64,000 nucleotides of DNA, taken from NCBI GenBank assembly GCA_965215005.1, contig CBDCCZ010000044.1, forward strand, positions 110,522-174,521. The letters are read 5' to 3'. Positions 1-64,000 of this stretch are shown piece by piece. This stretch comes from Kofleriaceae bacterium (lineage in GTDB: Bacteria > Myxococcota_A > Polyangia > Haliangiales > Haliangiaceae). The notes beneath the pieces are model-generated. The model saw nothing but the letters and a program-made list of their open reading frames with translations, did no database searches and was not told where the DNA came from. Position numbers and translations under genes: made by a program. How positions within the stretch are numbered: the first letter of the stretch is position 1; each line of letters begins with the position of its first letter.

Positions 1-1
1 C

Positions 2-1093
2 ACGCGCACCAACCAAAATCTTGCCATCATGTCGATCGAAGAAGGCAACTGCGACCGCGCACGCGACTATCTTCAGGCGCTAAAGAACTCACGCGCAAAT
101 TCGCTGGTCTATCATCGACTCATGGGCCGTACTTATCTGTGCGGTCAGAAGGTCGATCAGAACTTGGCGTCTCGCCACTTTGCAGCGGCCGAGAAGCAGG
201 CAGCCGACGCCAACTTGATGCGCGCGGAGATCTACATCGAGTGGGCGCCGCTGCTGATGCGCACCAACATCGAAGATGCAGTGGACAAGCTGCAGACGGC
301 GGTGCAGTTTGCAGCTCGCACCCCCGGCGTGGGGGAGGCCGCCAAGCGCAACCTCGCGCTCGCGTTGTTCCGCCGTGGATGGGGCTACATGCGCGAAGGT
401 AAGAGCAGCCAAGCCGAGGCGGATTTCGAGCGCGCGGTGCGGGAGCCCCAGTTGCTGCGTGGCACCGAGCCGCTGGCATTCGAGTTTTCTTACGCGCTCG
501 CGCAGCTCGAGAATGGCAAGACGAGTGAAGCGGCAAAGATCTTCGGTCAGCTCGCGTCCAAAGGCGCCGCCAGTGCCTATCTCAAGGATCCCTACGACAA
601 GGTCGGCAACGAGTTCTTTGAAGCGTACGCAAAGTACCGCAGCGGGAACGTGGCACTGCGCCGCCAGGCGGCGACCGACTTCGAGCGCCTCCAGCGGGTG
701 GCCAAGGGTAAGTTCGCCGGCTCGATCCGTGATTTGGCGGCATCGGCTTGGGAGTACGTCGCGTTCGACGCGTACAGCTCGGGCAACGGCCGCGGTGCAA
801 CGGATGCGCTTCAGGGGGCGGCGCGCTCCGGTTCGGGGCGCGTCTCTCGCAGCATTTCACACAACCAGGCTGTGCTGCAGATGAGCGAGAAATCCTCGTC
901 GTCCCTTCTGAGCCGCTTCCAGTCCATGGGCGACAACCCGCCCGAAGCCCTCGTCAACGCCGGCATCATGTATGACCGTGCCGGCCAGCCCAAGCAGGCT
1001 TATGATGCTTGGGTGCAGGCGCGCTCCAAGGGTGTGAAGTCGCGTGATCTACAGAAGTGGATTGCGGCCAAGCAGCGCATCTTCGGCTACTGA
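2..1093 (+). CDS. TPR-repeat protein (5' truncated by window edge)
   Basis: Frame is open from base 2. Repeated helical TPR-like motifs ([42 protein letters not shown]). First gene of an apparent operon. Confidence 0.75.
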
Positions 1094-1117
1094 GACAAGG
1101 CGCAAGGGAAACCGTCC

Positions 1118-2044
1118 ATGAACAATAGGTTGGGAATTGGAATCGGCATCGCTGCGTTGGCCGCTTTGGCGATGATTTCGCTGGCGCGACGCGGCGAGAG
1201 CCAAGCGGCCTCTGGCGGGCTGGTGGTTGCCATGTACGCACCCACCGCAGGGTTCAGCACCTCTGCTGAGCGCCTGCAGTACCTGCAAGGACTGGCGCGA
1301 GCGATCGAAGGCAAGGTGGGCAGCAAGGTCGATGGGCGGGTGTATTCGAGCTTGAGCCAGCTGCGCAAGGCGCGGCCGGACTTCGCGATCATTCCCGGGC
1401 AGTGCTATGCGACGAATCGCGGTTGGACGTTGCTGGCGAATGCCCAGATTCGCGGCAGTGTGGAGCGTCCGTGGGCACTGTATTCGAGCGCTGGCTCCAG
1501 CATGCAGGCGCTGCGTGGCAAGAAGCTGGCCTACGTGCAGACCGGCTGCCGCGACGGCGAGTTCATCGAGAATGCGATGCTGGAGTCCGAGGTCGACATC
1601 AGCTTTTTCGCGGGGCGCGTCGGCAAGTCCGATATTGGTGGTGCGGTCGCGGAGGTCGCCTCCTACAAAGGTGCAGACGCGGTGTTCGCGCCGGTGGGGA
1701 TGCAAAAGGGTTTGGCGAAGGTGTTCGACACCGGCGATGTCGCCAATCCCGCGTTCGTACAGGCGAACTCGGATCTTTCGGGCCAGACAGTGGCCGCGGT
1801 GCGCAGCGCCGTGGTTGGCTACGGCGGTGGCGGCGCCATCGACGGCTGGGCTGGCGCTGATGAGAGGCCATTTCGAGTGCTCACCGGGCGGATGAGCAAG
1901 CGCGTGAAGCAGGGCGAGTTTGCAGATCCCACGCCGGTTCGTGTCGATGCGCGGGACGTGCTCGTGCCGCCGTCGACTCTCGACGAAACCGCGCTGCCGA
2001 CGGTCGGGCAGCATTTCGACCGTCCGCCGGAGCGACAACAGTAG
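1118..2044 (+). CDS. Exported PhnD/SsuA-type substrate-binding-fold protein
   Basis: N-terminal signal/TM segment; '[14 protein letters not shown]' and 'ADAVFAP' segments typical of type-2 periplasmic binding proteins. Confidence 0.55.
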
Positions 2045-2054
2045 AGAATGAAAC

Positions 2055-2558
2055 ATGGCCACATCGAGGGCACAGGTGGAGTCGGTTGCGCTGTCTTGGC
2101 GCATCAAGGAGCGGCCGGGATTCACGACGGTGGAGTTCTTCGGCGAAATCGATGAGAACGCCGATTTCGCCGAGCTTCGGCGGCGGCTGAAGGGAGCGGT
2201 GGTGTTCCATCTGGCGGAGGTTCGGCGGATCAATTCGTGCGGCGTTCGCGAATGGGTGAACTTCGTGCGCGACTTGCCAAACGTCTCCGACCTCACCTTC
2301 ACGCATTGCTCGCCGGCAATCGTGACCCAATTGAACATGATTTATAACTTCCGAGGTCGCGCCAAGGTTCGGTCGTTCTACGCGCCGTACATCTGCGAGG
2401 CTTGCGGTCACGAAGACGAGAAGCTCATCGACGTCCAGTCGCAATTCCCGAGTGGGCCCACCGAGGAGGTCCCGGAGTTTCGCTGCGAACAGTGCGGTGA
2501 ATTGATGGAGTTTGACGATCTCCCGGAGCGCTATCTTTCTTTCTTATCGGAAGCGTAA
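2055..2558 (+). CDS. STAS-like domain plus C-terminal zinc-ribbon protein
   Basis: GEIDE..F and '[15 protein letters not shown]' resemble the STAS core; CEAC and CEQC pairs in the C-terminus. Confidence 0.7.
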
Positions 2559-2561
2559 GAC

Positions 2562-3905
2562 GTGGCTGGAGTCATAGAGCTCGCTAAACAGCTTCTGGAG
2601 GGCAGCGTCGATGCGGCGGTGATCCTCAACGAGGACCGGCGGATCCTCTATTATAACCGTGCTTACGAGGCGCTCTCGGGTCTCCGCGGTCGGCAGCTTC
2701 AGCAGCGAGTCCGCGCCGGCGTGCACTGCTATGAAATCTTTCCGCTCGAGATCTGCAAGACCGACTGCATAGGATGCAAGGCGCGCGACGTGTCACGAGC
2801 GCTGCGCATGGACGAGATCAAGGCGATACGCGGCGCTGATGGCGAGGAGCTCACGGTCATCGTGAGCGCGGTGCCCATTGCCACGGCCGATGAGCTCGTC
2901 ATCGTCGAGACCTACCGCGACGTGACTGCCGATGTCCGCATTCAGCGGCGCCTCAAAGTGCTGCTCGAGCGCGAGCGAGCTGCCAAGGAGAATCTCGAAG
3001 ACCAGGTGCGGAACCGTACCAAGGAGCTGCGGCAGGCGCAGGCGCAGCTGGTGCATCAGGAAAAGATGTCGTCTCTTGGTCGCCTCGTTGCGGGCATCGC
3101 ACACGAGCTGAATAACCCGATCAACTTCGTTTACGGCAACGTCGATTTTCTTGGCCAATACATGGAAGATCTGCTGTCACTGGTGCGGCACCTCGAAACG
3201 GTCGAGCTATCGCCGGAGCTCCGCGCCCAGCTCGAAACCATGAAGTCCGAGATCGAGTTCGACTTTCTAGTTGAAGACTCACGCAAGCTCATCCGCTCGA
3301 TTCGCTCGGGCGCCGAACGCACCGCCAGCATCGTTCAAGACCTGAAGACCTTCTCGCGAACCGGGGGCGGCGAGCTGCAAGAGGCAGACATCGCGGCCGG
3401 CATCGAGACCACGCTCAACCTGATCGCGCCGCTACTCAAGAACCGAGTCACCGTAGAGCGGCATATCGCCAGCAACTTGCCAAAGATGGTGTGCAACGCT
3501 GGTCATATCAATCAGGTGTTCATGAACATCCTCACCAACGCGGCGCAGGCGATCGTGGGCGAGGGTTTTATTCGCGTCAGCATCGAGTCGATCGACGAGG
3601 GCCAATCCATTCGAGTGGTGATTTCTGACGACGGTCCTGGAATACCCGCAGACCACATGGAAAAAATCACCGATCCCTTCTTCACTACCAAAGACGTTGG
3701 TGAGGGTACCGGGCTCGGATTGTGGATTTCAGAGAACATCGTGCGCGCTCACGGCGGCCGCCTCGAATGCATCAGTGCGCCGCATCGAGGTGCCACCTTC
3801 ACCGTAACGCTTCCGGTTCGCGCCCCGGAATCAGCGCGCGACGGTCTGGCGCTCAACGCTCGCCGTCCGACGTTGACCGCCGCGGAGAGTCCCCCTCGTG
3901 CATGA
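2562..3905 (+). CDS. Cytoplasmic PAS-domain sensor histidine kinase
   Basis: H-box AHELNNP, N-box [14 protein letters not shown]1 DDGPGI, F-box DPFFTTK, G2 GTGLGL; N-terminal PAS; no TM. Confidence 0.95.
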
Positions 3906-4293
3906 AGCCGATCAACGACCTTGCTTGTTGGTGGTGGATGACGAACCGCTGAATCGTGAGCTCTTGCGGCGGGTGCTGCGCGAGTATCGAATCGAGGAAG
4001 CGGAGGATGCCACCGCCGCTATGCAGGTTCTCGAGCGATCAGCGGCGCACGTGCGCCTGATACTCTGCGATCAGCTGATGCCAGGCCTCAGTGGCACGCA
4101 GCTCGCGGAACGGGTGCGTGACCGTTGGCCCGACATCTCCTTCATGCTCCTAACCGGCTACGACGATGATCCGGCCGTCAAGAGCGCTCACGAGCGGGGT
4201 CTAGTGTGTGACGTCATCGCCAAACCGTGGCGCGGCTCGGCGCTCAAAGAGCTCATCGCCGATACCCTCGAGGCGACCATTTCGAGGCAGTGA
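3898..4293 (+). CDS. Single-domain response regulator (receiver)
   Basis: LLVVDDE, D in [17 protein letters not shown]; overlaps the kinase stop. Confidence 0.93.
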
Positions 4294-4316
4294 CGTGTGC
4301 GAGCCGCCGGCAGGCG

Positions 4317-5339
4317 CTACTCGGCTGGCTGCGGCCACGGGAGCCAAGCAGCGACGCTCGCGTTGGCAATGACGAGCCTAGGCGCCGTGGTGCGAGGACC
4401 ATCCAGCTCTGCGCGATAGAGCGCGGGAGCGCCATCGTGGTCGCGGCCGAGCAAGGCGTATTTGCCATCGGGCGACAACGTCACGGCTCGATAGCCGCTC
4501 CAGCACTTGAACTCGCCGCCGACCGCGCGAACGATGCACGCGGCATCGGGTTCGGCCAACAGCAGCCACTCGGAATCGAGCGACCACTCCAGCGGCGTTG
4601 CGGCGCGGTTCAAGCGGCGTAGCGCGGCTGTGCCATCGAGGCGGAACGTAAACAACGTGCCATTGCCGAGCTCCTGCGCGCGGTGGTTCTTCTCCTTGCC
4701 ATCGGCTTCCAGAGCGTCGTTCTTATCGCGATAGAGGCCGACGGCGCGCGCACCGCTTGGGGCGACGAGGAGCTCGGAGCTGGGGCTATGGGGCGCCAGC
4801 GTGCGCTTAGAGCGCATGCTCGGCAGGGTTACGGCCCTAATACCGCGCTTGGTCGCGATGGCCAGTTCCGTGGGGGAGAGGAAGCCGAGCTGCTCGACGG
4901 TGCCGAAGCCGGCAGGAACGGCTCGCTCGACGGCGCGTTGCGCGCGGTTTAGCGCGATGAGCTCGAGCGTGCCAGAATCGGTGACGCACACGACGCAGCT
5001 GCCATCGGGTGCCAGGTGCGGCCTGCTGATGCATTTGAGAGGACGCGGCACGCGAACCTCGGTGGCCGAAGGGCGAAGCCAGTAGAACGCGCCGCCAGCA
5101 TCGAGCAGCAAGACCGCGCCGTTGTCGCTGGCTTCGATAGCGCGCAGATTCGCGGCGGTGACGCCCTCTGGAAGCGTGGCAATAGGAGCTTCGGCGCCGT
5201 CGCGCTCGGCAGATTCGACGCGGAACAAGCCGCTATCGCGAGCGAACACGATGGCGGTTTTTGCGCCGTCCTCGGCTCGCGCAGAGCCCGTTAGCGAGAG
5301 AAGCGCGGCGGTGAGTAACGCAGAAGCAACAGCACGCAT
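4317..5339 (-). CDS. Secreted beta-propeller-like (TolB/WD40-like) hypothetical protein
   Basis: Signal peptide ending ARA-E; repeated LAPDG/LSPDG/WSLDS blade motifs; start moved to ATG 5339. Confidence 0.6.
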   Translation of the reverse strand: MRAVASALLTAALLSLTGSARAEDGAKTAIVFARDSGLFRVESAERDGAEAPIATLPEGVTAANLRAIEASDNGAVLLLDAGGAFYWLRPSATEVRVPRPLKCISRPHLAPDGSCVVCVTDSGTLELIALNRAQRAVERAVPAGFGTVEQLGFLSPTELAIATKRGIRAVTLPSMRSKRTLAPHSPSSELLVAPSGARAVGLYRDKNDALEADGKEKNHRAQELGNGTLFTFRLDGTAALRRLNRAATPLEWSLDSEWLLLAEPDAACIVRAVGGEFKCWSGYRAVTLSPDGKYALLGRDHDGAPALYRAELDGPRTTAPRLVIANASVAAWLPWPQPAE

Positions 5340-5396
5340 GGCGAGGGCATACGACGGCCGGCGGGCGCCGGGCAAGCACGGAAACGTTGGCTTCGG

Positions 5397-5555
5397 CTAC
5401 ACGTCGGTCTTGCCGATGCTCTGCTTGGAGTCGTCGGGCACCGGCGCCGTCCTGGCCGCCGCCTCACGCCGCTCGCTGTAGCGGTCGACGAGAAACTCGC
5501 GGAGATCGTCTTCGAGGCTGGGTGCCTTCACTGGATTTCCGTCGTGATGACTCAT
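5397..5555 (-). CDS. Small 52-aa hypothetical protein, translationally coupled to arsC
   Basis: ATG overlaps the arsC TGA (ATGA); [30 protein letters not shown]... Confidence 0.4.
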
Positions 5556-5980
5556 GCGAGGTTCCGCTGCGCCGCGAGCACGTCTAGGCGGGCGCGCAGC
5601 TGGTCGCGCGCCACTCGGAAGTGGTGCAGGCGTTGCTCGTGGGTGAGCTGCTGGTGCTTGCGGTCGGGGTCCTGGAGTGGCCAGTGCATCCGCGGCGCAT
5701 TCGAGAGGAATACCGGGCAGGCTTCTTCGGCGCAGAGGGTGATGACGAGGTCGACGCTGGCGGGGTCGATGCTCTGTACCGACTTCGAGGTGTGTGCTCG
5801 CAAATCGATGCCGAGCTCGTTCATCACCTCGATGGCGAGCGGATTTACATTCGAGGGCGACGAGCCAGCCGACTGCACGCGCACCGCATCGCCGAAGAGG
5901 TGGCGGGCGAGGCCTTCGGCCATTTGCGAGCGCGCCGAGTTGGCCACGCACAGAAACAGGATCGAATCGTAGTGAGTCAT
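5552..5980 (-). CDS. arsC: Arsenate reductase, LMW-PTPase/thioredoxin-coupled type
   Basis: P-loop [30 protein letters not shown]; directly downstream of acr3. Confidence 0.93.
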
Positions 5981-5989
5981 GGCAGCCCC

Positions 5990-7027
<1,038 letters not shown>

Positions 7028-7197
7028 GATGAAGCCTCGGCGAGCAATCGTCAGAATGTGATTTAGCGATGACAGCTGGGTCGGCGCAGGCTAAACGAGA
7101 CGTTGTGCAATCCGCACGCTGCGAATAGGCAACGGCGGCCTCGCAACAGCACCGCTTGACCGTGCCGGAGAACCCAACTTGTAAGGCCGGCTCTTTC

Positions 7198-7217
7198 TAA
7201 TCGTCGATATACGATTA
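7198..7217. promoter_or_regulatory. Putative ArsR/SmtB-family operator
   Basis: Perfect AT-rich 7-6-7 palindrome TAATCGT-cgatat-ACGATTA about 170 bp upstream of acr3. Confidence 0.65.
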
Positions 7218-7394
7218 ATGAGCTGTGGTCGTCAAGGCGGATGGAGGACGCTGCGGCAAGGCGCGCTCAGGCCCAGCCGCTGCTCTGGGCGGGGACCACG
7301 CACAACCAAGCCCGGCGCCGAGCAAGCGCGGGCTCGAACGCGCGGCCTCGAACGCGATTGCGATTCGCACTCTATGGCGGGCGCGGCGACTCGC

Positions 7395-8603
7395 TCAGCT
7401 GACCGACTGCGCCAGTCGCTCGGGCTCGCTGCGGAGCGAGCTGATGTAACGGCCGCGACCGCCAAGGTCGAGCAGCAGCACGGGACCAAAGCGCGGGCAG
7501 TGGACCTCGAGGGTGCGTAGCTCGGCACTCACGGTGGTGGCCTTCTGTTCGAAGACCGGCCGCGACAGTGGGGTGCCGTCGATGAAGACCTCGCTGAGGA
7601 ACTCTAACGGTGCGATGAACTCGGCGCCATTCTCATGAATGCGATCGCGGACCACCCCGGGAAGCTCGCCGCGGCGCACAACCGCGTCGAAATCACGTTT
7701 TCCCAAGGCTGCTGCGACGTCGAGATCGAACCGCTCAGCGGGAAAGATGAGGAGCAGCCGATTTCCCAGCTCCGTGTAGGTCAGGGGCGGGCCGCTGGGC
7801 GCGGGCTCGGCGACTTCTGGCGCGGGCTTGGCCTCTTTGGCCGCAGTCTTGGAAGCCGGTGCGGCGGCGCTCGGCGGCGGTTTGCGGCCCCCGCTCGGCG
7901 CTCCGGGAATCAGCGAGAAGCGCTCGATCGCGGCGATCGCTTGCTTCATCTCGAGCGACGTTCGCACATCCCAGGTGCCATCGGCTTCGAGGCAGTCTAC
8001 GACCAGAAAATCGCCATGGCGCTCGAGCTTGACAGAACCGAGGTTGGCCAGGATTTCGGCCTCGGTTAGCTCCTCGAGTCGTTTCTCGTAGGCTGCAATC
8101 TTGGCCTCGAATTCGGGCTGCGTGAGGCGGTTTGCGCGCTTCTTGCCGTCGATGTCCAGGGTTGGATCGAGCACCCAGGGCAACAGGCAGATCGCTCGTA
8201 AGTCGACCGCCGAGCGTGCGGCGATGACCGCGTCGGCAACGCCGCCGGGCAGGCTGATGCGCCCCATCCGCACCGGCGCGCTGTCGCATATGCCGAGCAG
8301 CCGCTCTTTCTCGGGGCGCAGGTCGAGCTGCACGACGTAGCCGGACTCTGGATCTTCGAAAAGCGGGCCACTCGAGTCGTCGAAGATGAGCAGGCGCCGC
8401 TCGCCGCGCCGACGAAACGGCATGGAAGGCGATAGCTGCATCTCCAGCATCGGATCCTGCATATCGGGGTCGAGGATCTTGCGCCCGGCCGCCACGTCTT
8501 GGCCGCCAAGGGCCTCGAGCAGGACTTCGGGATCGATCTCGGCGCCCGTGTCGAAGATGAGGTCGAGGAGCAGACTGTCGAATAGACTATCGAGCGACAC
8601 CAT
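7395..8603 (-). CDS. Hypothetical protein (two domains joined by a Pro/Ala-rich linker)
   Basis: 402-aa ORF with natural composition, co-oriented in an operon; no family recognised. Confidence 0.75.
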   Translation of the reverse strand: MVSLDSLFDSLLLDLIFDTGAEIDPEVLLEALGGQDVAAGRKILDPDMQDPMLEMQLSPSMPFRRRGERRLLIFDDSSGPLFEDPESGYVVQLDLRPEKERLLGICDSAPVRMGRISLPGGVADAVIAARSAVDLRAICLLPWVLDPTLDIDGKKRANRLTQPEFEAKIAAYEKRLEELTEAEILANLGSVKLERHGDFLVVDCLEADGTWDVRTSLEMKQAIAAIERFSLIPGAPSGGRKPPPSAAAPASKTAAKEAKPAPEVAEPAPSGPPLTYTELGNRLLLIFPAERFDLDVAAALGKRDFDAVVRRGELPGVVRDRIHENGAEFIAPLEFLSEVFIDGTPLSRPVFEQKATTVSAELRTLEVHCPRFGPVLLLDLGGRGRYISSLRSEPERLAQSVS

Positions 8604-8636
8604 GGGTCTGGGCGTTTTACAAGCAGCCGCAGGGCA

Positions 8637-11138
8637 TTACAAGTAGCCGCTGCGTTGCCGCAGTAGCCACTCGAGCCCGAGGAACAGCAGCGCCGCGAGG
8701 AGCAGCCCGGGGCGGCTCCAAAGCTCGACATCGGCGCGGCGATCGACGCGGACGATGCGTGGCGGTGCAAAGGGCAGGGATGAAGGAAGTTCAGAGGCGG
8801 CGGCCAGGTGGGTGCCGCCGGTGCGGGCGGCGATTGCGGCGAGAGTGTCGTCGTAGGCATCGGGGCGATCGAGCTCGGCGCTGCCCTCGCGCACCATGAA
8901 GATGTCGGTGGCTTCGACCTCTTTACCAGCGACCGTGGCAGTCGCTCGCGCGCGATACACGCCCGGCTCCAAGCCGCCGAGGTCGACACTGCCGTCGCCG
9001 GCGTCGCCGGTTTTGACCGCGCGCTGCGTGACCTCCTCGAGCGCGTTCGGATCCGCGCCACGCCGCACCTCGATGGCGACTTCGGCGCCGGCAAGCGGCG
9101 TGTACTCGCGATTGGTGAGGCGCACGTCTAGCCGCACCGGCGCCCCCGGCTCGTACTGCACAGCGTCGCTCTCGACGTGCAAGTAGCGCAGCTCTGGATC
9201 GTGAATCAGCCAGCGGATGGAGTTTTCCCAGAGCTTGTCGTAGGCGCGACCATCATCGCCGGGTTTGGCGGCGGCAACGAAGCCCCAGCGCCACAGCGAA
9301 TCGGTGGTGACGACGAGCGAGCGACCCTGCCCGTATTCGCCCACTACCATGACCGGCAGCGGATTTTTTTTGCTCAGGCGCAGGCGAGGATGCACCGCGA
9401 GCACGGTGCTATCGGGTTTGGCGCTGGCAATGATGTTGGTGCCGCGCAGCGCTGGCAGCGCCGCCCACGCGGCCACGTTGTCGCGGCTGGCGAACCGCAG
9501 CGAGGTCACGGGATGGGCGCGCCCGGCTTCGGTGAGCTGCGGCGAAAACGGCTCCGTGTCCAGCAGCTGCTCGGGAGGCCGCCAGCTCTCGAGCAGCTCG
9601 ACCGGTAGCGCCTGCGCCACCGGCGTGTCTGCGTAACCGCCGGAAGAAAACGAGCGGTCGCCACCCAACATGACCAAGCCACCACCGCCTTCGACGTAGC
9701 TGCGAATGTTCTCCAGGTACACGCCGATCCCGTAGGGGCCGTACTCGAAATTTTGCAGGACGATGAGATCGAAGGACGGCAGCTCTTCTTGGAACAGCTC
9801 GCGGGTCGGAAACGGTATCAGCGACATTTCATCGTTGGACACGGCGGTCACGTCATCGTGGGTGCGCAAGATGAAGAACGAGATGAGATCGACATTGGGG
9901 TTTTGCTCGAGCATTCGGCGCAGCGCGCGGACATCCCACGACGGCGCGCCAGCGACTTGCAGCACGCGAATCTTGTCGCGGATGACGCGCAGCACGAAGA
10001 AGCGGCGATTGTTCTCACTCACCGCTTCGTCTTCGGCAACCGGCGTGGCGATCTCGTAGACGTACTTGCCAACCCGCGGCGGCGTGAGCTCGAAGACCAC
10101 CTTGGCTTCGTGCACACCCGCTTCGAGCTCGATCCACTGCTGCCGCAGCGGCTTGCCATCGCTGGAGAGCGTCACCGGAATTCGCCGCTTCGCGTAGCCG
10201 GTGGTTCGGACCACTGCCTCGAGCCGGACCACCGTGCGCACGAACGCAAACTCGTCGGCCATGACTTTGGCGATGGCAACGTCTTTGAGGCCCTGCCGGC
10301 CGACCCAGACGGTGTGCACTTTGGCTTCGAGGGAAGCGAGAAAATCGCGCGATGCGCCGTCTTTGGCGCCCACCTCGAAACCGCCGGTGCCGACGCCGTC
10401 GCTGATGAGCACCACGCCGGCCAAGTCGCGTCCTTCGTAGCGAGCGCGCACTTGTTCGAGTGCTTGGCGAATGAGAGTGGCCTTGCCGGTCGGCTCGCCG
10501 CGCGATGCACTGGCGAGCGACGAAGGCGTGAGCGCATCACTAAAGGTGTAAACGTCCAGGTGATGGCGCTTGCGCCAGGCGTCGAACGCCGGCGCCGAGG
10601 CATCGAGCAGCGTTCGCGCTCGCGCGGCGCGCGTTGGGCCATCGGCACTCTCTCCGAGTGCCATCGAGCGCGAGTCGTCGACGAGCAGCGCGATGCGGTT
10701 GGGCTCGCTCGCGACTTGCCGCAGCTCGACTGCCGGCTCGAGAAACAAAATGAGCGCCGTGAGAGCCGCGGCGCTGCGCAATCCCACCATCGCAGCACGA
10801 CGCCATGGCGAGGCGATGCGCGCGGTGGTGCGCCACGCCAGCGCGATGATGAGCGCCACCGCGACGAGCCCGAGGCCAACGCCGAGCCGCCCCCAAGGCG
10901 CGAGCAGTACCCAGCGATACTCATTGAAGTCGACCTGCTCCGGCGCCGCGGCCGACACCGCGAGGGCGATCAGCTGCTCGAGCACCAGCGCTCCCGCCGC
11001 CGCCGCCGCGGTTACCGCGCCGATGACCGCGAGTCCGGCGCGTCCACGGCGGCCGAGAAGCCACGCGAGCACGCCTGCGATGATCGCAAGCGCAAATAGG
11101 CTCCCGCGCTCACCACCGGTAAAGATGTGGACGTTCAC
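8637..11138 (-). CDS. Membrane-anchored vWA plus glutamine-amidotransferase-like (DUF1355-type) protein
   Basis: MIDAS-like DDSRSM and LISDG; GGGLVMLGGDRSFSSGGY; N- and C-terminal TM helices (EWLLRQR). Confidence 0.8.
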   Translation of the reverse strand: MNVHIFTGGERGSLFALAIIAGVLAWLLGRRGRAGLAVIGAVTAAAAAGALVLEQLIALAVSAAAPEQVDFNEYRWVLLAPWGRLGVGLGLVAVALIIALAWRTTARIASPWRRAAMVGLRSAAALTALILFLEPAVELRQVASEPNRIALLVDDSRSMALGESADGPTRAARARTLLDASAPAFDAWRKRHHLDVYTFSDALTPSSLASASRGEPTGKATLIRQALEQVRARYEGRDLAGVVLISDGVGTGGFEVGAKDGASRDFLASLEAKVHTVWVGRQGLKDVAIAKVMADEFAFVRTVVRLEAVVRTTGYAKRRIPVTLSSDGKPLRQQWIELEAGVHEAKVVFELTPPRVGKYVYEIATPVAEDEAVSENNRRFFVLRVIRDKIRVLQVAGAPSWDVRALRRMLEQNPNVDLISFFILRTHDDVTAVSNDEMSLIPFPTRELFQEELPSFDLIVLQNFEYGPYGIGVYLENIRSYVEGGGGLVMLGGDRSFSSGGYADTPVAQALPVELLESWRPPEQLLDTEPFSPQLTEAGRAHPVTSLRFASRDNVAAWAALPALRGTNIIASAKPDSTVLAVHPRLRLSKKNPLPVMVVGEYGQGRSLVVTTDSLWRWGFVAAAKPGDDGRAYDKLWENSIRWLIHDPELRYLHVESDAVQYEPGAPVRLDVRLTNREYTPLAGAEVAIEVRRGADPNALEEVTQRAVKTGDAGDGSVDLGGLEPGVYRARATATVAGKEVEATDIFMVREGSAELDRPDAYDDTLAAIAARTGGTHLAAASELPSSLPFAPPRIVRVDRRADVELWSRPGLLLAALLFLGLEWLLRQRSGYL

Positions 11139-11932
11139 GGAGTCTTGGGCTCGGCGCCGTCTTCGGGTCGCCAGCGGCGACGGCGCATGATGAACGGAAC
11201 GTGCACTTGGTCGGATTTATAGTCCAGGCACAGCGCGTACATGACGATGTTGATGCCCATCCGCTCGGCCATCTCACGCTGCGGCTCACCCCCGGGAACG
11301 CACTGAAACTCGTGGTTACCGAAGTTATCGCGCGCCCACGCTCCGCCGAGATCGTTTTGCACGTAAGCGATGACGAGCCGATCGTCGCGGGTGATTCCTT
11401 CCATCACCGGGCTCACCGCGACGCGGCCGACGGGACGATCCACTAAGTAGAACGACTTGTAGATCACGTGGTCGATGGCAACCAGAGCCAGACCTTCGCT
11501 CGGCGGCGGATACAGCGCCTCGATGAGCCGGCGTACTGATCTATCAAAGGCGCCGTTGGTAGTGCCTTCGGCCGAGTCGATGAGTAGAAAGCCGCCAAAG
11601 GTGAGAAAGCGCCGCAGCGCCGCCACGGCCGGCTCGCTGGGAACGGCGAACTCACGATCGCCGGCGAGATACAAAAATGGCGTCTCGTGCAGGTCTGGAT
11701 CGGTGAGACGCACCGTCTTGGGCTCGAGCTCCACCGCGATGGCGGTGCGCTTCTCGACCTCCCAGCCGAGTCGCCGCAACGCCGAAGGTCGTGGATTCCA
11801 GCGCTCACCGAGAGCGAGGTGGCCGATGCGGAACTTGGAGGCTTCGCCGATCGCGTGAGAGGATCGCTGGCGCATGCCGAGCACACCGGCCACGCCAGCC
11901 GCAAAGATCCTGAGCACGTTGCGGCGATGCAT
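11135..11932 (-). CDS. DUF4159-family protein with Tat-like signal
   Basis: MHRRNVL twin-Arg leader; PFLYLAG, GGFLLID, DHVIYKSFY, NDLGGAW, GINIVMYAL. Confidence 0.85.
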   Translation of the reverse strand: MHRRNVLRIFAAGVAGVLGMRQRSSHAIGEASKFRIGHLALGERWNPRPSALRRLGWEVEKRTAIAVELEPKTVRLTDPDLHETPFLYLAGDREFAVPSEPAVAALRRFLTFGGFLLIDSAEGTTNGAFDRSVRRLIEALYPPPSEGLALVAIDHVIYKSFYLVDRPVGRVAVSPVMEGITRDDRLVIAYVQNDLGGAWARDNFGNHEFQCVPGGEPQREMAERMGINIVMYALCLDYKSDQVHVPFIMRRRRWRPEDGAEPKTP

Positions 11933-12014
11933 TGCCGCAAAGGTAGCGGCTCGTCTCTGCTCTGGCCAGCGCCGCAACGGCGCAGGTGCATGGGGCGCGA
12001 CATCTGCCGGAGCA

Positions 12015-12168
12015 CGAGTACGCCGCCGCGGGTTTTCTGACCCAGAAATCCGCCGCCCCGATGCGGGGCAAGGGCGGCAGATTTCTGCTGCTCAGGCGCC
12101 GCGTTCGGCGTCTCCCCAAGCGATTGTTGTTTTTCGAGCGGTTCACGACTTCCGCCGTGAACCACGAG
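12015..12168 (-). mobile_element. 146-bp structured MITE-like element, copy 1 (12019-12164), flanked by a CTCG direct repeat
   Basis: Aligns over its full length with 22899-23044; CGAG at 12015-12018 and 12165-12168. Confidence 0.8.
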
Positions 12169-12190
12169 CTCCCACATACGGCGCGGCGCG

Positions 12191-13819
12191 GTGACAGCAG
12201 GGGCGGCCCGCATCGCATCCCCAGGCCGCCCGTGTTCGACGCCTCCGGTGCCACTCGAGGAGCTCGAGGAGCTGGCGCGGCGGCTGGCACTGGAGCTGGA
12301 TTTTCAGCTTCTGGTGGCCATTGCGGCGGAGATGGCGCAATGCGACTCGGGGGCGCCTGAGCTGTGCGGGCGGGTATACGAGCAGCGGTTGGCGAGTCGA
12401 CGGACGCAGCGACGCGCCATCGGCAGCTACTACACGCCGGCGTGGCTGGTGGAGCAAGTGCTCGCGCGGTGCATGGCCGCCGGTGATCGGGTGCTCGATC
12501 CGGCGTGCGGCGGTGGCGCGTTTCTTCTGGCTGCTTGGCGTCGCGGTGCCGCGTTGCTCGCTGGCATCGATGTCGATCCTGGCGCGGTAGCGGTGTGTCG
12601 GCTGGCCTTGGCTCTCGAAGGCGTTCCCGCGGCCGCGGTGCATCTCGAGGTGGCCGATGCGCTGCTTGCGCCGGCGCACGTGCATGCTCCGTTCGACGCC
12701 GTGATCGGCAATCCACCGTGGGGGCAGAAAGGCTTTCGCTTTGCGCCATCGGTGGCGGCGGCGCTGCGACGGCGATATCGCACCGCGGGCGGCGTGCTCG
12801 ATCCCTTTAAGCTGTTCGTCGAGCTCGCTCACGAGCGCACGCGCGCCAGCGGGCGCTGGGGCTTGGTGTTGCCCGACATCGTGCTGTTGAAGAATCAAGC
12901 GCCGCTGCGCGCGTTGGTGCTCACGGAGACGTCTCTCGAGCACATCCTCGATTGCGGTCGCGTGTTCGCCAGCGTTCAGCTCGATGCGGTGGCGCTGATC
13001 GCGCGCAAGGGGCCGCCGTCAACGAGCCATCGAACGCGGATCTGGCGGCGCGAAGCAAGCTCGGAGAAGCTCACGGAGCGTGCGTCCATCGCACAGCGCG
13101 TGTTCTTTGAGCAGCCCGGTCACAAGCTCAATATTCACCTAACCGATGCGATCCTCGCGCGTCTGCGGCGATTGGCGCCGCTGCCGCGACTTGCATCGCG
13201 CTTCGAGATTCATGAAGGCGTGCACTCGGGCAACGTGCGCCACAAGCTGTTTGTCGCCGCTCCGGGGCCGCATCGCGTGCCGCTCATCATTGGTCGCGGT
13301 GAGCTCGCGCGGTATCGCTTGCGGTGGGCCGGCGGGTATCTGGATCGCTCGCCAGGACTCGTGGACAAAGTCGCCGGTGAGTACGCCAACCTCGGCCGGC
13401 GGCAATGGCATGAGCGCGCCAAAATCGTCGTTCGCCGCACCGGCGATCTGGTCATTGCGGCGCTGGATGAGCGCGGCGTGTACGTGAGTAACAACGCCTT
13501 CGTGGTGGTGCCGCGGCAATCGATGGAGACAGATGAGCTCCGCGCCTGGGTGGGGTATCTCAACAGCGCGCTCATAACGTGGTATTTCCGCGCCGTGCAG
13601 CCGCGCACGGGACGATTATTCGCCGAGCTCAAGATTGCCCAGCTCGGCGAGTTTCCCGTGCCCCAACCATGTGTGTGGCATGCCCACCGGCAGCGCATCG
13701 CAGCGCTGGTGGCCGAGGTGGGGCACGGCCAGCGAGCTGAGCTCGCTGCGCTCGCGGAGCTAGATCGTTGCGTTGAGCGAATGCTGCTGGGCGAGAAGGC
13801 ACCTGCGAGCGCGGTTTGA
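12191..13819 (+). CDS. N6-adenine DNA methyltransferase with TaqI-like C-terminal specificity domain
   Basis: GSYYTP, VLDPACGGGAFL (motif I), GNPPW (motif IV), C-terminal KIVVRRTG..YLNSALITWYF. Confidence 0.88.
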   Translation: MTAGAARIASPGRPCSTPPVPLEELEELARRLALELDFQLLVAIAAEMAQCDSGAPELCGRVYEQRLASRRTQRRAIGSYYTPAWLVEQVLARCMAAGDRVLDPACGGGAFLLAAWRRGAALLAGIDVDPGAVAVCRLALALEGVPAAAVHLEVADALLAPAHVHAPFDAVIGNPPWGQKGFRFAPSVAAALRRRYRTAGGVLDPFKLFVELAHERTRASGRWGLVLPDIVLLKNQAPLRALVLTETSLEHILDCGRVFASVQLDAVALIARKGPPSTSHRTRIWRREASSEKLTERASIAQRVFFEQPGHKLNIHLTDAILARLRRLAPLPRLASRFEIHEGVHSGNVRHKLFVAAPGPHRVPLIIGRGELARYRLRWAGGYLDRSPGLVDKVAGEYANLGRRQWHERAKIVVRRTGDLVIAALDERGVYVSNNAFVVVPRQSMETDELRAWVGYLNSALITWYFRAVQPRTGRLFAELKIAQLGEFPVPQPCVWHAHRQRIAALVAEVGHGQRAELAALAELDRCVERMLLGEKAPASAV

Positions 13820-13832
13820 TAAGCTTGCCGGC

Positions 13833-14789
13833 GTGATATCCGGCAAGCGGGTTCTCATTACGGGGGGCGCCGGCTTCATCGGCTCGCATCTGGCCGAGCG
13901 GCTGGTTAAAGACAACCACGTCGTCATCTACGACAACTACCGGCGCGATGCGTTCACCGGTCTGGGGCTCGATTCTCATCCGCGAGTAACCGTCATCCGC
14001 GGTGACGTGCTCGACCTCGATGGCGTGCGCGAAGCAATGCGCGGTTGCGACTGCGTCATCCACATGGCGTCCATCGCCGGCGTCGACACCGTCATGAAGA
14101 ACCCGGTGCTCACCATGCGAGTGGCGATGACCGGCACCCAAAACGTGCTCGAGGCGGCGCATTCGCAGGGCGCGATGCATCGCTTCATCGACTTCTCTAC
14201 GAGTGAGGTCTTCGGGCGCTTTGCCTACCAAGTGACTGAGTTCGACGCCACCACCCTCGGCGCCGTGGGCGAAGCCCGCTGGACCTATGCGGTGGCCAAG
14301 CTGGCGACCGAACACCTGGCGATGAACTATCATAAGGAGCTGGCGCTGCCGACGTGCAGCATTCGGCCTTTCAATATCTATGGGCCACGCCAGGTGGGCG
14401 AGGGCGCGATTCACCACTTCATACGCCGTGCGCTCACCGGTGAGCCGCTGGTGGTGCACAACGATGGCGCGCAGATTCGCGCGTGGTGCTATATCGACGA
14501 CATCGTCGAGGCGATCCTCTTGTGCCTCGAGCGCGATAGCGCCGTGGGACACGCCTTCAATATCGGCAATCCGCGGTCGACGGTCACCATCTACAACCTC
14601 GCGCGGGAGATCGTTCGCCTGTCTTCTTCTTCATCGCCGATTCAATTCAAGGAATGGCCGCACGCCGACGTGAACATCCGGGTTCCCTCGGTGGACAAGG
14701 CTCGCGAGCTGCTGGGATATCGCGCGCAGATTGATCTCGAAGAAGGTCTGCTCCGCACCATCCAGTGGTATCGCCGCAATCAGGGGTGA
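13833..14789 (+). CDS. NAD-dependent sugar epimerase/dehydratase (extended SDR)
   Basis: TGGAGFIGSH, STSEVFG, YAVAK, RPFNIYGPRQ; GTG start at 13833. Confidence 0.93.
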   Translation: MISGKRVLITGGAGFIGSHLAERLVKDNHVVIYDNYRRDAFTGLGLDSHPRVTVIRGDVLDLDGVREAMRGCDCVIHMASIAGVDTVMKNPVLTMRVAMTGTQNVLEAAHSQGAMHRFIDFSTSEVFGRFAYQVTEFDATTLGAVGEARWTYAVAKLATEHLAMNYHKELALPTCSIRPFNIYGPRQVGEGAIHHFIRRALTGEPLVVHNDGAQIRAWCYIDDIVEAILLCLERDSAVGHAFNIGNPRSTVTIYNLAREIVRLSSSSSPIQFKEWPHADVNIRVPSVDKARELLGYRAQIDLEEGLLRTIQWYRRNQG

Positions 14790-14793
14790 GGGT

Positions 14794-15894
14794 ATGCGCA
14801 TTCCTCTGGCACGACCCTCCGTGAGTGAGGCAGACATTGCTGCCACCGAGCGGGTGCTGCGCTCGGGACAGCTGGTGCTCGGCGCCGAAAACGAGCGCTT
14901 CGAGCGCGCTTTGGCCGAGGCAACCTCGCGCACCCACGCGATCGCTTGCACCTCCGGAACCGCGGCGCTCGAGCTGGCGCTATGGGCACTGGGAATTGGC
15001 CCCGGCGATGAAGTGATCGTCCCCGCGGCCGGATTTCCAGCCGCGCCCAACGCGGTGTTGCGTCTGGGCGCCACTCCGGTGGCCGTCGACGTCGAGGCTG
15101 GCAGCTGGAATCTCGACTTCGAGAAGGCGTACGCCGCGGTCGGCGAACGCACCCGCGCCGCGGTTTCGATCGATCTCTTCGGCTTGGTACACGATAGCGC
15201 CGCCGCCGAGCGCTTCGCCAGCGCCGCACGCATCGCCCTCGTCGACGATGCTGCCTGTTCGCTCGGCGCCAGTGATGCCGACGGCGCGGTCGGTGGCAGC
15301 TACGGCGCCATCGGCACGCTGTCGTTTCATCCGCGCAAGGTGATCAGTACCGGCGAAGGCGGCGCAATCGTCTGCGACGACGACGAGCTCGCGACCATCT
15401 TGCGCGAGCTGCGCAACCACGGCCAAGCAGGACGTGGACGCTTTGCCCGTCCCGGCACCAACGTGCGCTTGCCTGAGACCGCCGCGGCCATGGGCTGCGC
15501 GCAGCTCGAGCGCCTCGGCGGTATGATTTCCGAGCGACGACTGCTCGCCGATGGCTACTGCGAACGCCTGGCGCCGCTGCGCAACGGCAATGTTCTCCAG
15601 TGGCAGCTGGCGCCCGAGGGCGCGGAGCACTGCTATCAGACGTTTGCCGTGCGCTTGGAGGAAGGCATCGACCGCGCCGCGGTGATCGCCAGGCTCAGCG
15701 AGCGGGATATCGAGGCGGGCGTTGCCACCTATTCCATGACTCGACTGCCCACTCTGGCCGAGTTGCCCAAGGTCACGCCGTGCAGCAACGCCGAGTTGCT
15801 TCACGATCAAGGCCTGGCCTTGCCGCTCTATGTCGGCATGCGCTCGACTGAGCTCGATCGCGTGTGCGAGGCGCTGCGCGAGGTGCTGCGATGA
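14794..15894 (+). CDS. DegT/DnrJ/EryC1/StrS sugar aminotransferase
   Basis: SGTAALELAL..GPGDEVIVP, DDAACSLG, SFHPRKVISTGEGG. Confidence 0.93.
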   Translation: MRIPLARPSVSEADIAATERVLRSGQLVLGAENERFERALAEATSRTHAIACTSGTAALELALWALGIGPGDEVIVPAAGFPAAPNAVLRLGATPVAVDVEAGSWNLDFEKAYAAVGERTRAAVSIDLFGLVHDSAAAERFASAARIALVDDAACSLGASDADGAVGGSYGAIGTLSFHPRKVISTGEGGAIVCDDDELATILRELRNHGQAGRGRFARPGTNVRLPETAAAMGCAQLERLGGMISERRLLADGYCERLAPLRNGNVLQWQLAPEGAEHCYQTFAVRLEEGIDRAAVIARLSERDIEAGVATYSMTRLPTLAELPKVTPCSNAELLHDQGLALPLYVGMRSTELDRVCEALREVLR

Positions 15895-16877
15895 CGTGCG
15901 CCATCGAGGTTGAAAATCTGGCCAAGATATACCGCGCGCCGTTCTCGCGGCGCCGCGTGGAAGCGGTGCGCGGGGTAACACTCACGATCGAAGCGGGCGA
16001 GGTCTTTGGCTTCTTGGGCCCCAACGGCGCCGGCAAGACGTCGACCATTCGCATGTTGATGGGCTTGATTCGACCCAGCAGCGGGCTCGCGCGCATCTTT
16101 GGGCATCGGATTCCGAGTCGAGAGGCACGCGCTCGCGTCGGGTTCTTGCCCGAGTCGCCGTACTTCTATACCTACCTAACGGTGGCGGAGCTGCTGGATC
16201 TGACCGGCCGGCTCTTTGGCCAAGGGCGCAGTGAGCGGCGCAAACGCGCCAATGAGCTCATCGAGCTGGTGGGCCTTTCGCATGCGCGCTCGACAGCGCT
16301 GCGCAAGTACTCCAAAGGGATGCTGCAGCGTGCCGGTATCGCGCAAGCGCTCATGAACGATCCTGACTTGGTGGTGTTCGATGAGCCGATGAGCGGGCTC
16401 GATCCGGTGGGCAGACGCGACGTCCGCGACATCATCTATCGGCTCCGCGATGCCAAAAAAACCGTGTTCTTCTCCTCGCACATCCTGGCTGATGTCGAGT
16501 CGGTGAGCGACCGTGTGGCCATCGTCGTTCGCGGCCAGGTCAAGGAGCTCGGCAGCGTTGCCGAGCTGGTAGGCAAGGAGCGAGTGGGCACTGAGCTGGT
16601 GCTGCACGTCGGCGCTGGCGAAGCCGCCCGAATCGCCAGCGAGCTCAGCGCACTGGGCACCACGCGCCACGTCGAGGGCACCATTACCGCCACGCTTCCC
16701 GCCACTGGCGACGTCGATGCGTTTCTCGTGCGCGCCCGTGAGCTCGGGGCTCGGGTGCACGCGGTGACGCCCAAGCATCAAACCCTCGAAGACCGCTTCA
16801 TCGCGCTCGCCCGCGGCGCCGACTCCCATCCGGGCAACCGAGAACGCCATGAGGTCAGCATCGAGGCGCAGCCATGA
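15891..16877 (+). CDS. ABC exporter ATP-binding subunit (PilH-like)
   Basis: Walker A GPNGAGKT, signature YSKGM, Walker B VVFDEP, SSH switch. Confidence 0.93.
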   Translation: MTCAIEVENLAKIYRAPFSRRRVEAVRGVTLTIEAGEVFGFLGPNGAGKTSTIRMLMGLIRPSSGLARIFGHRIPSREARARVGFLPESPYFYTYLTVAELLDLTGRLFGQGRSERRKRANELIELVGLSHARSTALRKYSKGMLQRAGIAQALMNDPDLVVFDEPMSGLDPVGRRDVRDIIYRLRDAKKTVFFSSHILADVESVSDRVAIVVRGQVKELGSVAELVGKERVGTELVLHVGAGEAARIASELSALGTTRHVEGTITATLPATGDVDAFLVRARELGARVHAVTPKHQTLEDRFIALARGADSHPGNRERHEVSIEAQP

Positions 16878-17665
16878 TCGGTCGCATCATCGCCATCGCG
16901 CTCAATACCTTTCGCGAAGCGGTACGCAATCGTGTGGTTCACGCGGTGGTCGTGGTTGCCCTTGCGTTGATGATGGCCGCCATCGTCATCGGCGAGATGT
17001 CGCTGCACGAGGAAGCGCGCGTCGCACGCGACCTGGGTCTGTTCGTGCTGTCGCTGTTTGGCATCCTCACCGCGATCATCCTCGGCTCCATGCTGCTCTA
17101 TACCGAGATCGCCCGGCGCACGATTCACACTATTTTGGCCAAACCTCTCGAGCGTTGGGAATTCGTCGCCGGCAAGTACGCAGGCATGGCCCTCACGCTG
17201 CTGTTCATCGTTGGCGTCTTCACCGGCTGCATGATCGTCTTGTTATGGCTGCAAGACGTTCCCTTCACCGCCGCATTGGCCAAAGCGGTGGTTCTTGCCT
17301 ACTTGGAAATCCTCGTCATCGCTGCAGTGGCGGTGTTCTTTTCGTCGTTTTCTAGTCCAGTGTTGTCCGGACTGTTTACCTTCGGCGTGTTCATCGTCGG
17401 TCGTCTCACCGCCGAGATGCGCCTCATCCTCGAGCAGAGCAAAGACGTTGGAATCGAGAATGCACTGCGGGCAACGCTATGGCTGGTGCCCGACTTGCAC
17501 CTCTTCGCGATCTCGGGTGGCACGGTCGATGGCGAGTACGTGAGCGTTCATAGTCAATTCGTCGACTGGGGATATGTCTCGAGCGCGGCCTTGTATGCGC
17601 TGCTGTGGATCGCGATCCTGCTGGGGCTTGGTTTTGCGATCTTTGCGCGGCGGGACTTTGCTTGA
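16874..17665 (+). CDS. ABC-2-type permease (PilI-like)
   Basis: About 6 TM helices, IALNTFREAVR, TILAKPLERWEFVAGKY, C-terminal FARRDF; overlaps the ATPase. Confidence 0.88.
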   Translation: MIGRIIAIALNTFREAVRNRVVHAVVVVALALMMAAIVIGEMSLHEEARVARDLGLFVLSLFGILTAIILGSMLLYTEIARRTIHTILAKPLERWEFVAGKYAGMALTLLFIVGVFTGCMIVLLWLQDVPFTAALAKAVVLAYLEILVIAAVAVFFSSFSSPVLSGLFTFGVFIVGRLTAEMRLILEQSKDVGIENALRATLWLVPDLHLFAISGGTVDGEYVSVHSQFVDWGYVSSAALYALLWIAILLGLGFAIFARRDFA

Positions 17666-18321
17666 TGGGTGCGCGCGAGCGGCGTCGCAAGCTGATCACC
17701 GGTGCGGTGGTGGTCGCGGTGTGCTTCGGTGCGGTGGTGGTGCGTGCAGTTTGGGACGGGCGCGCCGCGCTCAGCACCGGCGATGCGGCGCTTGCCGCGG
17801 GCAACACCGACGAGGCAGTGCGCTGGTGGCGCCGCGCCGCCCGTTGGTACGTGCCCGGTGCGCCCCATGTCGATAGCGCGTATCAGCGGCTGCAGACGCT
17901 GGCAACGCAGGCGGAGGCGCGCAGCGATGTTGCCACCGCGCTTGCTGCTTGGCGGGGGATTCGCAGCTCCATTCTGGCGACGCGCAGCCTATGGACACCG
18001 CATGAGGAGCTGCTCGAGCCAGCCAATCAACGCATCGCCGCGCTCATGGCAACCTTGGAAGGACCCTCGGCGGATCCGCAGGCCAGCGAGGTGGAGCGAG
18101 CGGCGTGGCACTACCGCTTGCTTGCTCGCGATGAGTCTCCCGCTGTGGGCTGGGTGGTCGTCGCGCTGATTGGTTTTGCGGCGTGGATCGGCGGGGCCAT
18201 CGCGTTTGCGCTGCGCGCCGTCACCGCCGACGATGAGCTCGTGGTGAGCACGGCGGTGCGTTGTGGCGTGGTGATTGCCGCGGGGCTCTTCATTTGGGTG
18301 CTCGGCCTTTACAACGCTTAG
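17665..18321 (+). CDS. Hypothetical membrane protein with TPR-like periplasmic segment
   Basis: TGATG coupling to the permease; N-terminal TM and two C-terminal TM helices. Confidence 0.7.
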   Translation: MGARERRRKLITGAVVVAVCFGAVVVRAVWDGRAALSTGDAALAAGNTDEAVRWWRRAARWYVPGAPHVDSAYQRLQTLATQAEARSDVATALAAWRGIRSSILATRSLWTPHEELLEPANQRIAALMATLEGPSADPQASEVERAAWHYRLLARDESPAVGWVVVALIGFAAWIGGAIAFALRAVTADDELVVSTAVRCGVVIAAGLFIWVLGLYNA

Positions 18322-18347
18322 CGGCCTTCGTACCGTGACCAGACCAA

Positions 18348-18896
18348 GTGCTGGACGGGACCGACCTCGAGTTTCTCCGCGGGCTGTCGATTTTCGCCGG
18401 CCTGCCAGCCGATGTGCTCGATACGATCGCCGCGCACGCGCGTCGCGTCGAGCTCACGGCGGGCGAGGTGCTGTTCGTCGAAGGCGAGCCCGCAAAAGAT
18501 CTGTTGGTGGTTCGCCAGGGCATGCTGGAGGTCGTGAAGCGCCCCAGCCGCGGCGGCGAGGTCTGCATTGCCGCGCTTTCTGCCGGTGACGTCGCTGGCG
18601 AGATGTCGCTGCTCGATATCCAGCCCCGCTCGGCCGCCGTTCGCGCCGCCGACACCGCCATCGTCATCGTCATCGGCCATGGCGACCTCGCCGGCATCTA
18701 TCGCGAGGACAAAGCCAGCTACACCCTCTTAGTGATGAACATCGCGCGAGAGATCTCGCTGCGCTTGCGTCGGGTGGATACCGTTCTCGCCAATATCATG
18801 GCCGAAATCGGAACCGTGACCGGCACCAGCGGGCGCGCTCTCGATGCCGACGAGGAAGCCCTTCTCACCGAGCCGCGCGATGTTCGCGGCGATTGA
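18348..18896 (+). CDS. Cyclic-nucleotide-binding domain protein (no HTH)
   Basis: GEVLFVEGE, GDVAGEMSLL, PRSAAVRA phosphate-binding cassette. Confidence 0.88.
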   Translation: MLDGTDLEFLRGLSIFAGLPADVLDTIAAHARRVELTAGEVLFVEGEPAKDLLVVRQGMLEVVKRPSRGGEVCIAALSAGDVAGEMSLLDIQPRSAAVRAADTAIVIVIGHGDLAGIYREDKASYTLLVMNIAREISLRLRRVDTVLANIMAEIGTVTGTSGRALDADEEALLTEPRDVRGD

Positions 18897-18899
18897 TTC

Positions 18900-19769
18900 A
18901 TGGAAATTCGAACCCTTCGTTCCGACGAGCTCGAGATGGCTGGCGCGCTCCTTTACGGCGCCTTCGAACGCCTTGCTAGCGAGCATCATCAGCCGCCGCC
19001 GCTCGCTTCCGAGCTGGATGCGGGCTCGCTCTTGCAGTCACTGGCTTCGGCCTCGCCTGAGCATGTGTTGGTGGCAGCAACCGGTGGCGCCGTGGTCGGC
19101 GTGGGCGCTGCGCGGCTGCTCGGCGAAGTCGCCACCATTGGACCGATCGCAGTGGCCGCCGACGGTCGCGGCATCGGCGGGGCTATCTTGGATGCGCTCA
19201 TCGAGCGCGCCGATGAGGCGGGTGCGCAAGCCACTCGCGCGGTGGTTGCTGGCTGGAATCAACGCGGCTTCGCGCTGTTTGCCGCCCGCGGCTTCGCCAC
19301 GGTGGATGTGGCCGCTTCGATCGAACGCGCCCCTGGCGAGCCGCTGCCGCTCGACAACTCGCGTGGTCTCGAGGTTCGAGAGGTCACGGCAGCCGATTTC
19401 GCTGAGCTGGGCGAGCTCGACCGCAAGCTCACGGGGCTCGATCGCGGCACCGAGCTGGCCGCGCGGGTGCAACTGGTGGCGCGCCGCCGCGGCGCCCTGG
19501 TCGGCTATCTGGCGCGCAACGGTGAGCTGCTCGGACCGGCGGTGGCGGTCGACGTGAGTGACCTGTTTCTGCTCGTGGCCCACGCGTTGCCGCAAGGAGG
19601 CGCTGAGGTGCGGCTGCGCGCGCGACTGTCCACGGCGGCTCCTACCGGGCCGCTCGCGGCGCTGGCGCTGGGATTTCGCATTCACGAGCTCGGCTTGGTC
19701 GTCTCGCGGGGGGCGCAGCCGCCGGCGCGGCCGCCACAGCTCTACTCCAGCGCGCCGCTCGTGCTTTAG
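18900..19769 (+). CDS. GNAT-family acetyltransferase (tandem GNAT)
   Basis: IGPIAV..GRGIGGAIL acetyl-CoA motif, LFAARGF, second-domain LGPAVA. Confidence 0.8.
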   Translation: MEIRTLRSDELEMAGALLYGAFERLASEHHQPPPLASELDAGSLLQSLASASPEHVLVAATGGAVVGVGAARLLGEVATIGPIAVAADGRGIGGAILDALIERADEAGAQATRAVVAGWNQRGFALFAARGFATVDVAASIERAPGEPLPLDNSRGLEVREVTAADFAELGELDRKLTGLDRGTELAARVQLVARRRGALVGYLARNGELLGPAVAVDVSDLFLLVAHALPQGGAEVRLRARLSTAAPTGPLAALALGFRIHELGLVVSRGAQPPARPPQLYSSAPLVL

Positions 19770-19929
19770 CGCGGCTCTGCACCTGTGGGCAAGCTGTGCG
19801 ACACAGCGGAATCACTGCCGCTTCGCTGTGCGCTCTTTGCCAACTCGGGGCTCAAGGCTGAGCAACAGCATCGCTGCAATCGTCGCACGCTGCGGTGAAG
19901 GCGCACCTTCGCCGACCTGGGCACCGCTG

Positions 19930-20319
19930 TCAATAGATCCCACCGCGCTCCCGAATCCGCTCGATCATCGCGTCTAGCCGCAGGCGCTCGCCGGTAGCGA
20001 TGTCGACGATGCGGACGCCAAAGCCGGTGGGGTAATGGTCCGCTTCGGCGCTGCACGCCTCGACCACACGCACCACCACGACTTTGCAGGTAATCGAGCT
20101 GTCGTAGTCATAGAGCTCGAGGTCGAGCGTGGAGCCGGCGCGAAACGGATAGGTCCTGGCGACACGCGTGTACAGGAACACGCCGTGCGGTGACAGGTCG
20201 CGCGTGCGCAGCACGAACTCGCCCTCGCCTCCGACCACTTTGACGAAGGCTTCGACCTTCACTCGCTCGGCGCTGCGAGAGGTCGGCGTCGAGTCGGTAG
20301 AATCCCCTTCGCTGGTCAC
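19930..20319 (-). CDS. PilZ-domain protein
   Basis: RSAER (RxxxR) and DLSPHG (DxSxxG), GFGVR; only the C-terminal ~129 aa of the called ORF is plausible (GTG 20319). Confidence 0.85.
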   Translation of the reverse strand: MTSEGDSTDSTPTSRSAERVKVEAFVKVVGGEGEFVLRTRDLSPHGVFLYTRVARTYPFRAGSTLDLELYDYDSSITCKVVVVRVVEACSAEADHYPTGFGVRIVDIATGERLRLDAMIERIRERGGIY

Positions 20320-20485
20320 GGCTCTACGATACCTGCGGCGCGGGGCGAATTCGATCTCCGGGCAGCCGCATCTGGCATGATAGACGCTGAGATGACACGA
20401 TCTGGGGTGCGTGCTATAGCGACGAGCCACAACGCGCCAATTTCGCGTGAAGGCGGCGCCTCTCTCGGCCGTCAGTGGGGATGAG

Positions 20486-22765
20486 ATGGATGTAGCCTGC
20501 GAGAAGTGCAGCACCGTATACGAGCTCGACGAGAGCAAGCTGCGGCCCAGTGGCGTGACGGTGAAGTGCACCAACTGCGGCCACATGTTCAAGATTCGGA
20601 CGCGGGTGGCCAGCGAGGTCGAGTCGGCCGACAAGTCGCAGCGCAATCGTACGGTGCCGCCGCGCGCCGCCAGCGGCGGTGATGGCACGTGGATCGTGCG
20701 GGTATCCGACTCTGGTCCTGAGGCGGGGACGCTGCGCCGCACCAGCGAGCTGGCGACGTTGCAGCAATGGATCGTCAAGGGGTTGGTAACGCGCGAGTGC
20801 GAGATATCCCGCACCGGCAATACCTGGAAGAAGCTCGGGTCGATTCCTGAGCTAGCAACGTTTTTCGACGTCGCCGATGAAGCGCGACAAGCCCGCGAAG
20901 CGCGCCTGCGGGCGGGTAGCCAGATGGACTCGCAGCCCCAGGCGGCGGTGATCGTGCCGCCGATGCCCGAGTCGCTGCCATCGCTCGACAGCGGGTTGCA
21001 TCGGCGGAACACGGGCATTCTGCAGCCGCAAGGGGCGGATCCGGCGCGCGCTCCGACCCTGGCTGCGTCGCCGGTCGACTCGGGCGCTCCGACGATGCTC
21101 AGCGCGCCGCCGGGGGCAACGGTGCCGCCGGTTTCTACCGCGGCGCCGGCTCGCGCGCGCAATGCCACGCGAACCACGGGGCCCTTGCAGTCGCGCCAGC
21201 CGCGCGGCGGCGATGGATTTGGCGGCGCTGCACGATTGGGCAACACCATGGATGAGGGTCCTAGCGGGCCCACGGGCGGTTTCACCAACAAGGCCGCGAT
21301 GGGCGACGCCGCGTTCGTCAAGGGGCCGAGTGGGCCCAGTCCGAGTGGGATCTTTGCGCCTACCGATTTCGATCCGCACCCGCTCGAGGGGCGCGGCGGC
21401 ACTGGTAAGTGGATCGTCTTGGGCTCGCTGCTGCTGATGGCCGCGGCTGCGGCGGTCGTCTACCTGTTCGTATTTCGGCCAGAGCCCGCGACCACCGCCG
21501 TCGTTGCCGTTCAAGATGCGGGCTCGGTGCTCGCAGAGGCCGGCGACGCCGCAATAGCGGTTGATCCCGTGTCTCCTGAGGCACGCCAGGAAGCGCTCGC
21601 GGCGGTGCGTGCCGCGATCATTGCCGGCAGCGTCACCGAGCTCGGCGCTGCCGTGCAGCAGCTCGATTCTCTCGCTGGTGATGACGATGTCGAGGTGTTG
21701 GTGGCGCGGTCGCAAGGACAGGCGGCGCTGGCGCAGGCGGCGACCGTGCCGGGGCACGACCGCATCTCGCCTGAGGCCAAAGAGCATGCCGATATGGCGC
21801 TCGCTCTGGCCAAGCAGGCACTCGAGCTAGCGCGCAATGATGCCGCTGCCAACGTTGCGGCGGCCAATGCGTTGCGGTTGCTAGGCACCTCGGCGCGGGA
21901 GGTCGAGCGATATCTGCGCAAGGCCCCGGGCGAGGGGGACGCAGCGCTGGTGCAGGCGCTCATCGACGCGCGGGAGAACAAGCTTGCCGCCGCGCAAGGT
22001 GCGCTCGAGAAGCTCGCTGCGGGCGCTGGAGACCTCGAGGCAGGCGGTGATCCGCGTCCGCGGTATCACCTGGCGGTGCTCGCGCTAGCCGCTGACGACT
22101 TGCCGGCAGCGCGCAACGCGGCCGACGAAATTTTGGCTGTCTATCCCGAGCATGCGAGCGCGCGGCAGCTTCGCGGCCTGGTGGTCGCCGCCGAGTCGGC
22201 GGTCGATACCGGAGATCCCATGCCGCCAGAAGACAAGTCTGGGGTCAAGCCAACTCGCAGTCCCACGCGGGCGAGCGGAGACAGCTACGATTCGCTATTG
22301 GCAAAGGCCACGAAGCTTGCCGGTGCCGGCAATTGTCGCGAGGCAATGGGCGCCTTCCAGCAAGCTCTAGACAAGAATCCAGCCGGCGTCGAAGCGCTAA
22401 CGGGCATGGGCTATTGTCATATTGATCAACGGCAGTTCGCCAGTGCGCATGCGAAGTTCAAAGCGGCGCTGGGCATCTCATCTCGGCAGTCGGACGCACT
22501 TAGGGGAATCGCAGAGGCGTATCGGCAGCAGGGACTAACGCCGCAAGCGATCGCCGCGTATCAGCGGTATCTGGATGAGAATCCCAGCGGTCCCAAGGCG
22601 CCGGCAGCGCGGCGCCAGCTCGAAACGCTTGGCGGCTCGAGCTCTGAGCCTGCGGAATCTGGCGGCGGCGAGCCCGATCCGGTTGCGCCCGCTGCAGGAG
22701 ACCCGGCGCCCATCGGCGGCGGCGGCGAGGTCGTTCCTGATGAAGCGCCCGGCTCCGATGGCTAA
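20486..22765 (+). CDS. Zinc-ribbon (MJ0042-type)/GYF-like, single-TM, TPR protein (GltJ/AgmX-like architecture)
   Basis: CEKC..YELDESKL..VKCTNCGHMF; LQQWI..ISRTGNTWKKLGSIPEL; Pro-rich linker, TM, C-terminal TPRs. Confidence 0.8.
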   Translation: MDVACEKCSTVYELDESKLRPSGVTVKCTNCGHMFKIRTRVASEVESADKSQRNRTVPPRAASGGDGTWIVRVSDSGPEAGTLRRTSELATLQQWIVKGLVTRECEISRTGNTWKKLGSIPELATFFDVADEARQAREARLRAGSQMDSQPQAAVIVPPMPESLPSLDSGLHRRNTGILQPQGADPARAPTLAASPVDSGAPTMLSAPPGATVPPVSTAAPARARNATRTTGPLQSRQPRGGDGFGGAARLGNTMDEGPSGPTGGFTNKAAMGDAAFVKGPSGPSPSGIFAPTDFDPHPLEGRGGTGKWIVLGSLLLMAAAAAVVYLFVFRPEPATTAVVAVQDAGSVLAEAGDAAIAVDPVSPEARQEALAAVRAAIIAGSVTELGAAVQQLDSLAGDDDVEVLVARSQGQAALAQAATVPGHDRISPEAKEHADMALALAKQALELARNDAAANVAAANALRLLGTSAREVERYLRKAPGEGDAALVQALIDARENKLAAAQGALEKLAAGAGDLEAGGDPRPRYHLAVLALAADDLPAARNAADEILAVYPEHASARQLRGLVVAAESAVDTGDPMPPEDKSGVKPTRSPTRASGDSYDSLLAKATKLAGAGNCREAMGAFQQALDKNPAGVEALTGMGYCHIDQRQFASAHAKFKAALGISSRQSDALRGIAEAYRQQGLTPQAIAAYQRYLDENPSGPKAPAARRQLETLGGSSSEPAESGGGEPDPVAPAAGDPAPIGGGGEVVPDEAPGSDG

Positions 22766-22855
22766 TACGGTTGCCGGGATGCTTAGCGATTTGGCCGGGC
22801 CGGCAAATGAGATAGCCACTTGAGCCAATTTGCACGGTCCTCTACTGTGCAGCGC

Positions 22856-25462
22856 ATGCAGCCTCCGCAACGCCACTCGACGTGGCTGATACGTCTAGTG
22901 GTTTACGGCGCAAGCCGTAAACTGCAAGCAAAGCAACAATCGCTTGGGGAGACGCCGAAGGGGGCACGTGAGCAGCAGAAATCTGCCGCCCTTGCCCCGC
23001 CTCGGGGCGGCGGATTTCTGCGTCACGAATCCCGCGGCGGCGTACTAGTCTCTGTCATTGGTCTTGCGGCTAGCATGGCCGCTTGTAGCGCGGGGTCGCC
23101 CGGCGATGGCAGTGACCTCGACAGCGAGCGCGCCGACGCTGAAGGGCCGGAGTATTCCATTCTCCGCCCGGGCAACCGCTACGCCACCGACCTTGGCGAT
23201 CGCTACCTCGATGAGGTCCAGCCGGCGCTGGCGGAGCGCTGCGCCGTTTGCCACGCCTGCACCAACGGTCCGTGCCAGCTCAACATGACCTCGTTTGCCG
23301 CACTCGAACGCGGCGTGAGCTCGAAGAATCCCTACAAGTTTGGCTTGTTCGACTCGTTCCCCACTCGCGTGAGCGACAACCGCACCCTGCAAGCGTGGCG
23401 CGACCTCGGATTCCGGTCGGTGTTGCCGCAGGGCGGGGATCCAAAGAAGTCGATTTTCTATCGCGCGCTCGAGCTCGGTGAGCGCAACGTTGCATCGACC
23501 GATCCCAACGCCGGACCGATTCGCACCTCGGTAGCTCGCGCGTTGGCGCAGGCTCACAACGAGGGCAAGTACAGCTGCCCGGTCAATGATGTGTCGTGGT
23601 GGTGGTTCAGCCTGCGCAATCCGCAAGGTGGAATGCCGTGGGGACTGCCGTCTGACGAAGACAACCACGAAGTGCTCGAGCGCTGGGTACTCGATGGCGC
23701 GCCGGGGCCCTCTGCGGAAGCTCTTGCGAGCATTCAACAGCCGCAAGTCACGCCGATGACTCAGGTCGAGCCGGTAACGATCATCGAATCGTGGGAGACG
23801 TTCCTCGGTGGCGACGATCTGCGCAGCCAGCTCGTAGCGCGTTACATATATGAGCACGCGTACTCGGCGAACATTCACTTCGATGAGAACCCTGGCGAGT
23901 TCTATCGCATCGTCCGCTCGCGCACCGCGGCGCCCGCGCCCATCGAGCTGATCTATAGCGACATGCCGCAGGATGATCCCGGACCCGGACGTGTGTACTA
24001 CCGTCTCGAGAAGATCGACCGCGTCATCGAGGGCAAGGTGCACGTCCCTTGGGAGCTCGGTCTCGACGATCTCGAGCACCTGCGCGAGCTCTTCCTCAGC
24101 GGCGATTGGAACGTGGGCTCACTGCCGGGTTACGCGAGCCGCAACCCCTTCGAGTATTTCGCGGCGATTCCCGCGCAGGCGCGGTCGCGGTTCATGCTCG
24201 AGAACTCGCGCATGCTGTATGCGCAGTTTGCCCGCGGGCCGATTTGCCTGATTCAGGAGGCCAGCTTTGCCGTCGATGAGCACTTCTGGATCCTGTTCCT
24301 CGATCCAGACTCGGATCCCACGGTTCTCGAGCCCAAGCTAGGACTCGATACTTGGGACGTCTTCTTCGACAAAGACGGCTCGCTCACCGCTAGCTTGCCG
24401 CTCATCGGCGACAAGTATGGTGAGCTGCTCTATCGTCAGGCCTTCGAGGACACGCTGCGGCGCCACAAGCCGGAAGGCCTTGGTGTGCAGGATGTGTGGA
24501 CCGGTGACGGCAAGTATCCCGACGCTTGGCTCACGGTGCACCGCAATCAGTACAGCGTCGATGTTCACAACACTCTCGACCGGCCCATCACCGGCACGCC
24601 CCGCAGCGTGTGGCTGATCAGCTACGCCAACTTCGAGCGGATGTTCTACAACGCTGTTACGCAGTACAAGTTTTGGGGGAGCGCCTTCCATCAAAACACC
24701 TCGTTTAGCTGGCAGATCTGGACGCGCACCGAAGCCGAAGACCTGTGGGCTTCGCTGCTTCCCGACCAGAGCTACCGCCAGATGCTTCGCGACCGCTTCA
24801 CCAGCTATGCGGGCAAGGTGTACTACAAGCTGTTTGATGACTACGCGCAGGGCCGGCCGTCGGCGAGCCCGGAGCTCACCACCGACGATGCGGTGGCGCG
24901 CGAGCTGTATCGCCGCATGGAATCGGTGCTAGGGCCCGCCGATCGACTCAACCATTGGCCAAGCAACCAGCTGCCTTCGTACATCGACGACTCCATCGAT
25001 GATGTTGAGGAGTTCGAGGCGGGTCTTCGCACTCTCACCAATCGCGAGGCGCCGTTTGCCCGCTACGTGCCCAACGTGGTTCATCTTCGCCTCGGGGGCC
25101 AGCATCTGTACTCGCTGGTCGTCGTGCGCGGATTCAAAGACAGCAAGATCATCAGCACCGAGAAAGCCGATCGCGCCCCTGAGCATGACTCGTTGCGCGC
25201 CGTTCCAGGAATGGTCGCCTATGAAGCGCACATGTTCGTCGATCTAGCCTTCGACGACGCCTCGGCGTTTCTCAATGAGTTGCAAGCGGTGGATGATTTG
25301 CCGGCTTGGAATGGCTTCTCCGATCGCTACAAGATCGGCCGCAACAGTCCGACGTTCTGGCCGTTTGTCGATTGGCTCCACGATTGGATGGAAGCCAACA
25401 CGCCAGTTCGAGCCGCACTCCTCGAGCTGCGCGTCTACGACAAGGACGAGCAAGCGTTCTAG
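22856..25462 (+). CDS. Fatty-acid cis/trans isomerase (Cti)-family c-type heme lipoprotein
   Basis: EVQPALAERCAVCHAC (CxxCH), PCQLNMTSF, LVARYIYEH, NPFEYFAAIP..RFML, RGPIC; lipobox MAAC; start uncertain because of an in-frame element insertion. Confidence 0.8.
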   Translation: MQPPQRHSTWLIRLVVYGASRKLQAKQQSLGETPKGAREQQKSAALAPPRGGGFLRHESRGGVLVSVIGLAASMAACSAGSPGDGSDLDSERADAEGPEYSILRPGNRYATDLGDRYLDEVQPALAERCAVCHACTNGPCQLNMTSFAALERGVSSKNPYKFGLFDSFPTRVSDNRTLQAWRDLGFRSVLPQGGDPKKSIFYRALELGERNVASTDPNAGPIRTSVARALAQAHNEGKYSCPVNDVSWWWFSLRNPQGGMPWGLPSDEDNHEVLERWVLDGAPGPSAEALASIQQPQVTPMTQVEPVTIIESWETFLGGDDLRSQLVARYIYEHAYSANIHFDENPGEFYRIVRSRTAAPAPIELIYSDMPQDDPGPGRVYYRLEKIDRVIEGKVHVPWELGLDDLEHLRELFLSGDWNVGSLPGYASRNPFEYFAAIPAQARSRFMLENSRMLYAQFARGPICLIQEASFAVDEHFWILFLDPDSDPTVLEPKLGLDTWDVFFDKDGSLTASLPLIGDKYGELLYRQAFEDTLRRHKPEGLGVQDVWTGDGKYPDAWLTVHRNQYSVDVHNTLDRPITGTPRSVWLISYANFERMFYNAVTQYKFWGSAFHQNTSFSWQIWTRTEAEDLWASLLPDQSYRQMLRDRFTSYAGKVYYKLFDDYAQGRPSASPELTTDDAVARELYRRMESVLGPADRLNHWPSNQLPSYIDDSIDDVEEFEAGLRTLTNREAPFARYVPNVVHLRLGGQHLYSLVVVRGFKDSKIISTEKADRAPEHDSLRAVPGMVAYEAHMFVDLAFDDASAFLNELQAVDDLPAWNGFSDRYKIGRNSPTFWPFVDWLHDWMEANTPVRAALLELRVYDKDEQAF
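22895..23048 (+). mobile_element. 146-bp structured MITE-like element, copy 2 (22899-23044), flanked by a CTAG direct repeat, inside the 5' end of the cti-like gene
   Basis: Same length and hairpins as copy 1; CTAG at 22895-22898 and 23045-23048. Confidence 0.8.
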
Positions 25463-25484
25463 GCTCCCCAGCGCTCGTCGCTTT

Positions 25485-25563
25485 GCGAATGGTTCCCGAT
25501 TCACGTGGTGAACCATTCGCGCTCGCTTGCATGCCCGCTTCTCATTGGCAGGAGCGGGCATGC
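25485..25563. repeat. Two adjacent intergenic inverted repeats
   Basis: GCGAATGGTTC/GAACCATTCGC (25485-25520) and GCATGCCCGCTTCT/AGGAGCGGGCATGC (25529-25563). Confidence 0.7.
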
Positions 25564-25669
25564 CGGGGTGCCACTCCCCCCGCTTTGCGACCCCACCTCC
25601 GAGTTGTCGACGAATCGCGTGATCTCGTGCCGTGAGCGAAGCGGTTCTGCACTGTTATATACTCGTTAG

Positions 25670-26362
25670 GTGCTGTACCTCTTTGACATCGATGGAACCA
25701 TCTTGCTTTCCGGTGGAGCAGGGTCTCGCGCACTCAATCGAGTCTTCCAGAGTCGCTACGGCATCAGCGGCGCCATGGACGCCATTGACGCCAGTGGCAA
25801 AACCGACCCGGCGATCCTGCGGGAAATCTTTCTCTCCAGAATCGGCCGCGAGCCCGAGGTCCGCGAGCTCGACGAGGTCCTCGCCGCTTACGTGCCGCTG
25901 TTGATCGAAGAGCTCGTAGACAGCCCCGGCTTCCGCACCATGCCCGCAATCTTGGAAGCGGTGGCGTTTCTCGAGGCCTGCCCGGGCGTGCATCTGGGGC
26001 TGGCAACCGGCAACTGCAAAGCGGGCGCGAAGGCCAAGCTCGACCGCATCTCCGTTTGGGAGCGGTTTCCCACCGGCGGGTTTGGCTGCGACTCGGGGGA
26101 TCGCGCGGTGCTGGTGCAGCGGGCAATCGAGCGCGGCCGCCATCACGCGGGCGTGGAGGTTCCCTCGGAGGACATCATCGTCGTAGGCGATACCATTCGC
26201 GATATTGCGGCTGCGCGCGCCTCGGGCGTGAAGGTCATCGCGGTGGCAACGGGCAAGAGCAAGCGCGAAGAGTTGGCCGCGGCGGATCCCGATGCCGTAT
26301 TCGAGACCCTCGCAGAGCTGCCCCAGTGGCACGAACGCTATTGCGCCCGGCGCCGCTCGTGA
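25670..26362 (+). CDS. HAD-superfamily hydrolase
   Basis: LFDIDGT motif I, ATGN motif II, VVGDTIRD motif IV. Confidence 0.92.
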   Translation: MLYLFDIDGTILLSGGAGSRALNRVFQSRYGISGAMDAIDASGKTDPAILREIFLSRIGREPEVRELDEVLAAYVPLLIEELVDSPGFRTMPAILEAVAFLEACPGVHLGLATGNCKAGAKAKLDRISVWERFPTGGFGCDSGDRAVLVQRAIERGRHHAGVEVPSEDIIVVGDTIRDIAAARASGVKVIAVATGKSKREELAAADPDAVFETLAELPQWHERYCARRRS

Positions 26363-26381
26363 GTGAGCACGTCGTAGCGTT

Positions 26382-27434
26382 TCAGGCGCGACTGCGGGTC
26401 TGGCAGCGAAAGTCGATGGCGGTGAGGATGCGCTCGGGGCCGCGTCCATCGACGAGTGCGGCAAGCCGCTCGGCCAGCGTGGCGCGGCGCGCATGATTCT
26501 CGAAAAAGCTCGTGAGTGCTGCAGTGAGCGCTGCATCGTCCATGGCGCTGAGCCAACCGCCGCAGTCGACGTGACCAGATGCGGCCAGTCTCGCCGCGGT
26601 GGCAGCTTGATTTTCGGCCACCGCAAACGCCATGGCTGGAAGTCCCATGTACGCCAGCTCCCAGAGAGTGGCACCGGCGGCGGTGACCGCGGCATCGGCC
26701 GTGGCCATCATCCACGGCATGTCACGCACGTCGCGGGCGAGCTCGATGATGTGGCCGCGGCTCGCCGCCTGCGCCGCCGCCGCCGCAAGCTCGCCGTCGT
26801 CGCAGTAGTCGGCTCCGACGATGACTCGCGCGACGATAGCGCGGAGCGAAGGCAGCTGCGCCAGAACCCGCGCGGTGGCGCGCGTGGGATCGCTGGCGCC
26901 AAAGCTCACCAGCAGGCGCAACGGCGCCGCGACTTCGTGGTGCTCGCGCGGCGCGGCCGGATGGGCGGTGAACTCGCTGCGGAGCAGCGCGTAGTCGGGA
27001 CCTGTGAGGAGCCGAGCGCCGGATTTGGTCCGGTAGCAGAGGCGCTCGGCTCCGTAGCCTGGATTGACGATGATGTCGGCGGCGATCGCCCGATCAGCGA
27101 GATCATCGATCACGATCATGCAGCGGTCGCGGCCGAGCCGCGCTAGGTAATGCGCATCGAAGTGATAGCCATCGATGACGACCGCGTCGGCGCCAAACCG
27201 CGCGGCCAGCTCGTCGACCTCGTCGGCCTCAGCCGCCGTGCCAGCTGCGGAGTTCGTTTGAAATGGCTCTAAGCCACGCCGCGCGAGTAGCTCGATGCCG
27301 CTCGAGGACTTGCTGAGCACGAAGACTGCGGCTCCACCGCGTTCTCGGTGCGCCTGTGCCAGCGCCATTAATCGCATTAGGTGGCCCGAGCCCATGACGG
27401 CAGAGGCGTCGGCGCGAAACAGGATCGTTCTCAT
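26382..27434 (-). CDS. pseG: PseG-family UDP-diacetamido-trideoxy-altropyranose hydrolase
   Basis: FRADAS..MGSGHLMR, IDGY, IDDL, GPDYALLRSEF, SFGASDP, AAGATLWE, VAENQ; follows pseB. Confidence 0.85.
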   Translation of the reverse strand: MRTILFRADASAVMGSGHLMRLMALAQAHRERGGAAVFVLSKSSSGIELLARRGLEPFQTNSAAGTAAEADEVDELAARFGADAVVIDGYHFDAHYLARLGRDRCMIVIDDLADRAIAADIIVNPGYGAERLCYRTKSGARLLTGPDYALLRSEFTAHPAAPREHHEVAAPLRLLVSFGASDPTRATARVLAQLPSLRAIVARVIVGADYCDDGELAAAAAQAASRGHIIELARDVRDMPWMMATADAAVTAAGATLWELAYMGLPAMAFAVAENQAATAARLAASGHVDCGGWLSAMDDAALTAALTSFFENHARRATLAERLAALVDGRGPERILTAIDFRCQTRSRA

Positions 27435-27454
27435 GGTGGTGCTCCGCGACTAGC

Positions 27455-28462
27455 TCAGGCCACGCGTGCAACGAGCGCTCGCGCATCGTCAATCGAGAGA
27501 CGCAGCTCTGGGCGGTCGCTAGTGTAGATGAAGCCATCGGGAAGCGGCTCACCCGGCAGCGGCGCATCGCCAATGTCGTGGAACTTGAACTCGGGCAACA
27601 CCACCAGCACGTCGCCGAGGTCGCGAGCGCGGCGTGCTTCTTCGCTGCCGATGAGGGTCTCGTGAAGCTTCTCGCCGGGACGAATGCCGATGCACTCGCG
27701 CGGAATTCCCGGCGCCACCGCTTCGGCGAGAGTCGCGAGATCGGTGGTGGGAAGCTTGGGAACGAAGATTTCGCCTCCGCGCATCAATTGCAAGCCGCGC
27801 AGCACCAACTCGATCGCGCCGCTCATGTCGATCCAGAATCGCGTCATGCGCTCGTCGGTGACGGTGATGCGGCCGCCGCGGCTCTGCTCACGAAACAGGG
27901 GTATCACGCTGCCGGCGGAGCCCATGACGTTGCCGTAGCGGACCAGAGCAAAGCGCGTTTGCAGCTCACCAACGTAGGCGTTGGCGGCGATGAGGAGCTT
28001 CTCCATCGCCAATTTGGTGGCGCCGTAGAGGTTGGCAGGAGCGACGGCTTTGTCAGTAGAAAGCGCGATGACCTTCTCGACGCCGAGCTCGATAGCGACC
28101 TCGATGATGTTCTTGGCGCCATCGATGTTGGTGCGCACCGCTTCGAGCGGATTGTATTCGCAGATCGGCACGTGCTTCATCGCCGCCGCGTGGACGACGA
28201 TGTCGATGCCGCGAAACGCCGACCGCAAGCGATTGGTGTCGCGAATGTCGCCAACAAAGAATCGCAAGCGGCCATCGCGCATCTCGCGTTCCATCTTGTA
28301 ATGCTTTTGCTCATCGCGTGACAGCACCACCACGCGCTTGGGATTGGCCTGCGCGAGAATGGTGGAGATGAACGCGCGACCGAAGGAGCCGGTGCCACCG
28401 GTCACCAGGATCGACTTGCCATCGAGCTGGCTGAAGCGATGTTTGCGTGCGATGTCGTTCAT
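27455..28462 (-). CDS. pseB: UDP-N-acetylglucosamine 4,6-dehydratase (inverting)
   Basis: TGGTGSFG, SRDEQK, HAAAMKHVP..EYNP, LSTDKA, NLYGATK, RYGNVMGS, TDERMTRFW, GIRPGEKLHE. Confidence 0.93.
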   Translation of the reverse strand: MNDIARKHRFSQLDGKSILVTGGTGSFGRAFISTILAQANPKRVVVLSRDEQKHYKMEREMRDGRLRFFVGDIRDTNRLRSAFRGIDIVVHAAAMKHVPICEYNPLEAVRTNIDGAKNIIEVAIELGVEKVIALSTDKAVAPANLYGATKLAMEKLLIAANAYVGELQTRFALVRYGNVMGSAGSVIPLFREQSRGGRITVTDERMTRFWIDMSGAIELVLRGLQLMRGGEIFVPKLPTTDLATLAEAVAPGIPRECIGIRPGEKLHETLIGSEEARRARDLGDVLVVLPEFKFHDIGDAPLPGEPLPDGFIYTSDRPELRLSIDDARALVARVA

Positions 28463-29667
28463 GGCGAAATCTCCTGTGCGCGGCCAGTTGAGCAGCGCGC
28501 TGCTTGCGACAGAGCCTGGCAAACGCGTTCCACGTCGCCTCGGGTCATGGTGGGAATCATCGGCAGGCTCAGTGCCCGCCTGTAATACGAATCGACGCCA
28601 GGGCGCGGGCGAGCTGCATCCAGCGCGCTAGCGGGGCGCTCGCGAAAAATCAGCTGCTGGGTGAGCGGCACGTAGTGAACCTGTGTGCCGATACCCTGGG
28701 CGTGAAGCGCTTGCATCACCGTCGCGCGGTCAGTCCCGGCGGCGGCGAAGTCGATGAGGGCGATGAACAGGTGATACGCCGAGCTCCGATCGGGCCGCTC
28801 GCGCTGCCAAGAAATCAGCCCTGGATCGCACGTGTTGGCGAGCAGCTCGCGATAGTCGCGCGCGATTTGCCGGCGGCGCTCGAGCCATGCGGGCAGCTTC
28901 GCCAGTTGGCTGATTCCCAACGCGCACTGCAGATCCGAGAGTCGATGGTTACCCGCGAGCTCGGCTATCTCGTAGAACCACGGGCCTGGCGGCTTGATGC
29001 GCATCGCCGCGGGATCACGCTCGATACCGTGGTGACGCAAGCGAGCCAGCCGAGTTGCCAGCGCAGTGTCACGCGTCGTGACCGCGCCGCCTTCGCCGGT
29101 CGTGATGTGCTTGACTGGGTGAAAGCTGAAGGTGCTGGCGTCGGCAAGGCTCGAGTCGCCACCGACCAGCGAGCCCTCGAGCTCAGCACCGAGCGCGTGC
29201 GCGGCATCTTCCACGAGCCACAGGCCGTGTTGATCGGCGATGGTGCGCAGCGCCGCCATGTCCACCGGCTGTCCTCCTAAGTGCACCGCGACGATTCCGC
29301 GGGTGCGGGGGCCGATGCAGGCGGCCACGCTACTCGGGTCGAGGTTGCCGCTGTCTGGCTCGACCTCGGCAAAACGCGCTTCGGCGCCGAGCCGCAGTGC
29401 GGCGGTGGCGGTGGCGGCAAAGGTGATCGGCGTGGTGACGATCTCATCGCCAGGGCCGAGCTCGAGGGCGCGGTAGGCGAGCTCGAGCGCATCGGTTCCA
29501 GTCGCACATGAGACGACGTGGGACGAGCCGAGAAACTGGCCCAGCGCGGCTTCGAAACGCTCTACGAGCGGCCCTTGCGTGATGAGCGGTGCGCGCAGTG
29601 CTTCGACGACCGCCGCGATGTCGTCTTCATCGATGTGTTGGCGGCCGTAAGGGAGAAACGCGCTCAT
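28459..29667 (-). CDS. pseC: PseC-type DegT aminotransferase
   Basis: LPYGRQHIDEDDI, TQGP, EDAAHALG, SFHPVKHITTGEGG, IGTQVHY; coupled to pseB. Confidence 0.88.
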   Translation of the reverse strand: MSAFLPYGRQHIDEDDIAAVVEALRAPLITQGPLVERFEAALGQFLGSSHVVSCATGTDALELAYRALELGPGDEIVTTPITFAATATAALRLGAEARFAEVEPDSGNLDPSSVAACIGPRTRGIVAVHLGGQPVDMAALRTIADQHGLWLVEDAAHALGAELEGSLVGGDSSLADASTFSFHPVKHITTGEGGAVTTRDTALATRLARLRHHGIERDPAAMRIKPPGPWFYEIAELAGNHRLSDLQCALGISQLAKLPAWLERRRQIARDYRELLANTCDPGLISWQRERPDRSSAYHLFIALIDFAAAGTDRATVMQALHAQGIGTQVHYVPLTQQLIFRERPASALDAARPRPGVDSYYRRALSLPMIPTMTRGDVERVCQALSQAARCSTGRAQEISP

Positions 29668-29827
29668 GGCTTCGCGCTGCCCTATTGCCAGAAGCGGACC
29701 AGCGCCAACCTAGCTCTAAGCGCTTGAATTGCCTCGAGTCGACCCTTTGTTCACCCGCTGTTGACGTCATTTCTGACGGCGGGGCCGGCAGCTGGAGGAC
29801 GCTGCAGGCTCAGCGCGGTACGGCTTG

Positions 29828-30979
29828 CTAGCTGGCGCGGCCGGAGCGGCGTTTTGCTTCGCGAGCGATCAAATCGAGGATGCCGTCGAAGGTGTCGCGC
29901 AGGTGCCAGGCCTTTTCGGTGAAGCTCTCGGTGGTCTCGACGAGCAGCAGGCCCTGTCCGAGCGCTTCGCGCAGCCCTTCACATTCGAGCTGCTTTTCGA
30001 GTAGCACGGCAGCGCCCTCGTAGATGCGAAAGCACGCTTCGTGATTGCCATCGTTATACAGCGGCGCGCCGAGGTTGATCGCTTTCATGATGCTCTCGAA
30101 CGTCTCTATCAGCGCTTCTTCGCTGCAGCCGTCGACCAGGTCGAGCTCCAGCGTCGGGATGTTTCGCCGAAACGGCGCGGTGGCATCGCCGGGCGGTCCA
30201 GCACCTCCGAGCGCGGAAACCGCCTCGGAGTCATCGTTATCGGCCAAGAACGTGGCCAGGGATACTCCGCGTTGGATTTGCATGAGCGGACGCAGGTAAT
30301 TCGACGGCACCCCAAAGTTGAGATTCTGGCCTTCGGTGAAGATGGCCGTCGCTACTCCAATAACCTCTCCGTAGGGATTGAACAGCGGCCCACCGCTCGA
30401 GCCGTGCGAGATAGGCGCTGAGATCTGCAAGACGGTGAGGTCCTGGCTGATCGGCCGCACCGAGCTGATGAGACCATCGGAGACGGTGTAGTCGAGGACG
30501 CCCAGCGGATTGCCGATAGCGACGACGGGATCGCCCGCGGAGACTCCGTCGCTGTCACCGAGGACGAGCGAGGCAATCTCGCCTCGCGCGTTGATTTCAA
30601 CGATCGCCAGGTCGCGCTCAGGGTCGACGGCGACCACCTCCTCGATCTCATACTCGTCGCCGCCGAGCGTAGTGACCTTGACCGATTGAGCGCCGCGGAT
30701 GACGTGCAGGTTGGTGGCGATACGCCCGTCTCTCGACACGATGAATCCGGTCCCGACACCCTCGCGACCATCGGCGAACACGCTCTCGATGCGAACGATG
30801 GCGGGTTTACTGCGCTCGACGATTTCCTTGGCGGTCATGCGAGCGCGCTTGGGGGGCCGCAGTGTGCTCGAGCATCCTATGGCAAGCACCGCCAGAGCTG
30901 CGATTGCCGCCCAGCGCCCCCGTTGCGCGTTACCAGATGGCGATGGCCATGGCGACCGAACACAGCTGTTCACTCGCAC
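29828..30979 (-). CDS. Trypsin-like (S1C) serine protease lipoprotein with helical C-terminal domain
   Basis: [31 protein letters not shown]; lipobox AIGC; no PDZ. Confidence 0.88.
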
Positions 30980-31069
30980 ATTGTAGCTCGCTTCTGAGCC
31001 ATGGCATCGGGCAATGCTTTGCGCGCAAAGCGCACTGCACGCAGAGACTTACTTCGACCTACGCACGCG

Positions 31070-31633
31070 TCATTCGGGATCCACGGCAGGATCTCGTGTT
31101 GGACCAGCCCGCAACCGCACGGTCCGCAGCGCGGAGTTCACGGCCTCGTAATAAGCCTGTGGATCGAGCCGTGGGTCGATTCCTGATTTCAACCCAGCAT
31201 CGAGCTGCTCGAAGTACAGCGTCAGTCGCACCGCTTGATCATTGGGACAGTGCTCAGGAGCGGCGCGACACGCTTGCAGTGCCCGCAACGCCAGCTCCTG
31301 GGCCTTGTCGATCTCGAGCCGTTCGGCGTGGCTGGCTGAGGTTGCGAGCAGCGCTCTCCATGCGGTCGGCGACGGGGTGGCTGCGGCGTGGCCAGCGACG
31401 CGCGCGGCCCAGTCGGTCTGTTCGGCATCCACCAGGAGCTCGGCGAGCCGAGCCGCGGCTTGCCCATCGCCGGGGTCGACGGTGAGTCGGGTCTGATAGT
31501 AGGCAATGTCGCGAATGCGATCGCCTTCGGGAGGATACGCATGCGCGACAACGAACTGCCGATCGGGAAGGATCAGCACCACGAGCACGGTGAGTGCGAA
31601 GGCGATGTCGGCGATGCCGACGCGAAAGCGCAT
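31070..31633 (-). CDS. Membrane-anchored TPR-like hypothetical protein
   Basis: N-terminal TM; helical repeats (DPGDGQAAARLAELL). Confidence 0.65.
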   Translation of the reverse strand: MRFRVGIADIAFALTVLVVLILPDRQFVVAHAYPPEGDRIRDIAYYQTRLTVDPGDGQAAARLAELLVDAEQTDWAARVAGHAAATPSPTAWRALLATSASHAERLEIDKAQELALRALQACRAAPEHCPNDQAVRLTLYFEQLDAGLKSGIDPRLDPQAYYEAVNSALRTVRLRAGPTRDPAVDPE

Positions 31634-31665
31634 CGCTCATTGCTAACCCATCTCGCCATTAGCGG

Positions 31666-31772
31666 CCAGTACGACACCGCAAGAGTCGTGACGCGTTTGC
31701 CCCGCTTCCGGGCGTCTCCTTCATCGACCGTTGCTTTCTAGCGGCTCACGACTTCCGCCGTGAAACCACCAG
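31666..31772 (-). mobile_element. 99-bp short variant of the MITE-like element, copy 3 (31670-31768), flanked by a CTGG direct repeat
   Basis: Shares the 5' GGAA hairpin, GGAGACGCC and the 3' CGTA end; lacks the central long hairpin; CCAG at 31666-31669 and 31769-31772. Confidence 0.72.
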
Positions 31773-32048
31773 GTGCGATGAATCCGCACGGGTGCTGATG
31801 TGCGTGTCGCTCGCTCGTCTGACGCCGCTGCACTTGTATAAGAGCAGAGCGTTCGATGTCGGCGCAAACCTCGGAAGTAACGTGGAAAAATGCCCCGAGC
31901 CGTCCCACGGTGCCCCGGCATCCTTTCCCCGCGAGCGGCCGAGTCACGCTGTGGCGTTGTGATCCTGCCGAGTTAGTTCCGTGGTTCAGAACTTGCTGTC
32001 GGGTGCTGCTCGACCCCAACCACCGGCTAGCAGGAGGCCGCAGACAAC

Positions 32049-32696
32049 ATGGGTATCCTCAAGGGAATCTCCGAAGCGTTTCACGAGGGCGGACCGGGCA
32101 TGTGGCCCATCCTCTTCACCTCTATCGTCATCATCGCGATCATCGTCGAGCGCGCCGTTTACCTGTTCAAGGCATCGGTGGATAAAGACAAGCTCCTCGC
32201 GCTGCTCAAGAGCCAAGTGATGAGCGGCAACGTGCAAGGTGCCATCAAGGTGTGTTCGGCCAATGCCACACCCATGACGCGCATCGTGCAGGCCGGGCTG
32301 ATGAAGTTCAACAAGACCGATCACGAGGTCCAGGCCGCGATGGATGAAGCCGCGCTCCGCGAGCTTCCCAAGATCAATCAGCGCACGCCGTACCTGGCGA
32401 TGCTCGCCAACTTCGCCGTGATGGCAGGTCTCATGGGAACCATCTACGGCATGATCAAGGCGTTCGGCTCGGTGGCGGGCGAGGACTCCTCGAACAAGGC
32501 GGCGGTGCTGGCCGAAGGTATCTCGGAGGCACTCAACTGCACCTTCTTCGGTATCGGCGTGTCGCTCCTGGGCCTGCTCGGCTTCTCGTTGCTAATGGCC
32601 AAGACCACGCGCATCACCGACGACATCAACGAAGTTGCCGTTCAGGTCGTCAACCTGGTCACCTCGCATCGCGCGCAAATGCAGCCCGGGGCGTGA
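32049..32696 (+). CDS. aglR: MotA/TolQ/ExbB proton-channel subunit, AglR-like gliding motor
   Basis: IIVERAVYL, YLAMLAN..GLMGTIYGMI..F, LAEGISEAL..T; AGGAGG RBS; followed by two ExbD genes. Confidence 0.8.
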   Translation: MGILKGISEAFHEGGPGMWPILFTSIVIIAIIVERAVYLFKASVDKDKLLALLKSQVMSGNVQGAIKVCSANATPMTRIVQAGLMKFNKTDHEVQAAMDEAALRELPKINQRTPYLAMLANFAVMAGLMGTIYGMIKAFGSVAGEDSSNKAAVLAEGISEALNCTFFGIGVSLLGLLGFSLLMAKTTRITDDINEVAVQVVNLVTSHRAQMQPGA

Positions 32697-32720
32697 GCCA
32701 CCCGCTGAGGAGGCCATGGT

Positions 32721-33212
32721 ATGGGCGCATCGATAGATACAGGCGATAAAAAGAGCCTCAACGTCGAGCTCAACATCGTCCCGTTCATCGACCTGATGAG
32801 CTGCCTCACCGCGTTCTTGCTGGTGACGGCGGTGTGGACCAACGTCGCGCAGATCAACATCAAGCCCAAGGGAATCGGGCGAGATGCGGAGAAGACCCTC
32901 CAGGAGGAGGAGCCGGTTCGCGCGTCGGTGCTGCTGCAGGAGGACTCCATCTGGGTTGGCCTGAGCCGCATCAACGACTTTCGGCAGATAAAGCGCGAAG
33001 GGGAAGAGTACGACTGGGAGGCCTTCGCCGAGGTGCTAACCGAGCACAAGCAGTCGGCGTTCTTCGCCGATCGGAATGACATCGAAATCGCCGCTGACGA
33101 TAAGGTCCCGTATCAAACGATCATCACGGCGATGGACGCGGCCATTGCGGCGGGCTTTCGCGACGTCGGGCTATCGGATCCGGAATCGCTGTCTGCGCGG
33201 CCGCAGCTCTAG
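32721..33212 (+). CDS. aglQ: ExbD/TolR family, AglQ-like
   Basis: KKSLNVELNIVPFIDLMSCLTAFLLVTAVW with the conserved TM Asp; AGGAGG RBS. Confidence 0.8.
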   Translation: MGASIDTGDKKSLNVELNIVPFIDLMSCLTAFLLVTAVWTNVAQINIKPKGIGRDAEKTLQEEEPVRASVLLQEDSIWVGLSRINDFRQIKREGEEYDWEAFAEVLTEHKQSAFFADRNDIEIAADDKVPYQTIITAMDAAIAAGFRDVGLSDPESLSARPQL

Positions 33213-33221
33213 GGGGACGCG

Positions 33222-33827
33222 ATGCCAGTACACTCACCAGGTTCCAGACTCTATAGCTCTGTTCCCCTCAAGCATGTAGTGCCGAAGGGGCATGGGGGCG
33301 GCGGAGCCAACGGCAACATCGCCCTCAACTTGACTCCCTTCGTCGACATGATGACGATTTTGGTCACCTTCCTGTTGATGGTGTTCTCCGCCTCCGGAGA
33401 CATCCTGATGTCGCAGAAGGGGCTCGAGCTGCCCGAAGCCACCAACAAAGACGTCCTTCAGCGGGCGCCGGTCATCATCATTACGCAGGATGCAATCACC
33501 TTCAATGGTGAGCACATGGCGGATGTTGAAGCGTTGATCAACGACACGACTCCGCAATGGAAGGTGGTCGAGTTGTTCGAGCGGATGAAGACCGAAAAGC
33601 GGCTCTTCACGCTCAACTTCGAAGACTTGCCCGAGTCGGAGAAGGCCCGCTGCGATCCGGGATTCGAGCAGAAGTCCGGTTTGTATTGTCTCGATGGCCT
33701 TGCGATTCTGCAGGCCGATAAGGCGGTGCCGGCCAAGGTCATCAATCGTATCCTCAAGACCGCGAACGCTGCCGGGTACGGCAACATCATGTTCGCCGTG
33801 AATCGCCGCGCCTCTCGCAGCGGCTGA
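33222..33827 (+). CDS. aglS: ExbD/TolR family, AglS-like
   Basis: Extended MPVHSPG..GHGGG N-terminus, LNLTPFVDMMTILV.FLL..FSASG, QADK..P. Confidence 0.8.
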   Translation: MPVHSPGSRLYSSVPLKHVVPKGHGGGGANGNIALNLTPFVDMMTILVTFLLMVFSASGDILMSQKGLELPEATNKDVLQRAPVIIITQDAITFNGEHMADVEALINDTTPQWKVVELFERMKTEKRLFTLNFEDLPESEKARCDPGFEQKSGLYCLDGLAILQADKAVPAKVINRILKTANAAGYGNIMFAVNRRASRSG

Positions 33828-33846
33828 GTCCCACCCTAGCTCTCTT

Positions 33847-33878
33847 GCAGCGCGGCAGAAACCACTCTGCCGCGCTGT
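33847..33878 (+). terminator. GC-rich stem-loop after aglS (terminator or mRNA-stabilising hairpin)
   Basis: GCAGCGCGGCAGA-aaccac-TCTGCCGCGCTGT; weak U-tract. Confidence 0.45.
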
Positions 33879-33949
33879 TGCTTGCAAAAATCGCGCTGGT
33901 GTAAGCTCGCCAGCGCAATCTTCGAGAACCATCAGGAAAGGAAGCGCTG

Positions 33950-35914
33950 ATGCACGTACGAGGCGCTGTCGCGCGTTGGCTGATGCACGCCGCGATCACT
34001 CTCTCGCTAACGTTGCTCGCCACCGGATGCCCCTCGGATCCGTATGCGGCGGACACGTGGATCGATAAGCTCGACGACCCCAATGAGGTCGAGCGCGCGG
34101 TAACGGAGCTCCAGCGACTGCGGGATCAAAAGGCAATTCCGCCGCTGGCCAAGACCTGGCGCAAGCACAACCGCGACGCTCGCGTCCTGAAGGTGATCAT
34201 CGAGCTCGCCGAGGGGCATCCCGGAGATCCGGAGCTGAAAATCAAGCCTATCGAGCCCAAATGGGACGCGGCGGTTCCGGTACTGATGGAGGCGGTGGCG
34301 GAGTTCGACATTGGCGATCAAAAGTCCATCGAGAACGCCACGGTCGCCGCCGACGCGCTCGGCAAGTCGGGCGACCCGGAGGCGGTGCAGACGCTAATCG
34401 ATGCCGCCAACAAGAAGATGCCCAAGCTGTCGCCCGGCCAGCGGGTGCGGCTGGCGGCGATCTCGGCGCTCGGCAAGTTCGGCGATAACCAACGCGCTGT
34501 CGATGCGCTGGTCAAGGTGCTGGAGGCAGATCCGGAAGAGCAGCGTATCGAGCTGTTTGGCGCCGCGGCCAATGCTCTCGCCGACGCGCAAAGTCCCAAG
34601 GCTATCGTGCCGCTGCTCAAGACCATGTACGCGATGCCGCCGCTCTATCAGCAAACCCGGCGGGCGCTAATTGCTATCGGCAAGCCGGCAGTCGCCGAGG
34701 TCATCAAGGTGTTCAAGAACGAGCATCCCGAGCTGACGGCGCTGGCCAAGGAGCTCAAGTTCAACGTCAACTGTGGCAGCGGAATGGGGCCCGATACCTC
34801 GTGCATCGCGCCGACCAATCTCGAGTTCAAAGCGGCCACGCTGCTCGGCGACATGCAGGCGCGCGAGGCGCTCGATGCGCTGCATGCGGAGCTCGACAAG
34901 CGCGGCCTGCCCGCCTTCTTCGATCCCAACACGGGGCCTGGACCCACGCAGCACGCCGCGGTGCTCGATGCGCTTCGCAAGCTCAACGACCCATCCTCGG
35001 CTGCCAAGGTGTGGGCCTACGCTGGCAAAGCCTCGGACTCGAGCATTAAAGCCATGGCGACCGATGTGTATTCGTTCGTCGCGCGATCGCCTGACGATGC
35101 GGCGATGAAGCAGCTCGCGGCTTCACTCGGCGATACCAGTGGTGCCAATTTCCCACTGGCAGTGGCCTCCGGCGTTGCTTACGGTCGGCTTGTCACCAAA
35201 GAGGATCAGCTCGCGCCCATTCGGGCGGTGGTGGTCAAGTTCGACAAGGCCGCCGATGAAGCCGACGCCAAGGCAAAGCCGCTGGTTGCGAGCTTCGAAA
35301 AGGCTCAAAAGGACGTCGCCGAGCTGCGAGCAAAACGCGCCAATGCGGGCGGAGCGGAGCTTGCGCAGCTCGAAGCCAAGATCATCGAGGCGCAGGATGT
35401 GGTGAACGAGCGCGAGGACAGCAAGCGCGATCCGGAAAACCAATCGCTCAACCTGCGCGCCAGTCAGCGCGAGTTTCAGTACATGCTGGCGCGGGCGCTC
35501 GTGGGCATCAAGTGTGGCAGCAAGACCGAGTGCTATGCGCAGGTGCTGAGCTACACGCCAAGCGATGCCGCCGCGCTGCTCGGTAAGGATGCGCAGGACT
35601 TCAAAGACTGGCCCAAGGCGCATCAAGACGAGCTGCGCATCGCGGCTCAGGAGCGGGCGCTGCTAGAGCTTGCCAAGCTGGGAGACAAGGGGCGTCCGGC
35701 GGTCGATGAGCTGCTCAAAGTGGTTGGCTCCACCGATCGCGTGGTGCGGCAGGGGGCGATGATGGCCCTCATCCACACCGCGGAGCTGCCGTGCACTAAG
35801 TGCGTCGACACGCTCGATGCAATCATCAAGGACCAGCAAGAGCAGTCGACGCTGGTCGCCCTCACCACCGATACCCAAGCGGTGCGCAACTACTTCCTCT
35901 GGGCCGGCAAGTAG
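33950..35914 (+). CDS. HEAT-repeat lipoprotein
   Basis: Lipobox LATGC; repeated AADALGK..AVQTLI / AAISALGKFG HEAT motifs; coiled-coil insert. Confidence 0.82.
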   Translation: MHVRGAVARWLMHAAITLSLTLLATGCPSDPYAADTWIDKLDDPNEVERAVTELQRLRDQKAIPPLAKTWRKHNRDARVLKVIIELAEGHPGDPELKIKPIEPKWDAAVPVLMEAVAEFDIGDQKSIENATVAADALGKSGDPEAVQTLIDAANKKMPKLSPGQRVRLAAISALGKFGDNQRAVDALVKVLEADPEEQRIELFGAAANALADAQSPKAIVPLLKTMYAMPPLYQQTRRALIAIGKPAVAEVIKVFKNEHPELTALAKELKFNVNCGSGMGPDTSCIAPTNLEFKAATLLGDMQAREALDALHAELDKRGLPAFFDPNTGPGPTQHAAVLDALRKLNDPSSAAKVWAYAGKASDSSIKAMATDVYSFVARSPDDAAMKQLAASLGDTSGANFPLAVASGVAYGRLVTKEDQLAPIRAVVVKFDKAADEADAKAKPLVASFEKAQKDVAELRAKRANAGGAELAQLEAKIIEAQDVVNEREDSKRDPENQSLNLRASQREFQYMLARALVGIKCGSKTECYAQVLSYTPSDAAALLGKDAQDFKDWPKAHQDELRIAAQERALLELAKLGDKGRPAVDELLKVVGSTDRVVRQGAMMALIHTAELPCTKCVDTLDAIIKDQQEQSTLVALTTDTQAVRNYFLWAGK

Positions 35915-35938
35915 AGCTGCTAAGCAGCGATTGATAGG

Positions 35939-35969
35939 AGGCCGGGCGGAGCAATCCCCCGGCCTTTTT
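35939..35969 (+). terminator. Intrinsic terminator
   Basis: AGGCCGGG-C-GGA-GCAA-TCC-CCCGGCCT followed by TTTT. Confidence 0.75.
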
Positions 35970-36071
35970 GCACGTGCGCCGCGGGAAGCGCGCGATCATG
36001 CACCGTTGCAGCGACCCGGCTGCTCCTTGCGATGGCCAAGAAGCAGCCGAGCGTGACTCATAGAGCCAACG

Positions 36072-36148
<77 letters not shown>

Positions 36149-36234
36149 AGAAAGGGTTTCTATGTACTGCGGTTTTGCGGCCTCGTCGATACCGCGCAGC
36201 CACTTTTGCGCCGCTGACGCATAGCAGCGACCAT

Positions 36235-36311
<77 letters not shown>

Positions 36312-36396
36312 CAAAGGAGACGCGCGCCGATCAGACGACGTGCTGTCACCGCACAGCTCCGACAGGTGCCGACTTATCATTTATCAAGGATCGTAA

Positions 36397-36473
<77 letters not shown>

Positions 36474-36495
36474 AAAGAAAAACGTTCCGGGTGAT

Positions 36496-37131
36496 TTACC
36501 GGGAACGCTCGGTGGTTGCAAGGCCGAAGTAGGCGATCAGTTGCGGCTTCATGCGCCGCATCGCCGCGGCGCGGTGGCTGCGGTCGTTCTTGCTGCCCAG
36601 CCCGAGCTCCGCAAAGGTGGCGCCGAGCTCGGGCACCCAGAACAGCGGGTCGTAGCCAAAGCCGCCACTGCCGCGGCCCTCGCGCAGAATCTGACCTTCG
36701 CAGGCGCCTTCGCAGACGATGACGTCGTCGCCGAGCTTGCCGCGGACGTCGGCGAGCGCCAGGGCGGAGCGGAACCGGGCGGTCCGCGGCTCGGGCGCCG
36801 AGGCCAGTGCCGCCAACAGCTTGGCGTTGTTGCTGGCATCGGTGGCGCCGGCGCCGGCGTAGCGCGCGCTCCAGACGCCGGGCGCGCCGTCGAGCGCATC
36901 GACCTCGAGCCCGCTGTCGTCGGCGAGCGCCGGCAATCCCGTGGCCGCGGAATACTCGCGCGCTTTCTTGGCAGCGTTGCCCGCAAAGGTCGTGGCGTCT
37001 TCCATGACCTCAGGCGGCATCTCGGGCAACTCGTCCAGGCTCATGATCACAACCCCGAGCTCGGCCAGAAGCTCGCGCAGCTCGGCCACCTTGCCGCGGT
37101 TGCGGGTCGCGAACAGCAGCCGGGCGGTCAC
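36496..37131 (-). CDS. rdgB: Non-canonical purine NTP pyrophosphatase (RdgB/HAM1)
   Basis: [46 protein letters not shown] overlaps the rph stop. Confidence 0.96.
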
Positions 37132-37847
37132 CGGCTCGCCGCCTCGATAGCGCGGCGCTGCAGCTGGCAAAGCTCGGCGATACCAGCGGTAGCGAGGTCG
37201 AGCAGCGCGTCCAAGGCCGCGCGGTCGAATGGCTGCCGTTCAGCGGTGCCTTGCACCTCGATGAGCTTGCCGCCGGCGGTCATGACCACGTTCATGTCGA
37301 CCTCGGCGCGCGAGTCTTCTTCGTAGGGCAAGTCGAGGCGCGGCTCGCCGTCGATGATTCCCACTGAAACCGCGGCGATGGGCTCGCGCAAGACCTTCGC
37401 GGCCTCCGGTATGGCGCCAGCGCGGGTAAGCCGCTCGACAGCGAGCGCCACGGCCACGAACGCGCCGGTAATCGCCGCCACGCGGGTGCCGCCGTCGGCG
37501 CTGAGCACATCGCAGTCGACGGTGATGGTGTGCTCGCCGAGTGCCGAGGTATCGACGCCGGCGCGCAGCGAGCGGCCGATCAAGCGCTGAATCTCTTTGC
37601 CGCGTCCCCCGGGCGACCGTCCTGAGCGCGTGTGCGTGGCGCGCGGCAGCATCGCGTATTCTGCCGTGACCCAGCCGCGGCCCTTGCCGGCGAGGAACGG
37701 CGGGACTCCGGCTTCGACCGACGCGGCGCAGAGCACCCACGTCTCGCCGGTTTTGATGAGCGCGCTGCCCTCGGCATGCTTTTGGAAACCGCAGGTGATC
37801 TCCACCGGACGAAGCTGATCGGGACGCCTGCCATCTTTGCGAGTCAT
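37128..37847 (-). CDS. rph: Ribonuclease PH
   Basis: [53 protein letters not shown]. Confidence 0.97.
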
Positions 37848-37960
37848 GGCCGCCGAGCCTAATGGAATGCGGCGCGAGCTGCTACCACGAGGTCCTCGCC
37901 ATGCAGCTCCCCGCGGGATTGTTACTTTGCGAGCGGTTTGCCGACTTACGCCGCAACCCT

Positions 37961-38704
37961 CTAGCCGGGGGGCGGCAGCTCGAGCGAGTCGGCGATAGCT
38001 GTCGCCAACGCCGCCGCGATCGCCGCCTGCACGGTGGGCTCGAGGAGCTCGCGACCTTCCGACGGATGGTCGATGAAGCCGACCTCGACCAGCACCGCTG
38101 GCATGGTTGCTCCGAGCAGCACGTCCATCGACTCCTGACGTACCCCGCGGTCGCCGCTCGCGCCGCGCACCCGGCGGAGGGCGGCTTGAATTCTGGCCGC
38201 CAACGCCGCGGCCGGTGCTTGCGCGGCGACACGCTCGACGTCGTCTAGCAGCAGGGCGAGCTCGGGATCGAGGTCGGGCCGTGGGGCGCCGTCGGCTTGT
38301 CGCAAGGCGCGGCCATCGACCTCGATCGCCCGCGGCGTGAGGACGTACGTCTCGTAACCGCGCTGGGTGTGGGTGCGCGTGGCGTTGCCGTGTAGGCTCA
38401 CGAACACGTCGGCTTGCAGCTGATTGGCCATGGCAACGCGCTGGCGCAGGGTGAGATAGCGGTCGGTCTCGCGGGTGAGGATCACGTCGGCACCGCGGGC
38501 CACTAGCGCCGCTTCGAGCCGTCTGGCCAACGCGGCGGTGAAGCGCTTCTCGTACACGTCAACCTCGGTTCCCGGAGCCCCGGTATTGGTGCCGCCGTGG
38601 CCGGGATCGATCATCACCAGGGGCCGCTCGGTGCGCGGGGATTGCGCAGCGCCCGCTGCGCCTATGCCCATCACCACTGCGAAAACCAACAGCGACGCTC
38701 GCAT
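37961..38704 (-). CDS. N-acetylmuramoyl-L-alanine amidase (Amidase_3)
   Basis: [38 protein letters not shown]; signal peptide. Confidence 0.93.
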
Positions 38705-38856
38705 GCCCGGGCTACGATAGCAGCTTGGGCAAGAAACCGCGGTCTTGACCCAGCTCGGCCACGTCGCTAGCGTTTCATGTTGTTCATGCTGTCACCCAAG
38801 CCTCGCCTGTTGGTCGCCTCGGTGCTGCCCGCGCGGCCACTTGCTGAGGCGCCCCA

Positions 38857-40482
38857 GTGCGTGTGAGGCCGCCGCTCGCGCTCCTGCTGCTTCTCGCTAC
38901 GGCGGCGGAACTGGCGCTCAACCGGCTTGCAGTGCCGGCGCTGCGTCCTGCGGGCGATGCCGCGCCGCCGCTCTGGCACCGCTTGCTCGATCATGTAGGG
39001 CTGTTCGCGCTGTACTTCGCTTCGCTACTGGCGGTGGGAGTGCTTGCATGGGAGCTGTGGCGGCTGGCGCGTGGAGCGGCGCCGTATCCGCTGTGGGTGC
39101 GCGCCATTGTCGTGGCTGCTGGCATTCCATTGACCACGCTCGGGCTGCTGCTCATCGCGATCTCGCCCGGCGCCGACCTCAGCTTCATGCTCGACACCTC
39201 GTTTACGCTCATGGTGCTGGTCATCGCGTTGGCGCAGCTCACCTCGCGCGGCGAGCTGGCGGTCAAGGTAGGGCTGCTGCTACTGGCGACGCCGCTGCTG
39301 GTTCATTACTACGAGCCGTTCGCGCTGCGCTTCTTGGGCGGCGAAGAGGCGGCGTGGGAGGGGCTTCCGGAACGCGTGCGCCGCTATGGACAATGGACCA
39401 TGGTCGTTGCGGCGCTGGTTTCGCCGTATGCGTTTGCGCCGCGGCCGCTGTTTCGCACGCTCGGGAAGCTGGCACCTCTCACAGTAGGCGCTTCGGTCGG
39501 AGTGTTGAGCGGTGTGATTCTGCGGCAACACTATGAGGTGGGAATGCTGGTGGCCTCGCGCGGCCTCGGCATCGATCTCGGTCCCGGTGCTCCTCTCGAG
39601 CAGGTTGCTCTCTATCTGCTCGCGCTCGCGACGATCGGCTGGACCCTCACGGCTTGTTTTCTGGCCGAGTCGCCGGCACGCCGCGGCATCGGCATTGGCG
39701 TCGCGCTGGTTGCGATCGGCGGCTACGCGTTTTCTTGGCCGCTGCAGTATCTGGTGGGAGTGGTGGGACTGTTGGTGGTGGGCGCGGGCGCTACCGCGGT
39801 GGCGGCTCAAGAGCACGACGCCGAGGCTGTCGCTGCCAGAGGCCCGCCGGTGAGCGACGACGTCTGGAACGGCTATGTCGCCGCGTTGGCTGAGGCGCTG
39901 CGATCCTCGGGCAGCTCGGTGTCGGTGTTGACGGCACGTGGGGAGGAGGAGTGCAACGTCACCCACGTGGTCACCGAGCGTCGAGGCGTCCCGCTGCGCG
40001 CTCGCCTCGAACGCGTGGGCGAAGCCATCGTCGCCATCGACATTTTATGCGGCGAAGAGGTCGGCGATAGTGCGCCCGACTTCACGCTGCAAACCCGGCC
40101 CGAGCGGCGCATCCATCACCCGCGTCACGCCCGCCATCCGGCGCCGCCGCGCACCGACGCACCCCTCGCTCGCACCCAAGATGCAAACTTCGATGCCCGG
40201 TTTCGCTGTCGTGATGGCGGCCAAGGTCGGCTCAGCGAGCAGCTCTTCGATGACGGCCTCCGCGCTCGCGCTACCGCCGTGCTCGATGGCTGGCTGGCGC
40301 TTTGGCCGGGCCGAGCGCTTCGATATCGCGTTCATCCCGGGGTTGGCGCGCCTCTCGATCATCCCATTCCCATCACCGAGCTGGCATTTCGCGGTGCCGC
40401 GGTTCCGCCTTCGGTTGAGCGACTCGTCACGCTCATCGACCTGCTGGTCGACTTGGCTTCTCGCGCAGGCCTCCGCACGTAG
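38857..40482 (+). CDS. Polytopic membrane protein with soluble C-terminal domain, hypothetical
   Basis: Many hydrophobic segments in the N-terminal ~315 aa; no family recognised. Confidence 0.7.
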   Translation: MRVRPPLALLLLLATAAELALNRLAVPALRPAGDAAPPLWHRLLDHVGLFALYFASLLAVGVLAWELWRLARGAAPYPLWVRAIVVAAGIPLTTLGLLLIAISPGADLSFMLDTSFTLMVLVIALAQLTSRGELAVKVGLLLLATPLLVHYYEPFALRFLGGEEAAWEGLPERVRRYGQWTMVVAALVSPYAFAPRPLFRTLGKLAPLTVGASVGVLSGVILRQHYEVGMLVASRGLGIDLGPGAPLEQVALYLLALATIGWTLTACFLAESPARRGIGIGVALVAIGGYAFSWPLQYLVGVVGLLVVGAGATAVAAQEHDAEAVAARGPPVSDDVWNGYVAALAEALRSSGSSVSVLTARGEEECNVTHVVTERRGVPLRARLERVGEAIVAIDILCGEEVGDSAPDFTLQTRPERRIHHPRHARHPAPPRTDAPLARTQDANFDARFRCRDGGQGRLSEQLFDDGLRARATAVLDGWLALWPGRALRYRVHPGVGAPLDHPIPITELAFRGAAVPPSVERLVTLIDLLVDLASRAGLRT

Positions 40483-40571
40483 TAGCGGCTGCTCCACGAG
40501 CCTCGACTCGCGCAGCGCCACCGACCTCGACGTGTTCAAGCTTTGACCCCACGCAGCCGATTCAACGGGCC

Positions 40572-43500
40572 GTGTCCGATCCCGTGCTCGCAGATGTGGT
40601 TGCTCGCGGCGATGACCCCGTAGCGATGCTACCCGACCTCGTATTACCGGCCGAGCTCGCGCAGCGCTTCGAGCTCCGGCGCCACCTCGGCGCGGGCGCG
40701 ATGGGCGCGGTCTATCACGTCTACGACCGCCGGCGCCGCGTCGACCTGGCGCTCAAGACGCTCCGCAGTTCCCACGCTTCCGGGTTGCGCCGCTTCAAGC
40801 GCGAGTTTCGCTCGCTGTCGGGTTTGGTGCACGACAACCTCGTCACCCTCTACGAGCTGCATACCAGCGACGACTTGTGGTTCTTCACCATGCAGTTGGT
40901 ACACGGCGGGGACCTGCTCGAGTTCTTGCGGCCCTATCGGCACCTGCTCGCGCGCGACCGCGAGTCGGGGCTCGCGCGTGGCAGCACGCAGGCGCGAGCG
41001 AGCGCGTCTGCCGATCCCGACTCGCTGCACACGATGACTGCGTTCGTCGAGCCTTCCTCGCTCACCGGTGCGCCGACGCTGGCGCTTTCGCCCACTCGCC
41101 GCGCGATCCGCGACGCCACGCTTCGCCTCGAGCACCTCAGGCCGGCGTTCACGCAGCTGATTCGCGGCTTGGCCGCGCTGCACGACGCGGGCAAGCTGCA
41201 CCTAGACGTCAAGCCGTCCAACGTGTTGGTCCAAGAGGATGGCCAGCTCTTATTGTGCGACTTTGGCCTCGTTGCCGAGCTTCAAGACAGCGGCGGAGCC
41301 GATCGCACCGTAAGTGGCACGCCGCGCTACATGGCTCCCGAGCAAGCCGCCGGAGAGTCGCTCACGCCTGCCTCGGATTTCTATGCCGCCGGCGTGATCC
41401 TCTATGAGCTCCTCACTGGCCATAGCCCCTTCGAGGGCGATGCCACGGAAATGATGCGGGCAAAGCGTCGCCGCGAGGCGCCGGCGCCCCAGGCCATCGC
41501 TCCTGAAATCGACCCCGACTTGGCGGCGCTGTGTCACGCGATGCTGCTGCGCGACCCGCGCCTGCGACCCTCGGCAACGAACATTCTCGAGGCGCTGCAG
41601 GGTCGTCGCAGCAGTCACGTCAAGCTGCCGCTGCCGGCGCCAACGGCAGCGGGTCCGGCGTTCATCGGCCGCCACGAACATCGCCGGGTGCTTCTCGAGC
41701 AGCTCGAGCGCGCCCGTAGTGGTGAGCCGACGGCCGCCTTCGTCTGCGGACGCTCGGGAATGGGCAAGAGCGTCTTGTGCGAGGAGTTTCTGCGTACCTC
41801 GGTTACCGAGCGCGACGCGTTGGTGCTGCACGGCCGCTGTTATGAGCGGGCCGTTGTGCCTTACAAGGCACTCGATGCGCTGGTCGACGAGCTCACGGGG
41901 CACCTTCTGCAGCTACCGCGCGAGGTCCGCAGCAAGCTGTTGCCGCCAGACGTCGACATCGTCGCACGTCTGTTTCCAGTCTTCGAAGAGGTCCTCGATG
42001 GCGAGGTGTCCGCCCCTCTAGAAGGTGACCGCCGCGACTTGCGACAACGCGCTTTTGCGGCGCTTCTCGAGCTCTTGCGACGCTTGTCAGCCGAGCGGCT
42101 GGTGATCCTGCACCTCGATGATTTGCAGTGGGGCGATCTCGACTCGGCGAGCTTTTTCACCGGCCTGTTTCACGCCGACGGCCCGATGGCGTTGCTGCTC
42201 CTGGCGAGCTATCGCAGCGAAGAGCGGGACTCGAGCCCGCTGCTGCAGGCCCTGCTAATGCCCGATGCGCCGAACTCGATCGCCGCGGCCGGACCCGAGC
42301 TCGAGGTCGCCGGGCTGCAGCCGGACGAGGCGCGCGAGCTGGTGCTGGCCGTGGTTGGCGCCGAGCACGGGTTTTCCGCGGCAACCATCGATGCGCTGCT
42401 GGCGGAGGCCGATGGGCATCCGTTCTTTCTCGCGGAGCTCGCCCAGGCGCGAGCGCAGCACGGCGCGGCATCGACGGCGCGAACTCTCGATGAGATGTTG
42501 GCGGCGCGTATCGCCGCGTTGCCTCACGAAGCGCGCGCGCTGCTCACGACCTGTGCGGTCGCGGGACGTCCCATGGCGATCTCGCTGGTGAGCCAAGCCG
42601 CAAACATCAAGAACGAGCCGGCGGCACTATCGCTGTTGCAGGCCGAACGCTTCTTGCGCAGTAGCGTGATCGATGAGGTCGAGGTGGTCGAGCCCTATCA
42701 CGACCGCGTGCGCGAGACCAGTGCATCGCTGATCGCAGGCGATGAGCTGCGGCATCTGCATCGGCGCATCGCCAGAGCGCTCGAGTGGGGCCAGGATAGC
42801 GAGCCGCACGCGCTCGTCGAGCACTGGATTGGCGCCGGCGATCGCCGCAAGGCGTGCCACTACGCGCAGCTCTGCGCGCAAAATGCCGAAAAGGCGCTGG
42901 CATTTGCACAAGCAGCGCACTACTACGGCGTCGCGCTCGAGCTCACCGCCGCCGACTCCGAAAGCATTCGCGTGTTGATGGTTCGGCGCGCCCATGCCCT
43001 GGCCAACGCTGGGTGTTTGCGCGAAGCGGCAACCACCTATCTCGAGGCCGCCGAAGACGCCGAGCTCGAGCTCGGCCAGGAGCTGCGAGTCCGGGCTGCC
43101 GAGCAGCTGATTCGATTCGGCGATATCAAAGAAGGCACCCAGCTAGCGGTGTCGGTGCTGGAGAAGGTAGGCATCGCGTTTCCCAAGTCGCGCTTGCGAG
43201 TCATCGCTGGCGTGCTTTGGCAGCGCGCCCGCCTGAAGCGGCGCGGATTTGCTTGGGAGCCCACGAGCACCGCGGCCATCGATCCAATGGTGTTGCGTCG
43301 GATCGATGCCTGCCAGGCTGTTGCCGGCGGTCTCTCCTTCGCGTTGCCGGTGTATGGCGCGTACTTTCACGCGCAGGAAATGCTTTGGGCGCTCGATGCC
43401 GGCGATCCGTACCGGGTGGGCGTGGCCATGAACTTCGAGATCGGCTTTCGCAGTCTTGTTGGCAAGAAGGCACGCGCCGAGGTCGCCACGATCGTGACCG

Positions 43501-44444
43501 AAACTCGCGCGCTGGCTGAGCAGCTCGGCAGCGCCGGTCTTGCCGGCTGGGCGCTGGGCGGCGGCGGGGTGTCACACTATCTAGCAGGCGAGTTCCCTCC
43601 AGCCTATGCCGACTGCCGCGATGCGGCGGTGCTGCTGCGTCAGGATGACCAGACCCACTTTCAGTGGCAGGCGCCGATCGTCGAGTGCTACAGCTACGCG
43701 GCGGCTATTTACCTCGGCAAGTTTCGCGAGCTCAGCAGGGTAGTGCCGGCGCGGCTGCGAGACGCGCTGGCGGCAAACGATCAATACAGCGCCCGCAGCT
43801 TGCGCGCGTGGCGAACCAACATCGTGTGGCTGGCGATGGGGCAGCCCGATGAGGCGTTGCAGCAGGCTCTCGCCGGCGCGCCGCAGAATGACGGCGAGTT
43901 CACGCTGCAGCACTTCTACGAGCTCACCACCCGCGCGCAGATCGAGCTTTACACGGGCGACACGCAGGCTGCGTGGGAACGCGTCGCAACGGCCTGGCGC
44001 AGAATTCGCCGAACGCTTCACCTGCGCATTCAAACGGTTCGAGTGCAGACGCATTATGTCGTAGCTTCCGCTGCGCTGGCACGTGCCGGTCAGCTCGAGA
44101 GCGGCGGCGAGCGACGCCGGCTGCTCGCGACGGCTCGCAAGCACTGCCGCGCGCTCGCCAAAGAAGACGCGCCGTGGGCGTGGGCCAAGTCCACGATGCT
44201 GGCAGGCCTCATCGCGTTAGCCGAGGGCAATCGCGACGCGGCCTGCGAGCAGCTCGCCGCAGCCGAGCAAGCCTTCGCTCGCGAGAGCATGTTCTTGCTC
44301 GAGCAGCTGGCTCGCCTTCGCCGTGGCCAGCTCATCGGCGGTGACGAAGGCAGTGAGCTCATCGCTACCGCACACGCGTGGATGGCCAGCGAAGCCATCG
44401 CCGAGCCCGAGCGGATGGCTGCCGTGTTCGCGCCCGTGCCCTAG
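40572..44444 (+). CDS. Hanks-type Ser/Thr kinase - STAND/AAA ATPase - TPR-like protein
   Basis: LGAGAMGAVY, ALK, HLDVKPSN, DFG, GTPRYMAPE; Walker A GRSGMGKS; Walker B LHLDDLQW; GHPFFL. Confidence 0.93.
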   Translation: MSDPVLADVVARGDDPVAMLPDLVLPAELAQRFELRRHLGAGAMGAVYHVYDRRRRVDLALKTLRSSHASGLRRFKREFRSLSGLVHDNLVTLYELHTSDDLWFFTMQLVHGGDLLEFLRPYRHLLARDRESGLARGSTQARASASADPDSLHTMTAFVEPSSLTGAPTLALSPTRRAIRDATLRLEHLRPAFTQLIRGLAALHDAGKLHLDVKPSNVLVQEDGQLLLCDFGLVAELQDSGGADRTVSGTPRYMAPEQAAGESLTPASDFYAAGVILYELLTGHSPFEGDATEMMRAKRRREAPAPQAIAPEIDPDLAALCHAMLLRDPRLRPSATNILEALQGRRSSHVKLPLPAPTAAGPAFIGRHEHRRVLLEQLERARSGEPTAAFVCGRSGMGKSVLCEEFLRTSVTERDALVLHGRCYERAVVPYKALDALVDELTGHLLQLPREVRSKLLPPDVDIVARLFPVFEEVLDGEVSAPLEGDRRDLRQRAFAALLELLRRLSAERLVILHLDDLQWGDLDSASFFTGLFHADGPMALLLLASYRSEERDSSPLLQALLMPDAPNSIAAAGPELEVAGLQPDEARELVLAVVGAEHGFSAATIDALLAEADGHPFFLAELAQARAQHGAASTARTLDEMLAARIAALPHEARALLTTCAVAGRPMAISLVSQAANIKNEPAALSLLQAERFLRSSVIDEVEVVEPYHDRVRETSASLIAGDELRHLHRRIARALEWGQDSEPHALVEHWIGAGDRRKACHYAQLCAQNAEKALAFAQAAHYYGVALELTAADSESIRVLMVRRAHALANAGCLREAATTYLEAAEDAELELGQELRVRAAEQLIRFGDIKEGTQLAVSVLEKVGIAFPKSRLRVIAGVLWQRARLKRRGFAWEPTSTAAIDPMVLRRIDACQAVAGGLSFALPVYGAYFHAQEMLWALDAGDPYRVGVAMNFEIGFRSLVGKKARAEVATIVTETRALAEQLGSAGLAGWALGGGGVSHYLAGEFPPAYADCRDAAVLLRQDDQTHFQWQAPIVECYSYAAAIYLGKFRELSRVVPARLRDALAANDQYSARSLRAWRTNIVWLAMGQPDEALQQALAGAPQNDGEFTLQHFYELTTRAQIELYTGDTQAAWERVATAWRRIRRTLHLRIQTVRVQTHYVVASAALARAGQLESGGERRRLLATARKHCRALAKEDAPWAWAKSTMLAGLIALAEGNRDAACEQLAAAEQAFARESMFLLEQLARLRRGQLIGGDEGSELIATAHAWMASEAIAEPERMAAVFAPVP

Positions 44445-45544
44445 CGTCCAGCGACGGCGGCGGGCGGAAGCTCGACGGCGGCGGGATCGATCGCAGGGAC
44501 AAAGCTCGGCAGCGCCGAGCTCGGGCGAGTCATGGTCATCGCGGCCTGCGCTGGAGCGGCCTGCGTTGGAGTGACCCGCGTCGGACTTATCGCGGCCGGC
44601 GTTGAAGTGGTCGGAGCCGGCGTTGGGATCGGAGCCGGCGTTGAGGTCGCGGCTGGCGTAGGCGTGGTTGCCGTAGGCGTGGTCGCGGCCGCGGGGCTGC
44701 CACCGGTTGGTGCCGCGCCGGCCACGGCCGCACCGTCAGCGAGCTGCGCTGGTGCCGTCGCCACGGGCAAGGCTGCCTTTGAATCAGCAGCAACCTCGCT
44801 GCCGTCGTCTCCCCACGGCGTCTGCGGCGACGGACGCACGAACACGAACTCGACGCGGCGATTCTTTGCTCTGCCGTCGGCAGTGTCGTTGGCGACCAGA
44901 GGGCGCATATCCGCGTACCCGGCGACGCCGACGCGGTCGGGCTTCACCGAGCCGTTGCCGACGAGGTACCGCATCGCTGCGGTTGCACGAGCCGTGGAAA
45001 GCTCCCAGTTAGACGGGTAGCGCAGCGTGTGGATCGGCGTGTCATCGGTGTGGCCCTCGATCATCATCGCGTACGGCATTTTCTCGGCAATCTCGCCGAT
45101 GGCGTCGAGCGTTTGTGCACCGAGCTCTTCAACCTCGGCGGCGCCGCTGCCAAACAACGCGTGGCCCTTGACGCGAACGATGACCCCGCGCCCGCTGAGC
45201 TCGGCCTCGACTCGATCATCGAGCCCTTTGCTGTCGATGACCGACTTGACCTGCTCGAGGAGCTGCATCTCTTCGAGCACCTGCATCTGCTGCGAGGAGA
45301 ACGTGTCGGAGAGCTCGATGGGCGAGGTCGACAGCGCCATGAAATCGCCCGGCGAGGCCGAGACCACGCCGAGCGCGTCTTTGACCGAACCAAGCGCCAT
45401 GCGGAACTTGGTCACGTCCATGTTGGCGAACGATAGCAGCAGCACGAAGAAGGTGAGGAGGAGGGTGGCGAGGTCGGCGAACGTCGCCATCCACGCCGCA
45501 TCACCACCGCCGCCTTCGTCATCATCTTCCAAATCCATGCTCAC
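44441..45544 (-). CDS. motB: Flagellar-type stator B subunit (MotB/PomB-like) with OmpA domain and Pro/Ala/Thr-rich tail
   Basis: WMATFADLATLLLTFFVLLLSF plug/TM; EGHTDD.P, SNWELSTARA, KNRRVE. Confidence 0.9.
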   Translation of the reverse strand: MSMDLEDDDEGGGGDAAWMATFADLATLLLTFFVLLLSFANMDVTKFRMALGSVKDALGVVSASPGDFMALSTSPIELSDTFSSQQMQVLEEMQLLEQVKSVIDSKGLDDRVEAELSGRGVIVRVKGHALFGSGAAEVEELGAQTLDAIGEIAEKMPYAMMIEGHTDDTPIHTLRYPSNWELSTARATAAMRYLVGNGSVKPDRVGVAGYADMRPLVANDTADGRAKNRRVEFVFVRPSPQTPWGDDGSEVAADSKAALPVATAPAQLADGAAVAGAAPTGGSPAAATTPTATTPTPAATSTPAPIPTPAPTTSTPAAISPTRVTPTQAAPAQAAMTMTRPSSALPSFVPAIDPAAVELPPAAVAGR

Positions 45545-45556
45545 GGGCGGCTCCCT

Positions 45557-46321
45557 TTACTTGCTCTCGGCGTTGGCGGTACGCGCTTTGGGCGCCAAAA
45601 AGCCCTCGAGCTTTTCCTGCACGATGCGGGCGTTCTCGCCCTTGAGAATCGAATCGAGCCCCTCGACGATCACGGCCATGTTGGCGGCTTCTTCGGCCGA
45701 ACGGTGGCCGAGCTTTTCCGCGATCGGGGTGCAAATGACGAATGCCAATATGGCGCCGTACAAGGTGGTGAGCAGCGCCACCGCCATCGCCGGTCCGATT
45801 GCCGACGGATCATCGAGCGCCTGGAGCATCTGCACGAGGCCGATGAGCGTGCCGATCATGCCCATCGAGGGGCCGCTCGCCGCCGCGAAGCGAAACATCT
45901 GCGCGCCGCGCTTATGCCGCGCTTTGAGCGCGATGAGCTCCGCCCGCATCGTTGCTTGGACCTCGTCGGGAGGAATGCCGTCCACCGCCAGTCGCACACC
46001 TTTGGCCAGGAACGGATTTTCAATCGTCTGATTTTCGAGCGCGAGGAGGCCTTCCTTACGAACCACCACCGCGAGGTCAGCGATGAGCTTGATGGTGTCC
46101 TCGATGTGCGGGCTCTTGTTGAAGAACGCATTCATCGCGACCTTGAAGCCGTTGATCACGTTGGGCAGCTTCTCGGCCATCAACGTCACGCAGGCGGTGC
46201 CGCCGAACACGATGATCATGCTGGCGGGGTCGATGAACGACGAGAGTGGGCTGCCGATCATGATCGCGACGAGAATCATCGCCAGCCCGAGAACAAAACC
46301 TACGACGGTACCGATATCCAT
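45557..46321 (-). CDS. motA: Flagellar-type stator A subunit (MotA/PomA-like)
   Basis: MDIGTVVG, FIDPASMIIVFGGT, RKEGLLALE, PSMGMIGTLIGLVQML, IGPAMAVALLTTLYG, GENAR. Confidence 0.92.
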   Translation of the reverse strand: MDIGTVVGFVLGLAMILVAIMIGSPLSSFIDPASMIIVFGGTACVTLMAEKLPNVINGFKVAMNAFFNKSPHIEDTIKLIADLAVVVRKEGLLALENQTIENPFLAKGVRLAVDGIPPDEVQATMRAELIALKARHKRGAQMFRFAAASGPSMGMIGTLIGLVQMLQALDDPSAIGPAMAVALLTTLYGAILAFVICTPIAEKLGHRSAEEAANMAVIVEGLDSILKGENARIVQEKLEGFLAPKARTANAESK

Positions 46322-46417
46322 GGTTGCCTCTTGCCCAGCTTGGATCGGCCACTTGCGGCATTCTTTTAGCGGGTGAGTCTTTGCCCACTGCCGGCACCGA
46401 CGTACGATGCTTCCTCA

Positions 46418-47920
46418 ATGAGCTGCCGCCAACGCATCGCCTCTTTGCTGCTGCTCGTCGTCGCAAGCTGCGGCGGCGCCCCGCGCGCTCCTACCTCTAC
46501 GAACAACTCGTCACCACCACCCACTATGACCAACTCGTCACCACCACCCACGCCGACGTCTGCCCAGGCTCCGGTAGCAACGCCTTGGGCCGATGCCTAT
46601 CGAGCCTCGGCTTCGCGCATCATCGCCGCCGCCACGGCAAACGATGCCGCGTATCAGAAGCTCGCCTACCTCTCCGACCATATCGGCGCTCGACTCAGCG
46701 GCTCTGAAGAGCTCGAGCGAGCGCTCGCGTGGGCTCTCGAGACTCTAAAAGCCGATGGCCATGAAAACGTCGCCCGGCAGGACGTGATGGTTCCGCATTG
46801 GGTGCGCGGCCAAGAATCGGCGGAGCTCCTCACTCCGGTGCGCACGCCGCTGCACGTGCTCGGGCTTGGAATGGCCGTTGGCACCGGCCCGCAAGGCATC
46901 ACCAGCGAGGTGGTCGTGGTCGATAGTTGGCAAGCGCTCGAGGCGTTGGGCGAGGCTGCCAAGGGCAAAGTCGTGCTGTTCAACACGCCGATGCCGGCGC
47001 ACGACGGAGACAACGCCGATGCCGGCTACGAGAAGGTCGTTGACTATCGCGTCATCGGCCCGTCGGCCGCCGCCAAGCTCGGCGCTCGCGCCGCGCTCAT
47101 CCGTTCCGTCACCACTCATAGCCTGCGCTCCCCGCACACCGGAACGCTCTTCTATAAAGAAGGAGCGCCGAAGATCCCAGCGTTTGCAGTCGCTACGGAA
47201 GACGCAGACCTGATCGCTCGCCTAGCCGCCGAAGGACCGGTGAGCGTGCGGTTGCGCTCGACCGCGAAGCTTCTTCCCGAGGCTCGTTCGGGCAATGTCA
47301 TCGCCGAGCTGCGCGGACGCGAGCGACCCGAGGAGGTCGTGGTGTTGGCGGCGCACATCGACTCGTGGGACGTGGGGCAGGGCGCGCACGATGACGGCGC
47401 CGGAGTGGTCATCATGATGCAGGCGCTATCGGTGTTGCGAGCGCTGGGACTCGAGCCGAGGCGCACGATTCGCGTCGTGCTCTACACCAACGAAGAAAAC
47501 GGCAGCCGCGGCGCTGCCGGCTACGTCGCCGCTCATGAAGACGAGCTCGCGAGCCACGTCATGGCGATCGAATCCGACGGTGGCGGTTTCGCGTGGCAAG
47601 GCTTTCTCGTTCAGGATCATCCGCAGGCGGAGGTCGAGCTGCGGGATCTCGTCACGCTGCTGGGCGAGCTCGGGCCGGCCAAGGTGAAGGCTGGCTATTC
47701 AGGCGCGGATATCCAGCTGCTCGCCAAGCGTGGTATTCCCACGCTCGGTCTCTGGGTCGACACCTCCACCTACTTCGATATCCACCACACCCATGCCGAC
47801 ACTCTCGACAAGGTCGATCCGCAAGACCTGGCGCGAAACGTGGCGGCGGTGGCGGTGCTTGCCTTTGCAGTCGCCGATCGCCCCGATCGTTTGGGAGGCG
47901 AGCCCGCAGCGCGTAAGTGA
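46418..47920 (+). CDS. M28-family peptidase (carboxypeptidase Q-like) lipoprotein
   Basis: Lipobox VASC; IGARLSGS, PA domain, AHIDSWDVGQGAHDDGAG, NEENG, ESDGG, HHTHADT. Confidence 0.92.
   Translation: MSCRQRIASLLLLVVASCGGAPRAPTSTNNSSPPPTMTNSSPPPTPTSAQAPVATPWADAYRASASRIIAAATANDAAYQKLAYLSDHIGARLSGSEELERALAWALETLKADGHENVARQDVMVPHWVRGQESAELLTPVRTPLHVLGLGMAVGTGPQGITSEVVVVDSWQALEALGEAAKGKVVLFNTPMPAHDGDNADAGYEKVVDYRVIGPSAAAKLGARAALIRSVTTHSLRSPHTGTLFYKEGAPKIPAFAVATEDADLIARLAAEGPVSVRLRSTAKLLPEARSGNVIAELRGRERPEEVVVLAAHIDSWDVGQGAHDDGAGVVIMMQALSVLRALGLEPRRTIRVVLYTNEENGSRGAAGYVAAHEDELASHVMAIESDGGGFAWQGFLVQDHPQAEVELRDLVTLLGELGPAKVKAGYSGADIQLLAKRGIPTLGLWVDTSTYFDIHHTHADTLDKVDPQDLARNVAAVAVLAFAVADRPDRLGGEPAARK
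46504..46551 (+). repeat. 27-bp-period tandem duplication encoding NSSPPPT twice
   Basis: CAACTCGTCACCACCACCCAC at 46504 and 46531. Confidence 0.85.
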
Positions 47921-48480
47921 AGTCGCTGCTTCTCCACGGGCTCCCGCAACTCGCTCGGCTGCTCGGCAAGCCGCTGCAGGAATCAGCGTTGTTGGCGCCC
48001 GCCGATGCGATCGTGGTGCTCGGGTCGCCGCCGCGCCCCGATGGCCGCCCCACGCTGGTGCTCGGCGAGCGCGTGGCGGCAGCATGTGAGCTCTTTGCAC
48101 GAGGTGTGGCGCCGCTGGTGTGCGTCACCGGCGGCGGCCTGGCCGGTCGTAACGAAGCCGACGCCATGGCCGCGGCGGCGCGTGCGCGCGGGATTCCAGA
48201 CGCCGCGCTGCTGCTCGAGCGCCGCGCCACCAATACGCTGGAAAACGCGCGTCTGTGCGCGCCACTGCTCCGCGCTCGGGGAGTGCGTTCGCTGTGGGTG
48301 GTGACGCAGCCATTTCATACGCGCCGCGCTGCGTATTGCTTTCGTCGCCAAGGCTTCGAGGTTCGCGCCTGGCACATCGAGGGCCTTCAGCAACGCAGCC
48401 CTCGCAGCGCTATGCGTTGGCAGCTGCGTGAGTACGCCGCTTGGCTCGTCCTCGGGGTACGCATCGTCCTCGCCGGGTAA
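47917..48480 (+). CDS. YdcF/ElyC (DUF218) family protein
   Basis: ADAIVVLG, VTGG, EADAM, ATNTLENA, VVTQPFHTRRA. Confidence 0.9.
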   Translation: MKSLLLHGLPQLARLLGKPLQESALLAPADAIVVLGSPPRPDGRPTLVLGERVAAACELFARGVAPLVCVTGGGLAGRNEADAMAAAARARGIPDAALLLERRATNTLENARLCAPLLRARGVRSLWVVTQPFHTRRAAYCFRRQGFEVRAWHIEGLQQRSPRSAMRWQLREYAAWLVLGVRIVLAG

Positions 48481-48593
48481 TCCGTCGCGTCATCGCCTTG
48501 GCAGCGGTCGGGAGCGCCTTCTGCATGCGGGGTTGCGCATCGGGGGATTCAGCGAGAAGCTCAGCGCTTGCCTGCAATCTGCGTGAGAGGCTC

Positions 48594-50282
48594 ATGTTGA
48601 AGTTCAGCCACGACCCGGACCTCGCCGAACAGCAAATGTGCGCCATCATCTTCTACTTGACGGCGTTTGGTTACATCGATGGCGACTTCGATCGCGCCGA
48701 GCAGAGCTTCGTGCGGGTTTACATCCGGCAGCTCGTCGAGGCGCGGGCTGCGGAGGCGCTGCCCGCCGCGGCCGCGGAGGTTCGCGAGGAAGTCATCGGC
48801 AAGTTCGTGACGCACTTCTTAGAGGTGTTCGAGCAGATTGATCGCGAGATTCGCTCGCTCTTCACCGAGATGGTGGCGCACGACGAGAACGTCGATGAGT
48901 TCGTCTACGCCAAGCTCAAGCTGCGCAGCTACGAGATCTTTCAGAGCTTTGACGAAGACAATCAGCGCGAGCTTCTTGCTACCGCTCGTGAGCTCATCGC
49001 CGCCGATGGGCAGGTGCATCCGGCGGAGGCGCGGTTTCGCGATGAGGTCGAGGCGCTACTCGCCAGCGTCGAGCCTCTCGATGAGTCAGATATTCAACCC
49101 ATCGAGGCGACGGTCGAGATCGATCTTCCCACGCCGCTTCTCCCCAAGCACGACAACCATCCGTTTTTTGCCCGCTTCGAAGAGCACTACTCGAGCGACC
49201 CGGTGCGCATTCGCAAGCAAGCCGAAGCCGACCACTCGCTCATCATGCGGGCGATGGACGTGCTGGCGGAGCAGCGGTCGCGCGGGGCTGGAAAACTGGC
49301 CGGGCGCCGCGATGTCGGAGAGCTTGCGGCCGAGAGCCCGTTTCTCGACGGCCACATCTATGTCCACCCTGCGGGCGAAGGGGAGTACGAGCTCATCGTG
49401 CTGGGCGATTTGCACGGCTGTTACTCCAACCTCAAAGCGGCGTTGATGCAGTCGGACTTCTTCGCCAAGGTCGAGGCGTATCGCCTCGATCCGGTTGGGC
49501 AGCCCAACCCCAAGCTGATCCTCCTAGGCGACTACATCGACCGTGGCCGGTTTAGCTACAACGGGGTGCTGCGGACGGTGTTGCAGCTTCTCTGCACTGC
49601 ACCGGAGCATGTCTACGTACTGCGCGGCAACCACGAATATTATGTCGAGTATCGCGGGCGCATCTACGGCGGTGTCAAGCCGGCCGAAGCCATCAACACG
49701 CTGATGCGCTACATGCCGGCAGAGATGTTCGAGGCGTATCGCAATCTCTTCGAGGCCCTGCCGAGCGCGCTCCTCTTCGACCGCATTCTCTTCGTCCATG
49801 CGGGCATTCCGCGGGAAAGCGCCATCGCGGCCAAGTACGTCGATCTCTCCTCGCTCAATGATCCCGATCTGCGCTTCCAGATGATGTGGAGCGATCCCAG
49901 CCAAGCCGGCTACATTCCCGCTGAGCTGCAGGACGAGAACGCCCGGTTTCCATTTGGCCGGGTGCAGTTCGAGCGCTTCATGGCCACTCTCGGCTGCACC
50001 ACCATGGTGCGCGGACACGAGAAGATTCTCGAGGGCTTTCGCTCGGTCTATCCAAGTTCGCCGGTCAAGCTTCTGAGCTTGTTCTCCGCCGGTGGCGCCG
50101 ACAACGACGACTTGCCCGCCGATTCTAGCTACCGTGAAGTGCGGCCAATGGCGATGACGCTGCGGATCCTCGGCGGCGCGATGAAGGTGGCTCCGTGGGA
50201 GATCGACTATCACCGTTATAACGATCCCACTCGCAATGCCTTCTTTGCCAGCAAGCCCGAAATCGAGCACCGTACCGACTGA
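48594..50282 (+). CDS. TerB-like domain fused to PPP-family (calcineurin-like) phosphatase
   Basis: GYIDGDFDRAE and IAADGQVHPAE TerB-type motifs; GDLHG, GDYIDRG, LRGNHE, VHAG, WSDP, RGHE. Confidence 0.85.
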   Translation: MLKFSHDPDLAEQQMCAIIFYLTAFGYIDGDFDRAEQSFVRVYIRQLVEARAAEALPAAAAEVREEVIGKFVTHFLEVFEQIDREIRSLFTEMVAHDENVDEFVYAKLKLRSYEIFQSFDEDNQRELLATARELIAADGQVHPAEARFRDEVEALLASVEPLDESDIQPIEATVEIDLPTPLLPKHDNHPFFARFEEHYSSDPVRIRKQAEADHSLIMRAMDVLAEQRSRGAGKLAGRRDVGELAAESPFLDGHIYVHPAGEGEYELIVLGDLHGCYSNLKAALMQSDFFAKVEAYRLDPVGQPNPKLILLGDYIDRGRFSYNGVLRTVLQLLCTAPEHVYVLRGNHEYYVEYRGRIYGGVKPAEAINTLMRYMPAEMFEAYRNLFEALPSALLFDRILFVHAGIPRESAIAAKYVDLSSLNDPDLRFQMMWSDPSQAGYIPAELQDENARFPFGRVQFERFMATLGCTTMVRGHEKILEGFRSVYPSSPVKLLSLFSAGGADNDDLPADSSYREVRPMAMTLRILGGAMKVAPWEIDYHRYNDPTRNAFFASKPEIEHRTD

Positions 50283-50369
50283 GCAATTGGACGCGGATGC
50301 GGGCATTGGCGCTGCCGTTGGGTAGCCAGTGACCGTGCCCGTCGCTGTTGCGGTCGAGCAGGAGTCAAA

Positions 50370-51356
50370 GTGAGCTCTTCAAGAGAATCCTCCGAGCGTG
50401 AGCGTCAAGATGCGGCTGCTGACGATGAGCAGGCGACCGAGAGAGGGGAGCCTGCGCCTACCTCTGGGCGCGCCGTTGCCGACTTCTTCTCGACCGATGA
50501 AATCTTTCATCGCATCGTTGCCACCGCACGCGAGGAGTTCAGCCGCTCGAACCGGCTCTTGTTCCTCAGTGGACTCGCCGCGGGGCTGTCACTCGGTTTG
50601 TCGTTTGTAGGCGTTGCCGTGGTTGAAGGGAAGTTGGCAGCGCTGGAGACGCGTGCGCTGGTGGCAAACCTGTTTTATCCGCTCGGGTTCTTGTTGGTCG
50701 TGGGCGGGCGATACCAGCTGTTCACTGAGAACACGATCACGCCGGTGACGTTGGTGTTGACGCGTATCGCCAGCGTTCCGGTGCTGCTGCGCATTTGGCT
50801 GGTGGTGTTCTTGGCCAACCTCATCGGCGCTGCTGGCGTTGCTCTCGTGCTCGCCTACACCGGTCTTCTTTCTGCAGAGTCAGTGGCGATGGCTCGCGAC
50901 ATCGCCGTCAAGAGTCTGGAGCCGAGTTGGAGCGCGTTGTTCTGGAAGGGCATATTCGCCGGCTGGCTCATCGCATCGATCGTCTGGCTGTCGCATTCCG
51001 CCAAGCAATCGACCACCCGCTTCTTCATCGTCTTCGTCATCACCTACGCGATTCCCACCCTCGAGTTTGCCCACTGCATCGTTGGCGCCAGCGAGCTCGT
51101 GTACGGGCTCCTCATGGGAGACTTAGGAGTGGCATACGGGCTCGAGAAGTACAGCGCCGTGGTGCTAGGCAACACGCTGGGAGGCGTGCTCCTGGTCGCT
51201 ATTCTCAATTACGCGCAGACTCGCGCCGGAGAGGCCTTCGTCGATGGCGACGAGCCGCTGCTTCTAACGTGGCGTGAGTGGTTGCTCGGGCGTCACCTCA
51301 GCCCCGGTCCTACGCGTCCCCCGCCCGCACGCGAGGACCAAGACAACGGGGCGTGA
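50370..51356 (+). CDS. Formate/nitrite transporter (FNT, YfdC-like) channel
   Basis: SGLAAGLS, QLFTENT, ANLIG, AGWLIA..VW, HCIVG, LGNTLGG. Confidence 0.9.
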   Translation: MSSSRESSERERQDAAADDEQATERGEPAPTSGRAVADFFSTDEIFHRIVATAREEFSRSNRLLFLSGLAAGLSLGLSFVGVAVVEGKLAALETRALVANLFYPLGFLLVVGGRYQLFTENTITPVTLVLTRIASVPVLLRIWLVVFLANLIGAAGVALVLAYTGLLSAESVAMARDIAVKSLEPSWSALFWKGIFAGWLIASIVWLSHSAKQSTTRFFIVFVITYAIPTLEFAHCIVGASELVYGLLMGDLGVAYGLEKYSAVVLGNTLGGVLLVAILNYAQTRAGEAFVDGDEPLLLTWREWLLGRHLSPGPTRPPPAREDQDNGA

Positions 51357-51367
51357 GGCTGCCTTTC

Positions 51368-54298
51368 TTACTCCGCGCTGCGACGGCGGCGCGCTAGGAA
51401 CAGCAGCACTGCCAGGGCGAGCGCTGCAGCAGAGCCGCCAGAGCCGCCATTGGCATCGCAGCAGCCGCCGCTGGGGGTATCGAGGTTCGGATCGAGGCAG
51501 TTGGCCGGGCAGGTCTGGTCGTCCATGCGGTTGCCGTCGTCGCACGACTCGCCGGTATCGAGCACGCCGTCGCCGCACGCCGCGAGTCTGCAGTTGGTTC
51601 GACAGCTGTCGACGGCGCTGTTATCGTTGCCGTCGCCGTCGTCGCACTGCTCCGCGCCGCTGAGCTCACCGTCTCCACAGATAGACCGTGGATTGGCGAC
51701 GACGCAGAAGTCATCGATGGTCCAGCCGCCGAACTCGAGGCCTGGGTCGCTGGTGAGCTCGAGCTTTACCCGTAGCGAGCCGGTAGCAACGTGCTCACTC
51801 ACGGGGACGTCATGAAATTGCCACTCACCATCGAGGTGATGAACCGAGCTGGAGTCGCCCTGGTTGGAATCGAAGTTCTGCCATGCGACCTCATCGTTGG
51901 CATAGATAGACGCCTGATCGAAGAAGCCGTCCTCGACCTCGAGCCAGCGGTAGTACTGAACGTGTACATCGGAGTAGTTGCCAACATCGATGGCCGGCGA
52001 CTCCACCCAACTGCTCTCATCGGGGTTGTAAAAGCCATCCCCGCTCAAGTCATTGCCAAAGACGCTCATGCCCGATACGGCCGCAGCGGGATCGCCACCG
52101 GCCGCCGTGGGAGGACCCCACTCCCAGTCGCCCACGCCGTCACCCGTGTGGCCTTGGGTCCAACCGCTGGCGAACGGGTCGGTCTCGAAGTCGGTACAAT
52201 AGAGCTCCACCAGCTCGCCCACGTAATACTCATAGTATTGATCGGCTTGATTGGCGGGGTAGACGCGAGTCCATCCCTCCCGATGCTGTAGCTCCACCTG
52301 GTACTCGATGACACTTCCGTCGACCTCGGCGGGCAAGGTGCCCTCGAACGTTGCCGAGCCGGGGCTGGTTTCCGCCAGATCGATGATCTGCGAATCGTCG
52401 TCTCCCCGCACCCGCCAACGCACCCGCGCAGCGGTGATGGTGTCGTCGGGACAGACGGTAGTGAGACCCGACACCGAAGCGGCGAAGGCCAAACCGTCAG
52501 CGCTCACCGATTCCACCGACAACGGGGTGAGCTCGGCCTGGAGATCGCGCAGCCCATGGATGCCGAATGCTTGGTTGATAAGACAAATATTGGGCGTGCC
52601 GTTGGACAAGTCGCCATCGTCATCGTCGGCCGCAAGGATTTCTGCGTAGGTGGCAGGGATGTTGGCGGCTCGCTGCACTGCCGCGTAAAACAGCCGATTG
52701 GCCAGCACGACCGCCTCGTCGTACCCGAGCTTTTCGATGAGAAGCTTGCGCAGGTCCCACATCGCGCCGGCGAAGATGAGACCTGTATAGTGAATCTCGC
52801 CGATATCGTTTGGCCAGACGTGCTCTCCGCCGGTTGGCCCATCGATGGGATCGATGTGGCGCAGCGGCTCGTCGTCATAGAAGAACCCGCGTCCCATGCC
52901 CGGATCTTCGGTGATAGAAGCAGCCAAGTAGTCGGCAAGACCTTCGCTGAAGGCGCCATCGAAGGTGCCGCTGCCTTCGATGATCGACTGCGCATGCATG
53001 GAGTGTCCGAATTCGTGATAGACGACATCGGCCATGCGGCCAGTATTCTGGCAGCGCTCGCCGGAACGGAAGAAGTTGATCGTTTCGCCATCGGAGAACG
53101 CATTGCACTCATCGTCGATGTTGACGTTGGCGCGCAGCTTGGCGTCGAGAAACGCCAATCCGGGGGCAAAGGTGCGCACGTACTCTTTTGCGATGACCGA
53201 GTGGATGTAGGTATTGAGCTGGGCCTCGGTCGGATCGTCGGCGCGTGCATCCCATATCAGAGTCCCTCCGGGCGCGAGCTCGAAGGTCGCAGAGGCAATT
53301 GTCTTCGTGGCATCCAGCACCTCGACGAGCGGCCCGGTTACACCGGTGACCACAGACACTGGCGCTTCGGTGGGCCAGGTGAGGAGTCCATCCGAGCTCG
53401 TCACTTGCTTGACGCCATCGACCGTGACTTCCGCGTTGCGGGCTAAATAGTCATCATAGGCGCCGCCTGGATGCCGAACGGGAACCTTGTAGCGCACCTC
53501 CCCGGTGGCGAAGCGCAGCGTCTGCTCGCGCGCGACGGCGGCACCGCTCGCAGCATCGACATACACCTGCCAGCGACCAATGGGCTCACGCGCGCGAACG
53601 CCGGTGCGCATGACCGTGCGATAGCCGCGGAGCCCCGCCTCATCGATGAGCGGCAGGATGAAGGGTCCCTCGACGGCCCCGGCCTCGGCGCCCGCCGCGT
53701 CTTTCGCGATCCACTGCGTTGCCGCTCGCCGCGCGGTTGCCGAGGGCACTGCGAGCCGAGCGCGCCGCACGGTGACGTGCGGAAGGGCTTCCGAGCCAAT
53801 CACGAACAGTCGGTCGTTCTTGAACCGAAAGCTCACTTGGCCCCCGATCACCCGCATGCCTTGATGGAATTGGTAGAAGCCGACGGTGCGCATATCGCCG
53901 TCGAAGTGGTTGGACACCACCTGGAAGTCGTCGGCGGAGGCGCCCGGCGCGAGCAGCTCGAGATGATCGCGCAGCACCACGCGCGCATATGCCTCGGCGA
54001 GGGTGGCCGAGCTAACACTGCCCGGCAGGTAGATGCCTGGACCGAGGAGGCGGCTTGGAACGCCCGTGGCCGCATCCCACGATGCCGTCCACGCTCCGCG
54101 TTGATCGATGAACCGTTGCCACGCCTCGCGAGCGCGCGCGGGCACCACGCTGGTGAGGGCGGGCGCGCTGCGCACGGCGGCGCCGCTTGCGAGCTGCAGG
54201 CCCGCGTGAGACCGCGCATTGCCGACATAGGCGGCGGCGTCGGCGGCGCCGACGGTGAGCGTCGCTGCGCCGAGAGCGGCGAGGAGGAGGCGATTCAT
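51368..54298 (-). CDS. Secreted M4/M36-like zinc metalloprotease with propeptide, myxobacterial Cys-rich repeats and MYXO-CTERM anchor
   Basis: CNAF, DVVYHEFGH, FSEGLADY, GEIHYTG; CGDG..EQCDDG repeats; GGCC..LALAVLLFLARRRR; start ATG 54298. Confidence 0.88.
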   Translation of the reverse strand: MNRLLLAALGAATLTVGAADAAAYVGNARSHAGLQLASGAAVRSAPALTSVVPARAREAWQRFIDQRGAWTASWDAATGVPSRLLGPGIYLPGSVSSATLAEAYARVVLRDHLELLAPGASADDFQVVSNHFDGDMRTVGFYQFHQGMRVIGGQVSFRFKNDRLFVIGSEALPHVTVRRARLAVPSATARRAATQWIAKDAAGAEAGAVEGPFILPLIDEAGLRGYRTVMRTGVRAREPIGRWQVYVDAASGAAVAREQTLRFATGEVRYKVPVRHPGGAYDDYLARNAEVTVDGVKQVTSSDGLLTWPTEAPVSVVTGVTGPLVEVLDATKTIASATFELAPGGTLIWDARADDPTEAQLNTYIHSVIAKEYVRTFAPGLAFLDAKLRANVNIDDECNAFSDGETINFFRSGERCQNTGRMADVVYHEFGHSMHAQSIIEGSGTFDGAFSEGLADYLAASITEDPGMGRGFFYDDEPLRHIDPIDGPTGGEHVWPNDIGEIHYTGLIFAGAMWDLRKLLIEKLGYDEAVVLANRLFYAAVQRAANIPATYAEILAADDDDGDLSNGTPNICLINQAFGIHGLRDLQAELTPLSVESVSADGLAFAASVSGLTTVCPDDTITAARVRWRVRGDDDSQIIDLAETSPGSATFEGTLPAEVDGSVIEYQVELQHREGWTRVYPANQADQYYEYYVGELVELYCTDFETDPFASGWTQGHTGDGVGDWEWGPPTAAGGDPAAAVSGMSVFGNDLSGDGFYNPDESSWVESPAIDVGNYSDVHVQYYRWLEVEDGFFDQASIYANDEVAWQNFDSNQGDSSSVHHLDGEWQFHDVPVSEHVATGSLRVKLELTSDPGLEFGGWTIDDFCVVANPRSICGDGELSGAEQCDDGDGNDNSAVDSCRTNCRLAACGDGVLDTGESCDDGNRMDDQTCPANCLDPNLDTPSGGCCDANGGSGGSAAALALAVLLFLARRRRSAE

Positions 54299-54538
54299 CA
54301 GCGGGTACCTTTGGTGAGCCGGCGTCGTCCAAGCGGGACTCTCCTTTGTTGCAGACGCTCGATGGTCTGGCAATCGTCGGATGCATGGGCGGGTCGTTTG
54401 CCGGGCAGTCGGCTTGCTGTGGGAGCCTTGGCGCACTACACCTGGGACAGCGCGAGCTCGCGCTGTAACCCGCGGATGACGCAGAGCGTCGCCGCCGACC
54501 GGGGGGGCGCTAATCGCTTCCGCAGAAACGGAGGCTCG

Positions 54539-55417
54539 ATGAGCTCCAATGGAACCAGCGGCCGGCTGCCCGGCGCGCTCAAGATCGATGGCAAGCTTGC
54601 CGGCGCTGGTGCGCTGCTCGCGGTGCTGCTCGTCGTGGGATTCGGGGTGGCGCACGCCGGCTGCGTCAACTTGCACACGCCACCCGGCCACGAGGGATAT
54701 CTGCGCTCCCAACCCTACTTTGGCGAAGCCAGGTTCGTTGGCATTCAGCGCGGGCCCACCTCCACCGGCTTGGTGTGGCGCCAGCAAGTCGTCAACATCG
54801 ACACGCGGCCGCGGACCTTCAGCGAAGACATGGTCATTCGCACGCGGCAAGGCTCAGAGCTCAAGTTTCGCGCCCATGCGGTGGTGGGACTCAAGCAGGA
54901 CTCGGTCAAGGAAGTGGTCGAGAGGTTCGGTGGGACGGCTTGGTATGAACAAAACGTACAAAAGCAGTTTCAGTCTGAGGTGCGCGCCAAAGTCCAAAGC
55001 CTCGAGCCGTTCGAGGTCAAAAACCAATCTGTAGAGATTGCAGACGAAGTGCTGGCGATTATGCAGAAGCGCTATGAAGATTCTCCAGTTGACTTTCTCA
55101 GCATCAACATCGGCGATATCGAGTATCCGCGTACCATCGTTGACTCGGTGACGCGCAAATTCGTCACGTTTCAGGAAAACGAGCGCAAGGACATCGAGAA
55201 GATGATCGCCGAGGCGCAGATCGCGATCGGCATCGCGGAGGCGCGGGGGCGTTCCATGGCGCAGCGTATCGTGCGAACCACGCTCGACCCGATGTTCTTG
55301 CAGTACGAGGCGCTGCGCGCCATTGAGCAACTTTCGGGCTCGCAAAATACCACGTTCGTGGTGACTCCCTATTCTGCAAACGGCACCTCGCCCATCATCA
55401 TGAGCCTGGACAAATAA
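54539..55417 (+). CDS. SPFH (band 7/prohibitin) family protein
   Basis: N-terminal TM, TPPGHEGY, SINIGDIEYP, AEARG..LDPMFLQYEA; GGAGG RBS before ATG 54539. Confidence 0.85.
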   Translation: MSSNGTSGRLPGALKIDGKLAGAGALLAVLLVVGFGVAHAGCVNLHTPPGHEGYLRSQPYFGEARFVGIQRGPTSTGLVWRQQVVNIDTRPRTFSEDMVIRTRQGSELKFRAHAVVGLKQDSVKEVVERFGGTAWYEQNVQKQFQSEVRAKVQSLEPFEVKNQSVEIADEVLAIMQKRYEDSPVDFLSINIGDIEYPRTIVDSVTRKFVTFQENERKDIEKMIAEAQIAIGIAEARGRSMAQRIVRTTLDPMFLQYEALRAIEQLSGSQNTTFVVTPYSANGTSPIIMSLDK

Positions 55418-55425
55418 GGACGATC

Positions 55426-56547
55426 ATGCGCGCACGAGCTGCATTCTTGATTGCTGCGTCTTTGACGCTTGGCGCATGCACCAATCCCGAGGTGCCCGCA
55501 GGCTATGAGGGGTACGTCTATCACGTGCCGCTGGTGTTCGGAGAAATGGAGTATCGCGATGCGCTGCGTGGTCCTGCCTCGACCGGATTGTCGTGGCGGC
55601 TGTTCGTCGACACCATCGACATGCGCGAACGCAACTTCCCCGAACAGTTCGAGCTGCTATCGAGCGACGACCTCAAGGTGCAGTTCGAGGTCAACACGCG
55701 CGTGCGGCTGCGGCCTGGGTCGGTGAGGAAAGTCGTCGAGGAGTGGGGTGGGGAGAGCTGGTATGACTGGCGAGTCAAAGAGCCTTTGCGCACCGTGGTC
55801 CGCAAAGAGGTCATGAAAGTGTCGGCTACGCAGATTCAGCTCAAGACCGACGCGGTCGCCAAGCTGATCAAGCGCCAGCTCGAGAAGCTCTATGGCGATA
55901 CGCCGGTGGAAATTCTCAGTGTCGACATTGGCCAATTCGAGTTTCCCAAAGAGGTAACGCAGGCAATTCAAGAGAAGATTGCCAAGCAGCAGGAGCTCGA
56001 GCGGCAGCAGTACATCTTGGCCAAGACCGAGAAGGAAGCCGAGATTCACGTGCTGGAAGCGCTGCGCGTCGCGGAGCAGCAGAAGATCATCGGCGAAACG
56101 CTCGATCCTCTATACGTTCAGCGGCAGGCGGTGCAGGTGTATCGCCAGCTGGCCGAGTCGCCCAATCGCACGGTGATGGTGCTGCCGAGCACCGACGACG
56201 GCACCGCCCTACCGCTGGTGAAGTCGAGCGGCAAGCGCCGGCCGATTTCAGCCGCCGACGCCGCGTTCCTTGCCGAGGTGCGCGAGAAATATCTCGGCAA
56301 TTCCGAGATCCCCGAAGCGATTGCACCTAGCATTCCCGCTGTCAGCCCCGGCGGCCTCGCGGGCCCAGAAGCCGCGGCTCCCAAGGACCCCGCGGCAGCG
56401 AACGCCGCTGAGAGCTCGGACGCAACGGCGCCAAGTGCAACGCCGCTCGACGATGCCGCTAGCGAGGCGCCGCCCGCAGAGCAGGCAGTCCCGCGCAAGT
56501 CCACCAAGCCGGGCAAGCCCACCAAGCCCGAGCCTGCAGCGCGCTGA
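55426..56547 (+). CDS. SPFH family lipoprotein with low-complexity tail
   Basis: Lipobox LGAC, VPAGYEGY, LSSDDLKV, SVDIGQFEFP.EV..AIQEK; paralogue of the upstream gene. Confidence 0.87.
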   Translation: MRARAAFLIAASLTLGACTNPEVPAGYEGYVYHVPLVFGEMEYRDALRGPASTGLSWRLFVDTIDMRERNFPEQFELLSSDDLKVQFEVNTRVRLRPGSVRKVVEEWGGESWYDWRVKEPLRTVVRKEVMKVSATQIQLKTDAVAKLIKRQLEKLYGDTPVEILSVDIGQFEFPKEVTQAIQEKIAKQQELERQQYILAKTEKEAEIHVLEALRVAEQQKIIGETLDPLYVQRQAVQVYRQLAESPNRTVMVLPSTDDGTALPLVKSSGKRRPISAADAAFLAEVREKYLGNSEIPEAIAPSIPAVSPGGLAGPEAAAPKDPAAANAAESSDATAPSATPLDDAASEAPPAEQAVPRKSTKPGKPTKPEPAAR

Positions 56548-56622
56548 ACCAGAGACTCCAGGACTCCAGAGACTCCAGGCGAGCGCCCCTCAAGACGTCC
56601 AAACAACCATCCACCGTGGCAT

Positions 56623-57410
56623 AGCCGGACGCAGCCCGTGCGGTCGAACGCGGGGGCCTCTCGCCGAGCTCGCGCCAAAGGCGCGACGCAAGCGGCGAGC
56701 GGAGCGCCGCCGTGCCGCCGGGCCAAAGGCCCGCCGGCGTAACGGCGCGTCCCCCGCGGCACGATTGCACGGGCGGAGTCCCACGGGCTCCGCGATTCCG
56801 GCGGGATACAGCCCGTGCGGTGGAATGCGGGGCCTCTCGCCGTTGCACGGGCGGAGTCCAGTCGCTAACCCCCCGGGCCCAGCGATTCAGCCGGACGCAG
56901 CCCGTGCGGTCGAACGCGGGGGCCTCTCGCCGAGCTCGCGCCAAAGGCGCGATGCAAGCGGCGAGCGGAGCGCCGCCGTGCCGCCGGGCCAAAGGCCCGC
57001 CGGCGTAACGGCGCGTCCCCCGCGGCACGATTGCACGGGCGGAGTCCAGTCGCTAACCCCCCGGGCCCAGCGATTCAGCCGGACGCAGCCCGTGCGGTCG
57101 AACGCGGGGCCTCTCGCCGTTGCACGGGCGGAGTCCAGTCGCTAACCCCCCGGGCCCAGCGATTCAGCCGGACGCAGCCCGTGCGGTCGAACGCGGGGGC
57201 CTCTCGCCGTGCTCGCGCCAAAGGCGCGACGCAAGCGGCGAGCGGAGCGCCGCCGTGCCGCCGGGCCAAAGGCCCGCCGGCGTAACGGCGCGTCCCCCGC
57301 GGCACGATTGCACGGGCGGAGTCCGGCGGGCTCCGCGATTCCGGCAGGCCGCAGCCCGTGCGGTCGTACGCGCGTCCCCCGCGGCACGATTGCACGGGCG
57401 GAGTCCGGCA
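56623..57410. repeat. Modular palindromic repeat array (REP/BIME-like)
   Basis: Six TTGCACGGGCGGAGTCC units alternate with six GGACGCAGCCCGTGCGGT-type counter-units; three ~120-bp branched modules; lies between convergent genes. Confidence 0.92.
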
Positions 57411-57426
57411 GGCAGCGACCTCCCCC

Positions 57427-58455
57427 TCAGCCGCTGCCGGCGACCGAGTCGAAGGCGGCAGTGGCCAGGGCGGTGAGCTCATCGCGTTGAGCGGCGACGG
57501 AGCGGCCGAGGGCGAGCTGACCGCGGCCGCGGACGAGGTTGTGCTCGACGCGGCTCGAGAAGCGCTGCGGATCCCAGCCGAAGTAGCGATCTTCGAAGGC
57601 ATCGAGGCAAAAGCGCGCGGCAAGCTCGATGCATACGGTCTCGAGGCCTCCGATGGTGCTCGACTGCTCGGCGGCGGTGAGTAGTCCGTGGGTGCCTTCG
57701 GCGTAGCCGCGGAGAGCGGCGTGAACTATCGCCAAATCGATCTCTGGCGCGACGACATCTTCTCCGTGCGGGTTGCCCCACGAGCGCAGCGCATCGCCAA
57801 GCTCATAGGCGATGGTTTGCCGGCCCAGGGTGTCGAGGTCGACGAGGCAACGGGCACGCCTTGGGTCACTCGACTCAAACAAGATGTTGGAGATCTTGAG
57901 GTCGCCGTGGGTGTGGCGCTGCGGCGCTGGGGGCAGCGGCGGCAACGCCTTGGCTGCATCGAGAATGTCTCGAGCCAGCGCGGTTGCGGCATGACCGCTC
58001 GCGGCGGCCGCATCCAAGCGCGCGAGATGCGCCGCGGTATCGTGAACGCCGGCGCGAGTGAACGCATACGCGTGCTCGAGGCTCGCGACCGCGCGGTGGA
58101 ACTGGCCAACTAACGTACCAGCGGCAAAGGCGCGCGCCGGCGAGTCGACTTTGTGAATCGTGTCGCCGGCAATGAAGGTCAGCGCTCGCCACGTGCCGCC
58201 GCCCTCCTGGTGCCATGCTGCGCCGGCGAGGGTGCGGATGAGCCGTGGCGTTTCGAGGCCAGCACGCGCGAGATGCTCGGTAACCGCCTCGATGTCGAGA
58301 TTGACCTCGGCGCCAAAGATCGGGTGCAAACGCTGCAAGACTGCCGGCGTGCCCTCCGAGTCGCGGCTCAAGTACGTCTGGTTGATGAGCCCGCCGGCCA
58401 ACGGCTCCGCAGAGGCGAAGCCGAAAGCACGAAGCACTGAGGCCGAAACGGTCAC
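57427..58455 (-). CDS. Aminoglycoside-phosphotransferase/choline-kinase-fold kinase (possibly an amino-sugar kinase)
   Basis: GGLINQTY, VLQRL, HGDLKISNILF, LVDLDT, ELGDALRSW. Confidence 0.85.
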   Translation of the reverse strand: MTVSASVLRAFGFASAEPLAGGLINQTYLSRDSEGTPAVLQRLHPIFGAEVNLDIEAVTEHLARAGLETPRLIRTLAGAAWHQEGGGTWRALTFIAGDTIHKVDSPARAFAAGTLVGQFHRAVASLEHAYAFTRAGVHDTAAHLARLDAAAASGHAATALARDILDAAKALPPLPPAPQRHTHGDLKISNILFESSDPRRARCLVDLDTLGRQTIAYELGDALRSWGNPHGEDVVAPEIDLAIVHAALRGYAEGTHGLLTAAEQSSTIGGLETVCIELAARFCLDAFEDRYFGWDPQRFSSRVEHNLVRGRGQLALGRSVAAQRDELTALATAAFDSVAGSG

Positions 58456-59747
58456 TCGGTTGGGGCGACAGGATTGGGCGGCTGGCCGCTGCTCATGATG
58501 TCGAGAAGCTCGACATCGAACACCAGCATGCCCTGCGGACGGCCCGGCGCGCCCTTATAGGCCATTTCCTCGGGAATCCAGATGCGCCACTTGGCGCCTT
58601 TCTTCATCTGCTGCAGCGCATCGGTCCAACCCGGTATCACGCCGCCCACTGGAAATTCTGCCGGCTCACCGCGAACCACGGAGCTATCGAACATCTTGCC
58701 GTCGGTCGTCCAGCCGGTGTAGTGCACGCGCACGCGGTCGCTCTTGGTCGGGCTTGTGTCGCCTTTGCCCTCTTCGAGCACCTTGTACGAAACACCCGCC
58801 TCGGTCTTCTTGGCGTCTTTGGGTGGCGTCGCGACGCTCTTGGGAACCGGTGGTGGCTCCGTCTGCTTCTTGATCTCGACGAGCTCGATCTCGTAAACAG
58901 CCATGCCTTCGGGCATCGCCGGGTTCTTGTCCGCCAGCTCGGGCGGCACCCATAGCCGCTTGACCTCGCCCTTGGTCATGGTCACGAGCGCCTCTTGCCA
59001 TCCCGGCATCACGCGGAACACCGGGGCATTGACCGGACGGCCGCGGGCGCTGGTGGAATCGAACATCTCGCCTTCGGTGGTCCAGCCGGTGTAGTTGATG
59101 AGCACTTCGTCGAATGGCCGCGGCTTATCGCCACCGCTGCCCTTCTTTATGGTCTTCATCGCGAGCCCAGACTTGGTCTTTTTGGCGTCGGCCGGCGCGG
59201 CCGCGACGTCCTCGGGCACCGGCGGCGCTTTCTGAATGTCGACCAGCTCCACCTCGAAGACCAAGTCTTCCTTTGGACCCGGCCGATTCTGCAAGTAGGC
59301 GAGCTCGGCGGGCAGCCACAAGCGGCGCTTTTCGCCCACCGTCATCATCTGCAGCGCTTCGCTCCAACCTGGAGCGGTCTGCGCCAAGCTCATCGGCTGC
59401 GGCTGGCCGCGCGTGGCCGTGGTGTAGACCATCTCGCCGCTGGGTTTCCAGCCTGTGTAATGCACGATTACCGTGTCGTTCTTGCCAGGACTCTCGCCGC
59501 CTTTGCCCGGCGTGAGGACTTTATAGGCAAGGCCCGACTCGGTCTTCTGGGCATCGGCGGGCGCCGCGGCGACATCGGCCGGAGCTGGCACTGGCGCTTG
59601 CTCATGTGGATTGGGCGGCGGCGTTTCGGCCTTTATCTCAGCCTCGTCGGCCGCGGGTTCTTTGTCGACTTCTTTGCCCTTTTGACAGGCTACCTGGCCG
59701 ACCGCGGCAGCGAGCACAGCAAACAACATCGCTAGGTGACGAATCAT
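58452..59747 (-). CDS. FKBP-type peptidyl-prolyl isomerase lipoprotein with three FKBP domains
   Basis: Three repeats of SGL.Y..G.G..P...D.V..(H/N)YTGW..PGW.EALQ.M..W.P..AY; lipobox QVAC. Confidence 0.93.
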   Translation of the reverse strand: MIRHLAMLFAVLAAAVGQVACQKGKEVDKEPAADEAEIKAETPPPNPHEQAPVPAPADVAAAPADAQKTESGLAYKVLTPGKGGESPGKNDTVIVHYTGWKPSGEMVYTTATRGQPQPMSLAQTAPGWSEALQMMTVGEKRRLWLPAELAYLQNRPGPKEDLVFEVELVDIQKAPPVPEDVAAAPADAKKTKSGLAMKTIKKGSGGDKPRPFDEVLINYTGWTTEGEMFDSTSARGRPVNAPVFRVMPGWQEALVTMTKGEVKRLWVPPELADKNPAMPEGMAVYEIELVEIKKQTEPPPVPKSVATPPKDAKKTEAGVSYKVLEEGKGDTSPTKSDRVRVHYTGWTTDGKMFDSSVVRGEPAEFPVGGVIPGWTDALQQMKKGAKWRIWIPEEMAYKGAPGRPQGMLVFDVELLDIMSSGQPPNPVAPTE

Positions 59748-59757
59748 GGGGCGAAAT

Positions 59758-61086
59758 CTACGGCTGTGCGGGCCAGTTGTCACGGGTGAGGTTGATGTTC
59801 CCGCTATCCGTGACAGCAACGTTGTCTTCGATACGAACTCCGCCGAAGGGAACCAGTCGGTCGACCAGCTCCCAGCGGATCAGCGAGCTCGCGGCAGAGG
59901 CGCGTAGCTCGTCGAGCAGCGATGGGATGAAATAACAGCCCGGCTCGATGGTGAACACGTTTCCGGCCTCGACCACGGACGTGGTGCGCAAGAAGCGATT
60001 CTGTGCACGAGGTGCCTTCAGCCTGCAGCCAACATCGTGAACCTGCAGGCCGAGTGAGTGGCCAAGGCCGTGGGGAAAGAACGTGCGCGTCACGCCGCGC
60101 GCGACCAGCTCCTCGGCCGTGGCCTCGGCGATTTCCATGTCGCGGAGAATCTCGCCGAGGTAGCCATGCGCTCGCTCGTGCAGCTCCTCGTAGGCCAAGC
60201 CGGGCGCTAGCTCGCTGCAGAGTCGCTGTTGTGCGGCCGTCACTGCATCGATCAACGCGGCGAAGCGTCGGGCGTCGGCCGAGTTGCCCTTGACCCAGGT
60301 GCGGGTGATGTCGCTGGCGTAGCCGAGATACGAGGCGCCGGCATCGACCAGCAGCGAGTCATCGGTACGTCTGGCCGGCTGGCGTGCGTAAGCGAGGTGA
60401 TGCAAGACGCCGGCGTGAGCGCCGCGCGCGACGATGTTCCGATAGGGAGTCTCGTAGGCGTCTTGCGAGGTGGCCTGGAGATACGTCAGGTGCAGCTCGA
60501 GCTCCGAGGCATCCTCGGCGAGAAACCGCTCGCAAAGTCGCTGATGGCCGAGAGCCGCCCGCCGATTGGCCTCCCCGAGGCAGGTGAGCTCATAGGCGGT
60601 TTTCACGGCGCGAATCTGGTCGAGGCTGGCGAGGAGCGCGGGCGGGTTGGTTGCCTCTGCGGCGGCGCCAACGGCCGCTGCGCGGGCCGGATCGTTGGCG
60701 ATGAAGGCCACCTTGCCGCGCGGCAGGTGCTCGCTGATAGCATCCGGCGCTATCGAGATGACCTCGAAGTGGGCCCAGAAATGCCCGCTTTCGGGCTCTA
60801 CTGGTGAGTCCCAAAAGCTGGCTACGGCGGCGCGAAGAAGCCGCGGCCGCTCTCCCGGCACGATGACGAGGGTGGCCTCGCCTTCGCTCAAGGGAAGCCA
60901 GTGGGCAAACGCGGGCGTTGGCCGCAGCGGCCAGTAATCATCGTCAAAACGAGACTTGATGGTGGCGACACCGCCATCGATGACGAGAGCATCGAAGCGA
61001 TGCTCTGCCAACGCATCTGCATAGCTCCGGGCGAGAGTTTCTAGGTGATGGGCATAGGTCTGCTCGAGCTCGGGAGCCATGGCCAA
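59758..61086 (-). CDS. pepQ: Xaa-Pro dipeptidase (prolidase)
   Basis: FDDDYWP, RAVKTAYE, DAGA..GYASDITRT, FFPHGLGH.LGLQVHDVG, TIEPG.YFI, PFGGVRIED. Confidence 0.93.
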   Translation of the reverse strand: MAMAPELEQTYAHHLETLARSYADALAEHRFDALVIDGGVATIKSRFDDDYWPLRPTPAFAHWLPLSEGEATLVIVPGERPRLLRAAVASFWDSPVEPESGHFWAHFEVISIAPDAISEHLPRGKVAFIANDPARAAAVGAAAEATNPPALLASLDQIRAVKTAYELTCLGEANRRAALGHQRLCERFLAEDASELELHLTYLQATSQDAYETPYRNIVARGAHAGVLHHLAYARQPARRTDDSLLVDAGASYLGYASDITRTWVKGNSADARRFAALIDAVTAAQQRLCSELAPGLAYEELHERAHGYLGEILRDMEIAEATAEELVARGVTRTFFPHGLGHSLGLQVHDVGCRLKAPRAQNRFLRTTSVVEAGNVFTIEPGCYFIPSLLDELRASAASSLIRWELVDRLVPFGGVRIEDNVAVTDSGNINLTRDNWPAQP

Positions 61087-61114
61087 GTTCTTACCATGGG
61101 CGAGCAGCGGCTTA

Positions 61115-62021
61115 TCAGCGCGGGGTGGTGGCGTTGGAAGGGTGCGCGGACGTTGCCGGGGTCGCCGGCGCGGGCTGTTGCGGCGGCGCGGGTTGTTGCG
61201 ACGGCGCGGGTTGTTGCGGCGGCGCGGGCTGTTGCGACGGCGCGGGCTGTTGCGACGGCGCGGGGAGGTGCTCCTCTAAGCCGCGCCAAAAGCTGCGCAG
61301 TTGATGTATCTGTTCCGGAGAGAATCTCCACTCATCGCCACATAGGCGGCCTTCGAGCAGCTGCGCTGCGATCAGCTGGCCAAACACCTCGAGCGGGATC
61401 AACGCGCGCGCCGCGCCATTTACGCCCTCGACTTCTTCAATGGCGTAAGGCTCATCGTCGGCGAGGAAATCGAGATCATTGCAGTTGGCGTAGCGATCCT
61501 CTTTATCTGCTAGCGAGGCACGCATGGTGACAACCAGCCGCTCCGCGGCCACGGGTGCCCCGCGATCTTCAGTGACCACGCCGAAGTCGAGCCGCAGCTC
61601 GCCGGTGTCGCCGGCGGTGGGCACTGCGATACCGCGAATCCCGTAGACCCGGCGCTTCTCGAAGCGATCGTACTCGGCGTAGCTCTCGCCCACGTTGGCA
61701 ACCGGCGCAGGTGCTGTTTCCACCGTCTCTTGCGGTTGTGCCGTGATGGCGGCGGTATAGGAGCCTTCGGACTCTTTGGTGCACGTGGTTTGAAAGCTGT
61801 TTGCGTGATCGACGCAAGTATATGTAGCGAGTACCCCCACACCCGGCGACGCGCCAGCTGCCACTGCCGAGTCGTTGAGCCCGAACTTGATTGATTGGGC
61901 AGTTGTACTCGTTAGCGAAGCGCGGCTTAGGCGTGTGCGAGACGCAGCCAGCCAGCGCGCAGCATGCGACGGCGGCGAGAAGACCGAGGGACGTAGCGAC
62001 AGAGAACGCGGGCGCTTTCAT
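61115..62021 (-). pseudogene. Cys-rich lipoprotein split by a 1-nt frameshift (or sequencing error) at 61834-61838
   Basis: Lipobox LAGC..YNCP..WRVAGCG in one frame continues as VLATYTC.. in the next frame if one G of the G5 run is removed. Confidence 0.65.
61167..61264 (-). repeat. 18-bp tandem repeat x5 plus a partial unit, encoding (S/P)QQPAP
   Basis: GGCGCGGGYTGTTGCGRC units. Confidence 0.92.
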
Positions 62022-62090
62022 GGCTCCGCAGACTTTCATGTTTCGGTCGATTCGTTGAGTCACTACCGGTCATTTTCCGCAGTTTGCCAG

Positions 62091-62738
62091 TTATGACGAG
62101 CGGCTCACCCGCCGTTGCCTCCCTGCGGCCCAGTGGCAGATGGGGCAGGTGGTCGGCTCGTGGCCGCGCGCCGGGCAGTGCTCGCGGCCAAAGTAGATGA
62201 GCTGCAGGTGCAGCGTGTTCCAGCGCTGGCGAGGGAACACCTTCTTGAGGTCGCGCTCGGTCTGCGCCACGTTGCGGGCCTGCGACAGGCGCCAGCGGCC
62301 GGCCAGGCGATGGATGTGCGTGTCGACCGGGAACGCTGGAACTCCGAACGCCTGGGCCATGACCACGCTGGCGGTTTTGTGCCCGACCCCCGGCAGTGCC
62401 TCGAGCGCCGCAAAGCTCGCCGGCACCTGCCCATCGTGCTGCTCGAGGAGCATCCGCGAGAGCGCGTGGATGTTTTTGGCTTTGGCAGGCGCGAGGCCGC
62501 ACGAGCGGATCATCTCGTGGATGTCACTGATTTCGAGCTCCGCCATTGCCGCTGGCGTGTGCGCAGCGGCAAACAGCGTCGGCGTCACCAGGTTGACCCG
62601 CGCGTCGGTGCACTGCGCTGACAGCAGCACCGCAATCAGCAGGGTGTATGGATCGCGATGCTCGAGGGGAATCGGCGGGCTCGGGTAGAGCTCATCGAGA
62701 ATCGTGATGACTCGCTGAGCGGTTTCGGCGCGACGCAT
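62091..62738 (-). CDS. nth: Endonuclease III
   Basis: LLIAVLLSAQCTDARVN, HhH LPGVGHKTA, FPVDTH, C-terminal FGREHCPAR..CPIC Fe-S motif. Confidence 0.96.
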   Translation of the reverse strand: MRRAETAQRVITILDELYPSPPIPLEHRDPYTLLIAVLLSAQCTDARVNLVTPTLFAAAHTPAAMAELEISDIHEMIRSCGLAPAKAKNIHALSRMLLEQHDGQVPASFAALEALPGVGHKTASVVMAQAFGVPAFPVDTHIHRLAGRWRLSQARNVAQTERDLKKVFPRQRWNTLHLQLIYFGREHCPARGHEPTTCPICHWAAGRQRRVSRSS

Positions 62739-62740
62739 GG

Positions 62741-64000
62741 CTAGGGACGATACCGGCGCTCGAGCTCGAGCGCGCGGCGATTCTGCGGATCGACGGCCAA
62801 GGCGCGACGCGCGGCCGCATGCGCGGCGGCGCCGTCGCCGCGTTGATGGTGCACGGTGGCCTCACCGACGAACGCGCGGACATCGCTAGGAGTAAACAGC
62901 TGAGCCTGGTGAAACAGCGCCAACGCTTCCTCGTGGCGATGATCGCGCAGCGCCTCGTTGCCGAGGTGGAAGTAGGCGGGTCCATAGCCCGGATCGACGG
63001 CGAGCAGTCCGCGGTAGGCGCGGCCGATATCGTCGCGTTGATCCAGTCGTCCGCGCGCTGCCGCCCCAGTAGCTGGTAGTAGTCGTGGACGTAGCTGGTG
63101 CAAAGCACGAGCGCCACCAGCAGCGCACTCGCCACTCCGTGCGCCAAAATCGTGCCGCGGTGCGGGCTCGTCATGACGGCGAGGAGCGCCGAGCGCCGCC
63201 ACCAGGACGGCAATGAGCGGTGCTTGCGCCAGCGGCACGAGCAAAACGAGCACGCTCGCGAGAATCACCAACACCAAGCCTGTGGAGCGACGCACGGGCC
63301 GCGCAACCAGCATCGCCATGCGCGCACGCGCTGTTGACCCGAGCCGGGCCATCGCTGCGATCCACGATTCGGGCACGAGCAAGAGATACAGCGCGAGCAT
63401 GAAGTAGCTAAACAGGCCGATGCGAAAGCCGCTGAGCTCGACGCCGAGGTGAAAGCCAACTCCCAACAGCAGCGCCACCAGCCACGCCCGTCGCAGCTGG
63501 AGCAGCACCGCCAACGCGAGCTCGATAGCCACGATGAAGCGCGCCACCCACGCAAACCCAATGCGCGCAATCTGCTCGCGCGCAAACCCTTCGCCCAGCT
63601 GCGCGGCGAGCACGGTGCCGTCGAGCCAAGCGCCATCGAGCTTGGCGATGGCCGCCCACGCATACACCAGCGAGAGCTGCACCAGGAGCAGGCGCCAGGG
63701 CCACAGTGCGGCTCGCGGGGCATCGTCCTTGCCACGGCGCCAGCGATAGCAGCACCAGGAGCAGGGCGAGGAGATAATGATGCTGATAGGAATCGAGCTG
63801 GCTGCTGAAGTAGACCACGGCATAGATGCCAGCGAGCATTCGTATCGAGCCAGAAATTCGGCTCCCGAGTGCGATGCGAACGCCGAGAAACGAGCCCGTC
63901 GCGAGCAGCACGACCCACAGCGCGCGGCTTGGCATGAAGAGGCCATCGAGCCACGGCAGGTGCGACAGGTTGAAGTTGCCAGCGCCGTAGCGCGGCGCAT
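62741..64000 (-). pseudogene. HTTM-domain (vitamin K-dependent carboxylase-like) plus TPR protein; 5' truncated and broken by several frameshifts
   Basis: YFSSQLDSYQHHYL in one frame, QLSLVYAWAAIAKLD..WLDG and FH...FRIGLFSYFM in another, TPR C-terminus; frame switches near 63730, 63190 and 63060. Confidence 0.7.

Follow-up and report, generated by a model that had tools for sequence, protein, structure and literature searches.

A two-hairpin mini-element of a Kofleriaceae bacterium is probably an IS630-type MITE with degenerate terminal inverted repeats

A short multi-copy element in a Kofleriaceae genome

We analysed a 64,000-nucleotide stretch (the window) of a Kofleriaceae bacterium, whose assembly (the host genome, G000) comprises 6.2 Mb at 65% GC and is 92.8% complete. 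A first-pass annotation had described three copies of a structured element at 12019-12164 (minus), 22899-23044 (plus) and 31670-31768 (minus), all beginning with TGGTT and ending with CGTA. We found all three at these positions, with these ends and with the brackets that had been described: CTCG/CTCG around copy A, CTAG/CTAG around copy B and CTGG/CTGG around copy C. In the register used below, in which the element extends one base further on each side, the features are as follows.

12018..12165, minus: copy A, 148 bp (G...C), between divergent genes
12148..12165, minus: left imperfect terminal inverted repeat (TIR) of copy A, first 18 bp, overlapping hairpin 1 (GGAA loop)
12018..12035, minus: right imperfect TIR of copy A, 18 bp
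12166..12168, minus: left flank of copy A, C + TC, with TC the putative duplicated dinucleotide; the target, CTCG, is non-canonical
12015..12017, minus: right flank of copy A, TC + G, with the putative second copy of the dinucleotide
22898..23045, plus: copy B, 148 bp, flanked by C-TA ... TA-G (TA at 22896-22897 and 23046-23047)
22900..22923, plus: hairpin 1 of copy B, 10 bp, GCAA loop
22951..23043, plus: long bulged stem of copy B, whose 3' arm is the right TIR and which holds the inner hairpin 2 (22976-23020)
31669..31769, minus: copy C, 101 bp, of a second subfamily; inner hairpin deleted; flanked by C-TG ... TG-G

Copy A lies 22 bp ahead of 12191, the most upstream of the possible starts of the following ORF, and copy B is in frame within the open 5' part of ORF 22820-25462, the true start of which may be downstream. 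Two more decayed fragments of the element lie in the window around 38000 and 25500 (G000:C44:148424-148485 and 135985-136037). An Rfam search of the window matched the element to no described family; three tRNAs alone scored above threshold, their genes lying at 36075-36473 on the minus strand.

The genome-wide count showed a family far bigger than the window trio. By blastn, the host genome holds 50 near-full-length copies, and a profile search of the 6.2 Mb returned 166 matches, fragments included. Copies diverged from the consensus by 7% on average, with no identical pair among the 50. We conclude that the short multi-copy element is real and was mobile in the past. The search for long, autonomous versions with the ends of the mini-element found none in the host genome. 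The proposal of a non-autonomous element served by an enzyme encoded elsewhere was supported; the element is 148 bp long, lacks a transposase and is multi-copy, with no long version in the genome.

The host genome also contains short forms that end after about 53 nt, or after hairpin 1 (about 34 nt), at a CTAG-like site; these are either alternative right ends or a shorter subfamily.

C3:91026, C3:117878, C38:79082, C12:144124, C44:78572; C26:7064, C54:153588, C61:88253: short forms in G000

Flanking sequences point to a probable TA duplication inside CTAG

The first-pass annotation had read the brackets as a 4-bp CTNG target duplication, with each copy carrying its own direct repeat. This is true of the window trio, but it does not generalise: equal flanking 4-mers were found in 14 of 50 copies. 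At position 1 of the 4-mer, eight of the 50 deviated on the left only and six on the right only; at position 4, the figures were 2 and 18; at neither position was any deviation shared. All shared deviations were central (TC/TC in copy A, TG/TG in copy C, and one further copy at position 2). We then counted single ends in the host genome, leaving out tandem or nested ends (10/78 left, 14/76 right). Position 4 deviated more often on the right (22/62 ends) than on the left (4/68; p=2e-5), and CTAA occurred seven times on the right and never on the left. Four other families, described below, gave 15/62 on the right and 2/62 on the left (p=0.001), with left position 4 of the G006 family scored against A. 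There, A predominates at position 4 on the left and G on the right, and none of 16 copies had equal 4-mers.

Because outer deviations are never shared while central ones are, a 4-bp duplication is rejected, and the arrangement C-TA-[G...C]-TA-G fits. Judged from these flanks, the duplication most likely comprises TA alone, the middle two bases of a CTAG target, the consensus of which is roughly palindromic (CGN-CTAG-TCG). With a G as its first base and a C as its last, the element gives a CTAG at either junction and so mimics a 4-bp duplication. The central positions are themselves asymmetric. Position 3 deviated at 14/68 left versus 27/62 right ends in the host genome (p=0.008, a value inflated by decayed right ends), and position 2 at 22/62 left versus 8/62 right ends in the other families (p=0.006). 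These asymmetries, together with one junction in a kinase gene, are also compatible with a CT|NN crossover.

Elements of the IS5 and IS701 families follow a 4-bp rule, duplicating YTAR or CTAG. The reading closest to the original view of the flanks would be a MITE of an IS5/IS701-like DDE family whose true 4-bp duplication has since decayed. Such a history would account for the equal 4-mers of all three window copies, and at 7% divergence the copies are old enough to decay. MITEPsy1 of Pseudomonas syringae, which duplicates CTAG/YTAA (part of PMC3189936), provides a parallel: like our element it has a CTAG target, imperfect terminal bases and a length of about 100 bp, but it differs in its 4-bp duplication and IS5-like TIR. 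We nevertheless hold this reading to be extremely improbable, given how few copies have equal 4-mers and the one-sided occurrence of CTAA; the G006 family already largely refutes it, and the G and C at the very ends fall within the register of the TIRs.

The suggested check for empty sites was successful for one copy. When its flanks were joined, one paralogous stretch aligned without a gap over 200 bp, and a second was free of gaps across the junction, each with a single 4-mer. In contigs of three sequencing runs from one study, no joint skipped a single copy among the joints listed, which is not evidence.

The element ends are imperfect inverted repeats resembling those of IS630

The ends had also been described as not inverted. 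Once both boundaries are shifted outward by a base, to G...C within the TA, they are imperfect TIRs: the consensus left and right ends matched at 10 of 18 positions in the host family, and at 11, 13, 12 and 10 in the G175, G088, G061 and G006 families. Shuffle p values ranged from 0.01 to 1e-4, and offset 0 was the best of nine in each of the five families. Three of the five share ancestry; the end sequences of G175 and G006 differ and still match. Identity per copy is lower in the host (8.5/18); copy B scored 7/18 and copy C 6/18. By sequence, then, the element has imperfect TIRs, and these resemble the TIRs of the IS630 family.

Tenzen and Ohtsubo reportedly described, in 1991, a preference of IS630 for TA within CTAG. 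Transposition in the family duplicates TA (part of PMC2170065). The host carries a resident IS630 (NF033545 match, E 1e-73), with one intact copy and frameshifted ones.

G000:C14:184019-185541 (L246): resident IS630, intact copy
C6:55892-58311 and C21:67490-69012: further resident IS630 copies
C4, C18, C40: left ends of the resident IS630

This element has a perfect 14-bp TIR inside C-TA..TA-G, forms a head-to-tail tandem sharing CTAG, and adjoins the left end of the mini-element at two loci. Its TIR matched the right end of the mini-element at 11/18 positions and the left end at 5/18. Other IS630s of the class have the same C-TA..TA-G flanks. A PF13358 search of further copy-bearing genomes found IS630 in G175 and G088, with no CTAG at the G175 locus, and found none in G546, G006, G019 and G061.

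A closer match came from outside the class. When the TIR consensus was turned into a search pattern, it matched three metagenome sites and one in a further genome, three of these being short CTAG-bounded elements. The end of one metagenome match (L274) in turn matched four cyanobacterial plasmid sites (of seven records), all of them the termini of a single kind of element, flanked by C-TA..TA-G. Two of these elements are complete, with perfect TIRs, on Nostoc flagelliforme pNFSY03 and Chroococcidiopsis pA (L303, L304). Their ORFs match IS630 (NF033545) and DDE_3/HTH; the NF033545 match falls below the curated cut-off because the gene is split into two ORFs. The TIR of L304 matched copy A at 13/18 positions on the left and 11/18 on the right, against a background of 0 (at least 13) and 0.2% of 13,034 genomic CTAG flanks. 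Positions 7-16 of the cyanobacterial TIR, its core, are identical to the host consensus left end (10/10), and the right end of the mini-element has the same first four terminal bases. There is some circularity in this likeness, the mini-element itself having supplied the search pattern; nothing in the search route, however, required that an IS630 with the flanks that had been predicted should come up.

The short elements L274, L275, L277 and L273 share the TIR core and lie on unrelated contigs, one of them cyanobacterium-like; elements of this type suggest a wide MITE group tied to the matching IS630 subgroup. In genome G014, a classical 170-bp TIR MITE (L259:778-953) shares CTAG with an adjacent IS630, and its TIR matched the consensus right end of our element at 13/18 positions.

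The split HTH+DDE_3 subgroup of pNFSY03 and pA thus has the same C-TA...TA-G flanks and TIR core as the mini-element. The mini-element differs in lacking a transposase, in TIRs of its own that are only about 55% alike where those of the IS630s are perfect, in that each TIR is part of a local hairpin, and in its GC-rich, myxobacterium-like host. With 7,870 of 8,000 scored candidates, the matching subgroup is a large one, yet a profile made from 60 of its members found none in the 92.8%-complete host assembly or in the fetched myxobacterial loci; the assembly contains just the distant IS630 with a different TIR.

Taken together, we consider it likely that the mini-element is an IS630-type MITE moved in trans into the TA of CTAG. 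A transposase supplied in trans would bind the imperfect 18-24-bp TIRs, excise the element and insert it at the TA of a CTAG site, with TA being duplicated. We infer the enzyme, the cut geometry and the mode, cut-and-paste transposition. The subterminal core is preserved at the left end and the terminal bases at the right; by analogy with Tc1/mariner biology, these may be determinants of binding and of cleavage. Counting against the IS630-type reading are the missing subgroup, the 5/18 left-end match of the resident IS630, arrays of one polarity and the lack of identical copies. It is common for MITEs to persist after their transposase is gone, and repeats are lost in assembly; the element is possibly orphaned now.

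Two covarying hairpins

The claim of compensatory changes in a hairpin with GNRA loops was borne out. When 24 rows from two families were aligned, 96% of cells paired and 11 of 28 pairs changed on both sides, against 40-43% pairing in slid controls; these figures are inflated, as the rows are related and the structure was fitted on the same alignment. Compared with shuffles, copy A folded with z -5.65 on the element strand and -4.02 on the other, and copy B with -7.00 and -4.50. The proposed strand-favoured fold with a second hairpin therefore stands for copies A and B; copy C lacks hairpin 2 and its folding is not unusual (z -0.94).

Selection on the structure had also been proposed. The fold is indeed conserved and strand-biased; its part as a recognition signal for the mobilising enzyme is hypothetical. 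As for MITEs generally, the hairpins are most likely kept through tolerance or processing in host transcripts, probably because copies sit in transcript 3' ends and reading frames. Palindrome-correcting template switching can also yield compensatory changes, and the fold may instead be kept by mutation of this kind.

We also considered that the element may be an IS630-derived MITE lineage in which the folded single strand, as RNA or ssDNA, has taken over some of the recognition, leaving the TIRs to degenerate; movement would pass through an intermediate that is structured or circular, perhaps with another partner. This would explain the covariation, arrays that are exclusively head-to-tail, the persistence of the family across the class and the missing cognate transposase. 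We regard it as unlikely. Were it true, the family would time and again have supplied myxobacterial proteins with 50-residue inserts, and only if the fold, not duplex TIRs, drives movement would interest in the element be high.

Insertion at gene ends, in reading frames and in polar arrays

With a simple gene caller, 24 of 62 full copies lay on the stop codon of a neighbouring gene. The net gain was most often 150 bp, or 50 codons (27/50 copies), and frame 0 was open in 25/50 copies. A 150-bp gain with one open frame means that survivors lie on stop codons, between genes or in frame. Five well-preserved copies sit well inside predicted genes, in frame and in the same orientation, and two G175 copies are likewise in frame. 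One insertion is in a kinase gene whose tandem paralogue lacks exactly 50 codons; its junctions read CCAG on the left and CTCG on the right where the paralogue has CTC, and a CT|NN crossover accounts for them no less well than a TA duplication. Another is in a GNAT acetyltransferase of 190 residues, compared with mostly about 140 in database homologues, and one clean 50-residue gap appeared in all 9 homologues aligned (9 of 104). As the element length is a multiple of three in 3/5 families only, we do not claim selection on length.

About ten end-to-end junctions were head-to-tail and none was tail-to-tail. Such arrays may result from loss of unstable inverted junctions, from unequal recombination or from a circular intermediate.

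Polar arrays are one of several features that would suit a REP/PATE-like ssDNA element, moved by an HUH Y1 transposase with CT cleavage, an AG guide at the hairpin foot and a circle. There would then be no true duplication, with one CT and one AG coming from each partner. TnpA-REP cleaves at CT, guided by GTAG (part of PMC8266576). The hairpins at both ends with strand-specific G-T pairs, the copies truncated at internal CTAG-like sites, the central asymmetry, the kinase junction and the Y1 genes of the host genome are all in keeping with this mechanism. We judge it quite improbable all the same. No Y1/RAYT match was found in the copy-rich genomes G175 and G546, whereas 5/6 element-free congeners have one, although a REP-like palindrome of GTAG type in G175 (L243, G175:C5:76650-76821), in a genome with no detected RAYT, indicates that orphan elements are possible. 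No element ends were found around the Y1 genes, save one inserted copy. The copies showed no bias in orientation relative to replication, and hence no lagging-strand bias (51:36, p=0.13). Lastly, a Y1 mechanism leaves the TIRs of five families and the shared central dinucleotides of copies A and C unexplained.

Five near-identical Y1 HUH genes of about 220 aa (L001-L005, on C25, C3, C17, C4 and C46 of G000) encode proteins with a basic N-terminus of WGGKR type and are preceded by a conserved palindrome, forming a RAYT-like family also found in G061. A single long Y1 gene (L022, G000:C31:39067-40009) lies amid its own short repeats (TCGGGGCTGTCG-like).

Circles also feature in mobilisation by IS110, which would be RNA-guided with a 2-bp core, the internal structure being a small RNA as in MITEPpu9/ssr9. 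MITEPpu9 is a precedent, with an AG crossover and minicircles (part of PMC12288879); IS110 genes are present in G175, G088, G006 and G019, and at one G088 locus, 11 bases upstream of the gene are equal to the junction of the G088 mini-element. We find this explanation highly improbable: two Pfam models and tblastn found no IS110 in the host genome, the best match of IS110 non-coding regions to the covariance model was E 0.3 over 22 loci, no loop matched donor or target in bridge-RNA geometry by eye, and the target consensus is short. One IS110 group (L139/L146-L151) has upstream non-coding regions of about 200 nt that resemble bridge RNAs.

Two further candidates were rejected. An IS91/rolling-circle partner was dropped, as a Y2 transposase occurs in 1/5 carriers, and an ISAzo13 derivative because none of ten loci from an ISAzo13 search matched the TIR motif. 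A six-frame scan for short TnpB, serine recombinase, RT and GIY-YIG protein motifs found nothing; the scan is insensitive, its DDE motif having missed the known IS630. The host genome also holds an abundant IS66-like element of about 2.5 kb (23 regions) and an IS3-like element in three places.

Relation to known small elements

RUP, Correia/NEMIS and ERIC are classical TA-duplicating bacterial MITEs. The mini-element resembles these and the G014 L259 MITE in being 100-200 bp long, non-coding, probably TA-targeted, intergenic and multi-copy with stable stem-loops. However, classical MITEs fold end-to-end via near-perfect TIRs, whereas the mini-element forms two separate hairpins, is GC-rich and occurs in head-to-tail arrays. 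With REP/REPIN/BIME elements and their RAYT, and with MITEPpu9, it shares hairpins next to an NTAG tetranucleotide, tandem arrays and a location at gene 3' ends; it differs from them in having TIRs, in lacking a GTAG tag and in that no partner association was found.

Rickettsia palindromic elements (RPEs) are structured sequences of about 150 bp that lie in frame in unrelated genes and add a conserved peptide (part of PMC10969869). The mini-element is RPE-like in length, structure and in-frame insertion into genes. It differs in sequence and phylum, in that a minority of copies are intragenic, and in that a candidate transposase family and a target rule can be named.

The family is apparently undescribed. 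It probably belongs with the IS630-type MITEs, as a variant whose TIRs have degenerated and which has two covarying hairpins and in-frame insertions like those of RPEs. Our literature search, which left most subscription papers and ISfinder outside its scope, found no description of it. The main text of bioRxiv 10.64898/2026.10.21.760802 contains none of the terms Myxococc, Polyangi, MITE or CTAG, and its supplements could bear on novelty. Should the IS630-type reading be correct, Myxococcota-like genomes would gain a lineage of MITEs, that search having found none there. The reading would also mean that a TA-duplicating IS630 MITE can pass for a TIR-less element with a 4-bp duplication; looking TIR-less, such MITEs would be missed by TIR-based finders. 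Finally, peptide insertion in frame, as seen with RPEs, would have a second example, this one GC-rich, whose origin can be tested now that a candidate transposase family is named.

Distribution of related families

Related families are present in six other genomes (G175, G546, G006, G019, G061 and G088). A blastn search against 60 relatives returned no match. A hairpin pattern led to a Nannocystineae MAG, where it found two loci; 16 matches were counted in that MAG. With a covariance model, copies turned up in 3/150 other genomes of the class, and in a phylum-wide draw in 1/150, a repeat of one already found. G175 has about 30 full copies and its congener G546 many, while six other congeners had none; G006 gave 18 matches and G019 four. 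Common to all families are CTAG-like flanks, a hairpin directly after the left flank, an A-rich linker and then a long bulged stem, the core of which is conserved. Viral contigs scanned with patterns gave no match, save one with two matches lacking the partner end; one element-pattern scan of metagenomes gave no match, and plasmid blastn with the whole element gave one chance match.

This distribution bears on a further explanation, namely that an enzyme of an unrecognised kind, host-encoded or of a new family, reads the folded single strand and the TIR likeness is ancestral only. The four copy-bearing genomes with no detectable IS630, the strong covariation, the class-wide persistence of the family and the polar arrays would all agree with such an enzyme. 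We think it very doubtful: loss of the transposase before its MITEs and loss of repeats from assemblies are common, and the scanned neighbourhoods of copies had no candidate gene in common. Genes beside copies were housekeeping or unassigned, and among 150 neighbour ORFs (out of 220 called in G175, G006/G019, G061 and G088) the sole recombinase-type match was an XerC/D-like gene about 760 bp from one copy.

Sites orthologous between G175 and G546 are too diverged for empty alleles to be read at base level. At one site where G175 has a copy, G546 carries a different stretch of about 170 bp with CTAG-like bounds and hairpins (L215:249-409), possibly a second family using the same site.
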